Assembly (NCBI GenBank): GCA_003220495.1
Contig: QHSP01000016.1
Location: 87,831-151,830 of the forward strand
Length of the DNA: 64,000 bases
Direction: 5' to 3'
From: Candidatus Rokuibacteriota bacterium
Lineage (GTDB): Bacteria > Methylomirabilota > Methylomirabilia > Rokubacteriales > CSP1-6
The translations under genes and the position numbers were made by a program. A model generated the notes under the pieces. It searched no databases, was not told the DNA's origin, and was given only the letters and a program-made list of their open reading frames with translations. Positions within the stretch are counted from its first letter, which is position 1; the number at the start of each line of letters is the position of its first letter. Of this stretch, positions 1-64,000 are shown piece by piece.

Positions 1-1
1 C

Positions 2-193
2 GGCGGAGAACGCGCGGTCGCCCGCGCCGGTGACGACGACGACGCGCGCGTCACCGCCCCGCGCGAGCTCGCCGAAGCAGGCGGTGAGCTCCTCGCGCAT
101 GCGCTCGTTCATCGCGTTGTGGACGTTGGGCCGGTTGAGCGTGATCGTTGCGATGCCGTCGGCCAGCTCGGAGCGAATCGCCTCGTACGTCAT
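2..193 (-). CDS. Enoyl-CoA hydratase/isomerase family protein, N-terminal fragment (5' partial; the gene continues past the window start)
   Basis: The reverse complement of 1..193 translates to MTYEAIRSELADGIATITLNRPNVHNAMNERMREELTACFGELARGGDARVVVVTGAGDRAFSAG, a classic crotonase-fold N-terminus. ATG is at 191-193 (complement). Confidence 0.7.
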   Translation of the reverse strand, partial: MTYEAIRSELADGIATITLNRPNVHNAMNERMREELTACFGELARGGDARVVVVTGAGDRAFSA

Positions 194-227
194 CGGTCCG
201 ATGTCTCCCGCTCGGCTGTGGCGCGCT

Positions 228-1388
228 CTAGGTTTTCGCCCGGCGGCACACGCCGCGCGCGACGAGCCCGGTGATGTCCTCGTCGGTGTAGCCGAGCTCG
301 CGGAGTACGGCGTCGGTGTGCTGGCCCAACGTCGGCGGCGGGCCCGGGTCTTGCGTGGGCGTGCCGCGAAAGGCGATCGGCTGGCCCATCAGTCGCAGGC
401 GCCCGACTTCGGGATGATCGTACTCGTGGACCATGTCGTTGTGCTGCACCGACGGGTGCTGCATGAACTCCATCACGGTCTGGACCGGTGCCGCCGGGAT
501 GTCGTGCTTCGCGAGCAGGTCGAGCCAGTAGTCGCGCGCCCTCGACCGGAACTTGGCCTCGACGAGCGGCAGGAGCGCCTGGTTGTTCTCGAGCCGCGCG
601 AGCCACGAGGCAAAGCGCGGATCGTCGGCCAGGTGCTCGAGCTCGAGCGCCTTGCAGAGCTTCACCCAGAACGCCTGGTTGCCGACCGCGAGGAAGAACC
701 AGGCGTCGTCGCCCGCCTGATAGAGGCGATAGGTCGGGTTGTCGCGGATCAAGGTCGGCTTCGTCGGATAGTCGATGGCCACACCCGCCTGGAGCGCCAG
801 CGCCCCGCGCAAGAGCGAGGTCTCCACGCGCTGGCCGCGCCCCGTCCGCTCGCGCGCGAAGAGCGCCGAGAGAATTCCCTGAGTCGCAAGCGCGGCCGTG
901 TAGTAATCGGTCGGCGCGGTCCGGAGGTACACTGGCGGCCCCCCGAAGCCCTGCAACGTCATCAGGCCGCCCAGCGCCTGAAAGATCGGATCGAAGCCCG
1001 GCCGGTCGGAGTCCGGGCCGCTCGAGCCGAACGCCGTGACCGAGGAGTAGATCAGGCGTGGGTTGATCGCGCTCAATCGCTCATAGCCGACGCCCAGACG
1101 CTCGGCGACGCCCGGCCGCATGTTCTCCATGACCACGTCGGCGCGCGCGGCGAGCCTCTCGACGATCTCGCGGCCTTCCGGTGTCTTGAGATTCACGGCG
1201 AGCGAGCGCTTGCCGCGATTCCAGCCGAAGAAGCCGGGCAGCTCGCGGAACGAGTCACCCTCGAGGGCCTCGACCTTGATGACCGCCGCCCCGAGGTCGG
1301 CCAGCTGCATCGCGGCGTAGGAGCCGGCGATGTAGCTCGTCAGATCGACGACCTGGACACCGTCGAGCGGCGGCGGGGGCGTGGACAC
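228..1388 (-). CDS. CoA transferase family III (CaiB/BaiF)
   Basis: 386-aa ORF with a typical family-III CoA-transferase sequence (VVDLTSYIAGSYAAMQLADLGAAVIKVE...). The start codon is GTG (complement of cac at 1386-1388). Confidence 0.85.
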   Translation of the reverse strand: MSTPPPPLDGVQVVDLTSYIAGSYAAMQLADLGAAVIKVEALEGDSFRELPGFFGWNRGKRSLAVNLKTPEGREIVERLAARADVVMENMRPGVAERLGVGYERLSAINPRLIYSSVTAFGSSGPDSDRPGFDPIFQALGGLMTLQGFGGPPVYLRTAPTDYYTAALATQGILSALFARERTGRGQRVETSLLRGALALQAGVAIDYPTKPTLIRDNPTYRLYQAGDDAWFFLAVGNQAFWVKLCKALELEHLADDPRFASWLARLENNQALLPLVEAKFRSRARDYWLDLLAKHDIPAAPVQTVMEFMQHPSVQHNDMVHEYDHPEVGRLRLMGQPIAFRGTPTQDPGPPPTLGQHTDAVLRELGYTDEDITGLVARGVCRRAKT

Positions 1389-1407
1389 GGGGCGGTTGTC
1401 GCTCCAG

Positions 1408-2526
1408 CTACCTCGTGGCGCGCCGGACGATCTGCTCGCGGTGGTAGTCGACGTCGCCGTACATCGACTCGAGCGCCTTGGCGCGCTTGAAGTAGATGTG
1501 CAGGTCGTACTCCCACGTGAAGCCGATACCGCCGTGCACCTGGATCGCCTCGCCGCAGACCTTTCGAGACGCGTCGGCGACGTACGCCTTGGCGACCGAG
1601 GCCGCGACCTCGTGATCCTCCGCCTTCGCGTCGAGCGCCCACGCCGCGTAGTACACGGCCGAGTGTGAGTTCTCGACCTCGAGGAGCATCTCGGAGCACT
1701 TGTGGCGGATCGCCTGGAAGGAGCCGATCGGCTGGCCGAACTGCTCGCGCACCTTGGCGTAACCGACCGCCATGTCCAGGCAGCGGCGCGCGGCGCCCAG
1801 CATCTCCGCCGCGGCGCCGACCGCGCCCCGGCGGAGGAGGTCCGTGATCAGCGATGCGGCCTGGCCGGGCGCGCCGAGCACGGCATCGCCGGCCACCGGC
1901 ACCTTGTCCAACTCGAGATGGACCCAGCGCGTCGCCAGATCCATGCCCTGGACGGGCGAGAGCTTGAGCCCCGCCGCCGAGGGATCGACCAGGAACAGGG
2001 ACGGGCCTTCGGGCACGCGCGCCGGGATCAGCAGCACGTTCGCCACGTGGGCCCACGGCACGAAGCGCTTCGTCCCCGAGAGGGTCCAGCCCCTGGACGA
2101 CTTCTCCGCCCGTGTCGTCACCGCCGCCGGATCCCAGTCGAGATCGTTGTCGAGGAACGCCAGGGTCGCGCGCGCGTCGCCGGTCGCGATCGCCGAGAGC
2201 CAGCGCTTCCTCTGCGTGTCGGTGCCGGCCGCCTCGATGGCGGCGGCGGACAGGACGGTCGGCCAGTACGGGCCGGGATAGGCGGCGCGGCCGAGCTCCT
2301 CGAGCAGGATCGCGGTCTCGACCATGCCGAGGCCGCTGCCGCCGTACGCCTCGGGCAGGGAGAGGCCGTGCCAGCCGAGCTGCGCCATCTCCTTCCACAT
2401 CGACTCGCTCTCGCCGCGCGGATCGTCCCACAGGAGGCGAACCGTCGCCGGCTTGCAGTGCTCGTCGAGGAACGCGCGAGCCGAGTTTTTCAACAGTTGC
2501 TGGTCGGAGCTGAATGAAAAGTCCAT
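1408..2526 (-). CDS. Acyl-CoA dehydrogenase
   Basis: 372-aa ORF of the acyl-CoA dehydrogenase family (...YGGSGLGMVE..., C-terminal IQVHGGIGFTWEYDLHIYFKRA). True ATG at 2524-2526 (complement). Confidence 0.9.
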   Translation of the reverse strand: MDFSFSSDQQLLKNSARAFLDEHCKPATVRLLWDDPRGESESMWKEMAQLGWHGLSLPEAYGGSGLGMVETAILLEELGRAAYPGPYWPTVLSAAAIEAAGTDTQRKRWLSAIATGDARATLAFLDNDLDWDPAAVTTRAEKSSRGWTLSGTKRFVPWAHVANVLLIPARVPEGPSLFLVDPSAAGLKLSPVQGMDLATRWVHLELDKVPVAGDAVLGAPGQAASLITDLLRRGAVGAAAEMLGAARRCLDMAVGYAKVREQFGQPIGSFQAIRHKCSEMLLEVENSHSAVYYAAWALDAKAEDHEVAASVAKAYVADASRKVCGEAIQVHGGIGFTWEYDLHIYFKRAKALESMYGDVDYHREQIVRRATR

Positions 2527-2530
2527 GGCG

Positions 2531-3736
2531 TCAGGCCTTCAGGCGGTCGGCGCGCACTTCCTTCGGCAGGCCGAGCACGCGCTCTCCGATGATGTTCTTC
2601 TGGATCTCGGACGAGCCCGAGTAGATCGTGCCCGCGCGCGACCAGAGGAACGCGGTCGCGAAGGTGCCGGGCTCGCCGGAGGAGGTATCGACCTCCTCGA
2701 ACTCCTCGCGCGCGACCATGAGCTGGCCGAACGGGCCGAGGATCTCGAGCGCGAGCTCGTAGTAGCGCTTCTCGAACTCGGTATACGAAAGCTTCGTGAT
2801 CGACGAGGCGGCGCCCGGCGCATCGCCCTTTTGCAGGGCCGAGAGCACGCGCAGCGCGGCGTAGCGCTGCACCTCGAGATCGGCGTAGATGCGCCCCATC
2901 CGCGCGCGCACCGCCGGGTCCTCGATCAGCGGCCGGCCGCCGCGCTTGAGCTCCTTCGTGGCCTTCACCAGCTGGTTGAACGCGGTGACATACCGCGTGA
3001 CGCGCCCGAGCGCGTTCCCACCGCGCTCGAAGCCGAGCGTGGTCTGCGCGATCGCCCAGCCCTCGTTGATGTTGCCGATCAGGTCCGACTTCTCGGCGCG
3101 CGCGTTCGTCATGAAGACCTCGGAGAAGAGCGAGCTGCCCGTGATCTGCTTGAGCGGCCGCACCTCGACGCCGGGCTGGCGCATGTTGAGGAGCACGCAC
3201 GAGATACCGCGGTGCTTGGCCACCTTCGGATCGGTGCGAGCGAGTAGGATGCCCCAGTCGGCGATCGGGCCGCTCGAGGTCCAGATCTTCTGGCCGTTGA
3301 CGACGAAGTGCTCGCCCTGGTCCTCGGCCCGCGTCTTGAGACTCGCGAGGTCCGATCCGGCGTTCGGCTCGGAGTAGAGCTGGCACCAGATCTCCTCGGC
3401 GGTCAGCATCTTCTTCAGATAGCGCTGCTTCTGCGCCTCGGTGCCGTGGACGATGATCGTCGGGCCGATGAACCCGATGCCGAGACCGTTGATGGCCGGC
3501 GGTGCGCTCACGCGCGCCATCTCGTCCTGCACGATCGCCTGCTGCATCGGCGTGGCGCCCCAGCCCCCGTACTCATTGGGCCACAGCATCCCGACGTAGC
3601 CCGCTTCGTAGAGCTTCCGATGCCACGCCTTGCGCTCGTCGAGCGTCTTGAGATCCTGCTTGGGAACATTGGCCTCGAGCCAGCGGCGCGTCGAGGCGCG
3701 GAATTCGCGGTCTTCAGGCGAGTAGTTCAGGTCCAT
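2531..3736 (-). CDS. Acyl-CoA dehydrogenase
   Basis: Acyl-CoA dehydrogenase family (MDLNYSPEDREF...YGGWGATPMQQAIVQDEM...IWTSS). The listed ORF start at 3841 is an in-frame extension; the start was placed at ATG 3734-3736 (complement), which has GGAGG 8 nt upstream. Confidence 0.88.
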   Translation of the reverse strand: MDLNYSPEDREFRASTRRWLEANVPKQDLKTLDERKAWHRKLYEAGYVGMLWPNEYGGWGATPMQQAIVQDEMARVSAPPAINGLGIGFIGPTIIVHGTEAQKQRYLKKMLTAEEIWCQLYSEPNAGSDLASLKTRAEDQGEHFVVNGQKIWTSSGPIADWGILLARTDPKVAKHRGISCVLLNMRQPGVEVRPLKQITGSSLFSEVFMTNARAEKSDLIGNINEGWAIAQTTLGFERGGNALGRVTRYVTAFNQLVKATKELKRGGRPLIEDPAVRARMGRIYADLEVQRYAALRVLSALQKGDAPGAASSITKLSYTEFEKRYYELALEILGPFGQLMVAREEFEEVDTSSGEPGTFATAFLWSRAGTIYSGSSEIQKNIIGERVLGLPKEVRADRLKA

Positions 3737-3752
3737 CGGGTCGGCCTCCGCA

Positions 3753-3804
3753 GTGCGCGCCGCAGGCCGTCGCGGGGCTGGGGCCCCGCCGGCCGAGGCG
3801 CGGC
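3753..3804. repeat. GC-rich palindromic intergenic repeat, copy A (REP-like)
   Basis: gtgcgcgccgcaggccgtcgcggggctggggccccgccggccgaggcgcgg. Near-identical copies at 15357, 31772 (reverse complement) and 48155. Imperfect 40-bp palindrome centred on GGGGCCCC. Confidence 0.5.
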
Positions 3805-3844
3805 TATGACGAATGCACGTTTCTAGCACGCCGGCCAGCACGAA

Positions 3845-4696
3845 TCAACGCGCGGGGGCCGGCAGCCGGTAGATCGCGGTGTGGAGCACGTGGGCGATCG
3901 GGCGGCGCTCGCCGGCGACCAGGACCAGGTCCGCCTCCACGAACTCGCGGCCCTTCTTCTCGAAGAGCGAGCGCACCTTGCCGCGGGTCGACAACGTCTC
4001 GCCGACCTTCGCGCCGCCGAGGTGGCGCACGACGCTTCCGGCGTGGATCCACGGGCTCATGCGGACGTTCTGCGAGAGCGCCTTGTTGGCCTGGTCGAGG
4101 AAGAACCCGGGATGGACCCAGCCGCGCGCGCCGCGATAGATCGAGAGACCGTCGCTGACGCGCTCGAGATATTCGGCGGCGCGCTCGTCGTCGTACGGAT
4201 TGATGGGCGTGCCGAGCGCGCTGAGGCCGGCGAGGTGGTCGCGCGTCGCGAGCGGGCGGTCGGCCGGTAGCGGCGCCGCCGGGTACCGGGCCAGGTTCAC
4301 CGGGACCGGCGAGCCGGCCGGCAGGGTGGCGATCAACGTCGCGCACTCGCCGCCGACGGCGGTCGTTGCCGTGACCGTCGCGGTGAGACCCTTGCGGTCG
4401 CGCGAGGTCACCACACCGGCCAGCCGAACCTCTTCGCCGTCGTGGATGGGCTTGCGGAATCGGGCGTTCGCGGTCCCGCGCTCGAGCCAGGCGGCGCCGA
4501 ACGCCTCGACCAGCGGATGGGTCAGGTACGCGTAGACGGTCACGCCGGGCACGAGCGCGCCGCGAAAGCCGTACTGACGCGCGATCTGCTCGTCGTGGAT
4601 CTTGTTCTCGGAGCTCGAGGACGTGTTGCGAGCCTTGACGTGATACTCGGGCAGGCGCTCCTGGCTATCCGTATCGGCCTCCTTCGTCGACGGCAC
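3845..4696 (-). CDS. MaoC-like (R)-specific enoyl-CoA hydratase/dehydratase, double hotdog fold
   Basis: 283-aa ORF containing a MaoC/hotdog dehydratase region (GALVPGVTVYAYLTHPLVEAFG...). GTG start. The N-terminal ~40 aa are low complexity, so the true start may lie further in. Confidence 0.78.
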   Translation of the reverse strand: MPSTKEADTDSQERLPEYHVKARNTSSSSENKIHDEQIARQYGFRGALVPGVTVYAYLTHPLVEAFGAAWLERGTANARFRKPIHDGEEVRLAGVVTSRDRKGLTATVTATTAVGGECATLIATLPAGSPVPVNLARYPAAPLPADRPLATRDHLAGLSALGTPINPYDDERAAEYLERVSDGLSIYRGARGWVHPGFFLDQANKALSQNVRMSPWIHAGSVVRHLGGAKVGETLSTRGKVRSLFEKKGREFVEADLVLVAGERRPIAHVLHTAIYRLPAPAR

Positions 4697-4720
4697 GGCC
4701 GCCGCCCCAGGTCCGGCAAG

Positions 4721-4728
4721 TATATAAT
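4721..4728 (+). promoter_or_regulatory. Candidate -10 element (TATATAAT) for lemA
   Basis: A perfect TATAAT at 4723-4728 in an otherwise GC-rich spacer, about 10 nt upstream of the lemA ATG. No good -35. It implies a very short leader. Confidence 0.3.
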
Positions 4729-4738
4729 CAACGCGGTC

Positions 4739-5335
4739 ATGTCGCGCGGGCTCCTCATCCCCTTGGTCGTAATCGCCCTACTGGTCATCGGCGTCGGCGC
4801 GTGGGCAGTCTCGATCAACAACCAGCTGGTCGTCCTCGACCAGAACGTCGGCGAGAAGTGGGCGCAGGTGCAGAACGTCTATCAGCGCCGCGCCGACCTC
4901 ATTCCGAATCTCGTCGAGACGGTGAAGGGCTTTGCGGCGCAGGAGCGCACGGTGCTGGAGGAGGTCACGCGCGCGCGGGCGAGCGCCTCCTCGATCCAGC
5001 TCACGCCCGAGGCGCTCAACGACCCCAAGGCGCTCGAGCGGTTCCAGGCCGCGCAGAACCAGCTCTCGGGCGCGCTCTCGCGGCTGCTGGTCACGGTCGA
5101 ACGCTACCCCGAGCTCAAGTCGAACCAGAACTTCCTGGCGCTGCAGAGCCAGCTCGAAGGCACCGAGAACCGGATCACCGTCGAGCGCCGTAACTTCAAT
5201 CAGGCGGTCCGCGACTACAACACGCGCCTGCGGCTCTTCCCGGGCTCGGCGGTCGCGCGCTTCTCGGGCTATCAACCCAAGGCGTTCTTCGAGGCGGCGC
5301 CCGACGCGGCGACCGTCCCCAAGGTGAAGTTCTAG
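4739..5335 (+). CDS. lemA: LemA family protein
   Basis: MSRGLLIPLVVIALLVIGVGAWAVSINNQLVVLDQNVGEKWAQVQNVYQRRADLIPNLV... Single N-terminal transmembrane helix followed by a LemA domain. ATG at 4739. Confidence 0.88.
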   Translation: MSRGLLIPLVVIALLVIGVGAWAVSINNQLVVLDQNVGEKWAQVQNVYQRRADLIPNLVETVKGFAAQERTVLEEVTRARASASSIQLTPEALNDPKALERFQAAQNQLSGALSRLLVTVERYPELKSNQNFLALQSQLEGTENRITVERRNFNQAVRDYNTRLRLFPGSAVARFSGYQPKAFFEAAPDAATVPKVKF

Positions 5336-5336
5336 T

Positions 5337-6089
5337 CTGCTTCTCGCCGCTGTCCTCGCCGTCGCCCTCGTCCTGCCGCCAGCGCCGACCGCCCGGCTGA
5401 ACGACTACGCCGGTCTTCTGACGCCGGCCGAGCGCGAGCGGATCGAGGCCCTCCTGACCGAGCGCGAGCGGACCACCGGAACCCAGATGGCGATCGCCGT
5501 GTTCAAGTCGCTCGACGGCGAGAGCCTGGAGGACGTCGCGAACCGGCTCTTCCAGCAATGGCGTCTCGGCCAGAAGAAGCTCGACAACGGCGTGCTACTC
5601 GTCGTGTTCGTCGAGGATCGAAAGCTTCGCCTCGAGGTCGGGTACGGGCTCGAAGGGGTGCTGCCCGACGCCGAGGCCGCGCAGATCATCCGCGGCGCGA
5701 TCGCGCCGCGCTTTCGAGAGCAGCGTTACGCGGCGGGGCTCGAGGCCGCCACGATCGCCGCCTACGAGCGCATCAAGCCGGGCTCGACGCCGCCCGAGGA
5801 GCTGAAGCGGTGGGCGCCGCAACGGCGGCGGGACAACACGAGCCCGAATCTCTACCTGCTCATTCTTCTCGCGTTCGTCGCGCTGACCGTCGGCGGGCTG
5901 GCGTGGGAAGCCTCGCACCAGCGCGGCTACACCGCGGGTCGGCGAGGCTGGACATCGTCGGGGGGCGGCTGGTATGGCGGAGGACGGGGCGGCGGCGGCT
6001 ACTCGGGCGGCGGCGGCTTTTCCGATGGTGGTGGCTTCTCGGGTGGCGGGGGGAGCTCCGGTGGCGGCGGTGCGAGCGGGAGCTGGTAA
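5337..6089 (+). CDS. TPM domain-containing protein (YgcG-like) with a transmembrane helix and a Gly-rich C-terminal tail; start codon uncertain
   Basis: A TPM-domain N-terminus (LNDYAGLLTPAERERIEALLTERERTTGTQMAIAVFKSLDGESLEDVA) is encoded upstream of the first ATG (5487). The frame opens at 5328 after a TGA, with no ATG, GTG or TTG before 5487. CTG at 5337 is the only plausible initiator. The C-terminus carries a transmembrane helix and a GGGWYGGGRGGGGYSGGGG tail. Confidence 0.7.
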   Translation: MLLAAVLAVALVLPPAPTARLNDYAGLLTPAERERIEALLTERERTTGTQMAIAVFKSLDGESLEDVANRLFQQWRLGQKKLDNGVLLVVFVEDRKLRLEVGYGLEGVLPDAEAAQIIRGAIAPRFREQRYAAGLEAATIAAYERIKPGSTPPEELKRWAPQRRRDNTSPNLYLLILLAFVALTVGGLAWEASHQRGYTAGRRGWTSSGGGWYGGGRGGGGYSGGGGFSDGGGFSGGGGSSGGGGASGSW

Positions 6090-6562
6090 TGGCGAAGCAT
6101 CCGAGCTGGACCCGGCAGTTTCTGAGCGAGGCGGACTTCGACGCGATCACGCGCGCGATCAAGACCGCCGAGTCGCGGACCTCCGCGGAGATCCGGGTGC
6201 ATCTCGAGCGCCGCGTGCCGCGGCGGCTCATGCTCGGCCGCGCGCCGGACGTCATGACGCGAGCCCGCCACGTGTTCCGGCGCCTCGGCATGCACCGGAC
6301 CGCCGAGCGCCACGGCGTGCTGGTCTACCTCGCCGTCGAGGACCGGCGTCTGGCGGTCGTCGGCGACGAGGGCATCCACGGGCGCGTCGGGGATCCGCAC
6401 TGGCACCGCGTGCGCGACCTGATGCTGGAGCGGCTGCGGTCGAACGCCCCGCGCGAGGCGATCGAGCGCGCGGTCGAAGAGCTCGGTCGTGCGCTCGCCG
6501 AGCACTATCCGCGCCGGCCCGACGATCTGAACGAGCTGAGCGACGAGGTCAGCGTGTCGTGA
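6089..6562 (+). CDS. TPM domain-containing protein
   Basis: MAKHPSWTRQFLSEADFDAITRAIKTAESRTSAEIRVHLE... The ATG overlaps the upstream TAA (TAATG). The gene order lemA, TPM, TPM is the typical arrangement. Confidence 0.78.
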   Translation: MAKHPSWTRQFLSEADFDAITRAIKTAESRTSAEIRVHLERRVPRRLMLGRAPDVMTRARHVFRRLGMHRTAERHGVLVYLAVEDRRLAVVGDEGIHGRVGDPHWHRVRDLMLERLRSNAPREAIERAVEELGRALAEHYPRRPDDLNELSDEVSVS

Positions 6563-6563
6563 G

Positions 6564-6908
6564 ATGCGGCGTCGGGTGTACTGTACGGGCATGGTCGCGC
6601 GCGTCGCGATGGTTGGACTCCTCTCGACAACGCTGGTCCTGTCGGCGGCGAGCGCTCAGGAAGCTCGGTCCGGCGAGGCCCCGGCGCCTCTCGAGCTCAA
6701 GCGCGAGGCGAAGCCGGCGCGGCCGATCGCGCGCCCCGAGAGCGACCGCGGCCAGGCGAGCCGTGACGCTGCGCGCGCCGCGGCCGAGTACGAGCAGCGG
6801 CAGCGAGACGACCAGCTGGTGCGCGAGCAGACGCGCCCGGCGCTCCGGCGCCCGGATCTCGGCTACGAGGTGACCGGGGGTATCCAGCAGCGCAACCTGC
6901 GCCGATGA
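6564..6908 (+). CDS. Hypothetical secreted protein (signal peptide, charged low-complexity)
   Basis: MRRRVYCTGMVARVAMVGLLSTTLVLSAASA... The N-terminus is signal-peptide-like. The ATG lies 2 nt after the TPM stop, and the stop overlaps the next gene (ATGA). Confidence 0.5.
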   Translation: MRRRVYCTGMVARVAMVGLLSTTLVLSAASAQEARSGEAPAPLELKREAKPARPIARPESDRGQASRDAARAAAEYEQRQRDDQLVREQTRPALRRPDLGYEVTGGIQQRNLRR

Positions 6909-8005
6909 CCCGCGACGACATTCCAACGCCTGCGCTGCTGCTCGACCTCGACCGCTTCGAGCGTAACCTCCGCCGGATGGCGGCGCACGCGCGCGCCACC
7001 GGCAAGAACCTCCGGCCTCACGCGAAGACGCATCGCTGCCCCGAGATCGCCCGCCGCCAGGTGAGCGCGGGCGCGCTCGGCGTGGCCTGCGCGAAGCTCG
7101 GCGAGGCGGAGGTGATGGCGCGGGCCGGCGTGCGTGGTCTTCTCATCACGACCGAAGTCGTCGCCCACGCCGCGATCCGGCGGCTCATGCGGCTCGTCTC
7201 GGCGGCGCCGGACACGCTCGTCGTGATCGACAATCCCGCCAACGTGGCCGATCTCGGCCGCGAGGCGTCCGCCGACGGCGTGACGGTCAACGTGCTGGTC
7301 GACGTCGACGTGGGCACCCGGCGCACCGGCATCGCCCCCGGCGAGCCGGCGCTGGCGCTGGCCCGCGCCGCGGTCGCGCAGCCGTCGCTCCGTTTTCGTG
7401 GGCTCCAGGGCTACGCGGGCCACTGCGCGCACGTCATGGGCTGGGAGGCGCGGCGCGAGGCCTCGCACGCGGCGTTGAAGCCGCTGATGGAGACGCGCGA
7501 GCTGATCGAGCGAGCCGGGCTGCCGGTCGAGATCGTCGCCGGCGGCTCGACCGGCACGTGGGACATCGACATCGAGCTGCCCGGGCTCACCGAGCTGCAG
7601 GCGGGCTCCTACTGCGTGATGGACATCGACTATCGGCGGATCGGCGCTCGGGCCGGCGCGGTGAACGGCGACTTCGAGATGGCGCTGACGGTGATCACCA
7701 CCGTGGTCAGCGTGCCGACGACCGAGCGCGCGATGGTCGACGGCGGGCTCAAGGCCTTCTCGACCGACAAGCCGTTTCCGCCCGAATCGGTGGAGCGCCC
7801 GGGTGTCGAGTTCAGCTTCGCGGGCGACGAGCACGGGCGATTGACCGTGACGGATCCGTCGCGCGCGCCGCGGCTCGGCGAGCGCATCGAGTTCTTCCCG
7901 CCCCACTGCGATCCGACGATCAACCTCTACGATCGGATCTACGCGATGCGCGGCGACAAGGTCGAGGCGGTCTGGGACATCGCTGCGCGCGGCCGGAGCG
8001 ATTAG
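6905..8005 (+). CDS. DSD1/alanine-racemase-N-domain family PLP enzyme (D-serine deaminase-like or D-threonine aldolase-like)
   Basis: 366 aa; ...NLRPHAKTHRCPEIARRQ... carries the PLP-lysine motif (PH.K.H.C) of the DSD1 family, plus the C-terminal beta-domain. Confidence 0.85.
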   Translation: MTRDDIPTPALLLDLDRFERNLRRMAAHARATGKNLRPHAKTHRCPEIARRQVSAGALGVACAKLGEAEVMARAGVRGLLITTEVVAHAAIRRLMRLVSAAPDTLVVIDNPANVADLGREASADGVTVNVLVDVDVGTRRTGIAPGEPALALARAAVAQPSLRFRGLQGYAGHCAHVMGWEARREASHAALKPLMETRELIERAGLPVEIVAGGSTGTWDIDIELPGLTELQAGSYCVMDIDYRRIGARAGAVNGDFEMALTVITTVVSVPTTERAMVDGGLKAFSTDKPFPPESVERPGVEFSFAGDEHGRLTVTDPSRAPRLGERIEFFPPHCDPTINLYDRIYAMRGDKVEAVWDIAARGRSD

Positions 8006-8038
8006 CTCCATATTCGGACTGCGCGCGGGCTGGTCGGC

Positions 8039-8488
8039 TCAGGCGGCCGGACGATACGCGATCAGGTAGCGGTGCTCGCCCTCGAGCACGACCTCGCCGC
8101 GCTGGTTCTTCAGCGCGACGCGCAGCGTGAGGAGCCCGGCCGACCGCTTGCGCTCCAGCGCGACCACCTCGTGCTCGGGAGAGATCGTGTCGCCGATGAG
8201 CGCCGGCCCGCGGAAGCGCGTGGTCTGCTCGACGAAGGCCACGATGGAGTCCTCGATCGACGGCGCGAGGGTCGAGGCGCCGACCGCGGTGAGCGACGCG
8301 AGGAGCAGACCGTGGGCGAGTCGTCCGCCGTAGCGCGTCTTCTTTCCGTACTCTTCGTCGTAGTGGATCGGGTGGTTATCGCCCGTCATGCCCGCGAAGA
8401 ACATGAAGTGCGCGTCGGTCAAGGTGCGCGACGGGCTCTTGAACCGATCGCCGACGGTGAAGTCCTCGAAGTAGCGCTGCGCCGTCAC
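8039..8488 (-). CDS. MaoC family dehydratase (single hotdog)
   Basis: VTAQRYFEDFTVGDRFKSPSRTLTDAHFMFFAGMTGDNHPIHYDEEY... GTG at 8488 overlaps the dus stop (GTGA). The 424-aa ORF listed in the track is an artefactual upstream extension. Confidence 0.8.
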   Translation of the reverse strand: MTAQRYFEDFTVGDRFKSPSRTLTDAHFMFFAGMTGDNHPIHYDEEYGKKTRYGGRLAHGLLLASLTAVGASTLAPSIEDSIVAFVEQTTRFRGPALIGDTISPEHEVVALERKRSAGLLTLRVALKNQRGEVVLEGEHRYLIAYRPAA

Positions 8489-9393
8489 CAGGCGCTCCAG
8501 AAGACCTCGCGTGCCTCCGCGGCGTCCTGGGCTCGGAACAGCTCCACGCGCAGGCGCGCGGCGCCCGGAAAGCCGCTCGCGTACCAGGCCAGGTGTTTCT
8601 TCAGCTGAATGGCCGCCGTCCGCGGCGGCAGGAGCGCCTCGATCAGCGCGTCGTGGCGGCGGATGATCCGCGCGCGATCTTCTCGCGGCACCTGAGACCC
8701 GCGGAAGATCCACGGCGCGCCGAGCGCGCCGCGGCCGACCATGACGGCCGCGCACCGGGTGGCGGCCACCATCGCCTCGGCGTCGGCGGGGCTCTGCACG
8801 TCGCCGTTGCCGATCACCGGGATCGCGACCGCGTCGACGACGCCGGCGATGATCTCCCACGGCGCGCGGCCGCTGTACTGCTGCGAGCGTGTGCGCGGAT
8901 GGACGGTGATCGCGTCGACGCCCTCGCTCTCCGCGATGCGGGCGATCTCCACGGCGTTCACCGTGCGGTCGTCCCAGCCGCCGCGGATCTTGATCGTCAA
9001 GTCGACGCCGATCGCCTTGCGCATCGTACGCAACACGACGGCCGCGCCGAGCGGATCGCGCATCAGCGCGGAGCCCTGGCCCTTCGCGACGATCTTGGCC
9101 ACCGGGCAGCCCATGTTGAGATCGATCGCGTCGGCGCCGGCGGCCTCGAGCCGCCGGGCGGCCTCGGCCAGCACGTCCGGATCGGCGCCCAGGAGCTGGA
9201 GCGCGATCGGGTGCTCCTCGGGCAGGAAGCTCGCGAGCTCGGCCGTGCGCGCGCTGCCCTCGACGAGCCCGCGGGCGTCGATCTCCTCGCTGGTGAGCCG
9301 GCCGGCGCCGCATTCACGGGCGATCAGCCTGAAGGGCGTATTGGTCACCGCCGCCATCGGCGCCAGACGCAGGTCGATCATGCCGTCCAGCAT
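8485..9393 (-). CDS. dus: tRNA-dihydrouridine synthase
   Basis: 302 aa; ...APMAAVTNTPFRLIARECGAG...DLNMGCPVAKIVAKGQGSALM... carries the Dus family motifs. ATG at 9391-9393 (complement). Confidence 0.88.
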   Translation of the reverse strand: MLDGMIDLRLAPMAAVTNTPFRLIARECGAGRLTSEEIDARGLVEGSARTAELASFLPEEHPIALQLLGADPDVLAEAARRLEAAGADAIDLNMGCPVAKIVAKGQGSALMRDPLGAAVVLRTMRKAIGVDLTIKIRGGWDDRTVNAVEIARIAESEGVDAITVHPRTRSQQYSGRAPWEIIAGVVDAVAIPVIGNGDVQSPADAEAMVAATRCAAVMVGRGALGAPWIFRGSQVPREDRARIIRRHDALIEALLPPRTAAIQLKKHLAWYASGFPGAARLRVELFRAQDAAEAREVFWSAW

Positions 9394-9411
9394 CTCACGG
9401 AAGGGCCGGGG

Positions 9412-10089
9412 CTACTCCACGAGCGCGATGGCGCGCACCGGTGAGCCGTCCGCGCCTTCGAGCTTCAGCGGCAGCGCCATGAACCGGCAGCGCGCGGCGC
9501 CGATCTGGTCGAGGTTGGTCAGGTACTCGATCACGGTGATCCCGACCGGGAAGAAGATCGCGTGGGTCGTGTACTCCGAGCGGCCCGGACGCCGTCGCGG
9601 CTCGGCGATCGTGTCGCGGATGCAGTGGTCGGGCGGATAGTCGTAGCCGACGGCCTTGGCGCCTCTTGTGACGAGCCACTCGCAGGCGCTCGGGCCGGTC
9701 CACGGAGCGTCCTTCCAGAACTGCTCCTTGTCGACGCCCATGCGCCGGGGCCAGTCGGTGCGCAGCAGCACGATGTCGCCACGCCGCACGTGCGCGGCGT
9801 GGCGCTCGAGGTCCGCGGCCGTGACCTCGCCGTTGGCGCCGAGGTGCGTGAGATCGACCACGGCCGCGTCACCCACCCACTGATCCACCGGCATCGAAGC
9901 CATGTCGCGCCCGTCGACCAGGTAGTGGAGCGGCGCATCGACGTGCGTGTAGGCGTGGCAGCTGATCGTCAGCACCGTGCTCTGCAGCGGATGGCCGGTG
10001 GTGTGCGCGGCCACGAGCTCGGGCGCGACCTTCCAGCGAAAGTGCGGCCGGATCGGGAAGCTCAGGTCGACGAGGCGCACGACCGTCAC
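9412..10089 (-). CDS. Cyclase family protein (kynurenine formamidase-like metal hydrolase fold)
   Basis: VTVVRLVDLSFPIRPHFRWKVAPELVAAHTTGHPLQSTVLTISCHAYTHVDAPLHY... GTG at 10089 overlaps the methyltransferase stop (GTGA). The 375-aa ORF listed in the track is an extension. Confidence 0.75.
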   Translation of the reverse strand: MTVVRLVDLSFPIRPHFRWKVAPELVAAHTTGHPLQSTVLTISCHAYTHVDAPLHYLVDGRDMASMPVDQWVGDAAVVDLTHLGANGEVTAADLERHAAHVRRGDIVLLRTDWPRRMGVDKEQFWKDAPWTGPSACEWLVTRGAKAVGYDYPPDHCIRDTIAEPRRRPGRSEYTTHAIFFPVGITVIEYLTNLDQIGAARCRFMALPLKLEGADGSPVRAIALVE

Positions 10090-10862
10090 CGCGCCGCGAC
10101 GAGCACCGAGACCGGGAAGCCGTAGCGGAGCTGCCCGTTCTCGAGCCTCGGCTGGATGTCGAGCGCGTCGTCGGCGAGCGCGGCGCGGAAGATCTCGCGG
10201 ATCTTCTCGTCGTCGCCGGGGTGGGGGAACGACCGCCCGATCAGCGACTCGAGCTCGCCCTCGAGCCGATACGACGTCACGCGCGGCTCGGCCAGGCCGA
10301 TCGTGGCGTAGAGCTGACGGTGCTCGTCGACGGGTAGGGAGCGCACGTGCGAGGGGTCGCGCAGGCGCTCCATCCGATTGAACGCGTCGGCGCGCCTGGG
10401 CTCCGGCGTGCTGTCGACGACGACGACCCGACCGCCGGGCGCGGCGACGCGCTTCATCTCGCGCAGCACCGCCAGGGGATCGAGAAAGTGGTGGAAGGCG
10501 AAGCGCGAGGTCACGATCGAGAACGACGCATCGGGCCACGGCAGCGGGAGCACGTCGCCCTGGCGCCAGGTCACGTTCGTCAGGGCGAGCTCAGCGGCGT
10601 GAGCGCGCGCGCGCTCGAGCATGGCCGGCGTGATGTCGATGCCGGTCGCATGGCGAACGACGCGCGCGAACGCGGCGACGACGAGGCCGGGCCCGCACGC
10701 CACGTCCAGCACGGTGTCCTCGGGGCCGGCGCCGCTGCACTCGACGATCAGCCGTAGCGCCGCCTCGTCGCGGATGCCCGGCGCGGTGGCGAATGGGGTC
10801 GCCTGGCGCGTGAACTGGTCGAGGATCTCGTGCTGGTGCTCAGAGGGTCTGCTTGTAGGCAT
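10086..10862 (-). CDS. Class I SAM-dependent methyltransferase
   Basis: 258 aa; VLDVACGPGLVVAAF is the motif-I glycine-rich loop, with the Methyltransf_11-type fold following. Confidence 0.85.
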   Translation of the reverse strand: MPTSRPSEHQHEILDQFTRQATPFATAPGIRDEAALRLIVECSGAGPEDTVLDVACGPGLVVAAFARVVRHATGIDITPAMLERARAHAAELALTNVTWRQGDVLPLPWPDASFSIVTSRFAFHHFLDPLAVLREMKRVAAPGGRVVVVDSTPEPRRADAFNRMERLRDPSHVRSLPVDEHRQLYATIGLAEPRVTSYRLEGELESLIGRSFPHPGDDEKIREIFRAALADDALDIQPRLENGQLRYGFPVSVLVAAR

Positions 10863-12075
10863 GACCGCCTTTCATGATCAGCTTCAGGTTCTCCTGCGTC
10901 TGGAACACCCGAAGATTCCGGAGCGGGTCGCCGGCGACGACGATCAGGTCCGCGTACTTGCCCGGCTCGACGGTGCCGATCCGGTCCGACATGCGGAAGA
11001 GCGCGGCGTTGACCTGGGTGGCCGACAGCAGCACCTCCATCGGCTTCATCACCTGCGCCTTCAGCTCGAACTCGACCGCCCGCTGCACCATCATGTCGCC
11101 CAGGAGATCGGAGCCGGAGCCGATCTGACAACCGGCCCGGTAGGCGTAGGTCAGGCCCTGGACGGATTGCTCGCGCGCCAGATTGATCTTCTGGATCTGG
11201 TGATCGCCGATGCCGTAGCGCTTGCCCTCGCGGTAGATCATCTCGTAGGTGATCATCGTCGGCACCAGGAACGCGCCCGCGTCCTTGATCGCCTTCGCGG
11301 CGGCCTCGCGGATGAGGTTGCCGTGCTCGATCGAGCGCACGCCCGCCTCGATCGCGTTGCGCACCGCGGTGTCCGAATAGGCGTGGGCCAGGACGTATTT
11401 GCCGACGGCGCGCGCTTCCTCGGCGGCCGCGCGCATCTCGCCGATCGTGAATTGCGTCGTATCGAGCTCGTCGGCCGGCGACATCGCGCCGCCGGAGGCC
11501 ATGATCTTGATCTGGTCGACGTCGCGCCGCAGCTGCTCGCGAACCGCCTTGCGCACCTCGGCCTCGCCGTCGGCGATCGAGCCGATCATGCCGATGCAGC
11601 AATCGATCGGCGCGACCCACTCCGAGCGCCGGCGCTTGTCGCCGTGGCCCCCGGTTTGAGAAATGTAGTTGCCCGACACGAGCATCCGCGGCCCGGGGTA
11701 GATTCCCTCGTTGATAGCTTCGCGGAATCCGTAGTCGGCGCCGCCGGCGTCGCGCACCGTCGTGAACCCCTGCATGAGGCACTCTTCGGCCCGGCGGAGC
11801 GCCTTCGCGGCCAGGAGGCTCGGCGGCAGATAGCGATGCTGGTCGGTGATGTTGCCCTCGACCGCGCAGATGTGCACGTGGGCGTCGGTGAGCCCGGGCA
11901 TCAAGGTCGCGCCCCGGCAGTCGAGGGTCGTCACGGGCCCGGGGAGCGGGCCGACCTTTCCCTTCGGCAGGACGTCCTTGATGCGCTCGTCCTCGACGAC
12001 GACCGCGGCACCCGGCATCGGCTCCGCGCCCGTGCAGTCGATCAGAACCGCGTTCGTGAACACCGTCAGGCTCAT
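10840..12075 (-). CDS. Amidohydrolase family protein (metal-dependent hydrolase)
   Basis: MSLTVFTNAVLIDCTGAEP...LMPGLTDAHVHI... is the amidohydrolase fold (HxH metal site). ATG at 12073-12075 overlaps the yfbR stop (ATGA). The 611-aa ORF in the track is an extension. Confidence 0.85.
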   Translation of the reverse strand: MSLTVFTNAVLIDCTGAEPMPGAAVVVEDERIKDVLPKGKVGPLPGPVTTLDCRGATLMPGLTDAHVHICAVEGNITDQHRYLPPSLLAAKALRRAEECLMQGFTTVRDAGGADYGFREAINEGIYPGPRMLVSGNYISQTGGHGDKRRRSEWVAPIDCCIGMIGSIADGEAEVRKAVREQLRRDVDQIKIMASGGAMSPADELDTTQFTIGEMRAAAEEARAVGKYVLAHAYSDTAVRNAIEAGVRSIEHGNLIREAAAKAIKDAGAFLVPTMITYEMIYREGKRYGIGDHQIQKINLAREQSVQGLTYAYRAGCQIGSGSDLLGDMMVQRAVEFELKAQVMKPMEVLLSATQVNAALFRMSDRIGTVEPGKYADLIVVAGDPLRNLRVFQTQENLKLIMKGGHAYKQTL

Positions 12076-12659
12076 CAGTTGAGCTCGTCCAGGGTGAGCC
12101 GGAAGCTCGGGACGAACGTGTCCAGGAAATAGCGCACCTCCGGAAGGTCGAGCCCCTCGACGCTCGCCCGCAGACTCTTCTCCGCCTGCGCGAACTCCGG
12201 GTTGCCCGCCCCGGTCTCCTCGAGGCACTTGAGGTACGCGCAAAGCTTGTCGGCCGCTCGCACCAGCATGCGATGCGTGTGATCGCGCGGGTCGGGTCGG
12301 AAGAACGGCTCGTAGCCCGGCTTCAGCGGATCCGGGATCAGTCCGAAGAGCTTCTCCTTCGACGCCGCCTCGAGCGCGTGGTAGGCGCGATGGATCTCGG
12401 GGTTGAACTCCTTGACCGGCGACGGAAGATCGCCGGTCAACACCTCGCTCGTGTCGTGGTAGAGCGCCAGGGTCGCCGCGCGCTCGGGGCTCAGGTCGCC
12501 GCCGAAGAGCCGGTTGCGGATGATCGCGAGGGCGTGGGCGATCTGCGCCACGCGCAGGCTGTGCTCCTGGATGTTCTCGGGATACGTGCTGTGCATGAGG
12601 CCCCAGCGGCGGATGAACTTCATCCGCGAGAGATACGCGAAGAAATGGCTCGTGGACAT
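12075..12659 (-). CDS. yfbR: 5'-deoxynucleotidase YfbR (HD domain)
   Basis: MSTSHFFAYLSRMKFIRRWGLMHSTYPENIQEHSLRVAQIAHALAII...YHDTSEVLTGDLP...ADKLCAYLKCLEE is co-linear with E. coli YfbR. Confidence 0.85.
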   Translation of the reverse strand: MSTSHFFAYLSRMKFIRRWGLMHSTYPENIQEHSLRVAQIAHALAIIRNRLFGGDLSPERAATLALYHDTSEVLTGDLPSPVKEFNPEIHRAYHALEAASKEKLFGLIPDPLKPGYEPFFRPDPRDHTHRMLVRAADKLCAYLKCLEETGAGNPEFAQAEKSLRASVEGLDLPEVRYFLDTFVPSFRLTLDELN

Positions 12660-12714
12660 CGCCGCGAGCATACACGACCCGGCGAGGGCTGTGCTATGCG
12701 AGCGGGTACACCCG

Positions 12715-13239
12715 CTAGCAGGCGCGCTCGGGAACCCAGTAGGGCTGGTAGTAACCCCAGGTGTACCCGCGCGGCTCGTAGTGCCCCTCGACCCACAGGG
12801 CGTCGTAGTTGTAGTAGCCCGGGACCCACACGTTCGAGACGTAGCTCTGAGGCACCCAGGCGTAGGCCCAATAGCCGGGGACGACACAGATCTGCGGCGC
12901 GGCGAGATACACCGGCTGCGTGATCACGACGACCGGCACCGGTGAACGGTGGACGATGTTCGGCTGCTGCCGCGGGTCGAGATTCTGCTGTCGTCGGTCG
13001 AGATTCTGCTGCCGTGGGTCGGGATACTGCTGCCGTGGGTCGGGATACTGCTGCCGCGGATCGGGATACTGCTGCCGCGGGTCGCGCGCGATGTCGCCCC
13101 GGAACATCGCGTTCTGCGGGAACTGGCCCGGCGGGATGTCGCCGCCGCTATTGACCGTGATCTTCACACCGGTTGCGCCGGCGCCGCCCGGAATTCCGGC
13201 AACCAGGACGGCCAGCAGCAGGACGGCTACGCTCTTCAC
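12715..13239 (-). CDS. Secreted repeat protein: signal peptide, DPRQQYP heptad tandem repeats, and a C-terminal aromatic WVPGYY-type (YXWGXW-like) repeat region
   Basis: VKSVAVLLLAVLVAGIPGGAGA is a signal peptide. This is followed by PRQQYPD three times and PRQQNLD twice, then ...YWAYAWVPQSYVSNVWVPGYYNYDALWVEGHYEPRGYTWGYYQPYWVPERAC. GTG start. Confidence 0.7.
   Translation of the reverse strand: MKSVAVLLLAVLVAGIPGGAGATGVKITVNSGGDIPPGQFPQNAMFRGDIARDPRQQYPDPRQQYPDPRQQYPDPRQQNLDRRQQNLDPRQQPNIVHRSPVPVVVITQPVYLAAPQICVVPGYWAYAWVPQSYVSNVWVPGYYNYDALWVEGHYEPRGYTWGYYQPYWVPERAC
12955..13084. repeat. 21-bp tandem repeat, about 6 copies, in-frame coding
   Basis: The units gtcgagattctgctgtcgtcg, gtcgagattctgctgccgtgg, gtcgggatactgctgccgtgg, gtcgggatactgctgccgcgg and atcgggatactgctgccgcgg encode the DPRQQYP repeats on the minus strand. 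Confidence 0.85.
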
Positions 13240-13295
13240 GTCGACGACTCCTCTCTACACTCTATACGGTTCGACTCGCGGGGACGGGTTTCCAT

Positions 13296-14018
13296 TTACC
13301 TCGAGGCGATGCGCGCCTGGATTTGGGCCCACACGAGCTCGGCCCACCGAGCATAGCCGACATCGGATGGATGATAGCCATCGGCCCCGATGAGCTCCGG
13401 TCTGACCGGAACCTCGCGCTGGCTGGCGCCGTAGAGATCGACCAGTTCGGCGCCGTGGGCTCGGCTCCGCCGTTCGAGCGCCTCGTTGAAGAGCACGGTT
13501 TGCCGGCCGACCGTCTCTCGCTCGCGATGCGAGCGGAAGCGCGGGGTCACCACCAGGTCGGGAATCAAGTTCACGACCGCGACCGCCGGCGTCTCGTCCC
13601 GGAGGCGCGCGAGAATCGTGTCCAGATTCCGCTCGTACGTCGTGAGCGGGACGCGCGTGGTGATGTCGTTTGGCCCGATCGAGAGCGTCACCAGGTGAGG
13701 ACGTAATTCAATCGCGCGGTCGAGCTGGCGCCGGAGCACGTCGGTGGACGTCGCGCCGCCCGCGCCCAGATTGACGACGCGCGCCGTCGGATAGACGACC
13801 CGCAGCCGCTCGTGCAGCTGGCTGACGTAGTTGTGGTCGGGGCTCGAGGCCCCGACGCCTTCGACCGTGCTGTCGCCGAGGGCGACGTACCGGACCGGGG
13901 CGTCGCGGTCGGCGGGCAGTGTCCGAGCTCCGTCGGCGGGCAGTGTCCGAGCGTGTTGCGGTCGATCGGTCGCGCACGCCGTCGCGAGCAGCACGGCGAG
14001 CACGGTGACGCGCGTCAC
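13296..14018 (-). CDS. SGNH/GDSL hydrolase family lipoprotein
   Basis: VTRVTVLAVLLATAC is a lipobox. ...RYVALGDSTVEGVGAS... is the GDS block, and DGYHP is block V. GTG at 14018 overlaps the upstream stop (GTGA). Confidence 0.8.
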   Translation of the reverse strand: MTRVTVLAVLLATACATDRPQHARTLPADGARTLPADRDAPVRYVALGDSTVEGVGASSPDHNYVSQLHERLRVVYPTARVVNLGAGGATSTDVLRRQLDRAIELRPHLVTLSIGPNDITTRVPLTTYERNLDTILARLRDETPAVAVVNLIPDLVVTPRFRSHRERETVGRQTVLFNEALERRSRAHGAELVDLYGASQREVPVRPELIGADGYHPSDVGYARWAELVWAQIQARIASR

Positions 14019-14974
14019 CAGTGCGCGGCTTCCTCGAGGGTGCGGCGATACCACGGCGCGTCGGGGACGGTGATTGGACGGATCGCGGGCAGGGTCACCC
14101 CGGCCTCGCGATACGCGCCGACGAAGGCCTGTCCGGCGGCGGGCTTGCCGACGGCGCCGACCGCGCGCGTCAGCCCCTCCGCCACTTCGCCGTTCCGGTC
14201 GAAGGCCGCGAGCTCCTTGCCGAGGCCGCTCGCCTCGAGCATGGCGCGATAGAACGGTAAGGTGAGATAGCGCGCGAGCTCTCCGCGGAACGCGGCGAGG
14301 GCGCCGGGCGTATCGTCCGAGATCGCCAGCGGCACCGCCGCGACGATCTCGAACCCAGCCAGGGTCTTGCCGGCCCGCGCGCGGCCCCGGCCGAGCGCCG
14401 GCACCGCGACGTCTCGGACGTAGTCGGGCGAGCAGAGCCAGAGGACCGCGCCGTCCGCGATCTCGCCGGCCAGCTCCAGCATCTTCCTGGACAACGCGGC
14501 GAGATAGATCGGCGGCGTCGGGGGGCGCTCGGGAATCGCGAGGGTCCAGTTGACCTTGTAGTGCCGGCCGTCGAACGCGGCGGTTCCGCCGAGGGCGCCA
14601 CGCAGGACGGCGACGTACTCCCGTGTCACGGCGAGCGGCTCGCGCAGGGTCAGACCGAGCGAGGCTTCCATGCTGACCCGGTGGCTGACGCCGATGCCGA
14701 GCCTGAACCGCCCGCCGCTCAGCTCCGAAAGCGTGAGCGCCGCCTGGGCCATCGCGACCGGGTGCCGCGGGTAGATCGGGACGACTCCGTTGCCGAGCCC
14801 GAGCCGCGTCGTCGCGGCGCCGTAGGCGGCGAGCACGACGAACGAATCGCGCCCGGAGCCGTGCGTCACCCACACGCTGTCATAGCCCAGCGCTTCGGCG
14901 CGGCGCGCGAGGTCGACACCGCCCGCGAGGTCGCGCCCGGGATTCAGAAAGGCCGCGCGCCGGAGCGTCGCCAT
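14015..14974 (-). CDS. LLM class flavin-dependent oxidoreductase (luciferase-like, F420/FMN-dependent)
   Basis: 319 aa; ...LGYDSVWVTHG...GRFRLGIGVSH... is the luciferase-like monooxygenase fold. Confidence 0.85.
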   Translation of the reverse strand: MATLRRAAFLNPGRDLAGGVDLARRAEALGYDSVWVTHGSGRDSFVVLAAYGAATTRLGLGNGVVPIYPRHPVAMAQAALTLSELSGGRFRLGIGVSHRVSMEASLGLTLREPLAVTREYVAVLRGALGGTAAFDGRHYKVNWTLAIPERPPTPPIYLAALSRKMLELAGEIADGAVLWLCSPDYVRDVAVPALGRGRARAGKTLAGFEIVAAVPLAISDDTPGALAAFRGELARYLTLPFYRAMLEASGLGKELAAFDRNGEVAEGLTRAVGAVGKPAAGQAFVGAYREAGVTLPAIRPITVPDAPWYRRTLEEAAHW

Positions 14975-14975
14975 G

Positions 14976-15248
14976 TCAGTCCCGGATCCACGACTCGGCG
15001 AGCGGGATCGGCGCCCGGCGCGTCCGGGCGCGGAGCGGGATCACGTTCGCGGTTCGCGCCCCGCTGGGCGCCAGCCGCAGGAGCCCTTCGACTTCCGCCC
15101 GACGGTAGAGCCGCTGGCGCTTGATGCCCTGGCGGTAGCTCCGGAGCACCCCACGGCTCACGTAGGCATAGAGCGTTGCCGGCTTCACGCCGAGCAGGCG
15201 CGTCGCCTCCTTGACCGTCAGGTACTCCTCACCGTTCACGCTGATCAC
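14976..15248 (-). CDS. Helix-turn-helix DNA-binding protein (excisionase/MerR-type HTH_17)
   Basis: 90 aa; EEYLTVKEATRLLGVKPATLYAYVSRGVL is a canonical HTH. GTG start. Divergent from the citrate synthase gene. Confidence 0.7.
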   Translation of the reverse strand: MISVNGEEYLTVKEATRLLGVKPATLYAYVSRGVLRSYRQGIKRQRLYRRAEVEGLLRLAPSGARTANVIPLRARTRRAPIPLAESWIRD

Positions 15249-15310
15249 GGCTCGTAGGCCTCCGACGCTAGCAGGACCGGCCGGTCTCGTCCAGGGTGGT
15301 TGGCCGAGTC

Positions 15311-15345
15311 AATCTAAATCAAGTATAATCAATATTGATCAACTG
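15311..15345. promoter_or_regulatory. AT-rich island with overlapping palindromes and ATCAA direct repeats; candidate promoter or operator
   Basis: aatctaaatcaagtataatcaatattgatcaactg. TATAAT lies at 15324-15329. Perfect palindromes ATCAATATTGAT (15328-15339) and TTGATCAA (15335-15342), and four ATCAA repeats. It lies between the divergent HTH gene and citrate synthase. Confidence 0.45.
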
Positions 15346-15356
15346 ACGCAGTGGTC

Positions 15357-15408
15357 GTGCGCGCTGCAGGCCGTCGCGGGGCCGGGGCCCCGCCGGCCGA
15401 GGCGCGCT
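15357..15408. repeat. GC-rich palindromic intergenic repeat, copy B
   Basis: gtgcgcgctgcaggccgtcgcggggccggggccccgccggccgaggcgcgc. It directly precedes the citrate synthase ribosome-binding site (aaggagg). Confidence 0.5.
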
Positions 15409-15426
15409 CCAATCAAGGAGGCGACG

Positions 15427-16620
15427 ATGGAGACGGCGTGGAAGGCGGGGCTCGAGGACGTCATCGCGGCGCGGTCGGGGATCTGTCAGGTCGATGGCGA
15501 GCGCGGGAGGCTCTACTACCGGGGCTACGAGATCGCCGAGCTCGCCGGCGCGCTCTCGTTCGAGGACGTGACGGCGCTCCTCTGGCGCGGCGAGCTACCC
15601 TCCGCCGCCGAGTCCGCGGCGTTCGTCTCGCGGCTCGAGGCGGCGCGCGGGCTCCCTCCGGCCGTCGGCGACCTGCTCCAGACCCTGCCGCGCGACGCGC
15701 ACCCGCTCGACGCCCTTCGCACCGCTGTCTCGCTCGCCGCGACGCGTGATCCAGACGTGCGCTCGAACGAGCCCGAGGCCAATCTGCGCAAGGCGGTTCG
15801 CCTCATGACCCTGGTGCCGGAGACGGTGGCCGCCTGGCAGCGGATCCGCACCGGCCGGGCGCCCGTGACGGCGCCGGGCGCCGCATCGCACGCGGCCTAC
15901 TTCCTGGAGCTCCTGGAGGGAAGGGCGCCGTCGCGCGAGGTCGCACGGGTTCTGGACCTGGTGCTGACCCTGCACGCCGACCACGAGCTCAACGCCTCGA
16001 CGTTCGCGGTGCGGGTCGGCGTCGCGACCCTCACCGACCTGCACGCGGCCATCGCGGCGGCGGTCGCGACCCTGAAAGGGCCGCGCCACGGCGGCGCCAA
16101 CGAGGACGTGCTGGCAATGCTCCTCGAGATCGGCGAGCCCGCGCGCGCCGAGAGCTACGTCGAGGCGCGCCTCGGGGCGCGGTCCGGGCTGTCCAAGCAC
16201 GAGCGTAGCGACCCGCGCGTGCGGGTGCCCGGCTTCGGTCATCGCGTCTACAAGGTGGACGACGCGCGGGCGCGCGTGCTTCGCGGCATGGCCAAGTCGA
16301 TGGCGGAAGCGACCGGCCGGCAGAAGCTCTTCGAGGTGGCCGAGCGCGTCTACGACGCGATGCGCGCCCGGACGGCCTTGCCGGTGAACGTCGACTTCTT
16401 CTCGGCCGTGGTCTACGACGCGCTCGGCATCCCGCCGGATTTCTGCACCTCGATCTTCGCGGTCGGACGGGTCGCGGGCTGGTGCGCCCACGCGCTCGAG
16501 CAGTACGCCGACAATCGACTCATCAGGCCGCGCGCCGACTACATCGGCGCGGCGCCCCGGCCGCTCGTCGATCAGCGGCGGAGGATGGAGACCTCCATGG
16601 CGTCGTCGCCGAAGTCGTAG
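15427..16620 (+). CDS. Citrate synthase family protein (citrate or 2-methylcitrate synthase)
   Basis: METAWKAGLEDVIAARSGICQVDGERGRLYYRGYEIAEL...GPRHGGANE...HRVYK... carries the citrate synthase catalytic motifs. AAGGAGG ribosome-binding site 6 nt upstream of the ATG. Confidence 0.88.
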   Translation: METAWKAGLEDVIAARSGICQVDGERGRLYYRGYEIAELAGALSFEDVTALLWRGELPSAAESAAFVSRLEAARGLPPAVGDLLQTLPRDAHPLDALRTAVSLAATRDPDVRSNEPEANLRKAVRLMTLVPETVAAWQRIRTGRAPVTAPGAASHAAYFLELLEGRAPSREVARVLDLVLTLHADHELNASTFAVRVGVATLTDLHAAIAAAVATLKGPRHGGANEDVLAMLLEIGEPARAESYVEARLGARSGLSKHERSDPRVRVPGFGHRVYKVDDARARVLRGMAKSMAEATGRQKLFEVAERVYDAMRARTALPVNVDFFSAVVYDALGIPPDFCTSIFAVGRVAGWCAHALEQYADNRLIRPRADYIGAAPRPLVDQRRRMETSMASSPKS

Positions 16621-17129
16621 TCGCGGCTGTCGTAGCGGCCGCCGGTCCGCACGTATTCGAGATACGGCGCCACCTCGCGGCGCGCGATGCCGGTGTTGTC
16701 GGCGACGACGACCGCCCCGGGGACCAGCTTGGGCTCGAGCTGCCGGAGGTAGTCGAGGTAGTCCTCCTTCTCGGCGTCGATGAACGCGAAGTCGAAGCGG
16801 CCGGGAAGGAGCGGGATCACGCGCAGCGCGTCGCCGGCGATCACTTTCACACGGCGGGCCAGGCCGGCTTCGGCGGCGTTCGCCCGAACGAGGTAGGCCA
16901 GGAAGGGATTCGCCTCGATACAGGTGAGCCGCCCCCGCGGCGGCATCGAGCCGGCGATCAGGATCGCCGAGTAGCCGAGCAGCGAGCCGAGCTCGAGCGC
17001 GCGCGTGGGCCGATGGCGATCGAGGAGCCGGCGGAGGACACGGCCCTTGGCCCGTCCGACGATCGGGATGTGCCAATAGGTCGTGGCGCGATCCATCAGC
17101 GCCAGCATCCGGCGCGCCTGCTTCGTCAC
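16572..17129 (-). CDS. Class I SAM-dependent O-methyltransferase (family-3 OMT-like)
   Basis: ...ALELGSLLGYSAILIAG...VKVIAGDALRVIP...FDFAFIDAEKEDY... GTG at 17129 overlaps the HMG-CoA lyase stop (GTGA). An alternative ATG lies at 17108. There is a 49-nt convergent overlap with citrate synthase. Confidence 0.72.
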   Translation of the reverse strand: MTKQARRMLALMDRATTYWHIPIVGRAKGRVLRRLLDRHRPTRALELGSLLGYSAILIAGSMPPRGRLTCIEANPFLAYLVRANAAEAGLARRVKVIAGDALRVIPLLPGRFDFAFIDAEKEDYLDYLRQLEPKLVPGAVVVADNTGIARREVAPYLEYVRTGGRYDSRDYDFGDDAMEVSILRR

Positions 17130-18079
17130 GCGCGCGCGACTGGGACGCGCCCGGCGACGGTGTCCGGCACCGGATAGCGTCGCGTGGATTTTCCCGCCTT
17201 CACGATCTGCCCGGGCAGCGTACGGCCGACGATCTCCTGGACCCGCCGCGAGACCGCGATCAGCCGGTCGAGGTCGATCCCGGTCTCGACCCCCATCGCG
17301 GCGAGACAGTGCACCAGATCCTCGCTGCAGACGTTGCCCGAGGCGCCCGGCGCGAACGGGCAGCCACCCAGGCCGCCGATCGAGCCGTCGAGGTTCGCGA
17401 CGCCGTACTCCATGGCGGCCAGGATGTTCGGAATCGCCATCGCACGCGTGTCGTGCGTGTGCAGCGTCCACTCGACCCCCGGGAACTTCGGCGCGAGGTG
17501 CTCGAGCGCGCGCGCGACCTGACGGGGGTTCGCCATCCCCGTGGTGTCGGCCAGGCCGACGGCGCGCGCGCCCATGTCGGTCAGACGTCGCACCACGCTT
17601 TCGAGCTGGGCGAGCGGAACGTCGCCCTCGAAGGGACAGCCGAACGACGTGGAGATCCCGCAGCTCACCGGCACCTTCGCGCGCTCGGCCACCTGCATGA
17701 CGGCCCGCAGCTTCTCCATCGACTCGGCGATGGTCATGTTCACGTTGGCGAGGTTGTGGCTCTCGCTAGCCGAGACGACCGTGTGGATGGCGTCGACGCC
17801 GGCGTCGACCGCGCGCACCGCGCCCTTGTCGTTGGGCACGAGCGCGGCGTAGCGCGTGCCCGGACGGCGCGCGATGCGCGCCATGACCTGCTCGGCGTCG
17901 CGCAGCTGCGGGACGACCTTCGGGTGCACGAACGAGGTCACCTCGATCCGGGGAACACCCGCCTCCGACAGGAGATTCACCACCTCGATCTTCTGCTCGG
18001 TGGGAATGAAGTCGGGCTCGATCTGGAACCCGTCCCGGGTCCCCACTTCACAAATCGTGACACGCGCCGGCAGCTTCAT
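17126..18079 (-). CDS. Hydroxymethylglutaryl-CoA lyase family protein
   Basis: MKLPARVTICEVGTRDGFQIEPDFIPTEQKIEVVNLLSEAGVPRIEVTSFVHPKVVPQ... is the HMGL-like TIM barrel. GGAGG 6 nt upstream of ATG 18077-18079 (complement). The 383-aa ORF in the track is an extension. Confidence 0.85.
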   Translation of the reverse strand: MKLPARVTICEVGTRDGFQIEPDFIPTEQKIEVVNLLSEAGVPRIEVTSFVHPKVVPQLRDAEQVMARIARRPGTRYAALVPNDKGAVRAVDAGVDAIHTVVSASESHNLANVNMTIAESMEKLRAVMQVAERAKVPVSCGISTSFGCPFEGDVPLAQLESVVRRLTDMGARAVGLADTTGMANPRQVARALEHLAPKFPGVEWTLHTHDTRAMAIPNILAAMEYGVANLDGSIGGLGGCPFAPGASGNVCSEDLVHCLAAMGVETGIDLDRLIAVSRRVQEIVGRTLPGQIVKAGKSTRRYPVPDTVAGRVPVARA

Positions 18080-18173
18080 GGCATCCTCCAGGCCTCCGGG
18101 GTGTGCAAACTGTAGCACGGCGCACGGCGAACCGATCGAGCCGCGGCCGGCATCGTAGAGAGAGGAGGTCCCG

Positions 18174-18662
18174 ATGAATCCCAATCTCGGCATCAACGAC
18201 GAAGACCGCGCCGGCGTGGTCAAGATCCTGAACACACTGCTCGCCGACGAGTACGTGCTGTACACGAAGACCCGCAACTACCACTGGAACGTCGTGGGTC
18301 CTCAGTTCAACGACCTGCACAAGTTCTTCGCCGAGCAGTACGAGGCGATCGACGACTTCGTCGACGACGTCGCCGAGCGCGCGCGCACGCTGGGCGGCCA
18401 CTCCGTGGCGACCCTCGCGGAGTTCGTGGAGGCGGCGCGGCTCAAGGAGCACCCCGGCCAGTACCCGAGCGCGGACGATATGCTCGAAAATCTATTGAGC
18501 GACCACGAGACGATCATCCGTCAGCTCCGCGCCGACGCCGACGCGGCGGCGAGCAAGTTTCACGACATGGGCACGAACGACTTCCTGACGGGCCTGATGG
18601 AGGAGCACGAGAAGATGGCCTGGATGCTCCGCTCCTTCCAGGAAGGAAAGCGCTCCCGCTAG
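18174..18662 (+). CDS. dps: Dps (DNA starvation/stationary phase protection protein, ferritin-like)
   Basis: ...VLYTKTRNYHWNVVGPQFNDLHKFFAEQYEAIDDFVDDVAERARTLGG... carries the Dps ferroxidase-centre residues. AGAGGAGG ribosome-binding site. Confidence 0.9.
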   Translation: MNPNLGINDEDRAGVVKILNTLLADEYVLYTKTRNYHWNVVGPQFNDLHKFFAEQYEAIDDFVDDVAERARTLGGHSVATLAEFVEAARLKEHPGQYPSADDMLENLLSDHETIIRQLRADADAAASKFHDMGTNDFLTGLMEEHEKMAWMLRSFQEGKRSR

Positions 18663-18757
18663 CTGGCTGCGGAAAAAAGCCCATCTGAGCCTTTTTGCGC
18701 TGCCTGCGCGCGCCTCGCTCTAGAGCTAGTCCGCGGACCGCGTACGTCGCCGTTCGA

Positions 18758-18776
18758 GCGCCGGCTTTGCCGGCGC
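18758..18776 (+). terminator. Candidate hairpin terminator downstream of dps
   Basis: gcgccgg-ctttg-ccggcgc (7-bp GC stem) followed by aatcgaattgatcattg (A/T-enriched). Confidence 0.3.
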
Positions 18777-18824
18777 AATCGAATTGATCATTGTCCGCCG
18801 GCGGGGAGCCGGTGGGGGGTCATC

Positions 18825-18848
18825 GGGGGGAGAGGCGGCGCTCCCCCC
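18825..18848. terminator. G-run/C-run hairpin in the convergent gap (candidate bidirectional terminator)
   Basis: ggggggag-aggcggcg-ctcccccc. 8-bp stem, 7 nt below the acyl-CoA dehydrogenase stop (18856). No U-tract. Confidence 0.35.
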
Positions 18849-18855
18849 GAATGTC

Positions 18856-20028
18856 CTAATAACTGCGCGGCATCCCCAGCACGTGCTCGCCGACGTATGC
18901 GAGCACGAGGTTGTTGTTGACCGGCGCCGTCTTGTAGAGCCGGCACTCGCGGAACTTCCGCTCGACGTCGTACTCCTCGGCGTAGCCGTAGCCGCCGTGG
19001 CAGTCGATGCACGCGTTGCCGGCCTCCCACGCCGCCTCCGCGCCGAGGTACTTCGCCATGTTGGCCTCGCCGCCGCACGGCTGACCGCTGTCGAAGAGCG
19101 CGGCCGCCTTGTCGCGCATGAGCTGCGCGGCGTCGGTCGAGACGTGGGCCTTGGCGATCGCGAACTGCACGCCCTGGTTTGCGCCGATGGGCCGGCCGAA
19201 GATCACGCGCTGGTTCGAGTACGCCACGGCCTTCTCGGTGAACCAGCGCGCGTCGCCGAGCGAGTCCGAGGCGACCAAGATCCGCTCGGCGTTCATCCCG
19301 TCCAGGATGTAGGAGAACCCCTTGCCTTCCTGCCCGATCAGGCTCGTGGCCGGGATCTCGACGTTGTCGAAGAAGAGCGCGTTCGTCGAGTGGTTCATCA
19401 TCATCCGGAGCGGCCGCACCTCGAAGCCCTTGAGGCCCCGGATATCGATCAGGAAGACCGATAGCCCATCGGTCTTTCGCTGTACGCGCTCCACCGGCGT
19501 CGTGCGCGCGAGCAGCAGCATGAGGTCGGACTGGAGCACGCGCGAGATGAAGATCTTCTGGCCGTTGACCACGTAGCGATCGCCGTTGCGGATCGCCGTG
19601 GTCTGGAGCTTCGTGGTATCCGAGCCCGAGTTCGGCTCGGTCACGCCGAAGGCTTGCAGCCGCAAGGCGCCGGTCGCGATCTTCGGTAAGTACTCGCGCT
19701 TCTGCGCCTCGGAGCCGTGCCGCAGCACGGTGCCCATGATGTACATCTGGGCGTGGCACGCCCCGGCGTTGCCGCCCGAGTAATTGATCGTCTCGAGGAT
19801 CAGGCCGCCTTCGCGGATGCCGAGCCCGGCGCCGCCGTATTCCTGAGGGATCAGCGCCGCGAGATAGCCCGCCTCGGTCAGCTCCGTGACGAACTTGTCC
19901 GGATACTCCCGGCGCGTGTCGAGGTCGCGCCAGTACTCGCCGGGGTACCGCTTGCAGATCTCCAGCACGCCCGCGCGGAGCGCGCGCTGCTCTTCGGTGA
20001 GGGAGAGCTCGATCGACGCCATCGTCAC
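18856..20028 (-). CDS. Acyl-CoA dehydrogenase
   Basis: 390 aa; ...YGGAGLGIREGGLILETI...VNGQKIFIS...YVGEHVLGMPRSY. GTG at 20028 overlaps the upstream stop (GTGA). An alternative ATG lies at 20022. Confidence 0.9.
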   Translation of the reverse strand: MTMASIELSLTEEQRALRAGVLEICKRYPGEYWRDLDTRREYPDKFVTELTEAGYLAALIPQEYGGAGLGIREGGLILETINYSGGNAGACHAQMYIMGTVLRHGSEAQKREYLPKIATGALRLQAFGVTEPNSGSDTTKLQTTAIRNGDRYVVNGQKIFISRVLQSDLMLLLARTTPVERVQRKTDGLSVFLIDIRGLKGFEVRPLRMMMNHSTNALFFDNVEIPATSLIGQEGKGFSYILDGMNAERILVASDSLGDARWFTEKAVAYSNQRVIFGRPIGANQGVQFAIAKAHVSTDAAQLMRDKAAALFDSGQPCGGEANMAKYLGAEAAWEAGNACIDCHGGYGYAEEYDVERKFRECRLYKTAPVNNNLVLAYVGEHVLGMPRSY

Positions 20029-20822
20029 TTCCCCTTGAACTCAGGCTTTCGCTTCTCGTTAAAGGCGCGGACACCCTCGAGGCGATCCTCGGTCACGACC
20101 GTCGCATTATAGGCCTCGATCGCGAGGATCATCGCGGTGTCGAGGTCCGTCTCGGCGCCATAGGCGATGGCTTTCTTCGCCTGACGGACGGCGATCGGGC
20201 CGTTCTTCGCGATCGTCGTCGCGATCTGGATCGCGGTGGGGCGCGCCTGACCGGGGCCAACCAGGTGATTGACGAGGCCCGCCGCCTTGGCCTCGTCCGC
20301 CTTCATCCGCCGCCCCGTGAAGATCAGCTCCTTCGCGAGCGGAGCGCCGACGATCCGCGGCAGGAGCTGCGTGCCGCCGATCCCCGGAAAGATGCCGAGC
20401 GTGGTCTCCGGCACGCCGAAGACCGCCGTTTCACTGGCGACGATGAAGTCCGACAGGATCGCGAGCTCACAGCCGCCCGCCAGCGCGAAGCCTTCCACCG
20501 CCGCGATCACCGGCACCGGGCACCGGAGCACGCGGAACGCCGCCTGCTCGAAGATGACGTGCTGAGCGCGCCACGCCTCGTCGGTCATGGCGTTGCGCTC
20601 CTTGAGGTCGCCCCCCGCGCAGAAGGCCTTGTCGCCGGCCCCGGTGAACACGACCACGCGGACATCCGGGTCGCGCTGGAATCCGTCGAAGCAGGCGAGC
20701 AGGTCCTCGCCCATCGCGGTGTTCATCGCGTTCATGTGCTCGGGCCGGTTCAGGGTCACCGTGACGACTCGCGCATCGTCCGAGCGCGTGACGAGAAGAT
20801 GGCGGTAGGTCGCGACGCTCAC
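20025..20822 (-). CDS. Enoyl-CoA hydratase/isomerase
   Basis: VSVATYRHLLVTRSDDARVVTVTLNRPEHMNAMN...FCAGGDLKE...GGCELAILSDF... is the crotonase fold. GTG at 20822 overlaps the CoA-transferase stop (GTGA). Confidence 0.85.
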   Translation of the reverse strand: MSVATYRHLLVTRSDDARVVTVTLNRPEHMNAMNTAMGEDLLACFDGFQRDPDVRVVVFTGAGDKAFCAGGDLKERNAMTDEAWRAQHVIFEQAAFRVLRCPVPVIAAVEGFALAGGCELAILSDFIVASETAVFGVPETTLGIFPGIGGTQLLPRIVGAPLAKELIFTGRRMKADEAKAAGLVNHLVGPGQARPTAIQIATTIAKNGPIAVRQAKKAIAYGAETDLDTAMILAIEAYNATVVTEDRLEGVRAFNEKRKPEFKGK

Positions 20823-22009
20823 TGGATGACGCCCTTGCCCTTGAGGCTCCGCACGTCGTCGAGCGTGTAACCGAGCCAGGTGAGGACGTCGCCGCTGTGC
20901 TCCCCGAGGAGTGGCGGCACACGGCGCACGGCCGGCCGGACGCCGTCCCAGGTGAGCGGCAGGGCGATGCTCCGGTAGTCGGGCAAGCGCGGGTGGGCGG
21001 CGCCGACGAGCACGCCACTCTCGCGGGTCTGCGGCTCCTGCAGCATCTGGTCCACGCTCAGGATCGGGGACGCGGGCACTCCGGCGATACGAAGCGTCTC
21101 GACGAGCTCGGCCGACTTGCGCTGCCGCGTCCGGGCGGAGAGCGCCTCGACGAGCGCAGCCTTGTTGGTCACACGGGAAGGATTGTCCTTGAACCGCGCG
21201 TCGTCGACCAGCTCGGGGCAGCCGAGCGCCGCCGTCAGCCTCGTGAAGAGCGCGTCCGACGCGGCGCCGATCATCGCGAAGCCGTCGGCCGTGGGAAAGG
21301 CCTGATAGGGCGCGATCATCGCGGTGCCCGAGCCCTGCGCCTGAGGCACGGCGCCCGACGCGAGGTATCCCATGGCGTGGTAGGACATCCACATCAAGGC
21401 CGTTTCGAAGAGCGCCGTCGTGACTTCGATGGCGCGTCCCGTCGCGTCACGCTGACGGAGCGCGGCGACGATACCCAGCGCCGCCCACATGCCGGTGCCC
21501 ATGTCGACGATCGACGTGCCGACGCGCGCCGGCTCCTGATCGGGATGGCCGTTGACCGACATCAAACCGCTGTACGCCTGCATCAACGGATCGTATCCGG
21601 GCAGATGGCTGAGCGGTCCCCGCGCTCCGAACGCGGTGATCGAGCAGTACACGATCCTCGGGTTGATCCGCGAGGCGCCCGCGAAGTCGAGTCCGAGCTC
21701 GTCGATGGCTCCCGGCCTTAGGCTCTGCACGAACACGTCGGCCCGGCCGACCAGGCGGTGCAGGACCTCGAGCCCACCGGGCGACTTGAGGTCGAGGGCG
21801 AGGCTCTTCTTGTTGCGATTCAACGAGATGAAGGTGGCGCTCTCCCGGCCCCAATAGGGTGGCGCCCACGCCCTCGCGTCGTCGCCGCGCCCGGGCCGCT
21901 CGATCTTGACGACCTCGGCTCCCATGTCTCCCAGGGTCTGAGTGCAGAACGGCCCAGCGACGTTCTGGGTCAGATCGGCAACGACGATACCCTCCAAAGG
22001 ATGCGCCAC
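20819..22009 (-). CDS. CoA transferase family III (CaiB/BaiF)
   Basis: 396 aa; GIVVADLTQNVAGPFCTQTLGDMGAEVVKIERPGRGDDAR... GTG start at 22009. Confidence 0.88.
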   Translation of the reverse strand: MAHPLEGIVVADLTQNVAGPFCTQTLGDMGAEVVKIERPGRGDDARAWAPPYWGRESATFISLNRNKKSLALDLKSPGGLEVLHRLVGRADVFVQSLRPGAIDELGLDFAGASRINPRIVYCSITAFGARGPLSHLPGYDPLMQAYSGLMSVNGHPDQEPARVGTSIVDMGTGMWAALGIVAALRQRDATGRAIEVTTALFETALMWMSYHAMGYLASGAVPQAQGSGTAMIAPYQAFPTADGFAMIGAASDALFTRLTAALGCPELVDDARFKDNPSRVTNKAALVEALSARTRQRKSAELVETLRIAGVPASPILSVDQMLQEPQTRESGVLVGAAHPRLPDYRSIALPLTWDGVRPAVRRVPPLLGEHSGDVLTWLGYTLDDVRSLKGKGVIQ

Positions 22010-22081
22010 GCCAGGAGTCTACCATCGCGGAAGGGCCCCCAAAGGGGCCCTGTCCCGTGATTTCTGGAGCGTCCGGACTGT

Positions 22082-22113
22082 TTGACACGTCTGGGGGAGC
22101 GCCGCGATAGAAT
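22082..22113 (+). promoter_or_regulatory. Candidate sigma-70-like promoter for the 604-aa orphan gene
   Basis: A perfect TTGACA (22082-22087) and TAGAAT (22108-22113). The 20-nt spacer is sub-optimal. The ATG at 22126 has no obvious Shine-Dalgarno sequence. Confidence 0.25.
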
Positions 22114-22125
22114 CGAATTCACTCC

Positions 22126-23940
22126 ATGGCTCCGAACGCTGAAGACTTGGCCAAGCGCCTGGCAGCACTGAGCGAACGATTCACGACTCTCGCGGCAACG
22201 CTCGCTCAGGCCACTCAACAGGTCCAGGCCGGGACCGTCCCGTCCGAGACCGTCATCGACGAAATCACCAAGATACGCACAGACTTCGTCGAGGTCCGCC
22301 AACGCGTGCTGGAGGCGGCTCGCTCGCTCTCGATCACCGTGCCGGCAATCTCGGAAGTCGACAGTGTCCGGGCGCTCGAGCCAATGCTCGAGACCGTCAT
22401 GCAGGCCGTGGCGAACCAGGAGAAGAGGGCGGCCCTGGCGGAAGCGCGCACCCGGGTCATGGCGCTGCTGGACCGGATACTGACGGTCACACACTCCGAC
22501 GGTCCGAACTTCGCCGCGCTGGTCCAGTGTCTGATCAAGGCCAGGGATATACGGCAGGCAGCCCAGGATCCCAAGGCGTTTGATTCTGAGGACGCCCCGG
22601 CCTTTCTCAACAGCATTCCGGCGTTTGCCGCCTTGCTCTCGATCATCGAGGGGCGCGACGCCCTCGACGACGACAAGTTCGCTGTCCTGGACGAGCAGGT
22701 GACCCAAGCCTTCGGAAGGACCCTGGCCGTCGCGGCGGCTCGCGGCAAGCTCACCGTCGGCGCAGGCTCCGCGCCGGTGGTGGACCGGACGGCCCCGCCC
22801 GCACCGAAGGAGCCGGTAGCTCGGACCGCGGCGGCTGCGGCGGCGCGCGCTCCGGCGCCGGTGCTCACGCCCAACCCGGCTCCCGTCGCGCCGGCGGCTC
22901 CCTCGCGAAACATCATCATCACGGAGCCGCGCGAGCCCGTCCAGCCCCGCGAGCCTGCCCAGCCGCGTGAGCCCGTTCTGGTGCCCGAGACCGCCCCGCC
23001 ACGCGAAGCCGCGCCGCCACGCGAAGCCGCCCAGCCACGCGAAGCCGCCCAGCCGGCCGACCAGGGAACTCAAGACGAGGCGGCGCAGTGGTGGGTTTCG
23101 GCGTGGGCGCGCTGGACGCAGTGGAAGGGCACGCTCGCCTTCAACGACGCCGTGAAGGAAGAGCTCGGCAAGTACAACTACGTCCTCAGCGTGCCGATCC
23201 AGCGGAGCACGGACTACGAGGAAGGCCTTCTCTCGTACGGCTACTCGATCCTCCTCGATCACATCGAGCACCGGTTCTCCGGCTTCGTCAACAAGGCGCT
23301 GAACAGCCTCAAGACGTTCCAGCCGGGCGCCGCGGGCGCGCAGAAGTCGGTCGGCGCCCACCTCTACAACGTCCTCGTGAGCGAGGGGCGGCTGCAGGAG
23401 ATCTATCCCGAGTTCGTCAAGAGCGTGCTCCTCGCTGCCGTGCCCGAGCCCGGGCTCTGGACCCACGCGCGGATTCTGGAGTCGACCACCGAGACGCGGA
23501 TCTTCACGCATCCGAGCAATCGCATCGGCGATCCCGAGCACAATTCGCAGCGGCTCACCCAGGAGCGGCAGCGGTTCGCCGACCATCGCTTCCCGGTTGT
23601 CGTGGCGCCGATCACCGCTCGCTTCTTCGCGATCGCCGCCGACTTGCGTGAGCCGCGGTCCATCGACGTGAAGCTCGTGGACGGGCGCAGCGACTCCGAT
23701 CACGCATGGCTCTTGACGATGCCGCCCGTCGGACGAGCCGACCTGAAGTCCGAGGTGCTGCGGCTCTTCCCGGAGGGAACCTCGGTGCCGGGGCTGGGAC
23801 GGGACTACGCGACCTTGTGGGTGGCGGTGTTCAACCCGGATCCGAGCGTGGAGAAGAAGTACGAGCTGACCTTGAGCCTCAAGCAGTCGGCCGCGACCAA
23901 GCAATCAGCCGGGACCTTCCGCTCGGCGCGGAGCGCCTGA
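22126..23940 (+). CDS. Large hypothetical protein (604 aa): helical N-terminal region, Ala/Pro-rich linker with PREP(V/A)Q tandem repeats, C-terminal Trp-rich domain of about 300 aa; no recognisable family
   Basis: Long ORF. The antisense frame is an obvious high-GC artefact (R/G-rich). The protein has a balanced composition outside the linker. I found no similarity to any family I know. Confidence 0.75.
   Translation: MAPNAEDLAKRLAALSERFTTLAATLAQATQQVQAGTVPSETVIDEITKIRTDFVEVRQRVLEAARSLSITVPAISEVDSVRALEPMLETVMQAVANQEKRAALAEARTRVMALLDRILTVTHSDGPNFAALVQCLIKARDIRQAAQDPKAFDSEDAPAFLNSIPAFAALLSIIEGRDALDDDKFAVLDEQVTQAFGRTLAVAAARGKLTVGAGSAPVVDRTAPPAPKEPVARTAAAAAARAPAPVLTPNPAPVAPAAPSRNIIITEPREPVQPREPAQPREPVLVPETAPPREAAPPREAAQPREAAQPADQGTQDEAAQWWVSAWARWTQWKGTLAFNDAVKEELGKYNYVLSVPIQRSTDYEEGLLSYGYSILLDHIEHRFSGFVNKALNSLKTFQPGAAGAQKSVGAHLYNVLVSEGRLQEIYPEFVKSVLLAAVPEPGLWTHARILESTTETRIFTHPSNRIGDPEHNSQRLTQERQRFADHRFPVVVAPITARFFAIAADLREPRSIDVKLVDGRSDSDHAWLLTMPPVGRADLKSEVLRLFPEGTSVPGLGRDYATLWVAVFNPDPSVEKKYELTLSLKQSAATKQSAGTFRSARSA
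22924..23060. repeat. 18-bp tandem repeats encoding PREPVQ/PREPAQ/PREAAP/PREAAQ
   Basis: ccacgcgaagccgcccag occurs twice in perfect tandem. It is preceded by ccacgcgaagccgcgccg and by diverged units ccccgcgagcctgcccag and ccgcgtgagcccgttctg. Confidence 0.7.
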
Positions 23941-23943
23941 GAT

Positions 23944-24357
23944 CTAGGACTTCGCGGGGTCGGCCGCCTTCGGCTGCTCTGCGACCTTCGCCGATTCGGG
24001 GGCCCTGGCGTGGTCGGGCGGGCGCGGGGGCTCCCCGGGCCCGGATCGTTCGAAGGGGCTGCGGCGCGGGGTGATACCGAGCTTCGCCGCGATCTGTCCC
24101 ATCGCCTGGGCGATCTCATCCTTCTCGAGCCGGAGCAGGTGATTCTCCCGCTTCAGGTCCTCGATGTCCTTGTGAAGCTTGTCCACTTCCTTCTGCGCTG
24201 CAGCGCCCGCGTGGTGGTCGCCCGCGATGAGCTCGGGCAAGAGACCGAAGATCTGCCGCGTCTCCTCGATCCACTTCGCGATTCGCTCTCGCGCTTCAGC
24301 AGCGGATGTAGGGTCCATGGCCATCCTCGTCTGCTCCGGGGCGCGGTCCGTCGCCAT
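23944..24357 (-). CDS. Hypothetical small coiled-coil protein
   Basis: 137 aa; ...AQKEVDKLHKDIEDLKRENHLLRLEKDEIAQAMGQIAAKL... has heptad-like spacing. It is convergent with the 604-aa gene, only 3 nt tail-to-tail. Coding status is not certain. Confidence 0.45.
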   Translation of the reverse strand: MATDRAPEQTRMAMDPTSAAEARERIAKWIEETRQIFGLLPELIAGDHHAGAAAQKEVDKLHKDIEDLKRENHLLRLEKDEIAQAMGQIAAKLGITPRRSPFERSGPGEPPRPPDHARAPESAKVAEQPKAADPAKS

Positions 24358-24473
24358 ATGTCATTGGCCGGAAGGCCGACGGCAGCCTGCTAGCCCGTGG
24401 AGTTGCTACATTCGTAGAATAGCAGCGTAGCATCCGCGTTCCGAAATTAGCAATCCGGCCCCGGGAAGATCGG

Positions 24474-25046
24474 TCAGGGCGTCGCGGGCGCGGCCAGGAC
24501 GGCCTCGATAAACTGGCGTCCTTTCGGACTATCCCACGGTCTCGGCCCCGCGGCCCGCCCGACCAGCCGACCCTGGCGGTCGACGATGTACACGGTCGGC
24601 GGACCCCAGACGCCGTACACCTTGCCGGTCACATCCCCGCTTTCGTCGAGCAGCACCGGTGCGATGTAGCGGCGCTCCTTGACGGCTTGCCGGACCTTGT
24701 CGGCATCTTCCCTGAAATCGATGAGGAGTACTTCGAGGCCCTTACCGCGAAAGTCCTGGTAGACCTTCTGGACGGGAGGCAACTCCTCCCGGCACGTGCT
24801 TCACCACGTGGCCCAGAAGAAAAGCATCACGACTTTACCGCGTAAGTCGGCGAGGCTGACCGTCTTGCCGCCCAGATCCGGCAGCGAGAAGTCCGGCGCC
24901 GCCTTCGGCGGCGTGTACGGCTGCATCTGCACGCTGGCGAAGTCCGGCGGAGCGACCGCCCCCGGTGTGAGCGTCGCCGAGGCGACCAGCGCCGCGGTCA
25001 GGACTACGACGGGCACGAGTGATCTCATAAGCGCAGGGTATCGCAT
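24474..25046 (-). CDS. Selenocysteine-containing TlpA/ResA-like thiol:disulfide oxidoreductase (thioredoxin fold, signal peptide); in-frame TGA at 24801-24803 (complement)
   Basis: ORFs 24801..25046 and 24474..24782 are in the same frame. Joined, they read ...[30 protein letters not shown]..., which matches the TlpA/ResA active site FWATWCxPC with Sec replacing the first Cys. The second ORF piece begins with TTG, not a real start. Confidence 0.7.
24773..24791 (-). other. SECIS-like hairpin 9 nt downstream of the UGA
   Basis: On the mRNA: UGA agcacgugc CGGGAGG-aguug-CCUCCCG. 7-bp GC stem with a GU-containing apical loop, at the distance expected for a bacterial SECIS. Confidence 0.45.
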
Positions 25047-25061
25047 GACGCCAGCCCGCGG

Positions 25062-27410
25062 CTATCTCTGCCGGAGTGCCCGCACGACGCGCTCCGGGGT
25101 GATCGGCTGGTCGCTGAGCATCACGCCGAGCGGCGCCAACGCGTCGTTGACGGCGTTCAGGATTGCGGCGGGCGCCCCCGTCACCCCCGCTTCGCCGGCG
25201 CCCTTGAAGCCGCCGGCGAGTCCCGGGGCCGGCGACTCGAGGTGATACATCTCGATCGGTGGGAGGTCGGCGCAGGTCGGTACCGCGTAGTCCATCAGAG
25301 TCGTCGAAAGAAGCTGCCCCGTATCGTCGTAGACACAGTGCTCCATCAGCGCGCCGCCGAGCCCCTGGGCGACCCCGCCCGCGATCTGGCCCTCGACGAG
25401 CGCGGGATTGATGATGCGCCCGCAGTCGTCGACGGCGACGTATCTCAGGATACGCACCCGGCCCGTGTCGGTGTCGACCTCGACGACGGCGAGGTGGGCG
25501 CCGTTGGTGAAGGTCCACGCGCCCGGGTTCGTATAGTGCACGGTCGCCTCGAGGCTCGGCTCGACACCCCGGAGCTCGTTCGACCGGAAGTGCGCGGCGC
25601 GCGCGAGCTCGGCGTAGCTCAGGCCCCGCTCTGGGCTCCCGCGGACCGCGGCGCGGCTGCCGCCGAGCTCGATGTCGGCGGCGTGCGCCTCCAGAAGCGC
25701 CGCCGCGACCGTCCGGATGCGCTCTCCGAGCGCCCGTGCGGCGAGCAAGGTCGCGCTTCCGCCGATCGGCATGCCGCGGCTCGCCCAGGTGCCTCCGCCA
25801 TAGGGCACCACGGCGGTGTCGCCGGAGAGCACCGCGACGTCGTCGAGGGGAACGTCGAGCACGTCGGCGATGATCTGCGCGAGCGCCGTGTGAGTCCCCT
25901 GGCCCTGATTGGTGACGCCGACGAGCGCCGTGACCGCGCCGCCGGGCTCGAGGCGTACGGTCGTTCCTTCCTGGCCCGAGATCGGCGCGCCCCCGACGCC
26001 GTAGAACTGCGCGCCCGGGCCGGTGAGCTCGACGAAGCACGCGAGCCCGATTCCCACGTGACGTCCCGCGGCGCGAGCCGCCCCCTGCTCCCTCCGTAGC
26101 CGGTCGTAGTCGGCAGCCTCCAGGAGACGCGCCAGCGCGGCCTGATAGCTGCCGCTGTCGAAGACGTTGCCCGCCGCCGAGGTGTAGGGAAGATCCTCGG
26201 GCCGCACCAGATTGCGCCGCCGCGCCTCCGCGGGGTCGAGTCCGAGGTCGCGCGCGACGAGATCGATCATGCTCTCGGTCACGGCGGTGGCGATCGGATG
26301 TCCGACGGCGCGGTACTGCGAGGTGATCACCTTGTTCTGTGCCACGACGCGCAGGGCCGCGTCGTAGTTCCGCACGCGATAGGGTCCCGGGAGCAAACGA
26401 AGCACCTGGCCACCCTCGACGACGCTCGAACGCGGATATGCGGAGTACGGTCCGACCGCGGCGGTGATGCTCGCCCGCATCGCGGTCAGGATTCCCTCGC
26501 CGTCGGCCGCGACCTCGACGCGGATCGTCTGCTCGCGCGCGTGGATGTCGGACAGAAAGGATTCGCGCCGGCTCGCGACGAACTTGACGGGCCGGCCGAG
26601 CGTCAGCGCGAGCGCGCAGGCCGCCATGTCGTCCTGGTAGACGTGGATCTTGATGCCGAAGCTGCCGCCGACGTCGGGGGCGATGACCCGAACGCGCTGC
26701 TCGCGCAGGCCGAAGAGCTCCGCGAGCACGGCTTGCATCATGTGCGGGACCTGGGTCGAGATCCACACCGTGAGCGCGCGCGTGGCGGGCTCGTAGTCGG
26801 CGATCAGGCTTCGCGGCTCGAGCGGCACGCCCGTGTGACGGCCCGTCGTGAACGTGCGCACCCACACGCGCCCGGCGTCGGCGAAGGCGCGCTCGACGTC
26901 CCCGGCGGTGAGTCGCGTCTCGTAGAGGACGTTGTCGCCGAGCTCGGGATGGATCAGGGGCGCGCCGGCCGCCACCGCGCTCTCCGGCGCGAGCACCGCG
27001 GGCAGCGGCTCGTACTCCACCTCGATCAGCGCCGCCGCGTCGTCGGCCGCCGCCCGGCTCTCGGCGGCGACCGCAACGATCGGCTCGCCGACGTAGCGCA
27101 CGCGATCGACGGCGAGCGGGCGCATGGCGCCCGTCTTCATGCCCTTGTAGTGGAGGAGGACGCCGCGATAGGGCTTGCACAGCGTGGCGACGGCGTCGCC
27201 GGTCAGCACGCCGACGACCCCGGGCGCCCGGCGCGCGCGGTCGAGCTCGACGTGGACGAGCCGCGCGTGGGCGTGGACGCTCCGAACGAAGGCGGCGTGG
27301 ACCATCCGAGGCAACGTCACGTCGTCGACGTAACGGCCGCGGCCGGTCAGCAGGCGGGGGTCGTCGCCGCGTTTGACGCGCGCTCCGATTCGGCCCGCCG
27401 GCGACGACAC
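25062..27410 (-). CDS. Xanthine dehydrogenase family protein, molybdopterin-binding (large) subunit
   Basis: 782 aa; Ald_Xan_dh_C and C2 domain organisation (...GGSFGIK..., ...QGQGTHTALAQI..., ...GEAGVTGAPAAILNAVNDAL...). The form-I CO-dehydrogenase VAYRCSFR loop is absent. No adjacent FeS or FAD subunit genes. Confidence 0.9.
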   Translation of the reverse strand: MSSPAGRIGARVKRGDDPRLLTGRGRYVDDVTLPRMVHAAFVRSVHAHARLVHVELDRARRAPGVVGVLTGDAVATLCKPYRGVLLHYKGMKTGAMRPLAVDRVRYVGEPIVAVAAESRAAADDAAALIEVEYEPLPAVLAPESAVAAGAPLIHPELGDNVLYETRLTAGDVERAFADAGRVWVRTFTTGRHTGVPLEPRSLIADYEPATRALTVWISTQVPHMMQAVLAELFGLREQRVRVIAPDVGGSFGIKIHVYQDDMAACALALTLGRPVKFVASRRESFLSDIHAREQTIRVEVAADGEGILTAMRASITAAVGPYSAYPRSSVVEGGQVLRLLPGPYRVRNYDAALRVVAQNKVITSQYRAVGHPIATAVTESMIDLVARDLGLDPAEARRRNLVRPEDLPYTSAAGNVFDSGSYQAALARLLEAADYDRLRREQGAARAAGRHVGIGLACFVELTGPGAQFYGVGGAPISGQEGTTVRLEPGGAVTALVGVTNQGQGTHTALAQIIADVLDVPLDDVAVLSGDTAVVPYGGGTWASRGMPIGGSATLLAARALGERIRTVAAALLEAHAADIELGGSRAAVRGSPERGLSYAELARAAHFRSNELRGVEPSLEATVHYTNPGAWTFTNGAHLAVVEVDTDTGRVRILRYVAVDDCGRIINPALVEGQIAGGVAQGLGGALMEHCVYDDTGQLLSTTLMDYAVPTCADLPPIEMYHLESPAPGLAGGFKGAGEAGVTGAPAAILNAVNDALAPLGVMLSDQPITPERVVRALRQR

Positions 27411-27428
27411 GGCGGGAATCTATCACGA

Positions 27429-27458
27429 TTGACACTCGCTGACCGGCCCCCCTATCAT
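27429..27458 (+). promoter_or_regulatory. Candidate sigma-70 promoter for the first ABC-transporter operon
   Basis: TTGACA (27429-27434), an 18-nt spacer, then TATCAT (27453-27458). About 47 nt upstream of the substrate-binding-protein ATG, which has a GGAGGG ribosome-binding site. Confidence 0.4.
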
Positions 27459-27505
27459 CGGCGCCACTCGAGCACCTCAGACCTCACGGACCCACGGAGG
27501 GAGCC

Positions 27506-28723
27506 ATGCATCGACGCCAGTTCCTGACGACTGCAACGACCGGGGCGACCATCCTGGCCTTCCCCGCCGTGCTTCGGGCACAGAGCAAAGATCCGATCCG
27601 CATCGGCTTCCCCCTTCCGTTGACCGGCACGTTCGCCGCGATCGCCGCCGACATGCATCGGGGCGCCCAGCTCGCGATGGAGGAGCTGAACGCCAAGGGC
27701 GGCATCATGGGGCGCAAGGTCGACGTGATGTTCCGCGACGACGAGCTGAAGCCGGCCGTCGGAGCCCAGCGGACGAAGGAGCTCATCGAGAACCAGAAGG
27801 TCGACTTCGTCGTCGGCGGTCTCGCCGCGCACGTGCAGATGGCCATCAACGAGCAGACCAAGGCCGCCGGCAAGCTCTACATCTCGGTGAGCCAGTCCGA
27901 CGAGATCAGCGCCAAGCCCGACACGAGCCCGCTGACCTTCCACGAGGCGCTGAACCCGACGATCACCAGCCGGGCCGTCGCCACCTTCGGCGTCAAGGAA
28001 CTCGGCAAGAAGTGGTGGATCGTCTACGCCGACTACGCGTTCGGCAAACAGAACACCGCCGTCTTCACCGCGATCGCGCCCAAGCTCGGTGGCACCCTGC
28101 TCGGCAGCACGCCGTATCCGCTCGGCAAGCCCGAGTTCTCGGCGCACCTGCCGAAGATCCAGGCCGCCAAGCCCGACGTGATCTACGCCGTCACCCCGGG
28201 CGCCGACGCCGTCCCGTTCCTGAAGCAGGCGATCAGCTTCGGCCTGAAGAAGGACGCGAAGATCGTCGTGCCCCTGCACTTCCTCGACTACACCAAGGAG
28301 GGCGGCGCCGAGGTGTGGCAGGACATCTTCGGGGCGACCCACTTCTGCCACGAGCTGGCCGAGACCGTGCCGCAGGCCAAGCGCTACGTCGACGCCTACA
28401 CGAAGAAGTTCAACCGGCCGCCCGACTCGTACTCCGGCTATGGCTACAGCGGCATCATGGAAGTCGCCCGGGGCGTCGAGCTGGCGAAGTCGACCGACTC
28501 CAACGCGGTGGCCAACGCGCTCCGCAAGAACCGTGAGTACGACCACTACAAGGGCAAGCAGTGGTGGCGCGCCTGCGACAACAAGTCCTTCCAGGATCTC
28601 TGGATCCTCAAGGTCCGCTCGCCGCAGCAGGTGAAAGGCGAGTGGGGCTTCTTCGACATCGTCGGCAAAGTCGCGGCGAACGAAGAGCTCGACCGCACCT
28701 GCGCCGAAAAGGGATTCGCCTAG
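27506..28723 (+). CDS. ABC transporter substrate-binding protein (LivJ/branched-chain amino acid type, Tat signal)
   Basis: MHRRQFLTTATTGATILAFPAVLRA has an RRxFL Tat motif, followed by a Peripla_BP_6 fold. Confidence 0.88.
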   Translation: MHRRQFLTTATTGATILAFPAVLRAQSKDPIRIGFPLPLTGTFAAIAADMHRGAQLAMEELNAKGGIMGRKVDVMFRDDELKPAVGAQRTKELIENQKVDFVVGGLAAHVQMAINEQTKAAGKLYISVSQSDEISAKPDTSPLTFHEALNPTITSRAVATFGVKELGKKWWIVYADYAFGKQNTAVFTAIAPKLGGTLLGSTPYPLGKPEFSAHLPKIQAAKPDVIYAVTPGADAVPFLKQAISFGLKKDAKIVVPLHFLDYTKEGGAEVWQDIFGATHFCHELAETVPQAKRYVDAYTKKFNRPPDSYSGYGYSGIMEVARGVELAKSTDSNAVANALRKNREYDHYKGKQWWRACDNKSFQDLWILKVRSPQQVKGEWGFFDIVGKVAANEELDRTCAEKGFA

Positions 28724-28727
28724 CCGC

Positions 28728-29612
28728 GTGTTCGACATCCCGTTGTCCGCGCTCGCCGCCCAGGCCTTCACCGGCCTCGTGCTGGGCGGGATCTTCGTCC
28801 TGATGGCCATCGGGCTCAGCCTGATCTTCGGGCTGATGACGGTGGTCAACTTCGCCCACGGATCGTTCTACATGCTGGGCGCGTACGTTGCCTTCTCGCT
28901 GATGGGGCTGACGAAGAGCTTCTGGGCGGCCCTGGTGCTGGCGCCGCTAGTCGTCGGAGCTCTCGGCTTCCTCGTCGAGCGCTTCCTCATCCGGCGGCTC
29001 TACGGGCGCAGCCCGGACGATCCGCTGTTGCTGACGTTCGGTCTGTCGCTGGCGATGGTCGAAGGCGCCAAGCTGATATGGGGAAAGATCGGTCTCCAGG
29101 TCGACCCACCCAAGCAGCTGGCGGCCGCCGTCAACCTGGGCTTCATGAATTTCCCGGTCTACCGGCTGTTCGTCATCGCCGTGACGGCCGCCGTGCTCGT
29201 GTCGCTCTGGCTCTTCCTCGAGAAGACCAGCATCGGGCTCATCATCCGTGCGGGCTCCCGGGACGCGCTGATGGTGCGGGCGCTGGGCGTGGATCTCAAT
29301 CGGGTCTGGCTGCTCGTCTTCGGGCTCGGCATCGCCATGGCCGGCCTGGCGGGAGTCCTCGCCGGCCCGATGCGCGGTGTCTACGCCGAGATGGGCGTCG
29401 AGATCATCATCGATTCCTTCGTGATCGTGGTCGTCGGTGGCATGGGAAGCCTGGCCGGGGCGATCATCGCCGGTCTGCTCATGGGGGAGATCGTCAGCCT
29501 CACGACGTTCTTCGCGCCCAAGCTCGCCGAGCTGATCATCTTCATCGTGATGGCGATCGTGCTGCTCGTCCGGCCGAGCGGACTCTTCGGCGAGGCGGGG
29601 TTGGCCGAGTGA
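28728..29612 (+). CDS. Branched-chain amino acid ABC transporter permease (LivH type)
   Basis: VFDIPLSALAAQAFTGLVLGGIFVLMAIGLSLIFGLMTVVNFAHGSFYMLGAY... GTG start. Confidence 0.85.
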   Translation: MFDIPLSALAAQAFTGLVLGGIFVLMAIGLSLIFGLMTVVNFAHGSFYMLGAYVAFSLMGLTKSFWAALVLAPLVVGALGFLVERFLIRRLYGRSPDDPLLLTFGLSLAMVEGAKLIWGKIGLQVDPPKQLAAAVNLGFMNFPVYRLFVIAVTAAVLVSLWLFLEKTSIGLIIRAGSRDALMVRALGVDLNRVWLLVFGLGIAMAGLAGVLAGPMRGVYAEMGVEIIIDSFVIVVVGGMGSLAGAIIAGLLMGEIVSLTTFFAPKLAELIIFIVMAIVLLVRPSGLFGEAGLAE

Positions 29613-30577
29613 TCCGGGCGGCCGCGTTCCGTCCGATCACGGCATGGGTGTCGGCCCATCCCGTGGCGTCCTTCGTCGTCTTCTTCGCCGCGTTCCCGTT
29701 TCTCGTGCCGTACCAGTCGCTCGCCACGCAGGTGTTGATCTTCGGCCTGTTCGCGCTGGGGTTCAATCTCCTCTACGGCTACACCGGGCTCCTCTCGTTC
29801 GGCCACGCCGCCTACTACGGGCTCGGCGCATACGGCGCGGGTATCGCGCTGGCCAAGGTCAAGGTGACCTCGCTGTGGCTCGCGCTCGGCATGGGCCTCA
29901 CGGCGGCGGTCATCGGCGGCGCGCTGGTCGGGTTCTTCTGCCTGCGGCGGCGCGGCATCTACTTCGCCATGCTGACCTTGGCCTTTGCGCAGATGCTCTA
30001 CTTCATCGCCTTCCACGCCGCGGACCTGACCGGCGGCGACGACGGGCTGCGGGGCATCCCGCTGCACCCCCTCGGACTGGCCGGCTGGTCCGTGTCGCTC
30101 CGCACCCCGCTGGCCTTCTACTTCTTCGCCTACGCGCTCGTCGTGCTCGCGGTCGCCGCGCTCAAGCGGATCCTGGATTCGCCGTTCGGCGCGGTGCTGC
30201 AGGCGATCCGCGAGAACAGCGATCGAGCCGTGGCGTGCGGCTACGACATCAACCGGATCAAGCTCCTCTCGTTCGTCTTCTCGGCGCTCTTCACCGGGCT
30301 CGCTGGGGCGCTCGACGCGCTTCGGCTCACGGTCGTGCCCGTCGACTCGCTGTACTGGACGACCTCGGGCCAGGTGGTGATCATGACCTTGCTCGGCGGC
30401 GCGGGGACGTTCTTCGGACCGTTCGTGGGTGCGGCCACCTTCCTGATCCTCGCCGACCGTCTGAGCCTCGTCATCGAGGCCTGGCCGCTCGTGATCGGCG
30501 TCATTTTCATGGCGTTCGTCCTGTTCCTCCCGCGCGGGATATGGGGCACGCTGGTGGCTCGCGGGGTCGAGCGATGA
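29609..30577 (+). CDS. Branched-chain amino acid ABC transporter permease (LivM type)
   Basis: ...LIFGLFALGFNLLYGYTGLLSFGHAAYYGLGAY... GTG at 29609 overlaps the livH-type stop (GTGA). The 499-aa ORF in the track is an extension. Confidence 0.85.
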   Translation: MIRAAAFRPITAWVSAHPVASFVVFFAAFPFLVPYQSLATQVLIFGLFALGFNLLYGYTGLLSFGHAAYYGLGAYGAGIALAKVKVTSLWLALGMGLTAAVIGGALVGFFCLRRRGIYFAMLTLAFAQMLYFIAFHAADLTGGDDGLRGIPLHPLGLAGWSVSLRTPLAFYFFAYALVVLAVAALKRILDSPFGAVLQAIRENSDRAVACGYDINRIKLLSFVFSALFTGLAGALDALRLTVVPVDSLYWTTSGQVVIMTLLGGAGTFFGPFVGAATFLILADRLSLVIEAWPLVIGVIFMAFVLFLPRGIWGTLVARGVER

Positions 30578-31761
30578 AGGAGGTCCAGCGCGCGGTCGTC
30601 GAGCGCGCCGAGCGGCTGACGCGCGAGCGCATCGCGCCACGGGCCGGCGAGTACGACGCCGCCGCGGCCAATCCGGTCGAGAGCTGGCGCGACCTCTGGC
30701 GCGAGGGGCTCCTCGCCGGCGCGATCCCCGAGAGCGAGGGCGGTCTCGGGCTCGACATGGCGACGTACATCGCGGTCATTCGCACGATCGCCCGCGGCTG
30801 TGCCAGCACCGCGATGACCGTCCACATGCACTCGACGGTCATGCGATTCATCGATGCGGTCGGCAGCCCGGCGCAGAAGCGGCGCTACTTCGACGAGGTC
30901 GTGCGCCACGGCAAGCTCTTCGGTAGCTGGGGCAGCGAGCCCGCGGTGAGCCTGTCGCGCACCCTGCTCATGGAGACGGTGATCCGCCACGACGGCCGAG
31001 GCTTCGTGATCGATGGCGTCAAGCACTTCTGCACCATGGCCCTCGGCGCCTCGCACTACATGGTCTGGTGCGCGCTCGACGGCGGCACCGACATGGCGAA
31101 GTCGCTCCAGCTGGCGCTGGTGCCGGCGGACTCGCCGGGAATCACGACCGACGCCAGGTGGGACACGCTCGGAATGCGCGCGACCTTCAGTCCGTCCGTG
31201 ACGTTCGCCGGTGTCCGCGTACCGGAAGACGGGATGCTCGGCGATCCCGGCGTCGCGGTTCAGGTCGGCGTGATCGAGAGCTTCGCGCTCGGCTATGCCG
31301 CCGTCTACCTGGGCATCGCGGAGTCGGCGCTGGCCTTCGCGCTCGACTACGCGAAGAAGCGGATCGTGAAGCCCGAGAACATCGCGGTCGCGGCGGACCC
31401 GACCGTCCAGCGCCACGTGGGCGAGCTGGCGGCGCATCTCGACGCCGCCGGGCTCGTGCTGATCGACTCGGCGGCGCGCTGGGACGGCGCCGACCTCGCC
31501 GAGCTCGGCCCCCTCGCCAATCGGGCCAAGTATCTGGCCACGGAAGTCGGCCTGCACGTCACTTCGAAAGTCATCCAGGTCGTGGGTGGCCGCGGCGCCT
31601 ACAAGGACTTTCCCGCCGAGCGCGCCTTCCGCGATCTGAGGACCTGCACCTTGATGCCGCCGACCGTCGATCGCATGCTCGAGGCCATCGGCAAGAGTGC
31701 CTTGGGTCTCGACACGGCGATGTTCAACGTCTCCGGACGCAAGCCCGCCGCCGGACGCTGA
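30574..31761 (+). CDS. Acyl-CoA dehydrogenase family protein
   Basis: MKEVQRAVVERAERLTRERIAPRAGEYD...GGLGLDMATYIAVIRTIARGC... ATGA overlap with the livM-type stop. Confidence 0.85.
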   Translation: MKEVQRAVVERAERLTRERIAPRAGEYDAAAANPVESWRDLWREGLLAGAIPESEGGLGLDMATYIAVIRTIARGCASTAMTVHMHSTVMRFIDAVGSPAQKRRYFDEVVRHGKLFGSWGSEPAVSLSRTLLMETVIRHDGRGFVIDGVKHFCTMALGASHYMVWCALDGGTDMAKSLQLALVPADSPGITTDARWDTLGMRATFSPSVTFAGVRVPEDGMLGDPGVAVQVGVIESFALGYAAVYLGIAESALAFALDYAKKRIVKPENIAVAADPTVQRHVGELAAHLDAAGLVLIDSAARWDGADLAELGPLANRAKYLATEVGLHVTSKVIQVVGGRGAYKDFPAERAFRDLRTCTLMPPTVDRMLEAIGKSALGLDTAMFNVSGRKPAAGR

Positions 31762-31771
31762 TCCCGTTCAG

Positions 31772-31825
31772 AGGCGCACCTCGGCCGGCGGGGCCCCAGC
31801 CCCGCGACGGCCTGCCGTGCGCGCC
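31772..31825. repeat. GC-rich palindromic intergenic repeat, copy C (opposite orientation)
   Basis: aggcgcacctcggccggcggggccccagccccgcgacggcctgccgtgcgcgcc is the reverse complement of copy A (about 90% identity). Confidence 0.5.
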
Positions 31826-31911
31826 GCCGCCCTCCGAAACAATTCGGTCGCCGGGTCCGTCCAATTGGCCAGAGGGGAAGGAGCGGTTGGCCCCCTCAGG
31901 AGGGACCGACA

Positions 31912-32313
31912 ATGAAAAAGACCATTATTTTCGCGAGCTTGTTGGCGCTACTCATCCCCGGCACTGCGTTCGCGGGTTCTTCGACCGACGCGGCGCTCGG
32001 GCTCGGCGCCTTCGCCGTCTTCAACCAGATCATCTCCGGGACCGGCGTCTTCGGCGTGTTCGCGCCGGCGCCTCGACCGGTCTACCTGCCGGCACCTCCG
32101 CCGCCCGTGGCGCCGCCGGTGGTCGTGCAGCCGCAGTACTACCCGGTCTACGTGCCGGCGCCGGTCTACCACGCGCCGGTTCACTATCGGCCCGTCTACC
32201 GCGCGCCGGCGCGCGTGGTCGTGATCGAGAAGCGCGTCGTCGTCGCACCGCGCCACGGCTTCATCCCGCCCGGCCACACCCGTAACGGCCACCCGGGCCG
32301 CGGCTGGCGTTAG
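31912..32313 (+). CDS. Small secreted Pro/Val/Tyr/His-rich protein (signal peptide)
   Basis: MKKTIIFASLLALLIPGTAFA is a textbook signal peptide. GGAGGG ribosome-binding site. The mature part contains PVY/PAP repeats and several His residues. Confidence 0.7.
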   Translation: MKKTIIFASLLALLIPGTAFAGSSTDAALGLGAFAVFNQIISGTGVFGVFAPAPRPVYLPAPPPPVAPPVVVQPQYYPVYVPAPVYHAPVHYRPVYRAPARVVVIEKRVVVAPRHGFIPPGHTRNGHPGRGWR

Positions 32314-32344
32314 GTCTTCGACTTCGTCCGCCGGGACGCCGACC

Positions 32345-33055
32345 TCAGATTTCGAGGAAGCGCTGCTGAATGGTCGGGTCCCGGCGGAGCTGTTCGGGAG
32401 TGCCCTCGAACTGGATCTGCCCCTGATCCATCACGTACACGCGGTGCGACAGAGCGAGCGCGACTTCGAGGGTCTGCTCGACCAGCAGGATCGTCGTGCC
32501 CCGCTTGTTGATCGCGGACAGGATTTCCGTGAGGTTCTGCACGAGGAGCGGCGCGAGCCCTTCGGTCGGCTCGTCCACGAGCATGACGGCCGGGTGGCTC
32601 ACGAGCCCCCGCGCGATCGCGAGCATCTGCTGCTCGCCGCCCGAGAGGAACCGGCCGCGGTGCGCGATGCGCTCGCGGAGCCGCGGAAAGTAGCCGAAGA
32701 CTTCCTCCAGCGCGTCGGTGCCGTCACGGTGCGTCGGGCCGCCGAGCATGCCGAGCCGGAGATTCTCCAGCACGGTGAGGTTCGGCAGCACGCGACGCTC
32801 CTCGGGAATCCACGCGATGCCCCGACGCGCGATCTCGTGGGTGCCGAGCCCCGTGATGTCTTCGCCGCGCAGCCGGACGTGGCCGCGCCGGGCCCGCACG
32901 ATGCCCATGATCGACCGCAAGGTCGTCGTCTTGCCGGCGCCGTTGCGTCCGATGAGCGTGACGACCTCGCGCTCGCCGACCGTCAGCGACACGCCTTGCA
33001 AGATGTGGGCTTCGCCGTAGTAGGTGTGGACGTCGTCGAGGGTGAGCAGGCTCAC
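32345..33055 (-). CDS. ABC transporter ATP-binding protein (LivF type)
   Basis: 236 aa; Walker A GRNGAGKTT, signature LSGGEQQ, Walker B LVDEP. GTG overlaps the upstream stop (GTGA). Confidence 0.88.
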   Translation of the reverse strand: MSLLTLDDVHTYYGEAHILQGVSLTVGEREVVTLIGRNGAGKTTTLRSIMGIVRARRGHVRLRGEDITGLGTHEIARRGIAWIPEERRVLPNLTVLENLRLGMLGGPTHRDGTDALEEVFGYFPRLRERIAHRGRFLSGGEQQMLAIARGLVSHPAVMLVDEPTEGLAPLLVQNLTEILSAINKRGTTILLVEQTLEVALALSHRVYVMDQGQIQFEGTPEQLRRDPTIQQRFLEI

Positions 33056-33801
33056 CGGGTGGCTCCCAGATAGGTCTGCTGCACCCGGGTATTGGTGCGA
33101 ATCTCCTCCGGCGTTCCATCCGCGAGCACCTGGCCCTGGTGGAGCACGGTGATCCGGTCGGAGATCCCCATCACCACCTTCATCTTGTGCTCGACCAGCA
33201 CCACCGTGCGCCCGGTCGCGAGCTCGCGAATGAGCCGCATCGTGGCGTCGGTCTCCTCCGGGCTCATGCCCGCGGTCGGCTCGTCGAGCAATAACAAGAT
33301 CGGATCGGACGCGAGCGCGATGCCGAGCTCGAGATGTCGCTTCTCGCCGTGCGAGAGGTGCGCGGCGAGCAAGTTGGTCTTGGTCCCGAGCCCGACGGAC
33401 GTCAGGATGGCGACCGCACGGTCCCTCACCTCCGTGAGGTGATCGGCGCGCGACCAGAAGTTGAAGGACCGCGCGTAGCCCTGCACCGCGACGCGCACGT
33501 TCTCGAGCACGCTCAGATGCGGGAAGACGTTCGTGATCTGATACGACTTGGCGATGCCGAGCCGCGCAGTCGCGTGCTGCGGCACCCCCGTGATGTCGGC
33601 GCCGTTGAACCAGATGCGGCCCGAGGTCGGCATCGTCTCGCCGGAGATCAGGCGAAAGAAGGTGGTCTTGCCGGCGCCGTTGGGCCCGATGATCGAGCGC
33701 AGCTCGCCGCGCTGGACGCTCACGTCCACGTCCGACACCGCCAGCAAGCTGCCGTACGCGCGCGTGAGGCGCTCGGTGCGCAGCAGGACGGCGTCGGGCA
33801 T
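33052..33801 (-). CDS. ABC transporter ATP-binding protein (LivG type)
   Basis: [47 protein letters not shown]... The start was chosen at the internal ATG (33799-33801 complement); the ORF in the track extends 23 codons further upstream. Confidence 0.82.
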
Positions 33802-33868
33802 AGCGCGAGATAGCACGCGGGCTTTTGCCGTGTCAAGGCGCCGAGCTGTGCTATCGTGCCGCGCGGAC

Positions 33869-34825
33869 ATGACCCCTCACGTGGTGCCGCAGCGCTGGAA
33901 GAGCGGGATGATCGAAATCGGAGCCAAGATCTTTGCCTACGTGCAGGCCTCGGGGATCGATCCGACCGGGGACACCGGCGTCGCCAACTCCGGGTTGATC
34001 ATCGGGCCTTCGGCGGCGGTCGCGGTGGACGCGTTGATGGTTCCGTCGATGACGAAACGGCTCGTGACGGCCATCAAGAAGACGACGCGCAAGCCGGTCG
34101 CCCAGCTCATCAACACGCACCATCACCTCGACCACACCGGCGGCAACCGGTTCTTCCGCGGCGCGACGATCGTCGCGACCGAGAAGTGCCGCGCGGCGCT
34201 CGCTCCGGGGTTTCCGCCGGTGGATCTGCTGCAGCGGTTCATGCCCAAGTTCGCCGCGGAGTTCCCGAAGCTCCGGGTGGCCCTGCCGACGGTGACCTTC
34301 GAGGACCGGATGGTCCTGTACGACGGCGAGCGAGAGATCCAGCTCTGGCACCCGGGCTTCGCCGCGCACACCGTCGGAGACGCCACCGCCTACCTGCCGA
34401 AAGAACGGATCCTGTTCGCGGGTGACATCGCGTTCCTCTACGTCACGCCCCTGGCCTTTCAGGGCCACGTCGGCAACTGGATCAAGGCCGCCGACCGTCT
34501 GCTGCGCTTCGACGCCGACGTGATCGTGCCGGGCCACGGACCCATCGGCACCAAGAAAGACTTGAAGCACATGCGCGACTACCTCGCGCTGGTGCGCCGC
34601 GAGGCAAAGCAGCGGTTCGACGCCGGCATGCCGGCGGAGGCGGCGGCCGCCGACATCAAGCTCGGCGTGTACGCGTCGTGGAGCGACCCCGAGCGGATCT
34701 TGCCGAACGTGATGCGCTGCTACCAGGAATTCCGCGACGAGCTGGATCGGCCGATGGATCTGCCGCGGATGCTCGCGGGGATGGAACGGCTGCGCGGGGC
34801 GGCGTCGCCCCACGCGTGCGTCTAG
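33869..34825 (+). CDS. MBL fold metallo-hydrolase
   Basis: ...AQLINTHHHLDHTGGN... is the HxHxDH motif; GDIAFLY and VPGHGP lie downstream. Confidence 0.85.
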   Translation: MTPHVVPQRWKSGMIEIGAKIFAYVQASGIDPTGDTGVANSGLIIGPSAAVAVDALMVPSMTKRLVTAIKKTTRKPVAQLINTHHHLDHTGGNRFFRGATIVATEKCRAALAPGFPPVDLLQRFMPKFAAEFPKLRVALPTVTFEDRMVLYDGEREIQLWHPGFAAHTVGDATAYLPKERILFAGDIAFLYVTPLAFQGHVGNWIKAADRLLRFDADVIVPGHGPIGTKKDLKHMRDYLALVRREAKQRFDAGMPAEAAAADIKLGVYASWSDPERILPNVMRCYQEFRDELDRPMDLPRMLAGMERLRGAASPHACV

Positions 34826-35847
34826 CGCCGGCCGGACAGCTCCTTGCGCACCAGCGCGGCGCCGGCGGCCAGCGCCGCGAGCTTCTGGTTACACATGTAG
34901 CGGGGCGACCAGCCGAAGCCGCAGTCGGGATTCACGGTCAGCTTCTCCGCGGGGCACACCTGGAGCACGCGCCGGATCCGCGACGCCACCTCGTCGACGG
35001 TGTCCTGGTTGAACCCTTTCACGTCGATCACGCCCGCGCCGAGCTCGCGTCCCTCGCCGTAGCGCTTCCAGAGATCGACCTCGCTGAGCTCGCGGCCGGC
35101 GAACTCGAGCACGAACTGGTCGGCGTGCGCCTTGAGGAGCCCGGGGAAGTACGCCTCGTACGAGCGGCTGAAGCGCGAGCGGCCGAAACGATTGCCGAAG
35201 CAGATGTGGAAGGCGAGCTTCACGTTGATGCCCGAGGTCGCCAGATTGAAGAGTCGGGCCATCTCTTCGCCGGAGACGTTGCCGCGGGCGGGCTCATCCA
35301 GCTGGATGAAGTCCGCGCCGGCCGCGACGAGCCCCCGGAGCTCGGCGTTGATGACCTCGGCGAAGCGCTCCGCGACGTCGACGACGCCCTTGTAGATCGT
35401 GCCCGGATGAATTCGCGAGCCGAATGTCAGCGGGCCGGCGCAGGTCGCCTTGGTGTGGCTCGCCGTATGCGATCGGAGGTACTCGAACTCCTTGACGATG
35501 CCGAGCCCTCCGCTCGGCGTCTCGATGCGGCCGACCGCCTCGTAGCGCGTCTGCTGATCGTAGCCCCACGGACCGGCCTTGCGGCGGACGGGCAGGGGCT
35601 CGATACCCTTGATGATCGCGTAGTACGAGTCGACGTACCCGTCCAGCCGGCGGACCTCGCCGTCGGTGATGATGTCGATGCCCGCCCTTTCCATGTCCCG
35701 GATGGCGGTGTTGGCGGCGTCGTCGAACATCTCCTCCATGTCGCCCGGGCCGAAGTCGCCCTGCTCGAGCGCCTTGACGGAGGCGAACCACCAGCTCGGT
35801 TTTCCGTGGGAGCCGACGACCGCGGTCGGGATCAAGGGCAGCGTCAT
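34822..35847 (-). CDS. Cobalamin-independent methionine synthase (MetE C-terminal domain)-like protein, URO-D/CIMS superfamily
   Basis: 341 aa; ...TDGEVRR...FIQLDEPA...HICFGN...PDCGFG... are MetE catalytic-domain hallmarks. ATGA overlap with the upstream livF-type gene. Confidence 0.8.
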   Translation of the reverse strand: MTLPLIPTAVVGSHGKPSWWFASVKALEQGDFGPGDMEEMFDDAANTAIRDMERAGIDIITDGEVRRLDGYVDSYYAIIKGIEPLPVRRKAGPWGYDQQTRYEAVGRIETPSGGLGIVKEFEYLRSHTASHTKATCAGPLTFGSRIHPGTIYKGVVDVAERFAEVINAELRGLVAAGADFIQLDEPARGNVSGEEMARLFNLATSGINVKLAFHICFGNRFGRSRFSRSYEAYFPGLLKAHADQFVLEFAGRELSEVDLWKRYGEGRELGAGVIDVKGFNQDTVDEVASRIRRVLQVCPAEKLTVNPDCGFGWSPRYMCNQKLAALAAGAALVRKELSGRR

Positions 35848-36554
35848 CGTGAACGTCCTCCGATTATCCGCGAAACGCTCGCGTCACGCCAGGCATCCTC
35901 CGGCCGGCCGCCGAAGATGATCTCGCCGCGCTCGATGACGTAGAGCCGGGTCGTGTATTCGGGCACGTGGTGGATGTTGGACTCGGCGATGAGGATCGCG
36001 CGGCCCAGGCCGGTGATCGTCGCGATGCCGGCGCTCACCGCGGGAATGATCGCGGGCGACAGGCCCTCGAACGGCTCGTCGAGGAGCAGCATCTCCGGGT
36101 CGAGCGCCAGCGCGCGCGCGATCGAGAGCATCTTGCGCTCGCCGCCGCTCATCTCGGGGCCCTTGCGCGCGGCGTAGCGGCGGAGCGCCGGAAAGACGTC
36201 GTACGCTTGCGCGATGCGCTCGGCGGCTGACCGGCCGCCCGGCCGCGTCCACGTCGCAATCTCGATGTTCTCGGCGACGGTGAGGTCCGAGAAGATGCCG
36301 GAGTCTTCCGGCGCCCAGCCGAGCCCCAGCCGGGCGATCTCGTGTGTGCGCCGACGGTGAATGGGTCGGCCGTGGAACTCGACCGCGCCGGCCCGCGGAC
36401 TGAGGTAGCCCATGACCGTCCTGAGGGTCGTCGTCTTGCCCGAGCCGTTGCGCCCCACGAGGCAGACCACCTCGCGCGCGCCGACCTCGAGTGACACGCC
36501 GCGCAGGATCTGACTGGTCTGGATGAAGACGTCGACCCCGGCCAGGCTCAGCAC
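35844..36554 (-). CDS. ABC transporter ATP-binding protein (LivF type)
   Basis: GRNGSGKTT, LSGGERKML, LLLDEP. Confidence 0.88.
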   Translation of the reverse strand: MLSLAGVDVFIQTSQILRGVSLEVGAREVVCLVGRNGSGKTTTLRTVMGYLSPRAGAVEFHGRPIHRRRTHEIARLGLGWAPEDSGIFSDLTVAENIEIATWTRPGGRSAAERIAQAYDVFPALRRYAARKGPEMSGGERKMLSIARALALDPEMLLLDEPFEGLSPAIIPAVSAGIATITGLGRAILIAESNIHHVPEYTTRLYVIERGEIIFGGRPEDAWRDASVSRIIGGRSR

Positions 36555-37321
36555 GAGGGCGTCCCCGGCGCGACGGCCTTGCGGCCGATGACGGTGTCCA
36601 TCACGCGCTGGTCAGCCAGGATCGTCGCCGGCGGCCCGTCGGCCAGGACCTTCCCCTGATGCAGCGCGATGATGCGGTCCGAGTACGCGAACACGATGTC
36701 CATGTCGTGCTCGACCTGGACGATGGCGCGAAGCCCGATTCGCCGCGACGCCGTCACCAGGGTGTCCATGATCGCGGTCTTGTCCGCCGTGCTCACTCCC
36801 GACGTCGGCTCGTCGAGCAGGATGATCTCCGGCCTCAGCGCGAACGCGGAGGCGATGTCCAGGAGCTTCTTGTCTCCCTGCGGCAGCTGCCGGGCCGGAG
36901 TGTGCCGCTTGTCGCCGAGCCCGAACAGTTCGGCGACCTCCAGCGCGTCCGACTGCACCTCGCGGTCCCGCGCGAGCGATGCGAAGAGCCGCGTCGCGCG
37001 TCCGAGCCGCGCCACGACGGCGGCCTGCAGGGTCTCGAGGACCGTGAGATCGGGAAAGACCTGGACGAGCTGAAACGAGCGGGCCATGCCGAGCCGGGCC
37101 AGGCGCACCGGGCCGGCGCCGCCGACCTCGCGGTCCTTGAACCGGACCTTGCCGGCGCTCGGCCGCGTGACGCCGGTGAGGATGTTGATCAGGGTCGACT
37201 TGCCGGCGCCGTTGGGCCCGACGATCGAGACGAACTCACCCGTGTCGACCGCGAGGCTCACGCCGTCGAGCGCGCAGAACTCTCCGTAGAGCTTCCGGAG
37301 CCCGTCGGCCTGGAGGATCAC
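36548..37321 (-). CDS. ABC transporter ATP-binding protein (LivG type)
   Basis: VILQADGLRKLYGEFCALDGVSLAVDTGEFVSIVGPNGAGKST... GTG at 37321 overlaps the livM-type stop (GTGA). The 398-aa ORF in the track is an extension. Confidence 0.85.
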   Translation of the reverse strand: MILQADGLRKLYGEFCALDGVSLAVDTGEFVSIVGPNGAGKSTLINILTGVTRPSAGKVRFKDREVGGAGPVRLARLGMARSFQLVQVFPDLTVLETLQAAVVARLGRATRLFASLARDREVQSDALEVAELFGLGDKRHTPARQLPQGDKKLLDIASAFALRPEIILLDEPTSGVSTADKTAIMDTLVTASRRIGLRAIVQVEHDMDIVFAYSDRIIALHQGKVLADGPPATILADQRVMDTVIGRKAVAPGTPSC

Positions 37322-38274
37322 GCGCGCCCCGCCGGCGCCGGCCGGCGGCGGGTCACGAGTCCGACGAGCCCGTCCGGCGCGAAGATCACGATCACGGCGA
37401 GCATCGCGCCGAAGACCAGCCGCCAGTAGGGCACGACGGACATCACCCAGCTCTGCAGATAGATGAACACGAAGGCCCCCACGACCGGACCGAAGAAGCT
37501 GGTGAACCCGCCGAGCAGGGTCATGAACACGATGTTGCCGGAGTGCGTCCAGTAGGCGAGGGTCGGATCGACGTTTCCAGTCGGCGGGCCCAGAAGGACG
37601 CCGCCGACGGCGGCGTAGATCGCGGAGATGACGAAGGCGTAAAAGCGATGGCGCGTGACCCCGATGCCGAGTGTCTCGGCCTTCGTGGGGTTGTCGCGAA
37701 TCGTCTTCAGGCAGAGACCGAACGGCGAGTGGACGATGCGCCACATGCCGAGCGCGGCGAGGCCGAGCACGGCCAGCGAGTAGTAGTAGTAGGGCCCGAC
37801 GAGGTAGTCGATCTTCGGCATGGCATCGAGGCTTCGCCCGAGCAGCGACGGCCGCAGGAAGGGCGTGCCCTCGTCGCCGCCGGTCAGGCGATAGAACTTC
37901 AGGACGAATGTGTAGAAGACCATCCCAAACGCCAGGGTGAGCATGCCAAAGTAGATCTTCACGTAGCGCACGCAGAGCGCCGCGACCGGTATCGCCACCA
38001 GCGCGCCCAGCACCGCGGCCGCGAGCAGGATCACCTCGAGCGAGCGGATCTTGGCGTGCGTCGTCAGGAACGCGCCGGTGTACGCGCCGAGCCCGATGAA
38101 GAGGGCGTGGCCGAACGAGACGAGGCCCGTGTACCCGAACAGGAGGTTGAGCCCGAGCAGCACGACCGCGTAGGCCATGAACGGGAGCATGAGGAGCACG
38201 TGATAGGTCGAGGCGACGAGGGGCGCTGCGGCGATGGCCGCGGCCCCCAGCGCGACCGCCAGGCCGCCCTTCAC
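37318..38274 (-). CDS. Branched-chain amino acid ABC transporter permease (LivM type)
   Basis: 318 aa; ...LLGLNLLFGYTGLVSFGHALFIGLGAY... Confidence 0.85.
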   Translation of the reverse strand: MKGGLAVALGAAAIAAAPLVASTYHVLLMLPFMAYAVVLLGLNLLFGYTGLVSFGHALFIGLGAYTGAFLTTHAKIRSLEVILLAAAVLGALVAIPVAALCVRYVKIYFGMLTLAFGMVFYTFVLKFYRLTGGDEGTPFLRPSLLGRSLDAMPKIDYLVGPYYYYSLAVLGLAALGMWRIVHSPFGLCLKTIRDNPTKAETLGIGVTRHRFYAFVISAIYAAVGGVLLGPPTGNVDPTLAYWTHSGNIVFMTLLGGFTSFFGPVVGAFVFIYLQSWVMSVVPYWRLVFGAMLAVIVIFAPDGLVGLVTRRRPAPAGRA

Positions 38275-39065
38275 GCCGTGGCCCCGCCGAAGAGGCCGCG
38301 CGGCCGCGCCACCAGCACCGCGATCACGATGAGGTAGATCAGCAGCATCTCGAGCTCCGGATACACGGAGATCGCGATCGAGCGGAGGACGCCGACGACG
38401 AGCGCGCCGACGAAGGCCCCCCGCATCGAGCCCAACCCGCCGATCACGACGACCGCGAAGGCCTCGACGATCAGCTCGATGCCCATCTCGCTCATCGCCG
38501 CCGTCGCGGGAATCACGAGGGCTCCGCCGAGAGTGCCGAGCGCCGTGCCGAGCGTGAAGACCTTCGCGTACACCCGGCGCATGTCCACGCCGAGCGCCTC
38601 GGCCATCTCGCGATTGTCGGCGGTCGCGCGGATGATGCGGCCGAACGCGGTGCGGGTCAGCAGCCAGCCGATCGCCAGCGCGATGGCGAGGCTCGCCGCG
38701 ATGACGATCAGGTTGTAGACCGGCACGGTCGCGCCGAAGAGGCGGACCTGCCCGTAGACGAGATAGAGGCCGGCGGTCGAGCGGGGCGCCGTGCCCCAGG
38801 TCAGGCGGATCGCGTCCTCCATCATGAGGACGATCGCGAACGTCATGAGGAGCTGGAACGTCTCATCGCGGTCGTAGACGAAGCGGAGGAGCCCTCGCTC
38901 GACCACGACCCCCACCGCGCCCACCGCGAGGCCCGCCAGGGCCAGCGGCACGATGAACAGCGCGGGTGGGCCGCCGGCGTCCACGTACCAGCCCACGGCC
39001 GAGACGCCGACGTAGGCGCCGAGCGCGTAGAACGAGCCGCACGCGAGGTTGAAGATCTTCTGCAC
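38271..39065 (-). CDS. Branched-chain amino acid ABC transporter permease (LivH type); the N-terminus very likely extends to about 39155 without a canonical start codon
   Basis: Annotated from GTG 39065 (VQKIFNLACGSFYALGAY...). The 30 codons upstream, running in-frame up to the substrate-binding-protein TAG, encode PIAHAVNVLLSGLFHASVLFLVAAGLQVVFG, which is clearly the LivH first transmembrane helix. Confidence 0.75.
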   Translation of the reverse strand: MQKIFNLACGSFYALGAYVGVSAVGWYVDAGGPPALFIVPLALAGLAVGAVGVVVERGLLRFVYDRDETFQLLMTFAIVLMMEDAIRLTWGTAPRSTAGLYLVYGQVRLFGATVPVYNLIVIAASLAIALAIGWLLTRTAFGRIIRATADNREMAEALGVDMRRVYAKVFTLGTALGTLGGALVIPATAAMSEMGIELIVEAFAVVVIGGLGSMRGAFVGALVVGVLRSIAISVYPELEMLLIYLIVIAVLVARPRGLFGGATA

Positions 39066-39158
39066 GCCGAAGACAACTTGTAAACCGGCGGCGACGAGGA
39101 ACAGGACCGACGCGTGAAAGAGCCCGCTCAGAAGGACGTTGACGGCGTGCGCGATCGG

Positions 39159-40439
39159 CTAGACCTTCCAGCCGTTGATCCACTCGAAGAGCTTCGAGCC
39201 GGCCGGCTTCATCGCCTGCTTGGTGGACACGACCTCGATGGGGCTGATCGTCACGAAGTCGTACCCGTTCTTGTGCGTCGTGATCCCCTGATAGAAATTG
39301 CACATCTGGACGTGATCCTCTCGCCAGCTGCGCTTGCCGGAGAGCGATTCGATCTCGAGACCCTCGAGCGCCCGGACCACCTGCGCCTTGTCCGGCCATT
39401 TCTTCGCCGGCCCCGCGGCCTTCTCGACCGCCACCTTGTAGGACTCGGCGTTGAAGAAGGCGTGGTCGCACTCGTAGGGCGGATACTCGTTGTACTTTGC
39501 CTTGTACTCGCGGACGAACTGCTTGAGGAGCGCGCTGGCCTTGGGGTCGTCGAAGTACATCGTGTTGTAGCCGAGCAGCAACCCTTCGGGCGTGAACTCT
39601 TTCTTCAGGGAGTCGTGGACGCCGCCCCCGGTCGTGAAGACGCCCTTCATCGTCTTGAACAGGCCGACCGCGGCGGCCTGCTTCATGATGATCGTCGCGT
39701 CGCCCGACCAGAACGAGCACATCAAGAGGTCCGCCTTCGACTGCTGGATCGCCGCGATGTGCGAGGTGAAGTCGGTGACGCCGAGCTTGGGAAAGAGCTC
39801 GAGCACGAACTTCACGTCCGGGACGTAGCGTCGGAGCACGGCCTGGTAGGACTCCCAGCAGTCGTGGCCGTAGGAGTAGTCGTTGCCGATGCCGGCGACG
39901 GTCTTGATGCTCTTGAAGTACTTCGGCGTCAGGATGCCGGCGACGATCGCCTCGACCTCGTTGTCGACGCTCTTGAACGCCCACTTCGGATTCGGCATCG
40001 TCTCTTCGATGCCCTTCTGGGTCGTGCCGTCCCAGGAAAGCCACGGCGTGCCGAGATCCTCCGCCACCGGGCCGAGCGCGAGCGTCACGCCGGTCGAGAT
40101 ACCGCCCAGGACGACCTCGACCTTGTCTTGAAGAACCAGCTTGCGATAGCGCTCGACCGTGTCCTTCGGATTTGACTCCTCCTCGACGATGAGCTGCACC
40201 GGCCGCCCGAGGATCCCGCCGGCGTTGTTCACGCGCTCTGCCCACCATTCGGTGGCGCGCAGCCCGGCAGCGCCGACCGGCGCCGCGACGCCGGCGCGGA
40301 TGGTGAGGACCCCGATCTTCACGGGGCCGGTCGCCTGAGCGGAGGCGGACGGCCCGTCGAGCCGGGTCGCCGCGGCCGCGCCGGCCCCGGCGCCCAGGAG
40401 CTTGAGGAATTGCCGTCGCGAGGCTTGGGTGGGCGTCAT
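39159..40439 (-). CDS. ABC transporter substrate-binding protein (LivJ type, Tat signal)
   Basis: MTPTQASRRQFLKLLGAGAGAAAA has a Tat motif, followed by a Peripla_BP_6 fold. ATG at 40437-40439 (complement). The 542-aa ORF in the track is an extension. Confidence 0.85.
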   Translation of the reverse strand: MTPTQASRRQFLKLLGAGAGAAAATRLDGPSASAQATGPVKIGVLTIRAGVAAPVGAAGLRATEWWAERVNNAGGILGRPVQLIVEEESNPKDTVERYRKLVLQDKVEVVLGGISTGVTLALGPVAEDLGTPWLSWDGTTQKGIEETMPNPKWAFKSVDNEVEAIVAGILTPKYFKSIKTVAGIGNDYSYGHDCWESYQAVLRRYVPDVKFVLELFPKLGVTDFTSHIAAIQQSKADLLMCSFWSGDATIIMKQAAAVGLFKTMKGVFTTGGGVHDSLKKEFTPEGLLLGYNTMYFDDPKASALLKQFVREYKAKYNEYPPYECDHAFFNAESYKVAVEKAAGPAKKWPDKAQVVRALEGLEIESLSGKRSWREDHVQMCNFYQGITTHKNGYDFVTISPIEVVSTKQAMKPAGSKLFEWINGWKV

Positions 40440-40486
40440 GGTCGGGTTCCTCGTGTCATGGCCGCGTCGAGGGTGGCCAGGCCCGT

Positions 40487-41524
40487 CTAGGTCAGCCCCA
40501 GCCGCGTGCGGGCGAGCCGCGTGCCGGCGACGAGGCGCTTGAGCTTCTCGAAGGCGACCCAGCGCGGCACCGGAAAGAACCCGCAGTCGGGCACGGCCGA
40601 CAGCCGCTCGACCGGGATGAACTTGGCGCAGAGCTCGAGACGCGCGGCGACGTCCTCCGGGCTCTCCATGTAGAACGACTTCACGTCCACGACTCCACAC
40701 GCCACGTCGCGGTCGACGCCGATCTCCTTCCAGTGCTCGATCTCGGCCATCTCGCGATTCGCGTACTCGAAGACGAACTGGTGGCACCGGGTGTCGAGCA
40801 GCGCCGGAAACATCCAGCGATAGGAGCGCTTGCCGCGCGGGCGCGACAGAAGGTTGCCGAAGCAGACGTGGTAGGCGATCCGCGCGCGCACGCCCTCGAC
40901 GCAGGCGTTGAACATCTTCACGTACTCGTCGATCTGCCCGGGCACGATCGCCGCCGACGGCTCGTCGATCTGGATGTAGTCCGCGCCCACCTCGACGAGG
41001 GCGCGCAGCTCGGCGTTGATGGCCGGGACGAAGTCCCAGCAGAGGGCGAGGCGATCGTTGCCGTAGGCGTCGCCGGGCCGGAGCTGGACGTGGATCGAGA
41101 GCGTGACCGGCCCGGGGCAGGTGGCCTTCACGGGCTTCTCGGTCTGGGATTTCAGGTACTGAAACTCCTCGACCACGCCGAGCCCGCGCGGCACCGTGAC
41201 GCGCTGCCGTGGCCTGTATCGCGGCGTCGAGTCGTAGGCGTAGAGCCCGGTCTTGCGCAGCGGCTCGACCGGCTCGAGGCCGTCCATCTTCGAGTAGAAC
41301 GTCTGCACGAAGAAGTAGCGGCGCATCTCGCCGTCGCAGACGATATCGAGGCCGGCGCGCTCCTGGTCGCGGATCGCGAGCTGGGTCGCGTCGTCGAACG
41401 TCTCCTTCTGGTCCGTCTGGCCGTAGTCGCCCGCCTTGATCCGGTCGAGCGCGGTCCAGAACCAGCCCGGGAAGCCGTGGCTCCCCATCACGTGCGTCGG
41501 AATCCGGGGCAGGGCGGCGGTCAC
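40487..41524 (-). CDS. Cobalamin-independent methionine synthase (MetE C-terminal domain)-like protein, paralog 2
   Basis: VTAALPRIPTHVMGSHGFPGWFW... is co-linear with the paralog at 34822..35847 (about 40% identity by eye; DEPS, HVCFGN, PDCGFF motifs). GTG at 41524, or ATG at 41488. Confidence 0.78.
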   Translation of the reverse strand: MTAALPRIPTHVMGSHGFPGWFWTALDRIKAGDYGQTDQKETFDDATQLAIRDQERAGLDIVCDGEMRRYFFVQTFYSKMDGLEPVEPLRKTGLYAYDSTPRYRPRQRVTVPRGLGVVEEFQYLKSQTEKPVKATCPGPVTLSIHVQLRPGDAYGNDRLALCWDFVPAINAELRALVEVGADYIQIDEPSAAIVPGQIDEYVKMFNACVEGVRARIAYHVCFGNLLSRPRGKRSYRWMFPALLDTRCHQFVFEYANREMAEIEHWKEIGVDRDVACGVVDVKSFYMESPEDVAARLELCAKFIPVERLSAVPDCGFFPVPRWVAFEKLKRLVAGTRLARTRLGLT

Positions 41525-41690
41525 GCGCTGTTGTTTATCAGAGGGCCCGGCGCTTGGCAATGGCGGCGGCGGCGTGCGGGGTCCCGGAGCGCGCCTGGAC
41601 TCAAGTCCGGGAGTCCTCCCCCCTTCCGACGGCATCGGTGAACCGAGACCGCCGGAATTTGTTGAAGAAATCCGCCGCGGCCGACACGAT

Positions 41691-43946
41691 ATGATAAGAC
41701 TATCCGCCATGCAGGTGCGCTTTTGGGGAACGCGTGGATCGATCGCTGCGCCCGGGCCGAGCACCGCGCGCTTTGGAGGTAACACCTCCTGCGTCGAGGT
41801 GCGAGCTTCCGACGGGACCGTGATCATCCTCGACTGCGGCACCGGCGCCCGCGAGCTCGGGCTCCACCTGGCGCAGACGATGCCCCAACCGATTCGGCTG
41901 CACCTCTTCATCGGCCACACCCACTGGGATCACATCCAGGGCTTTCCGTTCTTCGTCCCCGCGTTTCTGCCCGGCTCCGAGCTGAACATCTACGCGCCGC
42001 TCGGCTTCCAGCGGGGTCTCGAAGAGGCGATGGCCGGTCAGATGGAGTACTCGTACTTCCCGGTCAAGATGCGCGACCTCCGCTCGCGGATCCACTTCAC
42101 GGAGCTGGACGAAGGGTTCTTCCGCGTCGGCGGCGTGCTCGTCGAGACGCAATTCCTCAATCACACCGCGCCCACCATCGCGTACCGCATGACCAGCGAC
42201 GGCGCGACGATCGCCTACGCGACGGATCACGAGCCCTTCTGGAACGCCTCGGGCCGGGTCTCCCAGCATCCGGGCGACGAGCGCCACATCGCCTTCCTCA
42301 AGGGCGCGAATCTGGTGATCCACGACGCCCAGTACACCGACGCGGAGTACCGCGACAAGGTCGGCTGGGGCCACAGCAGCATCGACTACGCGGTCGACGT
42401 CGCCCTGGCCGCGGGGGTCGAGCGCCTCGTGCTCTTCCACCACGACCCGGCGCACGACGACGCGATGATGGAGCGGATGGAAGCGATGGCGCGGGCCCAC
42501 GTCGGCCAGCGAGGCCAGGCGCTGGACGTGCTCGCGGCTCGCGAAGGCCTCGAGCTGGAGGTGCGGGGCAGCAGCGCCGCACCGGACATGGCCGAGGCCT
42601 CGGCCCTCCAGCATCGCCAGATCGTCGGCGGCCGTGTGCTCCTGGTCAGCGCCAACGAGCCGGAGGTGGCCGAGATCGAAGAAGTCCTCAACGGCGACGG
42701 TCTGATCTTCCTGCGCGAGTCGGACGTCCGCGCGGCGCTCTCGCGAGGTCCCGAGCTCACGCCCGATATCGCGATCATCGACCGCGAGCTGCTGGACGGC
42801 GACTCGGTCCTCGACGTGTTGCGGGACCGCCTGGGCCGGCGCAATTTCCCGATCGTCGTCCTCGCCGACAGCTCCATTCCCTCCGATGCCGTGTACCGCG
42901 GCGAAGCCTCGTGGACCGACTATCTGCCCAAGCCCTTCAGCCCGCCCATGCTGCGCACCCGCGTGCGGGCGTGGCTCGCTCGGACCTTGCTCGTCTTCGA
43001 TCCGGTCGAGCGTGTGGCGCTGCGCGGCGAGCGCGTGACGGGCCCGGACGACAGCCGGGCTCGCTGCGCGAGCCTCCTCGCCACCGTGCCGCTGTTCCGC
43101 CCGCTGACCGCCGAGCAGCGCGATCTCCTGCTCGACAGCGCGACCGAGCAGAGCTTCACGGCCGGCCACGTGCTGATCCGTGAGAGCGATCCGCCCGACC
43201 GTCTCTTCGTCATTCTCTCCGGCCGCGTGCGCGTGCTGGAGGTCGCGTCCGACTCTCCGGTGGAGCTCATCGTGGGCGAGCTCGGCGTGGGCGAGATCCT
43301 CGGCGAGCTGAGCGTGCTGCGAAACCAGCCGCGGTCGGCGACGGTCGTCGCGATCGAGCGGACGCACTGCCTGGTCATCCCCCAAACCGAGTTCCTGAAG
43401 GTGCTGCAGAGCTCAGCGGAGCTGTCGGTCTCCCTGCTGCGGATGCTCGCCGGCCGCCTCTACGAGACCGACCGCCGTCTGTCTCGGTTCGCGCCAGATC
43501 CCGTCACGGGCCTGGCGGGCCGCCGGGCCTTCCACGAGCAATATCGTCGGCTCGCCGCCGTCGCGCGCCGGCGCAAGACGGGCGCGCTCCTGCTCGTCGT
43601 CGACGTCCTGAAGCTCAGGTCGATCAACGACCGCTTCGGCTATGGCGTGGGCGACGACGTGCTGAGGACCGTGGCCGACGCGCTCGTCGAGGCCACGCGG
43701 ACCACGGATCTGATCGTTCGCCACGGCGGCGACGAGTTCGTCGTGTTCTTCCCGGACGCGGGGGTGGGTGACATCGACACCGTCATCGCGAGGGTCAACG
43801 AGACGATCAAGGGCCTCTCGGGTAAGCGCGGCATCCCCGTCCCGATCACCTGCAACTTCGGCATCGCCTACGCGCTGGCGCCCCCGGAGAGCGCGGACGA
43901 TCTCCTGCGCGAGGCCGATCAGGATATGCTGCGCCGCAAGCGGTAA
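41691..43946 (+). CDS. Multidomain signalling protein: MBL-fold domain, receiver-like domain, cyclic-nucleotide-binding (CAP-like) domain, GGDEF diguanylate cyclase
   Basis: N-terminus FWGTRGS...HTHWDHIQGFPF (MBL fold). ...RVLLVSANEPEVAEI...IVVLADS (receiver-like). ...FTAGHVLIRESDPPDRLFVILSGRVRV...GELSVL...RSATVVA (cNMP-binding). ...RHGGDEFVVFF (GGDEF). The start is ATG at 41691 or 41709. Confidence 0.85.
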   Translation: MIRLSAMQVRFWGTRGSIAAPGPSTARFGGNTSCVEVRASDGTVIILDCGTGARELGLHLAQTMPQPIRLHLFIGHTHWDHIQGFPFFVPAFLPGSELNIYAPLGFQRGLEEAMAGQMEYSYFPVKMRDLRSRIHFTELDEGFFRVGGVLVETQFLNHTAPTIAYRMTSDGATIAYATDHEPFWNASGRVSQHPGDERHIAFLKGANLVIHDAQYTDAEYRDKVGWGHSSIDYAVDVALAAGVERLVLFHHDPAHDDAMMERMEAMARAHVGQRGQALDVLAAREGLELEVRGSSAAPDMAEASALQHRQIVGGRVLLVSANEPEVAEIEEVLNGDGLIFLRESDVRAALSRGPELTPDIAIIDRELLDGDSVLDVLRDRLGRRNFPIVVLADSSIPSDAVYRGEASWTDYLPKPFSPPMLRTRVRAWLARTLLVFDPVERVALRGERVTGPDDSRARCASLLATVPLFRPLTAEQRDLLLDSATEQSFTAGHVLIRESDPPDRLFVILSGRVRVLEVASDSPVELIVGELGVGEILGELSVLRNQPRSATVVAIERTHCLVIPQTEFLKVLQSSAELSVSLLRMLAGRLYETDRRLSRFAPDPVTGLAGRRAFHEQYRRLAAVARRRKTGALLLVVDVLKLRSINDRFGYGVGDDVLRTVADALVEATRTTDLIVRHGGDEFVVFFPDAGVGDIDTVIARVNETIKGLSGKRGIPVPITCNFGIAYALAPPESADDLLREADQDMLRRKR

Positions 43947-43948
43947 GG

Positions 43949-44704
43949 CTACCGCTTCTTCCGGCTCGCGAACTCGCGGATTCTCTCCCGCGCCGCCGGG
44001 CTCGTCCTCAGCGCGGCAGCGTAGCCCTCGGCCTCCCGACCCGATCCGCCCGCGCGGATCGCCGCGACGATGTTCTTCGTGGCCTCGAGTCCGCCGCGGG
44101 GCGAGCGGGCGATCTCCACGGCGAGCGTCGCGACGCTCGCGTCGAGGGTGGGCGGAGCGACCACCCGGTTGACGAGACCGATGCGGAGCGCCTCCGTCGC
44201 GTGAATAGTCCGGCCGGTGAGGAGCAGATCGCGGGCGTGGCCGCCGGCGACGACGTCCAGCAAGCGCGCGATCCCGTAGGCCGGCGGAAAGCCGAGCGTG
44301 ACCTCCGGGAGCCCGAAGCGCGCTCGGTCGGACGCGACGCGCAGATCCTGGGCGATCGCGAGCATCAGCCCGCCGCCCAAGGCGAAGCCGTCCACCGCGG
44401 CGATCGTCACCTGCGGCAAGGTCGTGAAGCGGCTCATGATCGCCGCGTGGCGGCGGGCGAGGGTCTCGGCCTCGTCGGGCGTGACCGTCTCCATCTCTTT
44501 GATGTCGTTGCCGGCGCAGAAGGCGCGGCCGCGCCCGGCCACCACGAGCACGCGGACATCGTCCATCGCGGCCACGCGCTCGAGCGCATCCTCGAGCGCG
44601 ATCGTCAGTCGGCGATTGAGCGCGTTGAGGGCATCCGGGCGATTGAGCCGAAGCCAGGCGACGCCGTCTTGCGCGTCAAGCTCGACGATCGGGACTTCCG
44701 CCAT
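43949..44704 (-). CDS. Enoyl-CoA hydratase/isomerase
   Basis: 251 aa; ...GRGRAFCAGNDIKE...DGFALGGGLMLA... Confidence 0.85.
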   Translation of the reverse strand: MAEVPIVELDAQDGVAWLRLNRPDALNALNRRLTIALEDALERVAAMDDVRVLVVAGRGRAFCAGNDIKEMETVTPDEAETLARRHAAIMSRFTTLPQVTIAAVDGFALGGGLMLAIAQDLRVASDRARFGLPEVTLGFPPAYGIARLLDVVAGGHARDLLLTGRTIHATEALRIGLVNRVVAPPTLDASVATLAVEIARSPRGGLEATKNIVAAIRAGGSGREAEGYAAALRTSPAARERIREFASRKKR

Positions 44705-45623
44705 CCGTCCGGGTCCGGCCGAGAGCGGTGAGGGTCAGACACGCCGCCACGCCGAGCGCGATGCCCGCCGCCGCGGTGGCGGGCATGGGCCAGAAGTCCG
44801 TCCTGAAGAACGGAAGGACGAAGAACGGCGAGCGGCCGGCGCGCGGAGCCACGCGACCGTCGAGGAGGCCCTCGACGAGGTCCATCGTCTCGGCCATCAG
44901 GACCTCGGAGACCGCCTTGGCGAACGCCGGGTCGGCCAGCGCCGGGTGGCCGACGTAGCCCTGACCGCCGTTGCGGAGCGGAAAATTCGGCACGGCGCGC
45001 TCGGGGAGGGAATAGCGCGCCGGCGGAAGCGAGCGATAGGACGGATCGACCAGATCGGGCCGGATCATCAGCATGAGCGACGTCTCCCACCAGCCTCCAT
45101 GCGCGTCCTCGGAGAACGCCCGACGCTCGTCATCCGAGAGCGGGCGTCCGAGCGCGGTCGCGATCTTGTCGACGTAGCGGCCGCGCAGGAACTGCCAGGC
45201 GAGATGACCCGAGACCGAAGCCATCATCACGCGGTGTCGGCGCGAGACGATCGCGGAGGCTTCTTCGAGCGCCGTGAGGTGCCCCGGCCCGCCGTGACCG
45301 TTGGCGACGAGGATGTAGCGGAAGCCGGCCCGCGCCAGCGAGCGGCCGTAGTCGACCACCGCGTCGCGCACGACGCGCTGACGGACGCTCACGGTGCCGA
45401 CGGCGTCGAACGTGAACGAGCCGAGCGGGAGCGTCGGGGCCAGCAGGGCGGTCCAGCCGGGCCGCGCGGCGGTGAGGCGCTCGGCGAGGGCCTCGGCGAA
45501 GTGGCGCGCGGCGATCGCGTCGACGCCGACCGGCAAGTGCGGCCCGTGCTCCTCGAGGGGGCTCACCGTCAGGACGACGACGGTGCGCGCGCGGTCGAGC
45601 GCGACGAGCGCCGGGGTCGACAT
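44676..45623 (-). CDS. Creatininase (creatinine amidohydrolase) family protein
   Basis: MSTPALVALDRARTVVVLTVSPLEEHGPHLPVGVDA...ANGHGG...GGWWETS... ATG at 45621-45623 (complement). The hydrophobic C-terminal tail overlaps the downstream gene by 29 nt. Confidence 0.78.
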   Translation of the reverse strand: MSTPALVALDRARTVVVLTVSPLEEHGPHLPVGVDAIAARHFAEALAERLTAARPGWTALLAPTLPLGSFTFDAVGTVSVRQRVVRDAVVDYGRSLARAGFRYILVANGHGGPGHLTALEEASAIVSRRHRVMMASVSGHLAWQFLRGRYVDKIATALGRPLSDDERRAFSEDAHGGWWETSLMLMIRPDLVDPSYRSLPPARYSLPERAVPNFPLRNGGQGYVGHPALADPAFAKAVSEVLMAETMDLVEGLLDGRVAPRAGRSPFFVLPFFRTDFWPMPATAAAGIALGVAACLTLTALGRTRTDGGSPDRRA

Positions 45624-45643
45624 TTCCTCGAACCGGCGCACGC

Positions 45644-47011
45644 TCAAAACGAGCTCCCTTTCGTCGCGGTCAGGTAGTCGTTCTTGGCCCGCTCGAGCTC
45701 GGCGATCAGCGCCTGGCGCTCGGTCGTCAGGCGGCGGACCGCATACTCGCGGGTCAGCGCGAGCGCGCCGAAGCGCAGCCGGCTCCGGAGCCGTCCAGCG
45801 CCGACCCAGTAGCGGTACGCGAGCACGCCAGCGAGCGGCAACGAGAGCGCGAAGACCAGCGCGGCGGCGGGGCCGGCGAGCCGCGCGACGATCCAGGTCT
45901 CGAGCGCCCAGAAGAGCGGAGTCGCGAGCATCGCGGTGAGGAACCGCCACGTCGCGTAGTCGGTCTCCTTGTGCGACATGCGTCGCGCCACCCAGCGCGG
46001 GATCCAGTAGGGCAGGAAGTTCACCGTCGCGCCGTACAGGAACAACGGAAACCCGACGATCGCCTCCCAGCCGCGGCGGATACGCTGGCGCGGTCGCCGC
46101 CGCTCGAGCCGCGCGCGTACGGCCTCGTCCTTCACGCGGTACTCGGCCAGCAGCGCCCGGTAGCTCTGGATGCTTTGCCAGATCCGCTCGACCCGCTCGG
46201 GATCGTGCCGCTTGAAGTAATTGGTCGAGTCCACGATCGCCCGCGACAGACGGACCAGGTCGATCTGCCGCTCCGCGAGCCCGCGCTCCTCGCGGAGCTC
46301 ACGCACCAGCTGGTCGCGGTAGAGCTCCTGGACGGCGGTCACGAGCCGACTCTCGTCGATGCGCTCGACGTGCACCACCTCGGCTTCGATGCCCCACTGG
46401 ATCGCGTCGGTGAGGGCCTCGACCGTCTTGACCGGATCTCTCCGATACGCCTCCAGATAGGGCGTGACCGGGATCAGCGGGCCGAAGGAAACGAGGACGC
46501 GGCCGCGGAAGGATTTCCGCGCGTCGAAGTTGAGCCCGACCGGGACCACCCGGAGGGCTCCCGGCCGCTCGGCCTCGTAGCCGAGCGCCAGCCGCGCGGC
46601 GCCGGTCTTGATGCGCTGCACGCGCACCTCGGCGTGCGTCGTGCCCTCGGGGTAGATCGCGACGAGCCGGCCTTCGCCGAAGGCCTTGAAGCACGCCTCG
46701 AACGTGCCGGCGTTGCGCTCCATTTTGTCGGGATCATCTTGTTTCCTGTAGACGGGGATCGCGCCGCACGCGCGAAGGAAGCGCGCGACGACGCGATTCC
46801 TGAACAGGGCGGCGGTCGCGAGGTAGTGGACCTTTCGCGGAATCGCGCCGCCGACCAGCAGCGAGTCGATGAAGTTGTTGGGATGGTTGATGCAGAGGAG
46901 CACCGGCCCGCCGGCCGGCACGCGCTCCGGATGTCGGATGTCGACCGATCGGAAGAAGAACCAGAGCCAGAAGCGCCCGACGGCGCGCACGGCGCGATAG
47001 AAGCCGTCCAT
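45644..47011 (-). CDS. Lysophospholipid acyltransferase (PlsC/LPLAT family) with a C-terminal membrane extension
   Basis: MDGFYRAVRAVGRFWLWFFFRSVDIRHPERVPAGGPVLLCINHPNNFIDSLL has the HX4D motif; ...IYPEGT...; C-terminal transmembrane helices. ATG at 47009-47011 (complement). Confidence 0.8.
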   Translation of the reverse strand: MDGFYRAVRAVGRFWLWFFFRSVDIRHPERVPAGGPVLLCINHPNNFIDSLLVGGAIPRKVHYLATAALFRNRVVARFLRACGAIPVYRKQDDPDKMERNAGTFEACFKAFGEGRLVAIYPEGTTHAEVRVQRIKTGAARLALGYEAERPGALRVVPVGLNFDARKSFRGRVLVSFGPLIPVTPYLEAYRRDPVKTVEALTDAIQWGIEAEVVHVERIDESRLVTAVQELYRDQLVRELREERGLAERQIDLVRLSRAIVDSTNYFKRHDPERVERIWQSIQSYRALLAEYRVKDEAVRARLERRRPRQRIRRGWEAIVGFPLFLYGATVNFLPYWIPRWVARRMSHKETDYATWRFLTAMLATPLFWALETWIVARLAGPAAALVFALSLPLAGVLAYRYWVGAGRLRSRLRFGALALTREYAVRRLTTERQALIAELERAKNDYLTATKGSSF

Positions 47012-47046
47012 CGTGTCGCGCCGCGCGCCGGTGTCGACGCTCGCGC

Positions 47047-48144
47047 TCACGGAATGCGCGCGAAGCCTTCCATCAGCCGGCGCGCCGTCCGATACACGGT
47101 GACGCGCTCGGCCCACGCGGCGCCGTCGCGCCGGCGCACCGCGGCGTCGATCGGCAGCACCCCGGACGGGTGGCCCAGCCGGATATCGTGCGCACCGTCG
47201 CCGACGCACTCGCGCACGACCGTACCGTCCACTCGCGCCGCCACCCCGAGGCACATCGCCACGGTGAGCGCGACCGCGCGGTGGCAGTTGCCCATCGAGA
47301 TCACGCGCGTCACCAGATCGACGCCGCCGGCGGGATGCCGGACGCCGTCGAGCGCCGTGAACGCGGTCGCCGGCGCGACCATCGCGATCTTCGGCACCGC
47401 GGCGCTGCCCTGGATGCCCATCCGCCGTGCCGCCTCGACGCGGATCGACTCGAGCCGCGCCGAGAGCGCGCGGTCGGCGTCGATCGCCTGCGGCGTCTCG
47501 GTGCCGGCGAGGCCCACGTCCTTCGCGCGGACGAAGACGACCGGATTCGTCGCGTCCACGAGCGAGGCGTCGATGCCGTCGATCGTCTCGCGCGCCGCGC
47601 CCGTCGGCAGCAGACGTCCGGTGCCGGCGCCGCCGGGATCCAAGAAGTCGAGCGCGATGCGCGCGCCGCGACCGGCCACGCCGGCCAGCTCGAAGTCGCC
47701 GTCGACCGCCGCCTCACCGTCGTGGACGGGCACGTGGGCGACGATGAGCTTCTTCGTGTTGGTGTTGTGGATACGGACGACCGTCTCGCCCTCGACCGCC
47801 TTCACCAGGCCTTCGTCGATCGCGAAGGGTCCAACGGACGACGAACAATTGCCACAGTTGCCCTTGTAGTCCACGATCGCCTTCGCCACCTCGACCTGCG
47901 CGAACGTGTAGTCGACGTCGGCGTCCGGGTGCGAAGGGGCGCCGATGATGCACGCCTTCGACAGCGACGAGATCCCGCCGCCCATGCCGTCGAGCTGGCG
48001 GCCGTAGGGGTCGGGGCTTCCGAGCGCCGCGAGCAGGACCCGATCGCGCGCGGCGCCGGCCGGTGGAAGATCCGCGTGGTGGAAGACGAGACAGCGGCTC
48101 GTGCCGCCCCGCATGTAGACCGCCCGGATCTTCTTCTGGCTCAT
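47047..48144 (-). CDS. prpF: PrpF family protein (2-methylaconitate cis-trans isomerase-like)
   Basis: MSQKKIRAVYMRGGTSRCLVFHHADLP... and the C-terminal ...MGNCHRAVALTVAMC... are co-linear with PrpF/AcnD-accessory proteins. GGGAGGA ribosome-binding site. Confidence 0.85.
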   Translation of the reverse strand: MSQKKIRAVYMRGGTSRCLVFHHADLPPAGAARDRVLLAALGSPDPYGRQLDGMGGGISSLSKACIIGAPSHPDADVDYTFAQVEVAKAIVDYKGNCGNCSSSVGPFAIDEGLVKAVEGETVVRIHNTNTKKLIVAHVPVHDGEAAVDGDFELAGVAGRGARIALDFLDPGGAGTGRLLPTGAARETIDGIDASLVDATNPVVFVRAKDVGLAGTETPQAIDADRALSARLESIRVEAARRMGIQGSAAVPKIAMVAPATAFTALDGVRHPAGGVDLVTRVISMGNCHRAVALTVAMCLGVAARVDGTVVRECVGDGAHDIRLGHPSGVLPIDAAVRRRDGAAWAERVTVYRTARRLMEGFARIP

Positions 48145-48154
48145 GGCTCCTCCC

Positions 48155-48208
48155 GAGGCGCGCCCCGGCCGGCGGGGCCCCAGCCCCGCGACGTCCGGCA
48201 GCGCGCAC
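48155..48208. repeat. GC-rich palindromic intergenic repeat, copy D
   Basis: gaggcgcgccccggccggcggggccccagccccgcgacgtccggcagcgcgcac fills the 69-nt gap between the aconitase-family stop and the prpF ribosome-binding site. Confidence 0.5.
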
Positions 48209-48213
48209 GTCCG

Positions 48214-50133
48214 TTACGCTCGCCCGGCCTTCGTGTGCGCCAGGATGCCGCCGGCCAGGAGAATCTCGCGCTCGCGCGCCGTCAGCACGCACGAGGCGGT
48301 GAACACGGCGCCCGTCCGGGCATTCTCCACGCGCACCCCCTCGCCGGCCTCCAGCGCGGCGCGGAGACCCGGCAGGCGCAGGCGGTCGTCTCGCTCGATG
48401 CCGCCGAAATCATCGGGATTGTCGAAAGCCAGCGGCACCACGCCCCAGTTGATCAGGTTCGTCCGGTGGATCCGCGCGAACGACTTCACGATGACGGCGC
48501 GGATGCCGAGGTACATCGGTCCGGTCGCGGCCGCCTCGCGCGACGATCCCTGACCATAGGTCTCACCCCCGACGATGATGCCGCGCCCGGCGGCCTTGGC
48601 GCGCGCCACGAAATCGGGGTCGACGTATTTGAAGCAGAACTCCGAGATCGCCGGGATGTTCGAGCGGAAGACCAGCACCGCGGAGCCGGCCGGGGAGATG
48701 TCGTCGGTCGACACCTTGTCGCCGAGCTTGATCACCACCGGCGCCTCGAGCGCCTCCGCCACCGGCTCGCCGAGCGGCACCGGCTTGATGTTCGGCCCAC
48801 GCGGAATCTCGCCGGTGCCGTCGGGCTCGACGAATCCCACCGTCGAGGTCGCGAAGCGTGCCGGCAAGGTGACCGGCGCCGGCGCGCCCAGGGTACGCGG
48901 ATCGGTGATGACGCCGGTGAGCGCCGAGGCCGCCGCGACGGTCGACGAGCAGAGATAGACGGAGTCGTCCTTCACGCCGCTCCGCCCGGGGAAGTTGCGG
49001 TTGAAGGCGCGGAGGCTCTTGGCGCCGGCGGCCGGAACGTGGCCGATACCGGCGCAGGCCCCGCAGCTCGACTCGGAGACCGTGGCGCCCGCGGCGATGA
49101 GGTCGGTGAGCACGCCTTCGCGCGCCATCGTCTCGAGAATCTTGTGGCTGCCCGGGAACAGCACGAAGGACACCGACGAATGCACGCGTCGGCCGCGCAC
49201 GATGTCGGCGACCGACGCCATGTCGTGCCACGAGCCGTTGGTGCACGAGCCGACCATCACCTGCTCGATCGCGGTCCCCGCGACCTCTTCGACGGGCACG
49301 ACGCGGTCGGGCGAGCCCGGCAGCGCCACGAGCGGCGTGAGCGCCGCGAGGTCGAGCTGGATCTCGTCGTCGTACGTTGCGTCGGCGTCGGGCGCGGCCG
49401 GCCGCCAGTCGTCGCCGCGGCCTAGCCGCGTCATGAACGAGCGCGTGACGTCATCGCTGGGAAAGACGCTGGTCGTCAATCCGAGCTCGGCTCCCATGTT
49501 GGCGATCGTCATGCGCTGGGTGGCCAGCAGGCTGCGAAGCCCGGGCCCGCCATACTCGAAGATCTTGCCCGTGCCGCCCCTGACGGTGAGCCGGCGCAGC
49601 AGCTCGAGGATCACGTCCTTCGCGGTCACCCACGGCTGGAGCGCGCCCGTGAGGTGAATGCGGACGACCTGCGGCATCTGGAAGAAGTACGGCCCGCCGC
49701 CGAGCGCGACCGCGACGTCGAGCCCACCGGCGCCGATCGCGAGCATGCCCGCCGCGCCGCAGAGCGGCGTGTGGCTGTCGGTGCCGAGCAGGGTCTGGCC
49801 CGGGATGGAAAAGCTCTCCATGTGCACCTGATGGCAGATGCCGTTGCCAGGCTTGGAGAAGACGGCCCCGTACTTGCGCGAGACGGCCTGCATGTAACGA
49901 TGGTCGTCGGAGTTCCGCGAGTCGACCTGGTAGACGTTGTGGTCGGCGTAGCTCACGATGCGGGCGGGCACGGCGCGCGGGAAGCCCATCGCCTCGAACT
50001 GGAGCCAGGACATCGTACCGTTGGTGTCGGTGAGGAGGACTTGATCGACCGAGATGCCGATCTCTTCGCCGGCGACTGCTTTGCCGGCGACGAGATGGCT
50101 GGTGATGAGCTTTTGCGTGAGGTTCTTGGGCAT
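48214..50133 (-). CDS. Aconitase family protein (aconitate or 2-methylcitrate dehydratase candidate)
   Basis: 639 aa; three Cys ligand regions (...GSCTNGS..., ...CGACAG...) and the C-terminal swivel domain. Confidence 0.88.
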   Translation of the reverse strand: MPKNLTQKLITSHLVAGKAVAGEEIGISVDQVLLTDTNGTMSWLQFEAMGFPRAVPARIVSYADHNVYQVDSRNSDDHRYMQAVSRKYGAVFSKPGNGICHQVHMESFSIPGQTLLGTDSHTPLCGAAGMLAIGAGGLDVAVALGGGPYFFQMPQVVRIHLTGALQPWVTAKDVILELLRRLTVRGGTGKIFEYGGPGLRSLLATQRMTIANMGAELGLTTSVFPSDDVTRSFMTRLGRGDDWRPAAPDADATYDDEIQLDLAALTPLVALPGSPDRVVPVEEVAGTAIEQVMVGSCTNGSWHDMASVADIVRGRRVHSSVSFVLFPGSHKILETMAREGVLTDLIAAGATVSESSCGACAGIGHVPAAGAKSLRAFNRNFPGRSGVKDDSVYLCSSTVAAASALTGVITDPRTLGAPAPVTLPARFATSTVGFVEPDGTGEIPRGPNIKPVPLGEPVAEALEAPVVIKLGDKVSTDDISPAGSAVLVFRSNIPAISEFCFKYVDPDFVARAKAAGRGIIVGGETYGQGSSREAAATGPMYLGIRAVIVKSFARIHRTNLINWGVVPLAFDNPDDFGGIERDDRLRLPGLRAALEAGEGVRVENARTGAVFTASCVLTAREREILLAGGILAHTKAGRA

Positions 50134-50147
50134 TTAGTTGGACTGGG

Positions 50148-50175
50148 GGGGAGCGAGCGCCGCTCCTCCCCCAGA
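50148..50175. other. G-run/C-run hairpin in the prpC-to-aconitase intergenic region
   Basis: gggggggagcg-agcgc-cgctcctccccc. About 11-bp stem with one bulge. Same architecture as the hairpin at 18825. Confidence 0.25.
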
Positions 50176-50305
50176 CCCCCCCATCGTTTCGAACCCGGTT
50201 GGCGGCGATGTCGGTGTCGGCGATGACGTCATTGGGGCTTGGCGCCGCTCAATACTTTTGAGCGGCCGGTTCGCAGGTGGTCTCGTCATCGCTTGGTTGT
50301 GTGTT

Positions 50306-51439
50306 TCAGCGCTTGTCCAGCGACGTGAAGGCGCGGCGAGAGGGGCCGATGTAGTCGCCTCGGGGACGGATCAGGCGGTTGTCGTCGCACTGCTCGATGA
50401 TGTTCGCGGTCCAGCCCGCGATGCGGCCGGCCGCGATCACCGGCGTGAAGAGATCCACGGGGATGCCGAGCGAGTAGAAGAGCGGCGCCGAGTAGAAGTC
50501 GACGTTGGGGATGAGCTTCTTGGCCTCGTTGATGCGCGCGTGGAGCTTGACGGCCATCTCGTACCACTTGAACTGGCCGGACTGGCGGCAGGCCTCTTCG
50601 GCCATCCCCTTGAGGATCGCGGCGCGCGGGTCGCCCGCCTTGTAGACGCGGTGCCCCATCCCCATGAATCGCCGCTTGTCCACCAGCGCCTTCTGGGTGA
50701 AGGCGTCCACGTTGGCGACCTCGCCGATCTCCATCAACGTCCGCATGACCGCCTCGCCGGCGCCGCCGTGGAGCGGCCCCTTCAGCGCGCCGACGCCCCC
50801 GGCCACCGCCGAGTGCATGTCGGACTGGGTCGAGACGATGCAACGGGTCGTGAAGGTCGACGCGTTGAGCTCGTGCTCGGCGTAGAGCGTCAGGCTCGCG
50901 TCGAACGCCTTCGCGACGACGCCGCTGGGTCGCTTGCCCGTCAGCATGTAGAGGAAGTTGGCGGCGTGCGAGAGATCGGAGGCCGGACGGATCGGCTCTT
51001 CGCCGCGCCGCACCCGATGGTGAGCGCAGATCGCCGTCGCCATCTGGCTCGTGAGCCGGATCGCCTTCCGGATATTCGCGGCGTGCGAGCTGTCGGTGGT
51101 GTCCCCGTCGCTCATGCCGAGGATCGCGACGGCGGCCTGGAGCACGCGCATCGGATCCGTCGCCTTCGGCATCAGCCTGAAGGCCTGGACGAGATCGGCC
51201 GGAATCTCGCGCGCCGCGATGAGCGCCAGGGTGGTCTTGTCGAGCTGCGACGCGTTCGGCAGATCGCCGTACCAGAGCAGGTGACACACGTCCTCGAAGC
51301 TCGCCCGGCGCGCCAGATCTTCGATGTCGTAGCCGCCGTAGGCCAGCCGGCCGTTCTTGCCGTCGAGATCACAGAGCTTGGTCTCGGCGGCGACGACGCC
51401 CTCGAGCCCCCGGATGAGCTGGCTGCCTTCCTTGTCCAT
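50306..51439 (-). CDS. Citrate synthase/2-methylcitrate synthase
   Basis: 377 aa; ...GPLHGGAGE...HRVYK...D.R... Confidence 0.88.
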   Translation of the reverse strand: MDKEGSQLIRGLEGVVAAETKLCDLDGKNGRLAYGGYDIEDLARRASFEDVCHLLWYGDLPNASQLDKTTLALIAAREIPADLVQAFRLMPKATDPMRVLQAAVAILGMSDGDTTDSSHAANIRKAIRLTSQMATAICAHHRVRRGEEPIRPASDLSHAANFLYMLTGKRPSGVVAKAFDASLTLYAEHELNASTFTTRCIVSTQSDMHSAVAGGVGALKGPLHGGAGEAVMRTLMEIGEVANVDAFTQKALVDKRRFMGMGHRVYKAGDPRAAILKGMAEEACRQSGQFKWYEMAVKLHARINEAKKLIPNVDFYSAPLFYSLGIPVDLFTPVIAAGRIAGWTANIIEQCDDNRLIRPRGDYIGPSRRAFTSLDKR

Positions 51440-51465
51440 GATCGGCTACCCCTCGAAGTTACGAT

Positions 51466-51545
51466 CACGCCCCGGCCGGCGGGGCCTGTCGTCTCGCTCG
51501 CCTCGGGCCCGGGGGCCCTAGCCCCCGGCTGGCCCTGCAGCTCGC
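51466..51545. repeat. Degenerate or composite copy E of the GC-rich palindromic repeat
   Basis: cacgccccggccggcggggcctg..., followed by the hairpin cccgggggccctagcccccgg and ctgcag...cttgcag inverted repeats. Confidence 0.3.
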
Positions 51546-51716
51546 ACAACGGCCCGGCGACGGCTTGCAGCGCGGACCACTCTCGATTGCCTGGATGGTA
51601 GCAGGAATCGATCGTGGGTGCCCCCTCGTGCCGACGGCAGTGGCGGTTGCAGAAGGGAGAGGGACGCGGCTCGGCGCCGGCGCCACGCGCCTGACGCTCG
51701 CGCAGCTCCAGGACCG

Positions 51717-53045
51717 TCAGATGGAGCGGCTCACCACTTCCGCGGCCGGCGTGTCACCCGCGTCAGGCGGCTGACTCGTGGCGAGGAGGCGCCGTGCGAG
51801 CGCCGGCCGCAGCCGCCGCGGCGTCACGCGCCTGAGCTCCACGTCGTCCCCGCCCACGAAGGTCGCGAGCGAGCTCAGCGCGCTCGCGACACCGGCGATC
51901 GCCTCGTCCAGATCCAGACGATCTGGCCCTCGCGGCGGTGTTCCAGCCGAGGCGAACCAGGGCTCGAAGTGAACGTGGCGGACCTCGAGTCTCCGCTCGG
52001 CGCGGTGCGACTTGGCGTCGACCCGGCCGATGAGATGGCCGTGATGGAGGATGGGAAGCGTGTAGTAGCCGTGCACGCGTCTGGGCCCGGGCGTGTAGAC
52101 CTCGATCCGGTAGTCGAACCCGAAGAGCCGCGCGACCCGGTCGCGGTGCCACATCAGCGAGTCGAATGGCGAGAGAAGCGTCGTCCCGTGCGATCCGGGC
52201 GCCCGCCCGGCGCGGGCCAGCGCCGGCAGGTCACTCGTGAGCGCGAGCCATCGACCCGCCGAACCCTCGAGCTCGATCTCGGTGACCTCGCCGCGCTCGA
52301 GCATCTCACGCAGCGCCGCGCGCCGGACGCCCGGCCGGAAGCGAGGGAAGGTGAGATAGCGCGCCAGATCGAGCTCGGTCGCCGCGCCCATGGCGCGCAG
52401 CGACCGCTCGAGGTGCCAGCGCTGGAACTGCACGGCCGTGACCGGCTCGACACCGAGCGCGCCGGGCATCGCGCGCTCGAGCAAGTCGTAGCGCTTCTGG
52501 AAGTGCTGGCGCGAGTGGATCGTGAGCGCGCCGGTCATCCACAGATGGTGAAGCGCGTGCTGCACCGGACGCCACGACCACCAGCCGCCTCCGCCCGCCG
52601 CTCGCCGCCCCTCGAAATCGCCGTTGCCCATCGGCCCGTTGGCCTGGACGGCTTCCTGAACCGTGCGCAGCATCTTCCCATTCCGCCGCAACCAGCCCGA
52701 CCATCCGGTGTGGCGGCTCCGATAGTCGAGCATCGCGCGGCGCCACCAGGGCAGGTCCGAGGCCGGCACGAGACAGGCGGCGTGGGCCCAGTACTCGAAG
52801 AGGAGCCGGCGGCGGTAGACCTGACGGTCGAGCCACCCCCGGTCGTACGGACCGAATCGACTCCACACGGTCAGGTAGTGGGCGCGGTCGAGGACATTGA
52901 TCGAGTCGAGCTGGATCCCGCCCACGTCCTCGACGAAGCGGCGCAGGCGGGGTGCGGTCAGCGTGGTCGCGCGCGGCTGGGCGAGGTGCTGGCGCTCGAG
53001 GAACAGCGCGGTGACGGCGCGCAACGTCACGCGGCGGCGCGGCAT
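51717..53045 (-). CDS. Winged-helix DNA-binding domain protein, YcaQ/AlkZ-like (DUF1006; crosslink-repair DNA glycosylase family)
   Basis: 442 aa; ...VGGIQLDSINVLDRAHYLTVWSRFGPYDRGWLD... is typical of the YcaQ/AlkZ family. Confidence 0.78.
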   Translation of the reverse strand: MPRRRVTLRAVTALFLERQHLAQPRATTLTAPRLRRFVEDVGGIQLDSINVLDRAHYLTVWSRFGPYDRGWLDRQVYRRRLLFEYWAHAACLVPASDLPWWRRAMLDYRSRHTGWSGWLRRNGKMLRTVQEAVQANGPMGNGDFEGRRAAGGGGWWSWRPVQHALHHLWMTGALTIHSRQHFQKRYDLLERAMPGALGVEPVTAVQFQRWHLERSLRAMGAATELDLARYLTFPRFRPGVRRAALREMLERGEVTEIELEGSAGRWLALTSDLPALARAGRAPGSHGTTLLSPFDSLMWHRDRVARLFGFDYRIEVYTPGPRRVHGYYTLPILHHGHLIGRVDAKSHRAERRLEVRHVHFEPWFASAGTPPRGPDRLDLDEAIAGVASALSSLATFVGGDDVELRRVTPRRLRPALARRLLATSQPPDAGDTPAAEVVSRSI

Positions 53046-53137
53046 GCGCAGGAGCTTATCATCGTTGTCATGGCGCGCTCGCCCGCTCGCTCGTGGCTGC
53101 CCTTACGGCTTCGTCAAGGGTGGTAGGCTACTGGCAC

Positions 53138-54790
53138 ATGGTCGACACGCTCCTGCCGCGCGGGGAGAGCTACGAAGACGTCTACGGACGCTTCCGCTGG
53201 ACGATCCCGCCGATCTACAACATCGCGATCGACGTCTGCGACCGCCACGCCCACGACCGCTCGCGCGTCGCGCTCGTGTACGAGGACGACGCGGGCTCGG
53301 TGAGCGAGCACACGTTCGCCGAGTTTCGCGCTCGCTCGAACCAGCTCGCGCGGGTCTTCACGAGCCTGGGAATCGAGCGGGGCGATCGCGTCGGAATCGT
53401 GCTGCCGCAGCGGCCCGAGACCGCAGTCGCCCACCTGGCCGCGTACAAGCTCGGCGCCGTCGCCCTGCCGTTGTCGACGCTCTTCGGCCCGGAAGCGCTC
53501 GAATACCGGCTGCGTGACGCCGGCGCGAAGATCATCGTGACGGACGGCGAGAATCTCGAGCGTGTGCTGGCCGTCGCCAAGGGCCTTCCGGCGCTTGCGC
53601 GGGTGATCTCGGTCGATCGTGCCGACGCCGACGGCGTGATCGAGTATGGCGCGGCCATCGCACGCATGCCCGATTCGCTCGAGCCCGTCGCCACGGCGGC
53701 GGAGGATCCGGCGATCCTCATCTACACCTCGGGAACGACCGGGCCGCCGAAGGGCGCGCTGCACGCGCATCGCGTGCTCCTCGGGCATCTGCCCGCGATC
53801 GAGTTCTATCACGAGTACTTTCCGAAGCCGGGCGACCGTCACTGGAGTCCCGCGGACTGGGCGTGGGCCGGCGGGCTGCTCGACGTGCTGCTGCCGAGCT
53901 GGCACTACGGCGTGCCGGTCGTCGCCCATCGCCCGAAGAAGTTCGACGCCGAGCGCGCCTTTGACGTGCTCGCGCGACACCGGGTCCGCAACACGTTCCT
54001 CGTGCCGACGATGCTGAAGATGATGCGCTCGGTCGGCGATCCGCGTGGGCGGTGGCGCATCGAGCTGCGCTCGATGTTCACGGGTGGCGAAGCCGTCGGC
54101 GAGGAGGTGATTCGCTGGGCGCGCGAGGCGCTCGGCGTCACCCCGCACGAGGGCTTCGGGCAGACCGAGGTGAACCTCGTGCTCGGCAACTGCTCGCTCC
54201 TGATGCCGGTGAAGCCCGGGTCGATGGGGCGGCCGATCCCTGGCCACGTCGTCGACGTCGTGGACGAGAAGGGCGCCGCGGTCCCGCCCGGCGAGATCGG
54301 CGAGGTAGCTGTGCGGCGGCCCGACCCGGTGATGTTCCTCCGGTACTGGAACAACGAGCAGGCCACCCACCAGAAGTTCGTCGGAGACTGGGCACTCACC
54401 GGCGATCTCGCCCGAACGGATGCCGACGGCTACTTCTGGTTCGTCGGCCGGAAAGACGACCTGATCTCGAGCGGCGGCTACCGGATCGGGCCGAGCGAAA
54501 TCGAGGACTGCCTGCAGGGCCACCCGGCGGTCGCGCTGGCCGCCGCGATCGGCGCGCCCGATCCGGTTCGGGGCGAGGTGGTCAAGGCGTTCGTTCAGCT
54601 CCACCCCGGAGGCGCCGGGACACCCGAGCTGGCCCGCGAGCTCCAGGCCTGGGTGCGCACACGCCTTTCGGCGCACGAGTACCCACGTGAGATAGAATTT
54701 ATCGAGGCGATCCCGGTGACGACGACGGGCAAGGTGCGACGCGCCGATCTCAGGCAGCTCGAGCGGCGGCGGCGTGGACTGGAGATCTGA
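53138..54790 (+). CDS. AMP-dependent synthetase/ligase (acyl-CoA synthetase)
   Basis: ...ILIYTSGTTGPPKGA... is the AMP-binding motif; ...GYRIGPSEIE... and ...TTGKVRRADL... are the C-terminal motifs. ATG at 53138 was preferred over the track's GTG at 53093. Confidence 0.85.
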   Translation: MVDTLLPRGESYEDVYGRFRWTIPPIYNIAIDVCDRHAHDRSRVALVYEDDAGSVSEHTFAEFRARSNQLARVFTSLGIERGDRVGIVLPQRPETAVAHLAAYKLGAVALPLSTLFGPEALEYRLRDAGAKIIVTDGENLERVLAVAKGLPALARVISVDRADADGVIEYGAAIARMPDSLEPVATAAEDPAILIYTSGTTGPPKGALHAHRVLLGHLPAIEFYHEYFPKPGDRHWSPADWAWAGGLLDVLLPSWHYGVPVVAHRPKKFDAERAFDVLARHRVRNTFLVPTMLKMMRSVGDPRGRWRIELRSMFTGGEAVGEEVIRWAREALGVTPHEGFGQTEVNLVLGNCSLLMPVKPGSMGRPIPGHVVDVVDEKGAAVPPGEIGEVAVRRPDPVMFLRYWNNEQATHQKFVGDWALTGDLARTDADGYFWFVGRKDDLISSGGYRIGPSEIEDCLQGHPAVALAAAIGAPDPVRGEVVKAFVQLHPGGAGTPELARELQAWVRTRLSAHEYPREIEFIEAIPVTTTGKVRRADLRQLERRRRGLEI

Positions 54791-54791
54791 G

Positions 54792-55778
54792 ATGGCCTAC
54801 GACTACAAGAAGCACTTCGGCGAGATCACCTTGACGCAGGATCTGACGACCTTGCCCGAGGAGCGGACGTGGCGTCTGCAGGCGCCCGAGCGGGACACCG
54901 AGCCGCACCAGATCGTGCTCTACCTCGGTTGCAACGTCCTGCGCACCTCGCACATGATCCGCACCGTCACCGCGATCTTCGACCGGCTGGGGCTCGACTA
55001 CGTCGCCGTCGGTGGCCCGACGTACTGCTGCGGCATCGTCCACCACCGAAACGGCGACACCGCGGCGTCGGGCGGCATGAACAAGCGCACCGTCGAGCTC
55101 TTCCAGCGTTACAAGCCCGAAGAGGTCGTGATGTGGTGTCCGTCGTGCATGTTCTTCTACGACGAGATCCAGAAGTTCCAGTGGCCGTTCCCGGTCCGGC
55201 ACACGACGGAGTTCCTGGCCGATCGCCTGCCCTCGATCGAGTTCACGCGTCGCGTCGACGAGGCCGTCGCGCTCCACTATCACAGTCAGAGCGAGCCGCG
55301 CCGCCGCGAGGGGGCCGCGTGCCGTCGCCTGCTGGGAGCGGTGCCGGGCCTGCGCTTCGTCGAGGTCGAGCCCGAGCCGCGCTTCGGTCGCCTCTGCACG
55401 GTGGACGTCCAGGCTCAGCTCGGTCAACAAACATGGGACGCGCTGATCCTCGACGAGATCGACCGGGCGCGCGCCGGCGGCGCGGCGACCCTCGCGACGA
55501 TCTATCACGGCTGCCAGCGACTCATGTGCGGCTTCGAGACCGAGCGCCCGATCGCGATCGAGCACTACCTCTCGGTGTTCGCGCGAGGCCTCGGGATCGA
55601 GTTCGAGGATCGCTACAAGACGTTCCGCCTCTGGCAGGATCCGGAGCGCGTCCTGGAGGAATCGACGCCGTGTCAGACGGCCAATCACGTCGATCCAGCC
55701 CGGGCGCGTCAGCTCGTCGACAAGACGTTCGGCCGCATCAGCACCGGTTCGGACCTCAAGAGTCCGGCGGCATCATAA
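54792..55778 (+). CDS. CCG-domain Fe-S protein (HdrB/GlpC/SdhC-like heterodisulfide reductase subunit B family)
   Basis: MAYDYKKHFGEI...LGCNVLRTSHM...GGPTYCCGIVHH... and ...YHGCQRLMCG... are two Cys-rich CCG motifs. GGAG ribosome-binding site. The ATG lies 1 nt after the acyl-CoA synthetase stop. Confidence 0.8.
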   Translation: MAYDYKKHFGEITLTQDLTTLPEERTWRLQAPERDTEPHQIVLYLGCNVLRTSHMIRTVTAIFDRLGLDYVAVGGPTYCCGIVHHRNGDTAASGGMNKRTVELFQRYKPEEVVMWCPSCMFFYDEIQKFQWPFPVRHTTEFLADRLPSIEFTRRVDEAVALHYHSQSEPRRREGAACRRLLGAVPGLRFVEVEPEPRFGRLCTVDVQAQLGQQTWDALILDEIDRARAGGAATLATIYHGCQRLMCGFETERPIAIEHYLSVFARGLGIEFEDRYKTFRLWQDPERVLEESTPCQTANHVDPARARQLVDKTFGRISTGSDLKSPAAS

Positions 55779-55808
55779 GCGGCCGGACGCTCGCCCGCTA
55801 GCAAACCA

Positions 55809-56828
55809 GTGGAGATCGGGCTCTTCACCGAGTTCGAGTGGCGTCCCGGTGTCGACGAGGCGCAGGCCTTCGACGACTCGTTGAACCAGGTGACGGTCGC
55901 CGAGGACCTCGGCTACGACGCCGTGTGGCTGGCCGAGCTGCACTTCCAGAAGGAGCGCTCGGTCCTGTCCTCACCCCTCGTCGTCGGCGCGACGATCGCC
56001 GGAAGGACCAAGCGCGTCAAGATCGGCTTCGCCGTTCAGGTCCTGCCGCTCATCCATCCCCTGCGCCTCGCCGAGGACGTCGCGACGCTCGATCAGGTGA
56101 GCAAGGGACGACTCGACTTCGGTGTGGGCCGCAGCGGGCTGCCCGGTCACTACACGGGCTTCAACATCCCGTACGAAGAAAGCCAGGAGCGGTTCGACGA
56201 GACGCTCGAGATTCTCCTGAAGGCGTGGACCGAGGAGCGGTTCACGTTCGAGGGCAAGTACTTCCAGTTCCACGACGTCTGCGCGGTCCCCAAACCGTTC
56301 CAGAAGCCGCATCCGCCGCTGCGCGTCGCGGCGACGTCCGAGGAGTCGTATGCGGCCGTCGGGCGCCGGGGGCTGCCGATCTTCCTGGCGGTGCGGACCT
56401 CCAGCATCAGCGAGCTCGAGCGTTACGTCGGCGCGTACCACGCCGCCTGGCGCGACGCCGGCCACCCCGGCCGCGGCGAGGTCGCCGCGATCCTGCCCGT
56501 CTACGTCGCCGACACGGATCGCCGCGCGCGAGAGGAGACCGAGGCCAGTGCGATGCACTTCTATCGCTCGGTCGGCGCGGCGCTCAGCGCCGGGCCACGA
56601 GCGGAGGTGGGTGAGCGCCTGCGGCGGCTGAGCTTCGACCAGGTCTTGAAAGACTTCGCCGTCTACGGCACGCCCGAGCGCGTCGCGGAGCGGCTCGAAG
56701 ACCTGCGCGGGGCCATCGGTTTCACGAAGCTCGCGGCGTGGATGAACGTCGGCTCGCGCGTCCCGCCCGAGCGTGTGCTCGGCTCGATGCGGCTCTTCGC
56801 CGAGCGCGTGACCCCGCGGCTCAGATAG
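55809..56828 (+). CDS. LLM class flavin-dependent oxidoreductase
   Basis: VEIGLFTEFEW...LGYDAVWLAELHF... is the luciferase-like fold. GTG start. Confidence 0.85.
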   Translation: MEIGLFTEFEWRPGVDEAQAFDDSLNQVTVAEDLGYDAVWLAELHFQKERSVLSSPLVVGATIAGRTKRVKIGFAVQVLPLIHPLRLAEDVATLDQVSKGRLDFGVGRSGLPGHYTGFNIPYEESQERFDETLEILLKAWTEERFTFEGKYFQFHDVCAVPKPFQKPHPPLRVAATSEESYAAVGRRGLPIFLAVRTSSISELERYVGAYHAAWRDAGHPGRGEVAAILPVYVADTDRRAREETEASAMHFYRSVGAALSAGPRAEVGERLRRLSFDQVLKDFAVYGTPERVAERLEDLRGAIGFTKLAAWMNVGSRVPPERVLGSMRLFAERVTPRLR

Positions 56829-58488
56829 CCGGGTCGATCCTCACGTCGACCAGGTGTGGTCCGCCGCTCGCCAGCGCACGGCTGACCGCCGGGCCGACGT
56901 CCGGCGCCTTCTCGACCTTCGTGCCAGGAACGCCGAGTGACCGGGCCAGGCCGACGAAGTCGATCTCCGGCCGATCCAGATCCATCGCGACATAGCGATC
57001 GTCCTCGGCCGAGAATCCCTTCAACGCTTTCGTCCGCTGCTTCAGGATCCGGTACGACGTGTTGTTGAAGATGACGTACACGACCGCGAGCGACTCCCGC
57101 GCCGCGGTCCAGAGGGCCTGGTTCGTGTACATCGAGCTGCCGTCGCCGACCAGCGCGAGCACCGGCCGATTCGGCAGCGCGAGCTTCACGCCGAGCGCCG
57201 CCGGTAACCCCCAGCCGATACCGCCGCCGCGCAGCCCGAAGAAGCCCTTCGAGTCGGCGCACTTGAAGAAGTGGCGGATGCCCTGCGAGGACGAGATCGC
57301 CTCGTCGACGATGACCGCGTCGGCCGGCGTCACCTTGGAGACCTCGTGCATGAGGGTCAAGGGAGAGATCGGTACGCGCGAGGCCTCGGCCTCGGCGCGC
57401 TTGGTCAGCTCCGCGCGCTCGGCCGCGAAGGCGGCGGCGACCCCCTCCTTCCGCGTGGCGGCCTGCGGATGGCCGTGCTGGCCGGTGTTGCGGCGGATCG
57501 CTTCCGCCAGCTCGGGCAGGGTCGCCTTGGGCTCGCCGAAGATCGCGACCTCGGCCGGGTAGTTCTTGCCGAGCTCCCACGGATTCACGTCGAGGTGCAC
57601 GACCTTGAGCCCGGGCGGCATCGGGTCGACGTCGTCGGGCAGCGAGAGCGTGAAGATATCGCCGCCGACCGAGAAGAGCAGGTCGTGGCGCATCAGGAGC
57701 GCACGGATCGGCGGGCCGATGCGCGGCATCGAGCCGGCGTGGAGCGGGTGGGTGAACGGGAACGAGCACGTGCTCGCCACCCCCTCGGTGATCACCGGCG
57801 CCCCGATCAGCTCCGCCACCTCGGCGAGCTCGGCGAGCGCGTCGCCGTGGGCGACCGCGTCACCGGCGATGATCACCGGGTTCTGGGCCTTCGCCAGCAG
57901 CTCGGCGGCGCGCGCGACCGCCGCGCGATCACCGACGATGCGCGGCGCGACGCGCGTCGGCGCGCCGAGATCCAGATCGCGCTCGGCGTTCAGGACGTCC
58001 ACCGGCAAGGAGAGGAAGACCGGTCCGCTCGGGTGGGAGAACGCGGTCTTGACCGCGCGGTGCACGATCCGCGGCAGGTCCTCGAGCCGGCGCGCCTCGG
58101 TCGACCACTTCACGAGCGGCGCGGCCATCGGCGGCAGATCCGACCAGAGGATCGGCTCGGTCACGTTGAATCCCTGGTCGTGCTGGCCCGCGGTGAGCAG
58201 CATCGGCGCTCCGGATTTGCTCGCGTCGTAGAGCATGCCCATCGCGTTGCCGAGCCCGGGGGAGACGTGCACGTTCACGGCCGCGAGGCCGCCACTGGCC
58301 TGCGCGTAGGCGTCCGCCATCGCGATGGCGACCGCCTCCTGCAGCGCGAGCACGTAGTGGATGCCGGGCTCGCGCGCGAGCCCGTCCATGAGCGGCAGCT
58401 CCGTGGTGCCGGGATTGCCGAACATGATCGAGACGCCTTCCTGCTTGAGGATCTGGAGGAATGCTTGCTTGCCGGTGATGTAGGCCAT
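56821..58488 (-). CDS. Thiamine pyrophosphate-binding enzyme (acetolactate synthase large subunit/benzoylformate decarboxylase family)
   Basis: MAYITGKQAFLQILKQEGVSIMFGNPGTTELPLMDGL... is the TPP_enzyme_N domain; ...GDGSSMYTNQALWTA... is the TPP-binding motif. ATG at 58486-58488 (complement). Confidence 0.85.
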   Translation of the reverse strand: MAYITGKQAFLQILKQEGVSIMFGNPGTTELPLMDGLAREPGIHYVLALQEAVAIAMADAYAQASGGLAAVNVHVSPGLGNAMGMLYDASKSGAPMLLTAGQHDQGFNVTEPILWSDLPPMAAPLVKWSTEARRLEDLPRIVHRAVKTAFSHPSGPVFLSLPVDVLNAERDLDLGAPTRVAPRIVGDRAAVARAAELLAKAQNPVIIAGDAVAHGDALAELAEVAELIGAPVITEGVASTCSFPFTHPLHAGSMPRIGPPIRALLMRHDLLFSVGGDIFTLSLPDDVDPMPPGLKVVHLDVNPWELGKNYPAEVAIFGEPKATLPELAEAIRRNTGQHGHPQAATRKEGVAAAFAAERAELTKRAEAEASRVPISPLTLMHEVSKVTPADAVIVDEAISSSQGIRHFFKCADSKGFFGLRGGGIGWGLPAALGVKLALPNRPVLALVGDGSSMYTNQALWTAARESLAVVYVIFNNTSYRILKQRTKALKGFSAEDDRYVAMDLDRPEIDFVGLARSLGVPGTKVEKAPDVGPAVSRALASGGPHLVDVRIDPAI

Positions 58489-58550
58489 GGTGGGCGAGAT
58501 GATAATCTCGCCGTCGCTCGGAAGGAAGTGCCTCTGATAAGCTTTCCTTC

Positions 58551-59588
58551 GTGTCACGCCCAGACGCACCGCTCCTCCGCGCCGCCCGCCGCCAGCCGAC
58601 GTCGTACACGCCGGTGTGGCTCATGCGCCAGGCCGGCCGCTACATGCCGGAGTACCGCGCGATGCGCGAGCGCTACGGCTTTCTCGAGCTCGCCCGAAAT
58701 CCGGAGGCGGCCGCCGAGGTCACGCTGCAGCCCGTCGCCCGTCTGGGCGTCGATGCGGCGATCCTCTTCGCCGACATTCTGTTGATCGTCGAGCCGCTCG
58801 GCGTCGGGCTCGAGTTCGCCAAGGGCGAGGGCCCGGTCATCCATCGGCCGGTGCGCAGCGAGGCGGCGATCGCGCGGCTTCCGCGCGTCGACGTCGAGTC
58901 GTCGGTCCCCTTCGTGTTCGAGGCCGTGCGCCGCGTGAAGCAGGCGCTCGCCGGCCAGGTGCCGCTGATCGGCTTCGCCGGCGCGCCCTTCACGGTCGCG
59001 TCGTACGTCGTCGAGGGGGGGCCGTCGCGCGACTACCTGCACACCAAGCGGCTCATGTACGAGGAGCCCGAGGGCTGGGGCCGCCTCATGGGAATCCTCG
59101 TCGACGCGACCGCGCGATATCTCAACGGCCAGATCGCGGCGGGCGCCGAGGCCGTCCAGATCTTCGACTCCTGGGTCGGCGTGCTGGCGCCCGAGGACTA
59201 CCGCACGTTCGTGCTGCCGCACACGCGCGCGCTGATCCGCGCGCTCACGCCGGGGATCCCGGTGATCCACTTCGGAACGGGCACCGCGTCGCTGCTGCCG
59301 TCGATGCGCGCGGCCGGCGGCGACGTGATCGGACTGGACTGGCGGGTGGATCTCGACGCCGGCTGGACGGCCGTCGGCCACGACGTCGCGGTGCAGGGCA
59401 ACCTCGACCCGGTGGTCCTCCTCTCGAAGCCCGCCTACATCCGCCAGCGCGTGAAGGACATCCTCGAGCGTGCCGGCGGCCGCGCGGGGCACATCTTCAA
59501 TCTCGGTCACGGCATTCTCCCGCAGACGCCGGTCGAGCACGCCCACGCGCTGGTCGAGATGGTGCACGAGCTCTCCGATCGGCGATGA
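58551..59588 (+). CDS. hemE: Uroporphyrinogen decarboxylase
   Basis: ...PVWLMRQAGRYMPEYRAMRERYGFLE... GTG start. Confidence 0.9.
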   Translation: MSRPDAPLLRAARRQPTSYTPVWLMRQAGRYMPEYRAMRERYGFLELARNPEAAAEVTLQPVARLGVDAAILFADILLIVEPLGVGLEFAKGEGPVIHRPVRSEAAIARLPRVDVESSVPFVFEAVRRVKQALAGQVPLIGFAGAPFTVASYVVEGGPSRDYLHTKRLMYEEPEGWGRLMGILVDATARYLNGQIAAGAEAVQIFDSWVGVLAPEDYRTFVLPHTRALIRALTPGIPVIHFGTGTASLLPSMRAAGGDVIGLDWRVDLDAGWTAVGHDVAVQGNLDPVVLLSKPAYIRQRVKDILERAGGRAGHIFNLGHGILPQTPVEHAHALVEMVHELSDRR

Positions 59589-60526
59589 GCACCGTCGATT
59601 CCGTCCTGCTCGTCGCCTTCGGCGGGCCGACGGCGCCTCACGAGATCCGACCCTTTCTCGAGATCGTCACACGCGGGCGCGGAATTCCCCCCGCGCGGCT
59701 GGAGGAGGTCGCGCACCACTACGAGCAGATGCCAGGCGGCCGCTCGCCGCTCGCCGAGCTCACGTTCGCGCAGGCGCGCGGGCTCCAGCAGACGCTCGCC
59801 CAGGCCGGGCCCGCGCTGCCGGTGTTCGTCGGAATGCGCAACTGGCATCCGTTCTTACACGAGACGCTCGCCGAGATGGCGGGCAAGGGGGCGCGGCGGA
59901 CGCTCGCCGTCATCCTCTCGCCGCTCCGCGCCGAGGCCTCGTGGGACCGCTACATGCACGACGTCGCCGAGGCGCGGGCGCGCGTGTCCGAGGCGCCCGA
60001 GGTCGGCTTCGCGCCGGCCTGGTTCGAGCACTCACGTTTCGTGGCGGCGGTCGCCGACCGCGCGCGCGCGGCGCTCGGCGAAGTGCCGACGGCTGCGCGT
60101 ACGGAGACGCCGCTGGTGTTCACGGCGCACAGCATTCCGACCGCGATGGCCGCCCTCTCGCCGTACGTGTCGGACTTGACGGCGGCGGCCCGCGCTGTCG
60201 CGAGGCGCCTGGGCCACGCGCGGTGGTCGATCGCCTATCAGAGCCGGAGCGGGAGCCCCCGGCAGCCGTGGCTCGAGCCGGACATCGCCGACGTCCTGCG
60301 ACGGCTGGCGGCGGACGGCGAGCGCCACGCCGTCGTCGTGCCGATCGGTTTCGTGTGCGATCACGTGGAGGTGCTGTACGACCTCGACGTCGAGGCGCGC
60401 CGGGTGGCCGACGGTGTCGGGCTCGCGCTTCATCGCGCCGCCGCCGTGAACGACCATCCGGAGTTCGTCGCGATGCTGGCCGATCTCGTTCGCGGCGCCC
60501 ACGGCGGCGCCCGGGGCTCCCGATGA
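59585..60526 (+). CDS. hemH: Ferrochelatase
   Basis: MSTVDSVLLVAFGGPTAPHEIRPFLEIV... is the ferrochelatase fold. ATGA overlap with the hemE stop. Confidence 0.9.
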   Translation: MSTVDSVLLVAFGGPTAPHEIRPFLEIVTRGRGIPPARLEEVAHHYEQMPGGRSPLAELTFAQARGLQQTLAQAGPALPVFVGMRNWHPFLHETLAEMAGKGARRTLAVILSPLRAEASWDRYMHDVAEARARVSEAPEVGFAPAWFEHSRFVAAVADRARAALGEVPTAARTETPLVFTAHSIPTAMAALSPYVSDLTAAARAVARRLGHARWSIAYQSRSGSPRQPWLEPDIADVLRRLAADGERHAVVVPIGFVCDHVEVLYDLDVEARRVADGVGLALHRAAAVNDHPEFVAMLADLVRGAHGGARGSR

Positions 60527-60548
60527 GGTCGGGCGATGGTGACGTGAG

Positions 60549-61991
60549 ATGACTCGACTGAAGCTCGTCGTCGTCGGCGCCGGGATCACCGGACTCGCGG
60601 CGGCCCATCGCGCCGTCGAGCTCGCGCGCGAGCGCTCGGCCGAGCTCGATCTGACGCTCGTCGATTCACGCGACCGGCTCGGCGGCATCGTCGCGACCGA
60701 GCGCGCCGGCGGATTCCTCGTCGAGGCAGGCCCCGATTCGTTCCTTTCGGAGAAGCCGTGGGCGCTGGCACTCTGCCGGAGGCTCGGCGTCGAGCACCGG
60801 CTCGTGCGCACCGACGATCGGTTCAGAAAGGTCTTCGTCTGGCGCGCCGGGCGTCTCCACGCGCTGCCCGACGGCTTCCAGCTCCTGGCGCCGACGAAGC
60901 TCGGGCCGTTCGTCAAGTCCGGTCTGTTTTCGTGGCGCGGCAAGCTGCGCATGGCCTTCGATCTCGTCCTGCCGCGGGGTACCAGTGACGACGAGAGCCT
61001 CGGGGCCTTCGTGCGCCGCCGACTGGGACGCGAGGCGCTCGAGCGCGTCGCTCAGCCGCTCGTCGCCGGGATCTACACGGCCGATCCCGACGATCTCTCG
61101 CTCTCGGCCACGATGCCGCGGTTCGGCGAGCTCGAGCGGCGCGAGCGGTCCGTCATTCTCGGACTCTGGCGCGCGAGCCGCCGGGCGCCGCAGACAGGGA
61201 CGAGCGGAGCGCGCTGGAGCCTCTTCGTGACCTTCCAGAACGGCATGGAGGAGATGGTCACGACGATCGCCTCGCGCCTGCCGCCGGGCTCGGTGCTCCT
61301 CAAGCATCGTGTGGACGGAATCGAGCGACGTGGTCGAGGCTGGCGCGTGGTCGGCGGCCTGGGCCCCGCGCTCGAAGCGGACCAGGTCATCGTCGCGACC
61401 GAGTCGTACACCGCGAGCCGACTCCTGCGCTACGTCGATCCGGCGCTCGCGACCCTGCTCGGCGAGATTCCGTATGCGTCCTCGGCGACGGTGACGTTCG
61501 GCCTGCGCCGCGCCGACGTTCCGCATCCCCTCGACGGCTTCGGCTTCATCGTTCCGCGCGCCGAGCGGCGCTCGGTGCTCGCGTGCACGTTCTCGAGCGT
61601 GAAGTATCCGGGCCGCGCGCCCGCGGGCCACGTGCTGCTTCGCTGCTTCGTGGGCGGCGCGCTGAACGAAGGCATTCTCGCGTCGGACGATACAGCGTTG
61701 ATCGCGGCAGCGCGAGACGAGCTGCGCGAGGCGCTCGGAATCACCGCCGAGCCCGCGCTCACGCGGGTGGCGCGCTGGACGAAGGCGATGCCCCAGTATC
61801 ACGTCGGCCACCCGGGCCGCGTCGAGACGATCGAGCACTGTGCCGCGGCGGTGCCGGGCTTGCATCTGGCCGGCGGCGCGTATCGGGGCGTCGGGATCGC
61901 CGACTGCGTCAGATCCGGCGAAACGGCTGCCGAGCGAGTCTTCGGTGCGTCGCCGGCGTCAGACCGCGGCGATCGTTCCCAGCTTGAGTAG
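60549..61991 (+). CDS. hemY: Protoporphyrinogen/coproporphyrinogen III oxidase, FAD-dependent (HemY/PPOX type)
   Basis: MTRLKLVVVGAGITGLAAAH is the FAD-binding GxGxxG motif; ...GPDSFLSEKP... follows. 480 aa. Confidence 0.85.
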   Translation: MTRLKLVVVGAGITGLAAAHRAVELARERSAELDLTLVDSRDRLGGIVATERAGGFLVEAGPDSFLSEKPWALALCRRLGVEHRLVRTDDRFRKVFVWRAGRLHALPDGFQLLAPTKLGPFVKSGLFSWRGKLRMAFDLVLPRGTSDDESLGAFVRRRLGREALERVAQPLVAGIYTADPDDLSLSATMPRFGELERRERSVILGLWRASRRAPQTGTSGARWSLFVTFQNGMEEMVTTIASRLPPGSVLLKHRVDGIERRGRGWRVVGGLGPALEADQVIVATESYTASRLLRYVDPALATLLGEIPYASSATVTFGLRRADVPHPLDGFGFIVPRAERRSVLACTFSSVKYPGRAPAGHVLLRCFVGGALNEGILASDDTALIAAARDELREALGITAEPALTRVARWTKAMPQYHVGHPGRVETIEHCAAAVPGLHLAGGAYRGVGIADCVRSGETAAERVFGASPASDRGDRSQLE

Positions 61992-63170
61992 CTCCTCGAT
62001 CCGCTCCCGCGAATAGCCCAGCACCTCGCCGAGCACCACGCGCGTGTGCTCGCCGACCCGATAGGGCGCGCCGCCGCGCGGCTTCACCGGCCGACTGTCG
62101 ACGTGAAACGGCACGGCCGTGATGCGCACGGTGCCCCGCCCGGGATGCTCGATCTCCGGAAACGCCTGCCGCTCCGCCAGGTGGGGATGGGCCACGACCT
62201 CGGCGGGCGAGAGGACGGCGGAGGCGGGAATCCGCGCGGCCGTGAGCGTCTTCACGGCTTCCTGGACCGTCTTGAATCGGTCGAGCCACGTGCAAATGAT
62301 CGGGTGCAGCTCGGCCCAGTGCTCGCGGCGCCCCGCCGGGGTGGCGAAGCGCGCGTCCGACGCGAGGTCGGGCCGATCCATCATGGCCACCAGCCGCGCC
62401 CAGAGCTGTGGCGCTCCGACCGTTTGCATCGCCACGTGACGGCCGCCGAGTCCGTGGACGATCATGCCCGGCCGTGGGCCCGGATACTCCGGCCCGGCGT
62501 TGAGGATGCCCCCGTAGTGGATATCCTCCGCGCCCACCATGCACTCGAGCATCGAGACGTCGAGGTAGGCGCCGCGGCCCGTCCGCGTGCGCCGCCAGAG
62601 GGCGGCCAGGATCGCTCCGAAGGCGTGGGTGCCGGCGAGCACGTCGGCCGCCTGGAGATAGCCGGGCCGCGGCGCCGGATCGGTCTGCTGCTCGAGGTGC
62701 ATGATGCCCGACATCGCGTTGACGATGTGATGGAAGGCCGGCTGCAGACGCAGCGGGCCGCTCTGGCCGAAGCCGGAGATGGAGCAGTACACGAGATCGG
62801 GCTTCACCGCCGACAGCGCCGCGTAGTCACAGCCGAGCTTCGCGACGACGCCGGGCAGGAAGTTCTCGACCACGACGTCGGCGGCTCGCGCCAGGTCCGC
62901 GACGACCTCGCGGGCCTTCGGGTGCGAGAGGTCGAGCGCCAGGCTCGACTTGCCCGCGTTGATCCTGATGAAGTACGTGCCCTGATCGGCGCGGCCGGCT
63001 TCGATCTGGGTGTGGCCGCGCCGGGTGTCGTCGCCCTCGCCCGGGCGCTCGATCTTGATCACGCGCGCGCCGAGATCCGAGAGCAGGCGCGTGCAGTAGG
63101 GGCCGGCCAGCACGCGCGTGAAATCGAGAACGGTGAGACCGGCGAGAAGCGGTTCGTCAGAGCCGGGCAT
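61959..63170 (-). CDS. CoA transferase family III (CaiB/BaiF)
   Basis: 403 aa; LAGLTVLDFTRVLAGPYCTRLLSDLGARVIKIERPGEGDDTR... There is a 33-nt convergent overlap with hemY. Confidence 0.88.
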   Translation of the reverse strand: MPGSDEPLLAGLTVLDFTRVLAGPYCTRLLSDLGARVIKIERPGEGDDTRRGHTQIEAGRADQGTYFIRINAGKSSLALDLSHPKAREVVADLARAADVVVENFLPGVVAKLGCDYAALSAVKPDLVYCSISGFGQSGPLRLQPAFHHIVNAMSGIMHLEQQTDPAPRPGYLQAADVLAGTHAFGAILAALWRRTRTGRGAYLDVSMLECMVGAEDIHYGGILNAGPEYPGPRPGMIVHGLGGRHVAMQTVGAPQLWARLVAMMDRPDLASDARFATPAGRREHWAELHPIICTWLDRFKTVQEAVKTLTAARIPASAVLSPAEVVAHPHLAERQAFPEIEHPGRGTVRITAVPFHVDSRPVKPRGGAPYRVGEHTRVVLGEVLGYSRERIEELLKLGTIAAV

Positions 63171-63289
63171 GGGCGGTCTCCTCGACGTGATTTCTGAGCA
63201 TCAGCGCGCGGATCTTTTGGGCCTCGCCTTCGCGCATTCGGTCCATTAGTCTAGCAGGGCGTTCGATCGGAACCCCCGGGAGGACACGC

Positions 63290-64000
63290 ATGCGGATGGT
63301 CGATGTCGAGACACTCGAACGGATCACGCGGGACATCTTCGTCGCCTGGAAGGCGCCCCGCGAGGACGCCTCCTGGATCGCGTCCTTGCTCGTGCGCGCG
63401 AATCTGCGCGGTCACGACTCGCACGGCGTGATCCGCATCCCGCACTACGTCCACGCGCTCAAGGCCGGAGAGGTCAACCCGACGCCGTCGATCAAGACCG
63501 AGATGGAGACGCCGACGATCGCGCGCATCGACGGCGACAAGGGGTTCGGCCAGGTCGTCGCGCGGCACGGCATCACGCTGGCGATCACGAAGGCCCGGGC
63601 TCAGGGCCTGTCGGCGGTCACGCTTCGGCGCACGAACCACGTGGGCCGGCTCGCGGACTATGCGGAGATGGCCGCAGTCCAGGGGCTGATCGGTATGCTC
63701 TGGGTCAACGCGCCGACGGCGCTGAACGTCGCGCCGTGGGGCGGCGCCGCGCGGCGCCTCGGGACCAACCCGCACGCGGTGGCGGTGCCGGGCCCCAACG
63801 CGAGCGTCGCGATGTCGCACGACTTCGCCACCAGCGTCGTCGCCGAGGGCAAGCTGAAGGTGAAGTTCAACCGCGGCGAGAAGGTGGCGCCCGGCATCAT
63901 GCGGAACGGCCGAGGCGAGCCGTCGACCGATCCGCGCGAGTACTACACCGACCCGCCCGGCTCGTTGATCACCGCGGGGGAGCACAAGGGATACGGCCTC
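63290..64000 (+). CDS. Ldh family oxidoreductase (malate/L-lactate dehydrogenase family 2), 3' partial at the window end
   Basis: MRMVDVETLERITRDIFVAWKAPREDASWIASLLVRANLRGHDSHGVIRIPHYVHALKAGEVNP... is typical of the Ldh_2 family. GGGAGG ribosome-binding site. It is not in the ORF track because no stop codon falls inside the window. Confidence 0.75.
   Translation, partial: MRMVDVETLERITRDIFVAWKAPREDASWIASLLVRANLRGHDSHGVIRIPHYVHALKAGEVNPTPSIKTEMETPTIARIDGDKGFGQVVARHGITLAITKARAQGLSAVTLRRTNHVGRLADYAEMAAVQGLIGMLWVNAPTALNVAPWGGAARRLGTNPHAVAVPGPNASVAMSHDFATSVVAEGKLKVKFNRGEKVAPGIMRNGRGEPSTDPREYYTDPPGSLITAGEHKGYGL

Follow-up and report, generated by a model that had tools for sequence, protein, structure and literature searches.

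A Qor-like molybdenum hydroxylase subunit parted from its partner genes and a selenocysteine-containing TlpA in soil Rokubacteria: likely co-transcribed, probably unrelated

To our knowledge, in all characterised enzymes of the xanthine oxidase family electrons pass from the molybdenum (Mo) centre to [2Fe-2S] clusters. In quinoline 2-oxidoreductase (Qor) of Pseudomonas putida 86, the large subunit, QorL, was solved in complex with a small and a medium subunit (PDB 1t3q_B). Another branch of the family is that of form I CoxL, recognised by the active-site loop AYRCSFR, and soil bacteria are rich in relatives of it, with 1,889 coxL-like genes without known substrate in 466 soil genomes (PMC6784897). 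In a different domain of metabolism, a metagenome-assembled genome (MAG) of the phylum Methylomirabilota was predicted to carry 63 selenoprotein genes, and a 'UGC-containing TlpA family' and 'Prx TxxU' are among the selenocysteine (Sec) redoxin groups named there (PMC13188914). The locus discussed here, from a MAG of Candidatus Rokubacteria (Methylomirabilota), puts a Mo subunit and a Sec-redoxin next to one another. It was studied within a window of 64 kb, the whole stretch of DNA analysed. We propose that these are probably two unrelated genes placed in a short operon of one shallow lineage, the Mo subunit being assembled in trans.

The Mo gene (25062..27410, minus strand) is an intact open reading frame that codes, from a GTG start, for a 782-residue Mo-binding large subunit of the Qor/CoxL-like hydroxylases. 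Its Pfam domains Ald_Xan_dh_C, MoCoBD_1 and MoCoBD_2 pass their cut-offs with 97, 240 and 300 bits, and its best match in the PDB is QorL (1t3q_B, 3e-172). An alignment of residues 7-782 with residues 13-785 of QorL supports the GTG start; the NCBI entry PYN38075.1 (747 aa) has an identical sequence but was called from a later start. Gln220 and Glu740 align with the active-site Gln224 and the catalytic Glu743 of Qor, and GGSFGIK is kept where QorL has GGGFGQK. The active-site loop, SQYRAVGH, is of the Qor type (AYRGVGF), not of form I. Judged from its sequence, the protein is a Mo subunit of the xanthine oxidase family and closest to QorL. An identity as CO dehydrogenase was considered and discarded: the AYRCSFR loop is absent and the corresponding NCBIfam cut-offs are missed. 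The N-terminus is of the normal CoxL/Qor type, without signal or Tat peptide, in agreement with the cytoplasmic location assumed by the first-pass annotation.

That annotation had also seen the subunit as an orphan, and the description held well beyond the immediate surroundings. CoxS-type cysteine motifs appear in none of the six frames of the window, CoxS and CoxM proteins from relatives match it nowhere better than E=0.008 (tblastn), and a Pfam scan of 50 ORF-derived proteins, which cover nearly all its likely genes, yielded no Fer2_2, FAD_binding_5, XdhC or CoxD-G. Both the motif search and tblastn do pick up CoxS beside 23/23 outgroup homologues, which serve as positive control. These are part of a comparison of 80 species-level loci, 23 from the outgroup and 57 from what we call the orphan clade. 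In the outgroup (46-74% identity) the FeS gene of the small subunit lies directly upstream in all 23 cases, within about 400 nt of the large-subunit gene, and the FAD gene of the medium subunit is also adjacent in at least 17. Neither gene was found in the 57 orphan-clade loci (73-93% identity), where flanks of 10 kb or less on each side were covered. In a neighbour-joining (NJ) tree the orphan-clade loci form one monophyletic Rokubacterial clade, all homologues linked to a small-subunit gene are outgroups, and the sister of the clade, L032, has the small-large arrangement. Linkage to the partner genes was lost once, in the ancestor of this clade. When metagenomes were scanned for relatives of the L032 CoxS, the nearest linked small subunit, nothing above 71% identity came up, nor any candidate for a partner in trans; the small-subunit loci with enough flank each had their own large-subunit gene (11/11). 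Two proteins were weighed as partners and set aside: p137, a cytoplasmic coiled-coil protein, and p604, which has no Pfam match; both are devoid of FeS-type cysteine motifs. In the literature, a search for orphan or standalone coxL genes gave nothing pertinent, the 'standalone' matches concerning Ni-CODH.

The neighbours that the Mo gene did keep are of another kind. A divergent intergenic region (27411..27505), with a sigma-70-like site for the plus strand at 27429..27458, separates it from the gene of a LivK-type periplasmic binding protein (27506..28723, plus strand; Pfam Peripla_BP_6). The LivH and LivM permeases follow (28728..29612 and about 29612..30577, plus strand; Pfam BPD_transp_2 and synteny in relatives), and two ABC ATPases, LivF-like (32345..33055) and LivG-like (33052..33876), both on the minus strand and assigned with the Pfam ABC_tran and BCA_ABC_TP_C set, stand convergent with the Liv operon, completing LivKHM and its two ATPases within the window. 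LivK, divergent and directly upstream, adjoins the Mo gene more often than any other neighbour (33 of the 46 orphan-clade loci with enough flank), and 11 proteobacterial medium-small-large loci have a LivK of 39-40% identity downstream. On the other side of the Mo gene, 51 sequences (50 loci and the window) show an extradiol-dioxygenase-like gene 15 times, a TlpA gene 14 times and diverse genes in the rest, as grouped by ORF-level blastp; single-linkage clustering of tblastx matches merged everything, a high-GC artefact. The hydroxylase probably acts on a small aromatic or N-heterocyclic acid, which the divergently transcribed LivKHM(GF) importer may bring into the cell, and the gene behind it in many relatives would code for an extradiol ring-cleavage dioxygenase.

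Selection has kept a close watch on the orphan subunit. The gene is under purifying selection (dN/dS of 0.13-0.24), 131 of the 149 columns invariant in homologues linked to a small-subunit gene (88%) are unchanged in 95% or more of the orphan clade, and the base of the clade shows neither a long branch nor an acceleration of rate in the NJ tree. Five of the otherwise invariant positions are altered in most of the clade (L233F, D280T/G, L599, R677A and L709A), which could reflect an altered quaternary structure. As we see it, the protein would be a catalytic (molybdopterin) subunit, still intact, of a Qor-like hydroxylase proper to Rokubacteria, whose ancestor had the operon usual in the family, FeS-Mo or FAD-FeS-Mo. 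Still needed after the single loss of linkage, the subunit most likely assembles with FeS and FAD subunits whose genes lie at other places in the genome.

Among the alternatives, the one that fares best is that the clade has become independent of the classical small and medium subunits, the large subunit working alone or passing its electrons to an unrecognised partner. The five altered residues would fit this course, as would the lack of partner genes in the 57 loci and in 25-37 kb of the window, and the failure of metagenomes to provide a close relative of the nearest linked small subunit. However, it conflicts with the electron route to [2Fe-2S] clusters given at the outset, 88% of the family-invariant columns are kept with no faster evolution where the clade begins, and the conserved neighbours, of which LivKHM alone is widely shared, carry no FeS or flavin motifs. 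We deem it unlikely. The same low rank goes to the proposal that an orphan large subunit without dedicated FeS and FAD subunits borrows the small-medium module of a paralogous enzyme, so that subunits are shared between the numerous coxL-like enzymes of such genomes, or has found a new electron exit, where the five altered residues would mark an altered interface.

It is still less likely that the partner genes lie just beyond the sequence examined, which would make the Mo gene no true orphan. To be sure, the window is 64 kb of a 226-kb contig. Against this stand the short distance between small- and large-subunit genes in all 23 linked homologues, the two flanks of the Mo gene in the window (25 and 37 kb), both free of either partner gene, and 22 relatives with at least 5 kb on both flanks that have neither; genes farther away would, besides, still not be in the same operon.

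We come now to the gene that follows. At 24474..25046 (minus strand) is encoded a TlpA/ResA-like thiol:disulfide oxidoreductase with a signal peptide and the motif FWATW-U-STC, where U is an in-frame TGA (24801..24803, minus strand) read as a Sec codon. The TGA is retained in 14/14 TlpA copies beside the Mo gene (the window, 12 loci of its subclade and L016), and the two residues that follow it vary among them. Twelve nucleotides past the UGA begins a SECIS-like hairpin (24773..24791, minus strand) with a 7-bp stem and an AGUUG loop, conserved in 10 aligned orthologues (-12.8 kcal/mol in alignment folding) with one compensatory pair, A-U to G-C; no Rfam model matched it. Cys-type orthologues (P0127-P0137, 51-69% identity) read WATWCPDC. 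This is a real selenoprotein gene. The window holds no selA, selB, selC or selD, the Pfam scan of its proteins found no SelD, SelA, SelB or YqeB/C, and Rfam and tRNA scans of it were empty. A gene for p137 (137 aa; 23944..24357, minus strand), a protein without signal peptide or Pfam match, accompanies the TlpA gene in the subclade.

The secreted selenoprotein had been placed 15 nt downstream of the Mo gene. It is indeed directly downstream, and the figure is right for the first ATG (25046; spacer 25047..25061), but this codon is missing in 7/12 relatives, and an equivalent of the ATG at 25028 is present in 12/12; the alignment makes 25028 the more probable start, with a spacer of 33 nt (to 25029). 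The Mo gene is the first of its transcription unit, and the two genes are likely co-transcribed, as had been suggested: they share a strand, the tight spacing is repeated in 12 relatives, and no terminator-like or promoter-like site was found in the 15-33 nt between them.

Does a shared transcript imply a shared function? The first-pass annotation had thought a link to selenium metabolism conceivable, and one may picture a module in which the hydroxylase and Sec-TlpA cooperate, be it through coupled redox chemistry or by handling the selenium of a Se-dependent Mo centre. The tight spacing conserved in 12 relatives would speak for it, as would a second lineage, L016, with Sec-redoxins behind the same Mo gene. 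In the TlpA tree the L016 protein is not sister to those of the window's subclade; the two juxtapositions may therefore be independent, which would slightly favour a non-random association. By contrast, the distribution of the pair is narrow: TlpA stands beside the Mo gene in L016 and in 12 loci of one subclade (at least 84% identity), 13 in all out of 57 in the orphan clade, and the pairing is absent from the 44 others and from 23/23 outgroups. Absence of the pairing in relatives is what the first-pass annotation had itself named as a refutation. Within the subclade itself, L052 kept the Mo gene with TlpA reduced to a 37-residue remnant. Conversely, relatives of TlpA do without the Mo gene in L086-L091. 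The compartments differ, with a signal peptide on TlpA and none on the Mo subunit; the latter, at 275 bits, stays far below the cut-offs of the Se-dependent families (830 and 1102); and selD, yqeB and yqeC are absent from the 64 kb. Neighbourhood conservation thus largely refutes such a module, which we consider very improbable, because adjacency of the two genes is confined to a single shallow branch of soil Rokubacteria. Furthermore, chance adjacency to a selenoprotein gene is unremarkable, since MAGs of Methylomirabilota can carry about 60 of them. A weaker variant would hold that selection, not accident, has more than once put secreted Sec-redoxins behind the Mo gene, in L016 and in the subclade of the window.

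The TlpA family has a partner of its own, a secreted Sec-peroxiredoxin (Prx). Its gene lies directly upstream of TlpA homologues in five contexts (L016, L088, L089, L090 and L091), and of these L016 alone shows the Mo gene in the DNA examined around them; L086 and L087 have a Cys-TlpA with neither peroxiredoxin nor Mo gene. Such a secreted Sec-peroxiredoxin and the TlpA dedicated to it may form a pair that defends the periplasm against peroxide. Returning to our preferred account of two unrelated genes, Sec-TlpA would be a periplasmic thiol-disulfide reductase that probably reduces this peroxiredoxin, and the Prx-TlpA cassette, or its TlpA half alone, would have been inserted where the Mo gene ends, a junction that varies greatly between loci. 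The subclade of the window has only TlpA left, which is therefore probably transcribed by read-through from the promoter of the Mo gene. As for the idea that loss of the partner genes has left the Mo gene a decaying relic, it is refuted by the selection data, with a reading frame unbroken in over 50 species, full-length metagenome variants of near-identical sequence that number more than 100, and catalytic residues retained under the low dN/dS values given above.

This tempting Mo-selenium link being removed as unsupported, there remains a clean case of a multi-subunit Mo hydroxylase that lost its operon linkage once, in a state since stable across more than 50 species. Should subunits prove to be shared, the case would bear on the economy of electron-transfer subunits in soil bacteria that have many coxL paralogues. 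Set against known systems, the Mo subunit resembles QorL in its three-domain layout, the alignment of the catalytic Gln and Glu and the kinship of QYRAVGH with AYRGVGF; it differs in having no partner gene nearby, where Qor was solved as a complex, and in having a Liv-type ABC importer as its genomic partner. With form I CoxL (PDB 1n5w and 8uem; 1e-129 to 1e-152) it has family and fold in common. However, it lacks the AYRCSFR loop and its Cu-binding Cys, falls below TIGR02416 (542 vs 991 bits) and NF040766 (584 vs 950 bits), and has no coxMS or coxDEFG in the window. The public annotation of this Rokubacteria family as 'carbon monoxide dehydrogenase' is wrong because the CO-oxidising loop is absent, and should be corrected. 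The Se-dependent Mo hydroxylases belong to the same superfamily, yet the scores are 275 bits against 830 for Se_dep_XDH (TIGR03311) and 276 against 1102 for Se_sel_red_Mo (TIGR03313), and nicotinate dehydrogenase (3hrd) is matched at only 3e-39. Finally, the window's TlpA shares with Sec TlpA/ResA-like redoxins the thioredoxin fold, the signal peptide, U in first position of the CxxC motif and the existence of Cys orthologues. It departs from the WAxxUGC_long family (NF041054; 68 bits vs a cut-off of 300) in reading WATW-U-xTC instead of UGC, and from Sec TlpA redoxins in that its relatives are paired with a secreted Sec-peroxiredoxin, a pair worth attention in a phylum whose selenoproteomes are reportedly very large.

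The large molybdopterin-binding subunit (25062..27410, minus strand; 782 aa, three molybdopterin-subunit domains in Pfam) had been described in the first-pass annotation as an orphan with no adjacent FeS or FAD genes, and motif, tblastn and Pfam searches of the 64 kb bear this out. No CoxS-type cysteine motif occurs in any of the six frames of the window (G+C ~70%), relatives' CoxS and CoxM proteins used as tblastn queries against the 64 kb met nothing better than E=0.008, and the 50 ORF-derived proteins, which represent almost all likely genes of the window, included no Pfam match to Fer2_2, FAD_binding_5, XdhC or CoxD-G, nor to SelD, SelA, SelB or YqeB/C. Scans of the window for tRNAs and Rfam families gave zero matches. 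The region is crowded with paralogues of CoA metabolism (four family-III CoA-transferases, five acyl-CoA dehydrogenases, two enoyl-CoA hydratases); it also carries an HMG-CoA-lyase-like gene, two citrate-synthase-family genes, and aconitase with PrpF (methylcitrate-type). Another Liv-type ABC set occupies ~35.8-40.4 kb.

The orphan state is ancestral to a whole group of Rokubacteria. A survey using one genome per GTDB species yielded 80 homologous loci. In 23 of 23 homologues at 46-74% identity (from Comamonadaceae, Acetobacteraceae, one actinomycete and Acidobacteriota-like bins, plus L040, L050, L051 and L032), a CoxS gene (S) lies within ~400 nt upstream of the large-subunit gene (L), and CoxM (M) is also adjacent in at least 17 of these, in the order M-S-L or S-L-M. 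The remaining 57 loci, 73-93% identical and nearly all labelled Rokubacteria or Methylomirabilota, display neither CoxS nor CoxM within up to 10 kb per side; the upstream flank measures 1 kb or more in 50 of them, and 22 have 5 kb or more on each side. In a neighbour-joining tree, the window and the 48 orphan loci that were long enough form a single clade, the sister of which is the S-linked locus L032 (S-L), so that linkage was lost once. The orphan gene is still under constraint: dN/dS is 0.13-0.24, and of 149 columns invariant in S-linked homologues, 131 show the same residue in 95% or more of the orphan clade. Most members of the clade differ at five columns that never vary among the 23 S-linked homologues (L233F, D280T/G, L599, R677A and L709A); R677A falls within a GQI(R)GG motif and D280T/G within an EDR motif. 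In one orphan locus (L014:7771-12331) a second, 37% identical Mo-subunit paralogue stands directly upstream of the orphan gene, and the 22 kb of DNA covering this locus showed no S or M gene.

A metagenome search with the nearest linked CoxS returned only matches of at most 71% identity, each with its own L gene, and no partner was found. Most likely the subunit would obtain its FeS and FAD subunits in trans because all characterised family members are known to need them; that it works without dedicated partners is improbable.

The downstream neighbour codes for a TlpA/ResA-like redoxin (24474..25046, minus strand) that carries a hydrophobic signal or anchor at its N-terminus and the motif FWATW-TGA-STC, its TGA at 24801..24803. 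Every one of the 14 copies that neighbour the Mo gene retains this codon, while the next two residues vary. The sequence 12 nt past the UGA holds a conserved 7-bp hairpin, with a single compensatory change among the copies, and orthologues of the Cys type (WATWCPDC) are known at 51-69% identity. It is therefore a genuine selenoprotein gene. One homologue, P0129, has Trp (TGG) at the Sec (TGA)/Cys position (WATW-W-PDC), which reflects either a true change from TGA to TGG or an error of sequencing or calling. The 15 nt said to separate the two genes hold for the first ATG (25046); this codon is absent in 7 of 12 relatives, and the equivalent of the ATG at 25028 is present in all 12, with an SD-like GRGGTA ~12 nt upstream in most, so the spacer is probably 33 nt. 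Co-transcription, as first proposed, remains likely judging from the sequence, no terminator-like or promoter-like site being found between the genes.

A functional link between the Mo subunit and selenium, also entertained at first, was not borne out. The downstream side of the Mo gene is a rearrangement hot spot. Downstream DNA is available for the window and 50 loci; in 14 of these 51 sequences Sec-TlpA follows, namely the window, 12 loci of the same shallow subclade (at least 84% identity) and L016, which belongs to a different branch (79%); other neighbours include an HpcH aldolase, a hydrolase set and an AMP ligase. Within the TlpA subclade, L052 has kept the Mo gene and a 137-aa coiled-coil gene, with TlpA reduced to a 37-residue remnant. 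In L016 a peroxiredoxin gene comes between the Mo gene and Sec-TlpA; its product has a signal peptide, and TGA encodes the peroxidatic position usually held by Cys (FTPT-U-TKEL). The same Sec-peroxiredoxin stands directly upstream of a TlpA homologue, Sec-type or Cys-type, in four further contexts, with no Mo gene on the DNA examined around them, so that the recurrent unit is the Prx-TlpA pair (L016:7124-8202; L088:3868-5063; L090:2238-3331; L091:3509-4599; L089:5235-6327). The two frames overlap by 4 nt where intact, and the cassette looks like a periplasmic Sec-peroxiredoxin with its dedicated reductant, plausibly the TlpA. The window has no Sec-peroxiredoxin of this type, and L086/L087 place a Cys-TlpA amid CoA-metabolism genes. 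A neighbour-joining tree of TlpA groups the window subclade more closely with Prx-linked TlpAs of the Cys type than with that of L016, so the Mo and TlpA genes may have come together twice independently, a 150-aa tree being weak evidence. Across 466 genomes from such soils, 1,889 coxL homologues were counted, the majority of them other than type I (PMC6784897), and 63 selenoprotein genes were predicted in a Methylomirabilota MAG (PMC13188914); with both so abundant, chance adjacency is unsurprising. As a rough figure, ~0.1-0.3 such pairs per genome would be expected by chance, assuming ~60 selenoprotein genes, 4-15 coxL-like genes and ~6,000 genes. Sec-TlpA is best read as a periplasmic redox protein unrelated to the Mo subunit, the two genes being probably transcribed together in a single shallow lineage.

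Gene neighbourhood ties the Mo subunit to an ABC importer and, among its relatives, also to the chemistry of ring cleavage. Upstream lies the divergent gene of a LivK-type binding protein (27506..28723, plus strand), and genes for LivM, two ABC ATPases and an acyl-CoA dehydrogenase are close by; divergent LivK-LivH-LivM genes are directly upstream in 33 of the 46 orphan loci with enough flank, and in 11 proteobacterial loci an M-S-L operon is followed by LivK (39-40% identical) and LivH (58-61%). A two-domain VOC/extradiol-dioxygenase-like gene, with weak HpaD and catechol 2,3-dioxygenase matches, follows the Mo gene within 1.5 kb, mostly as its immediate neighbour, in 15 of the 51 sequences (L012, L013, L021, L026, L029, L036, L038, L039, L042, L043, L046, L047, L054, L057 and L058). 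Such a neighbour hints at a hydroxylase that supplies a pathway of aromatic ring cleavage.

The best solved relative of the subunit is the large subunit of quinoline 2-oxidoreductase (QorL, 1t3q_B, 3e-172), other top ones being mycobacterial CoxL (8uem) and 6-hydroxypseudooxynicotine dehydrogenase (7dqx). It reaches no NCBIfam equivalog cut-off, scoring 644 against 790 for glyceraldehyde dehydrogenase alpha, 542-584 against 950-991 for the CODH models and 275 against 830 for Se-dependent XDH. The deposited protein PYN38075.1 (Candidatus Rokuibacteriota MAG; 747 aa, 100% identical) lacks the first 35 codons (27306-27410). Alignment to Qor begins at residue 7, and because the region read from the GTG at 27410 matches the conserved QorL N-terminus, this start is correct and the public gene model too short. 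The name of PYN38075.1, 'carbon monoxide dehydrogenase', is unsupported. Residue-level alignment places Gln220 at the active-site Gln224 of Qor and Glu740 at its catalytic Glu743, and the protein is predicted to be a functional Qor-like hydroxylase subunit: its active-site loop, SQYRAVGH, is similar to that of Qor, AYRGVGF, and unlike that of CO dehydrogenase, AYRCSFR.
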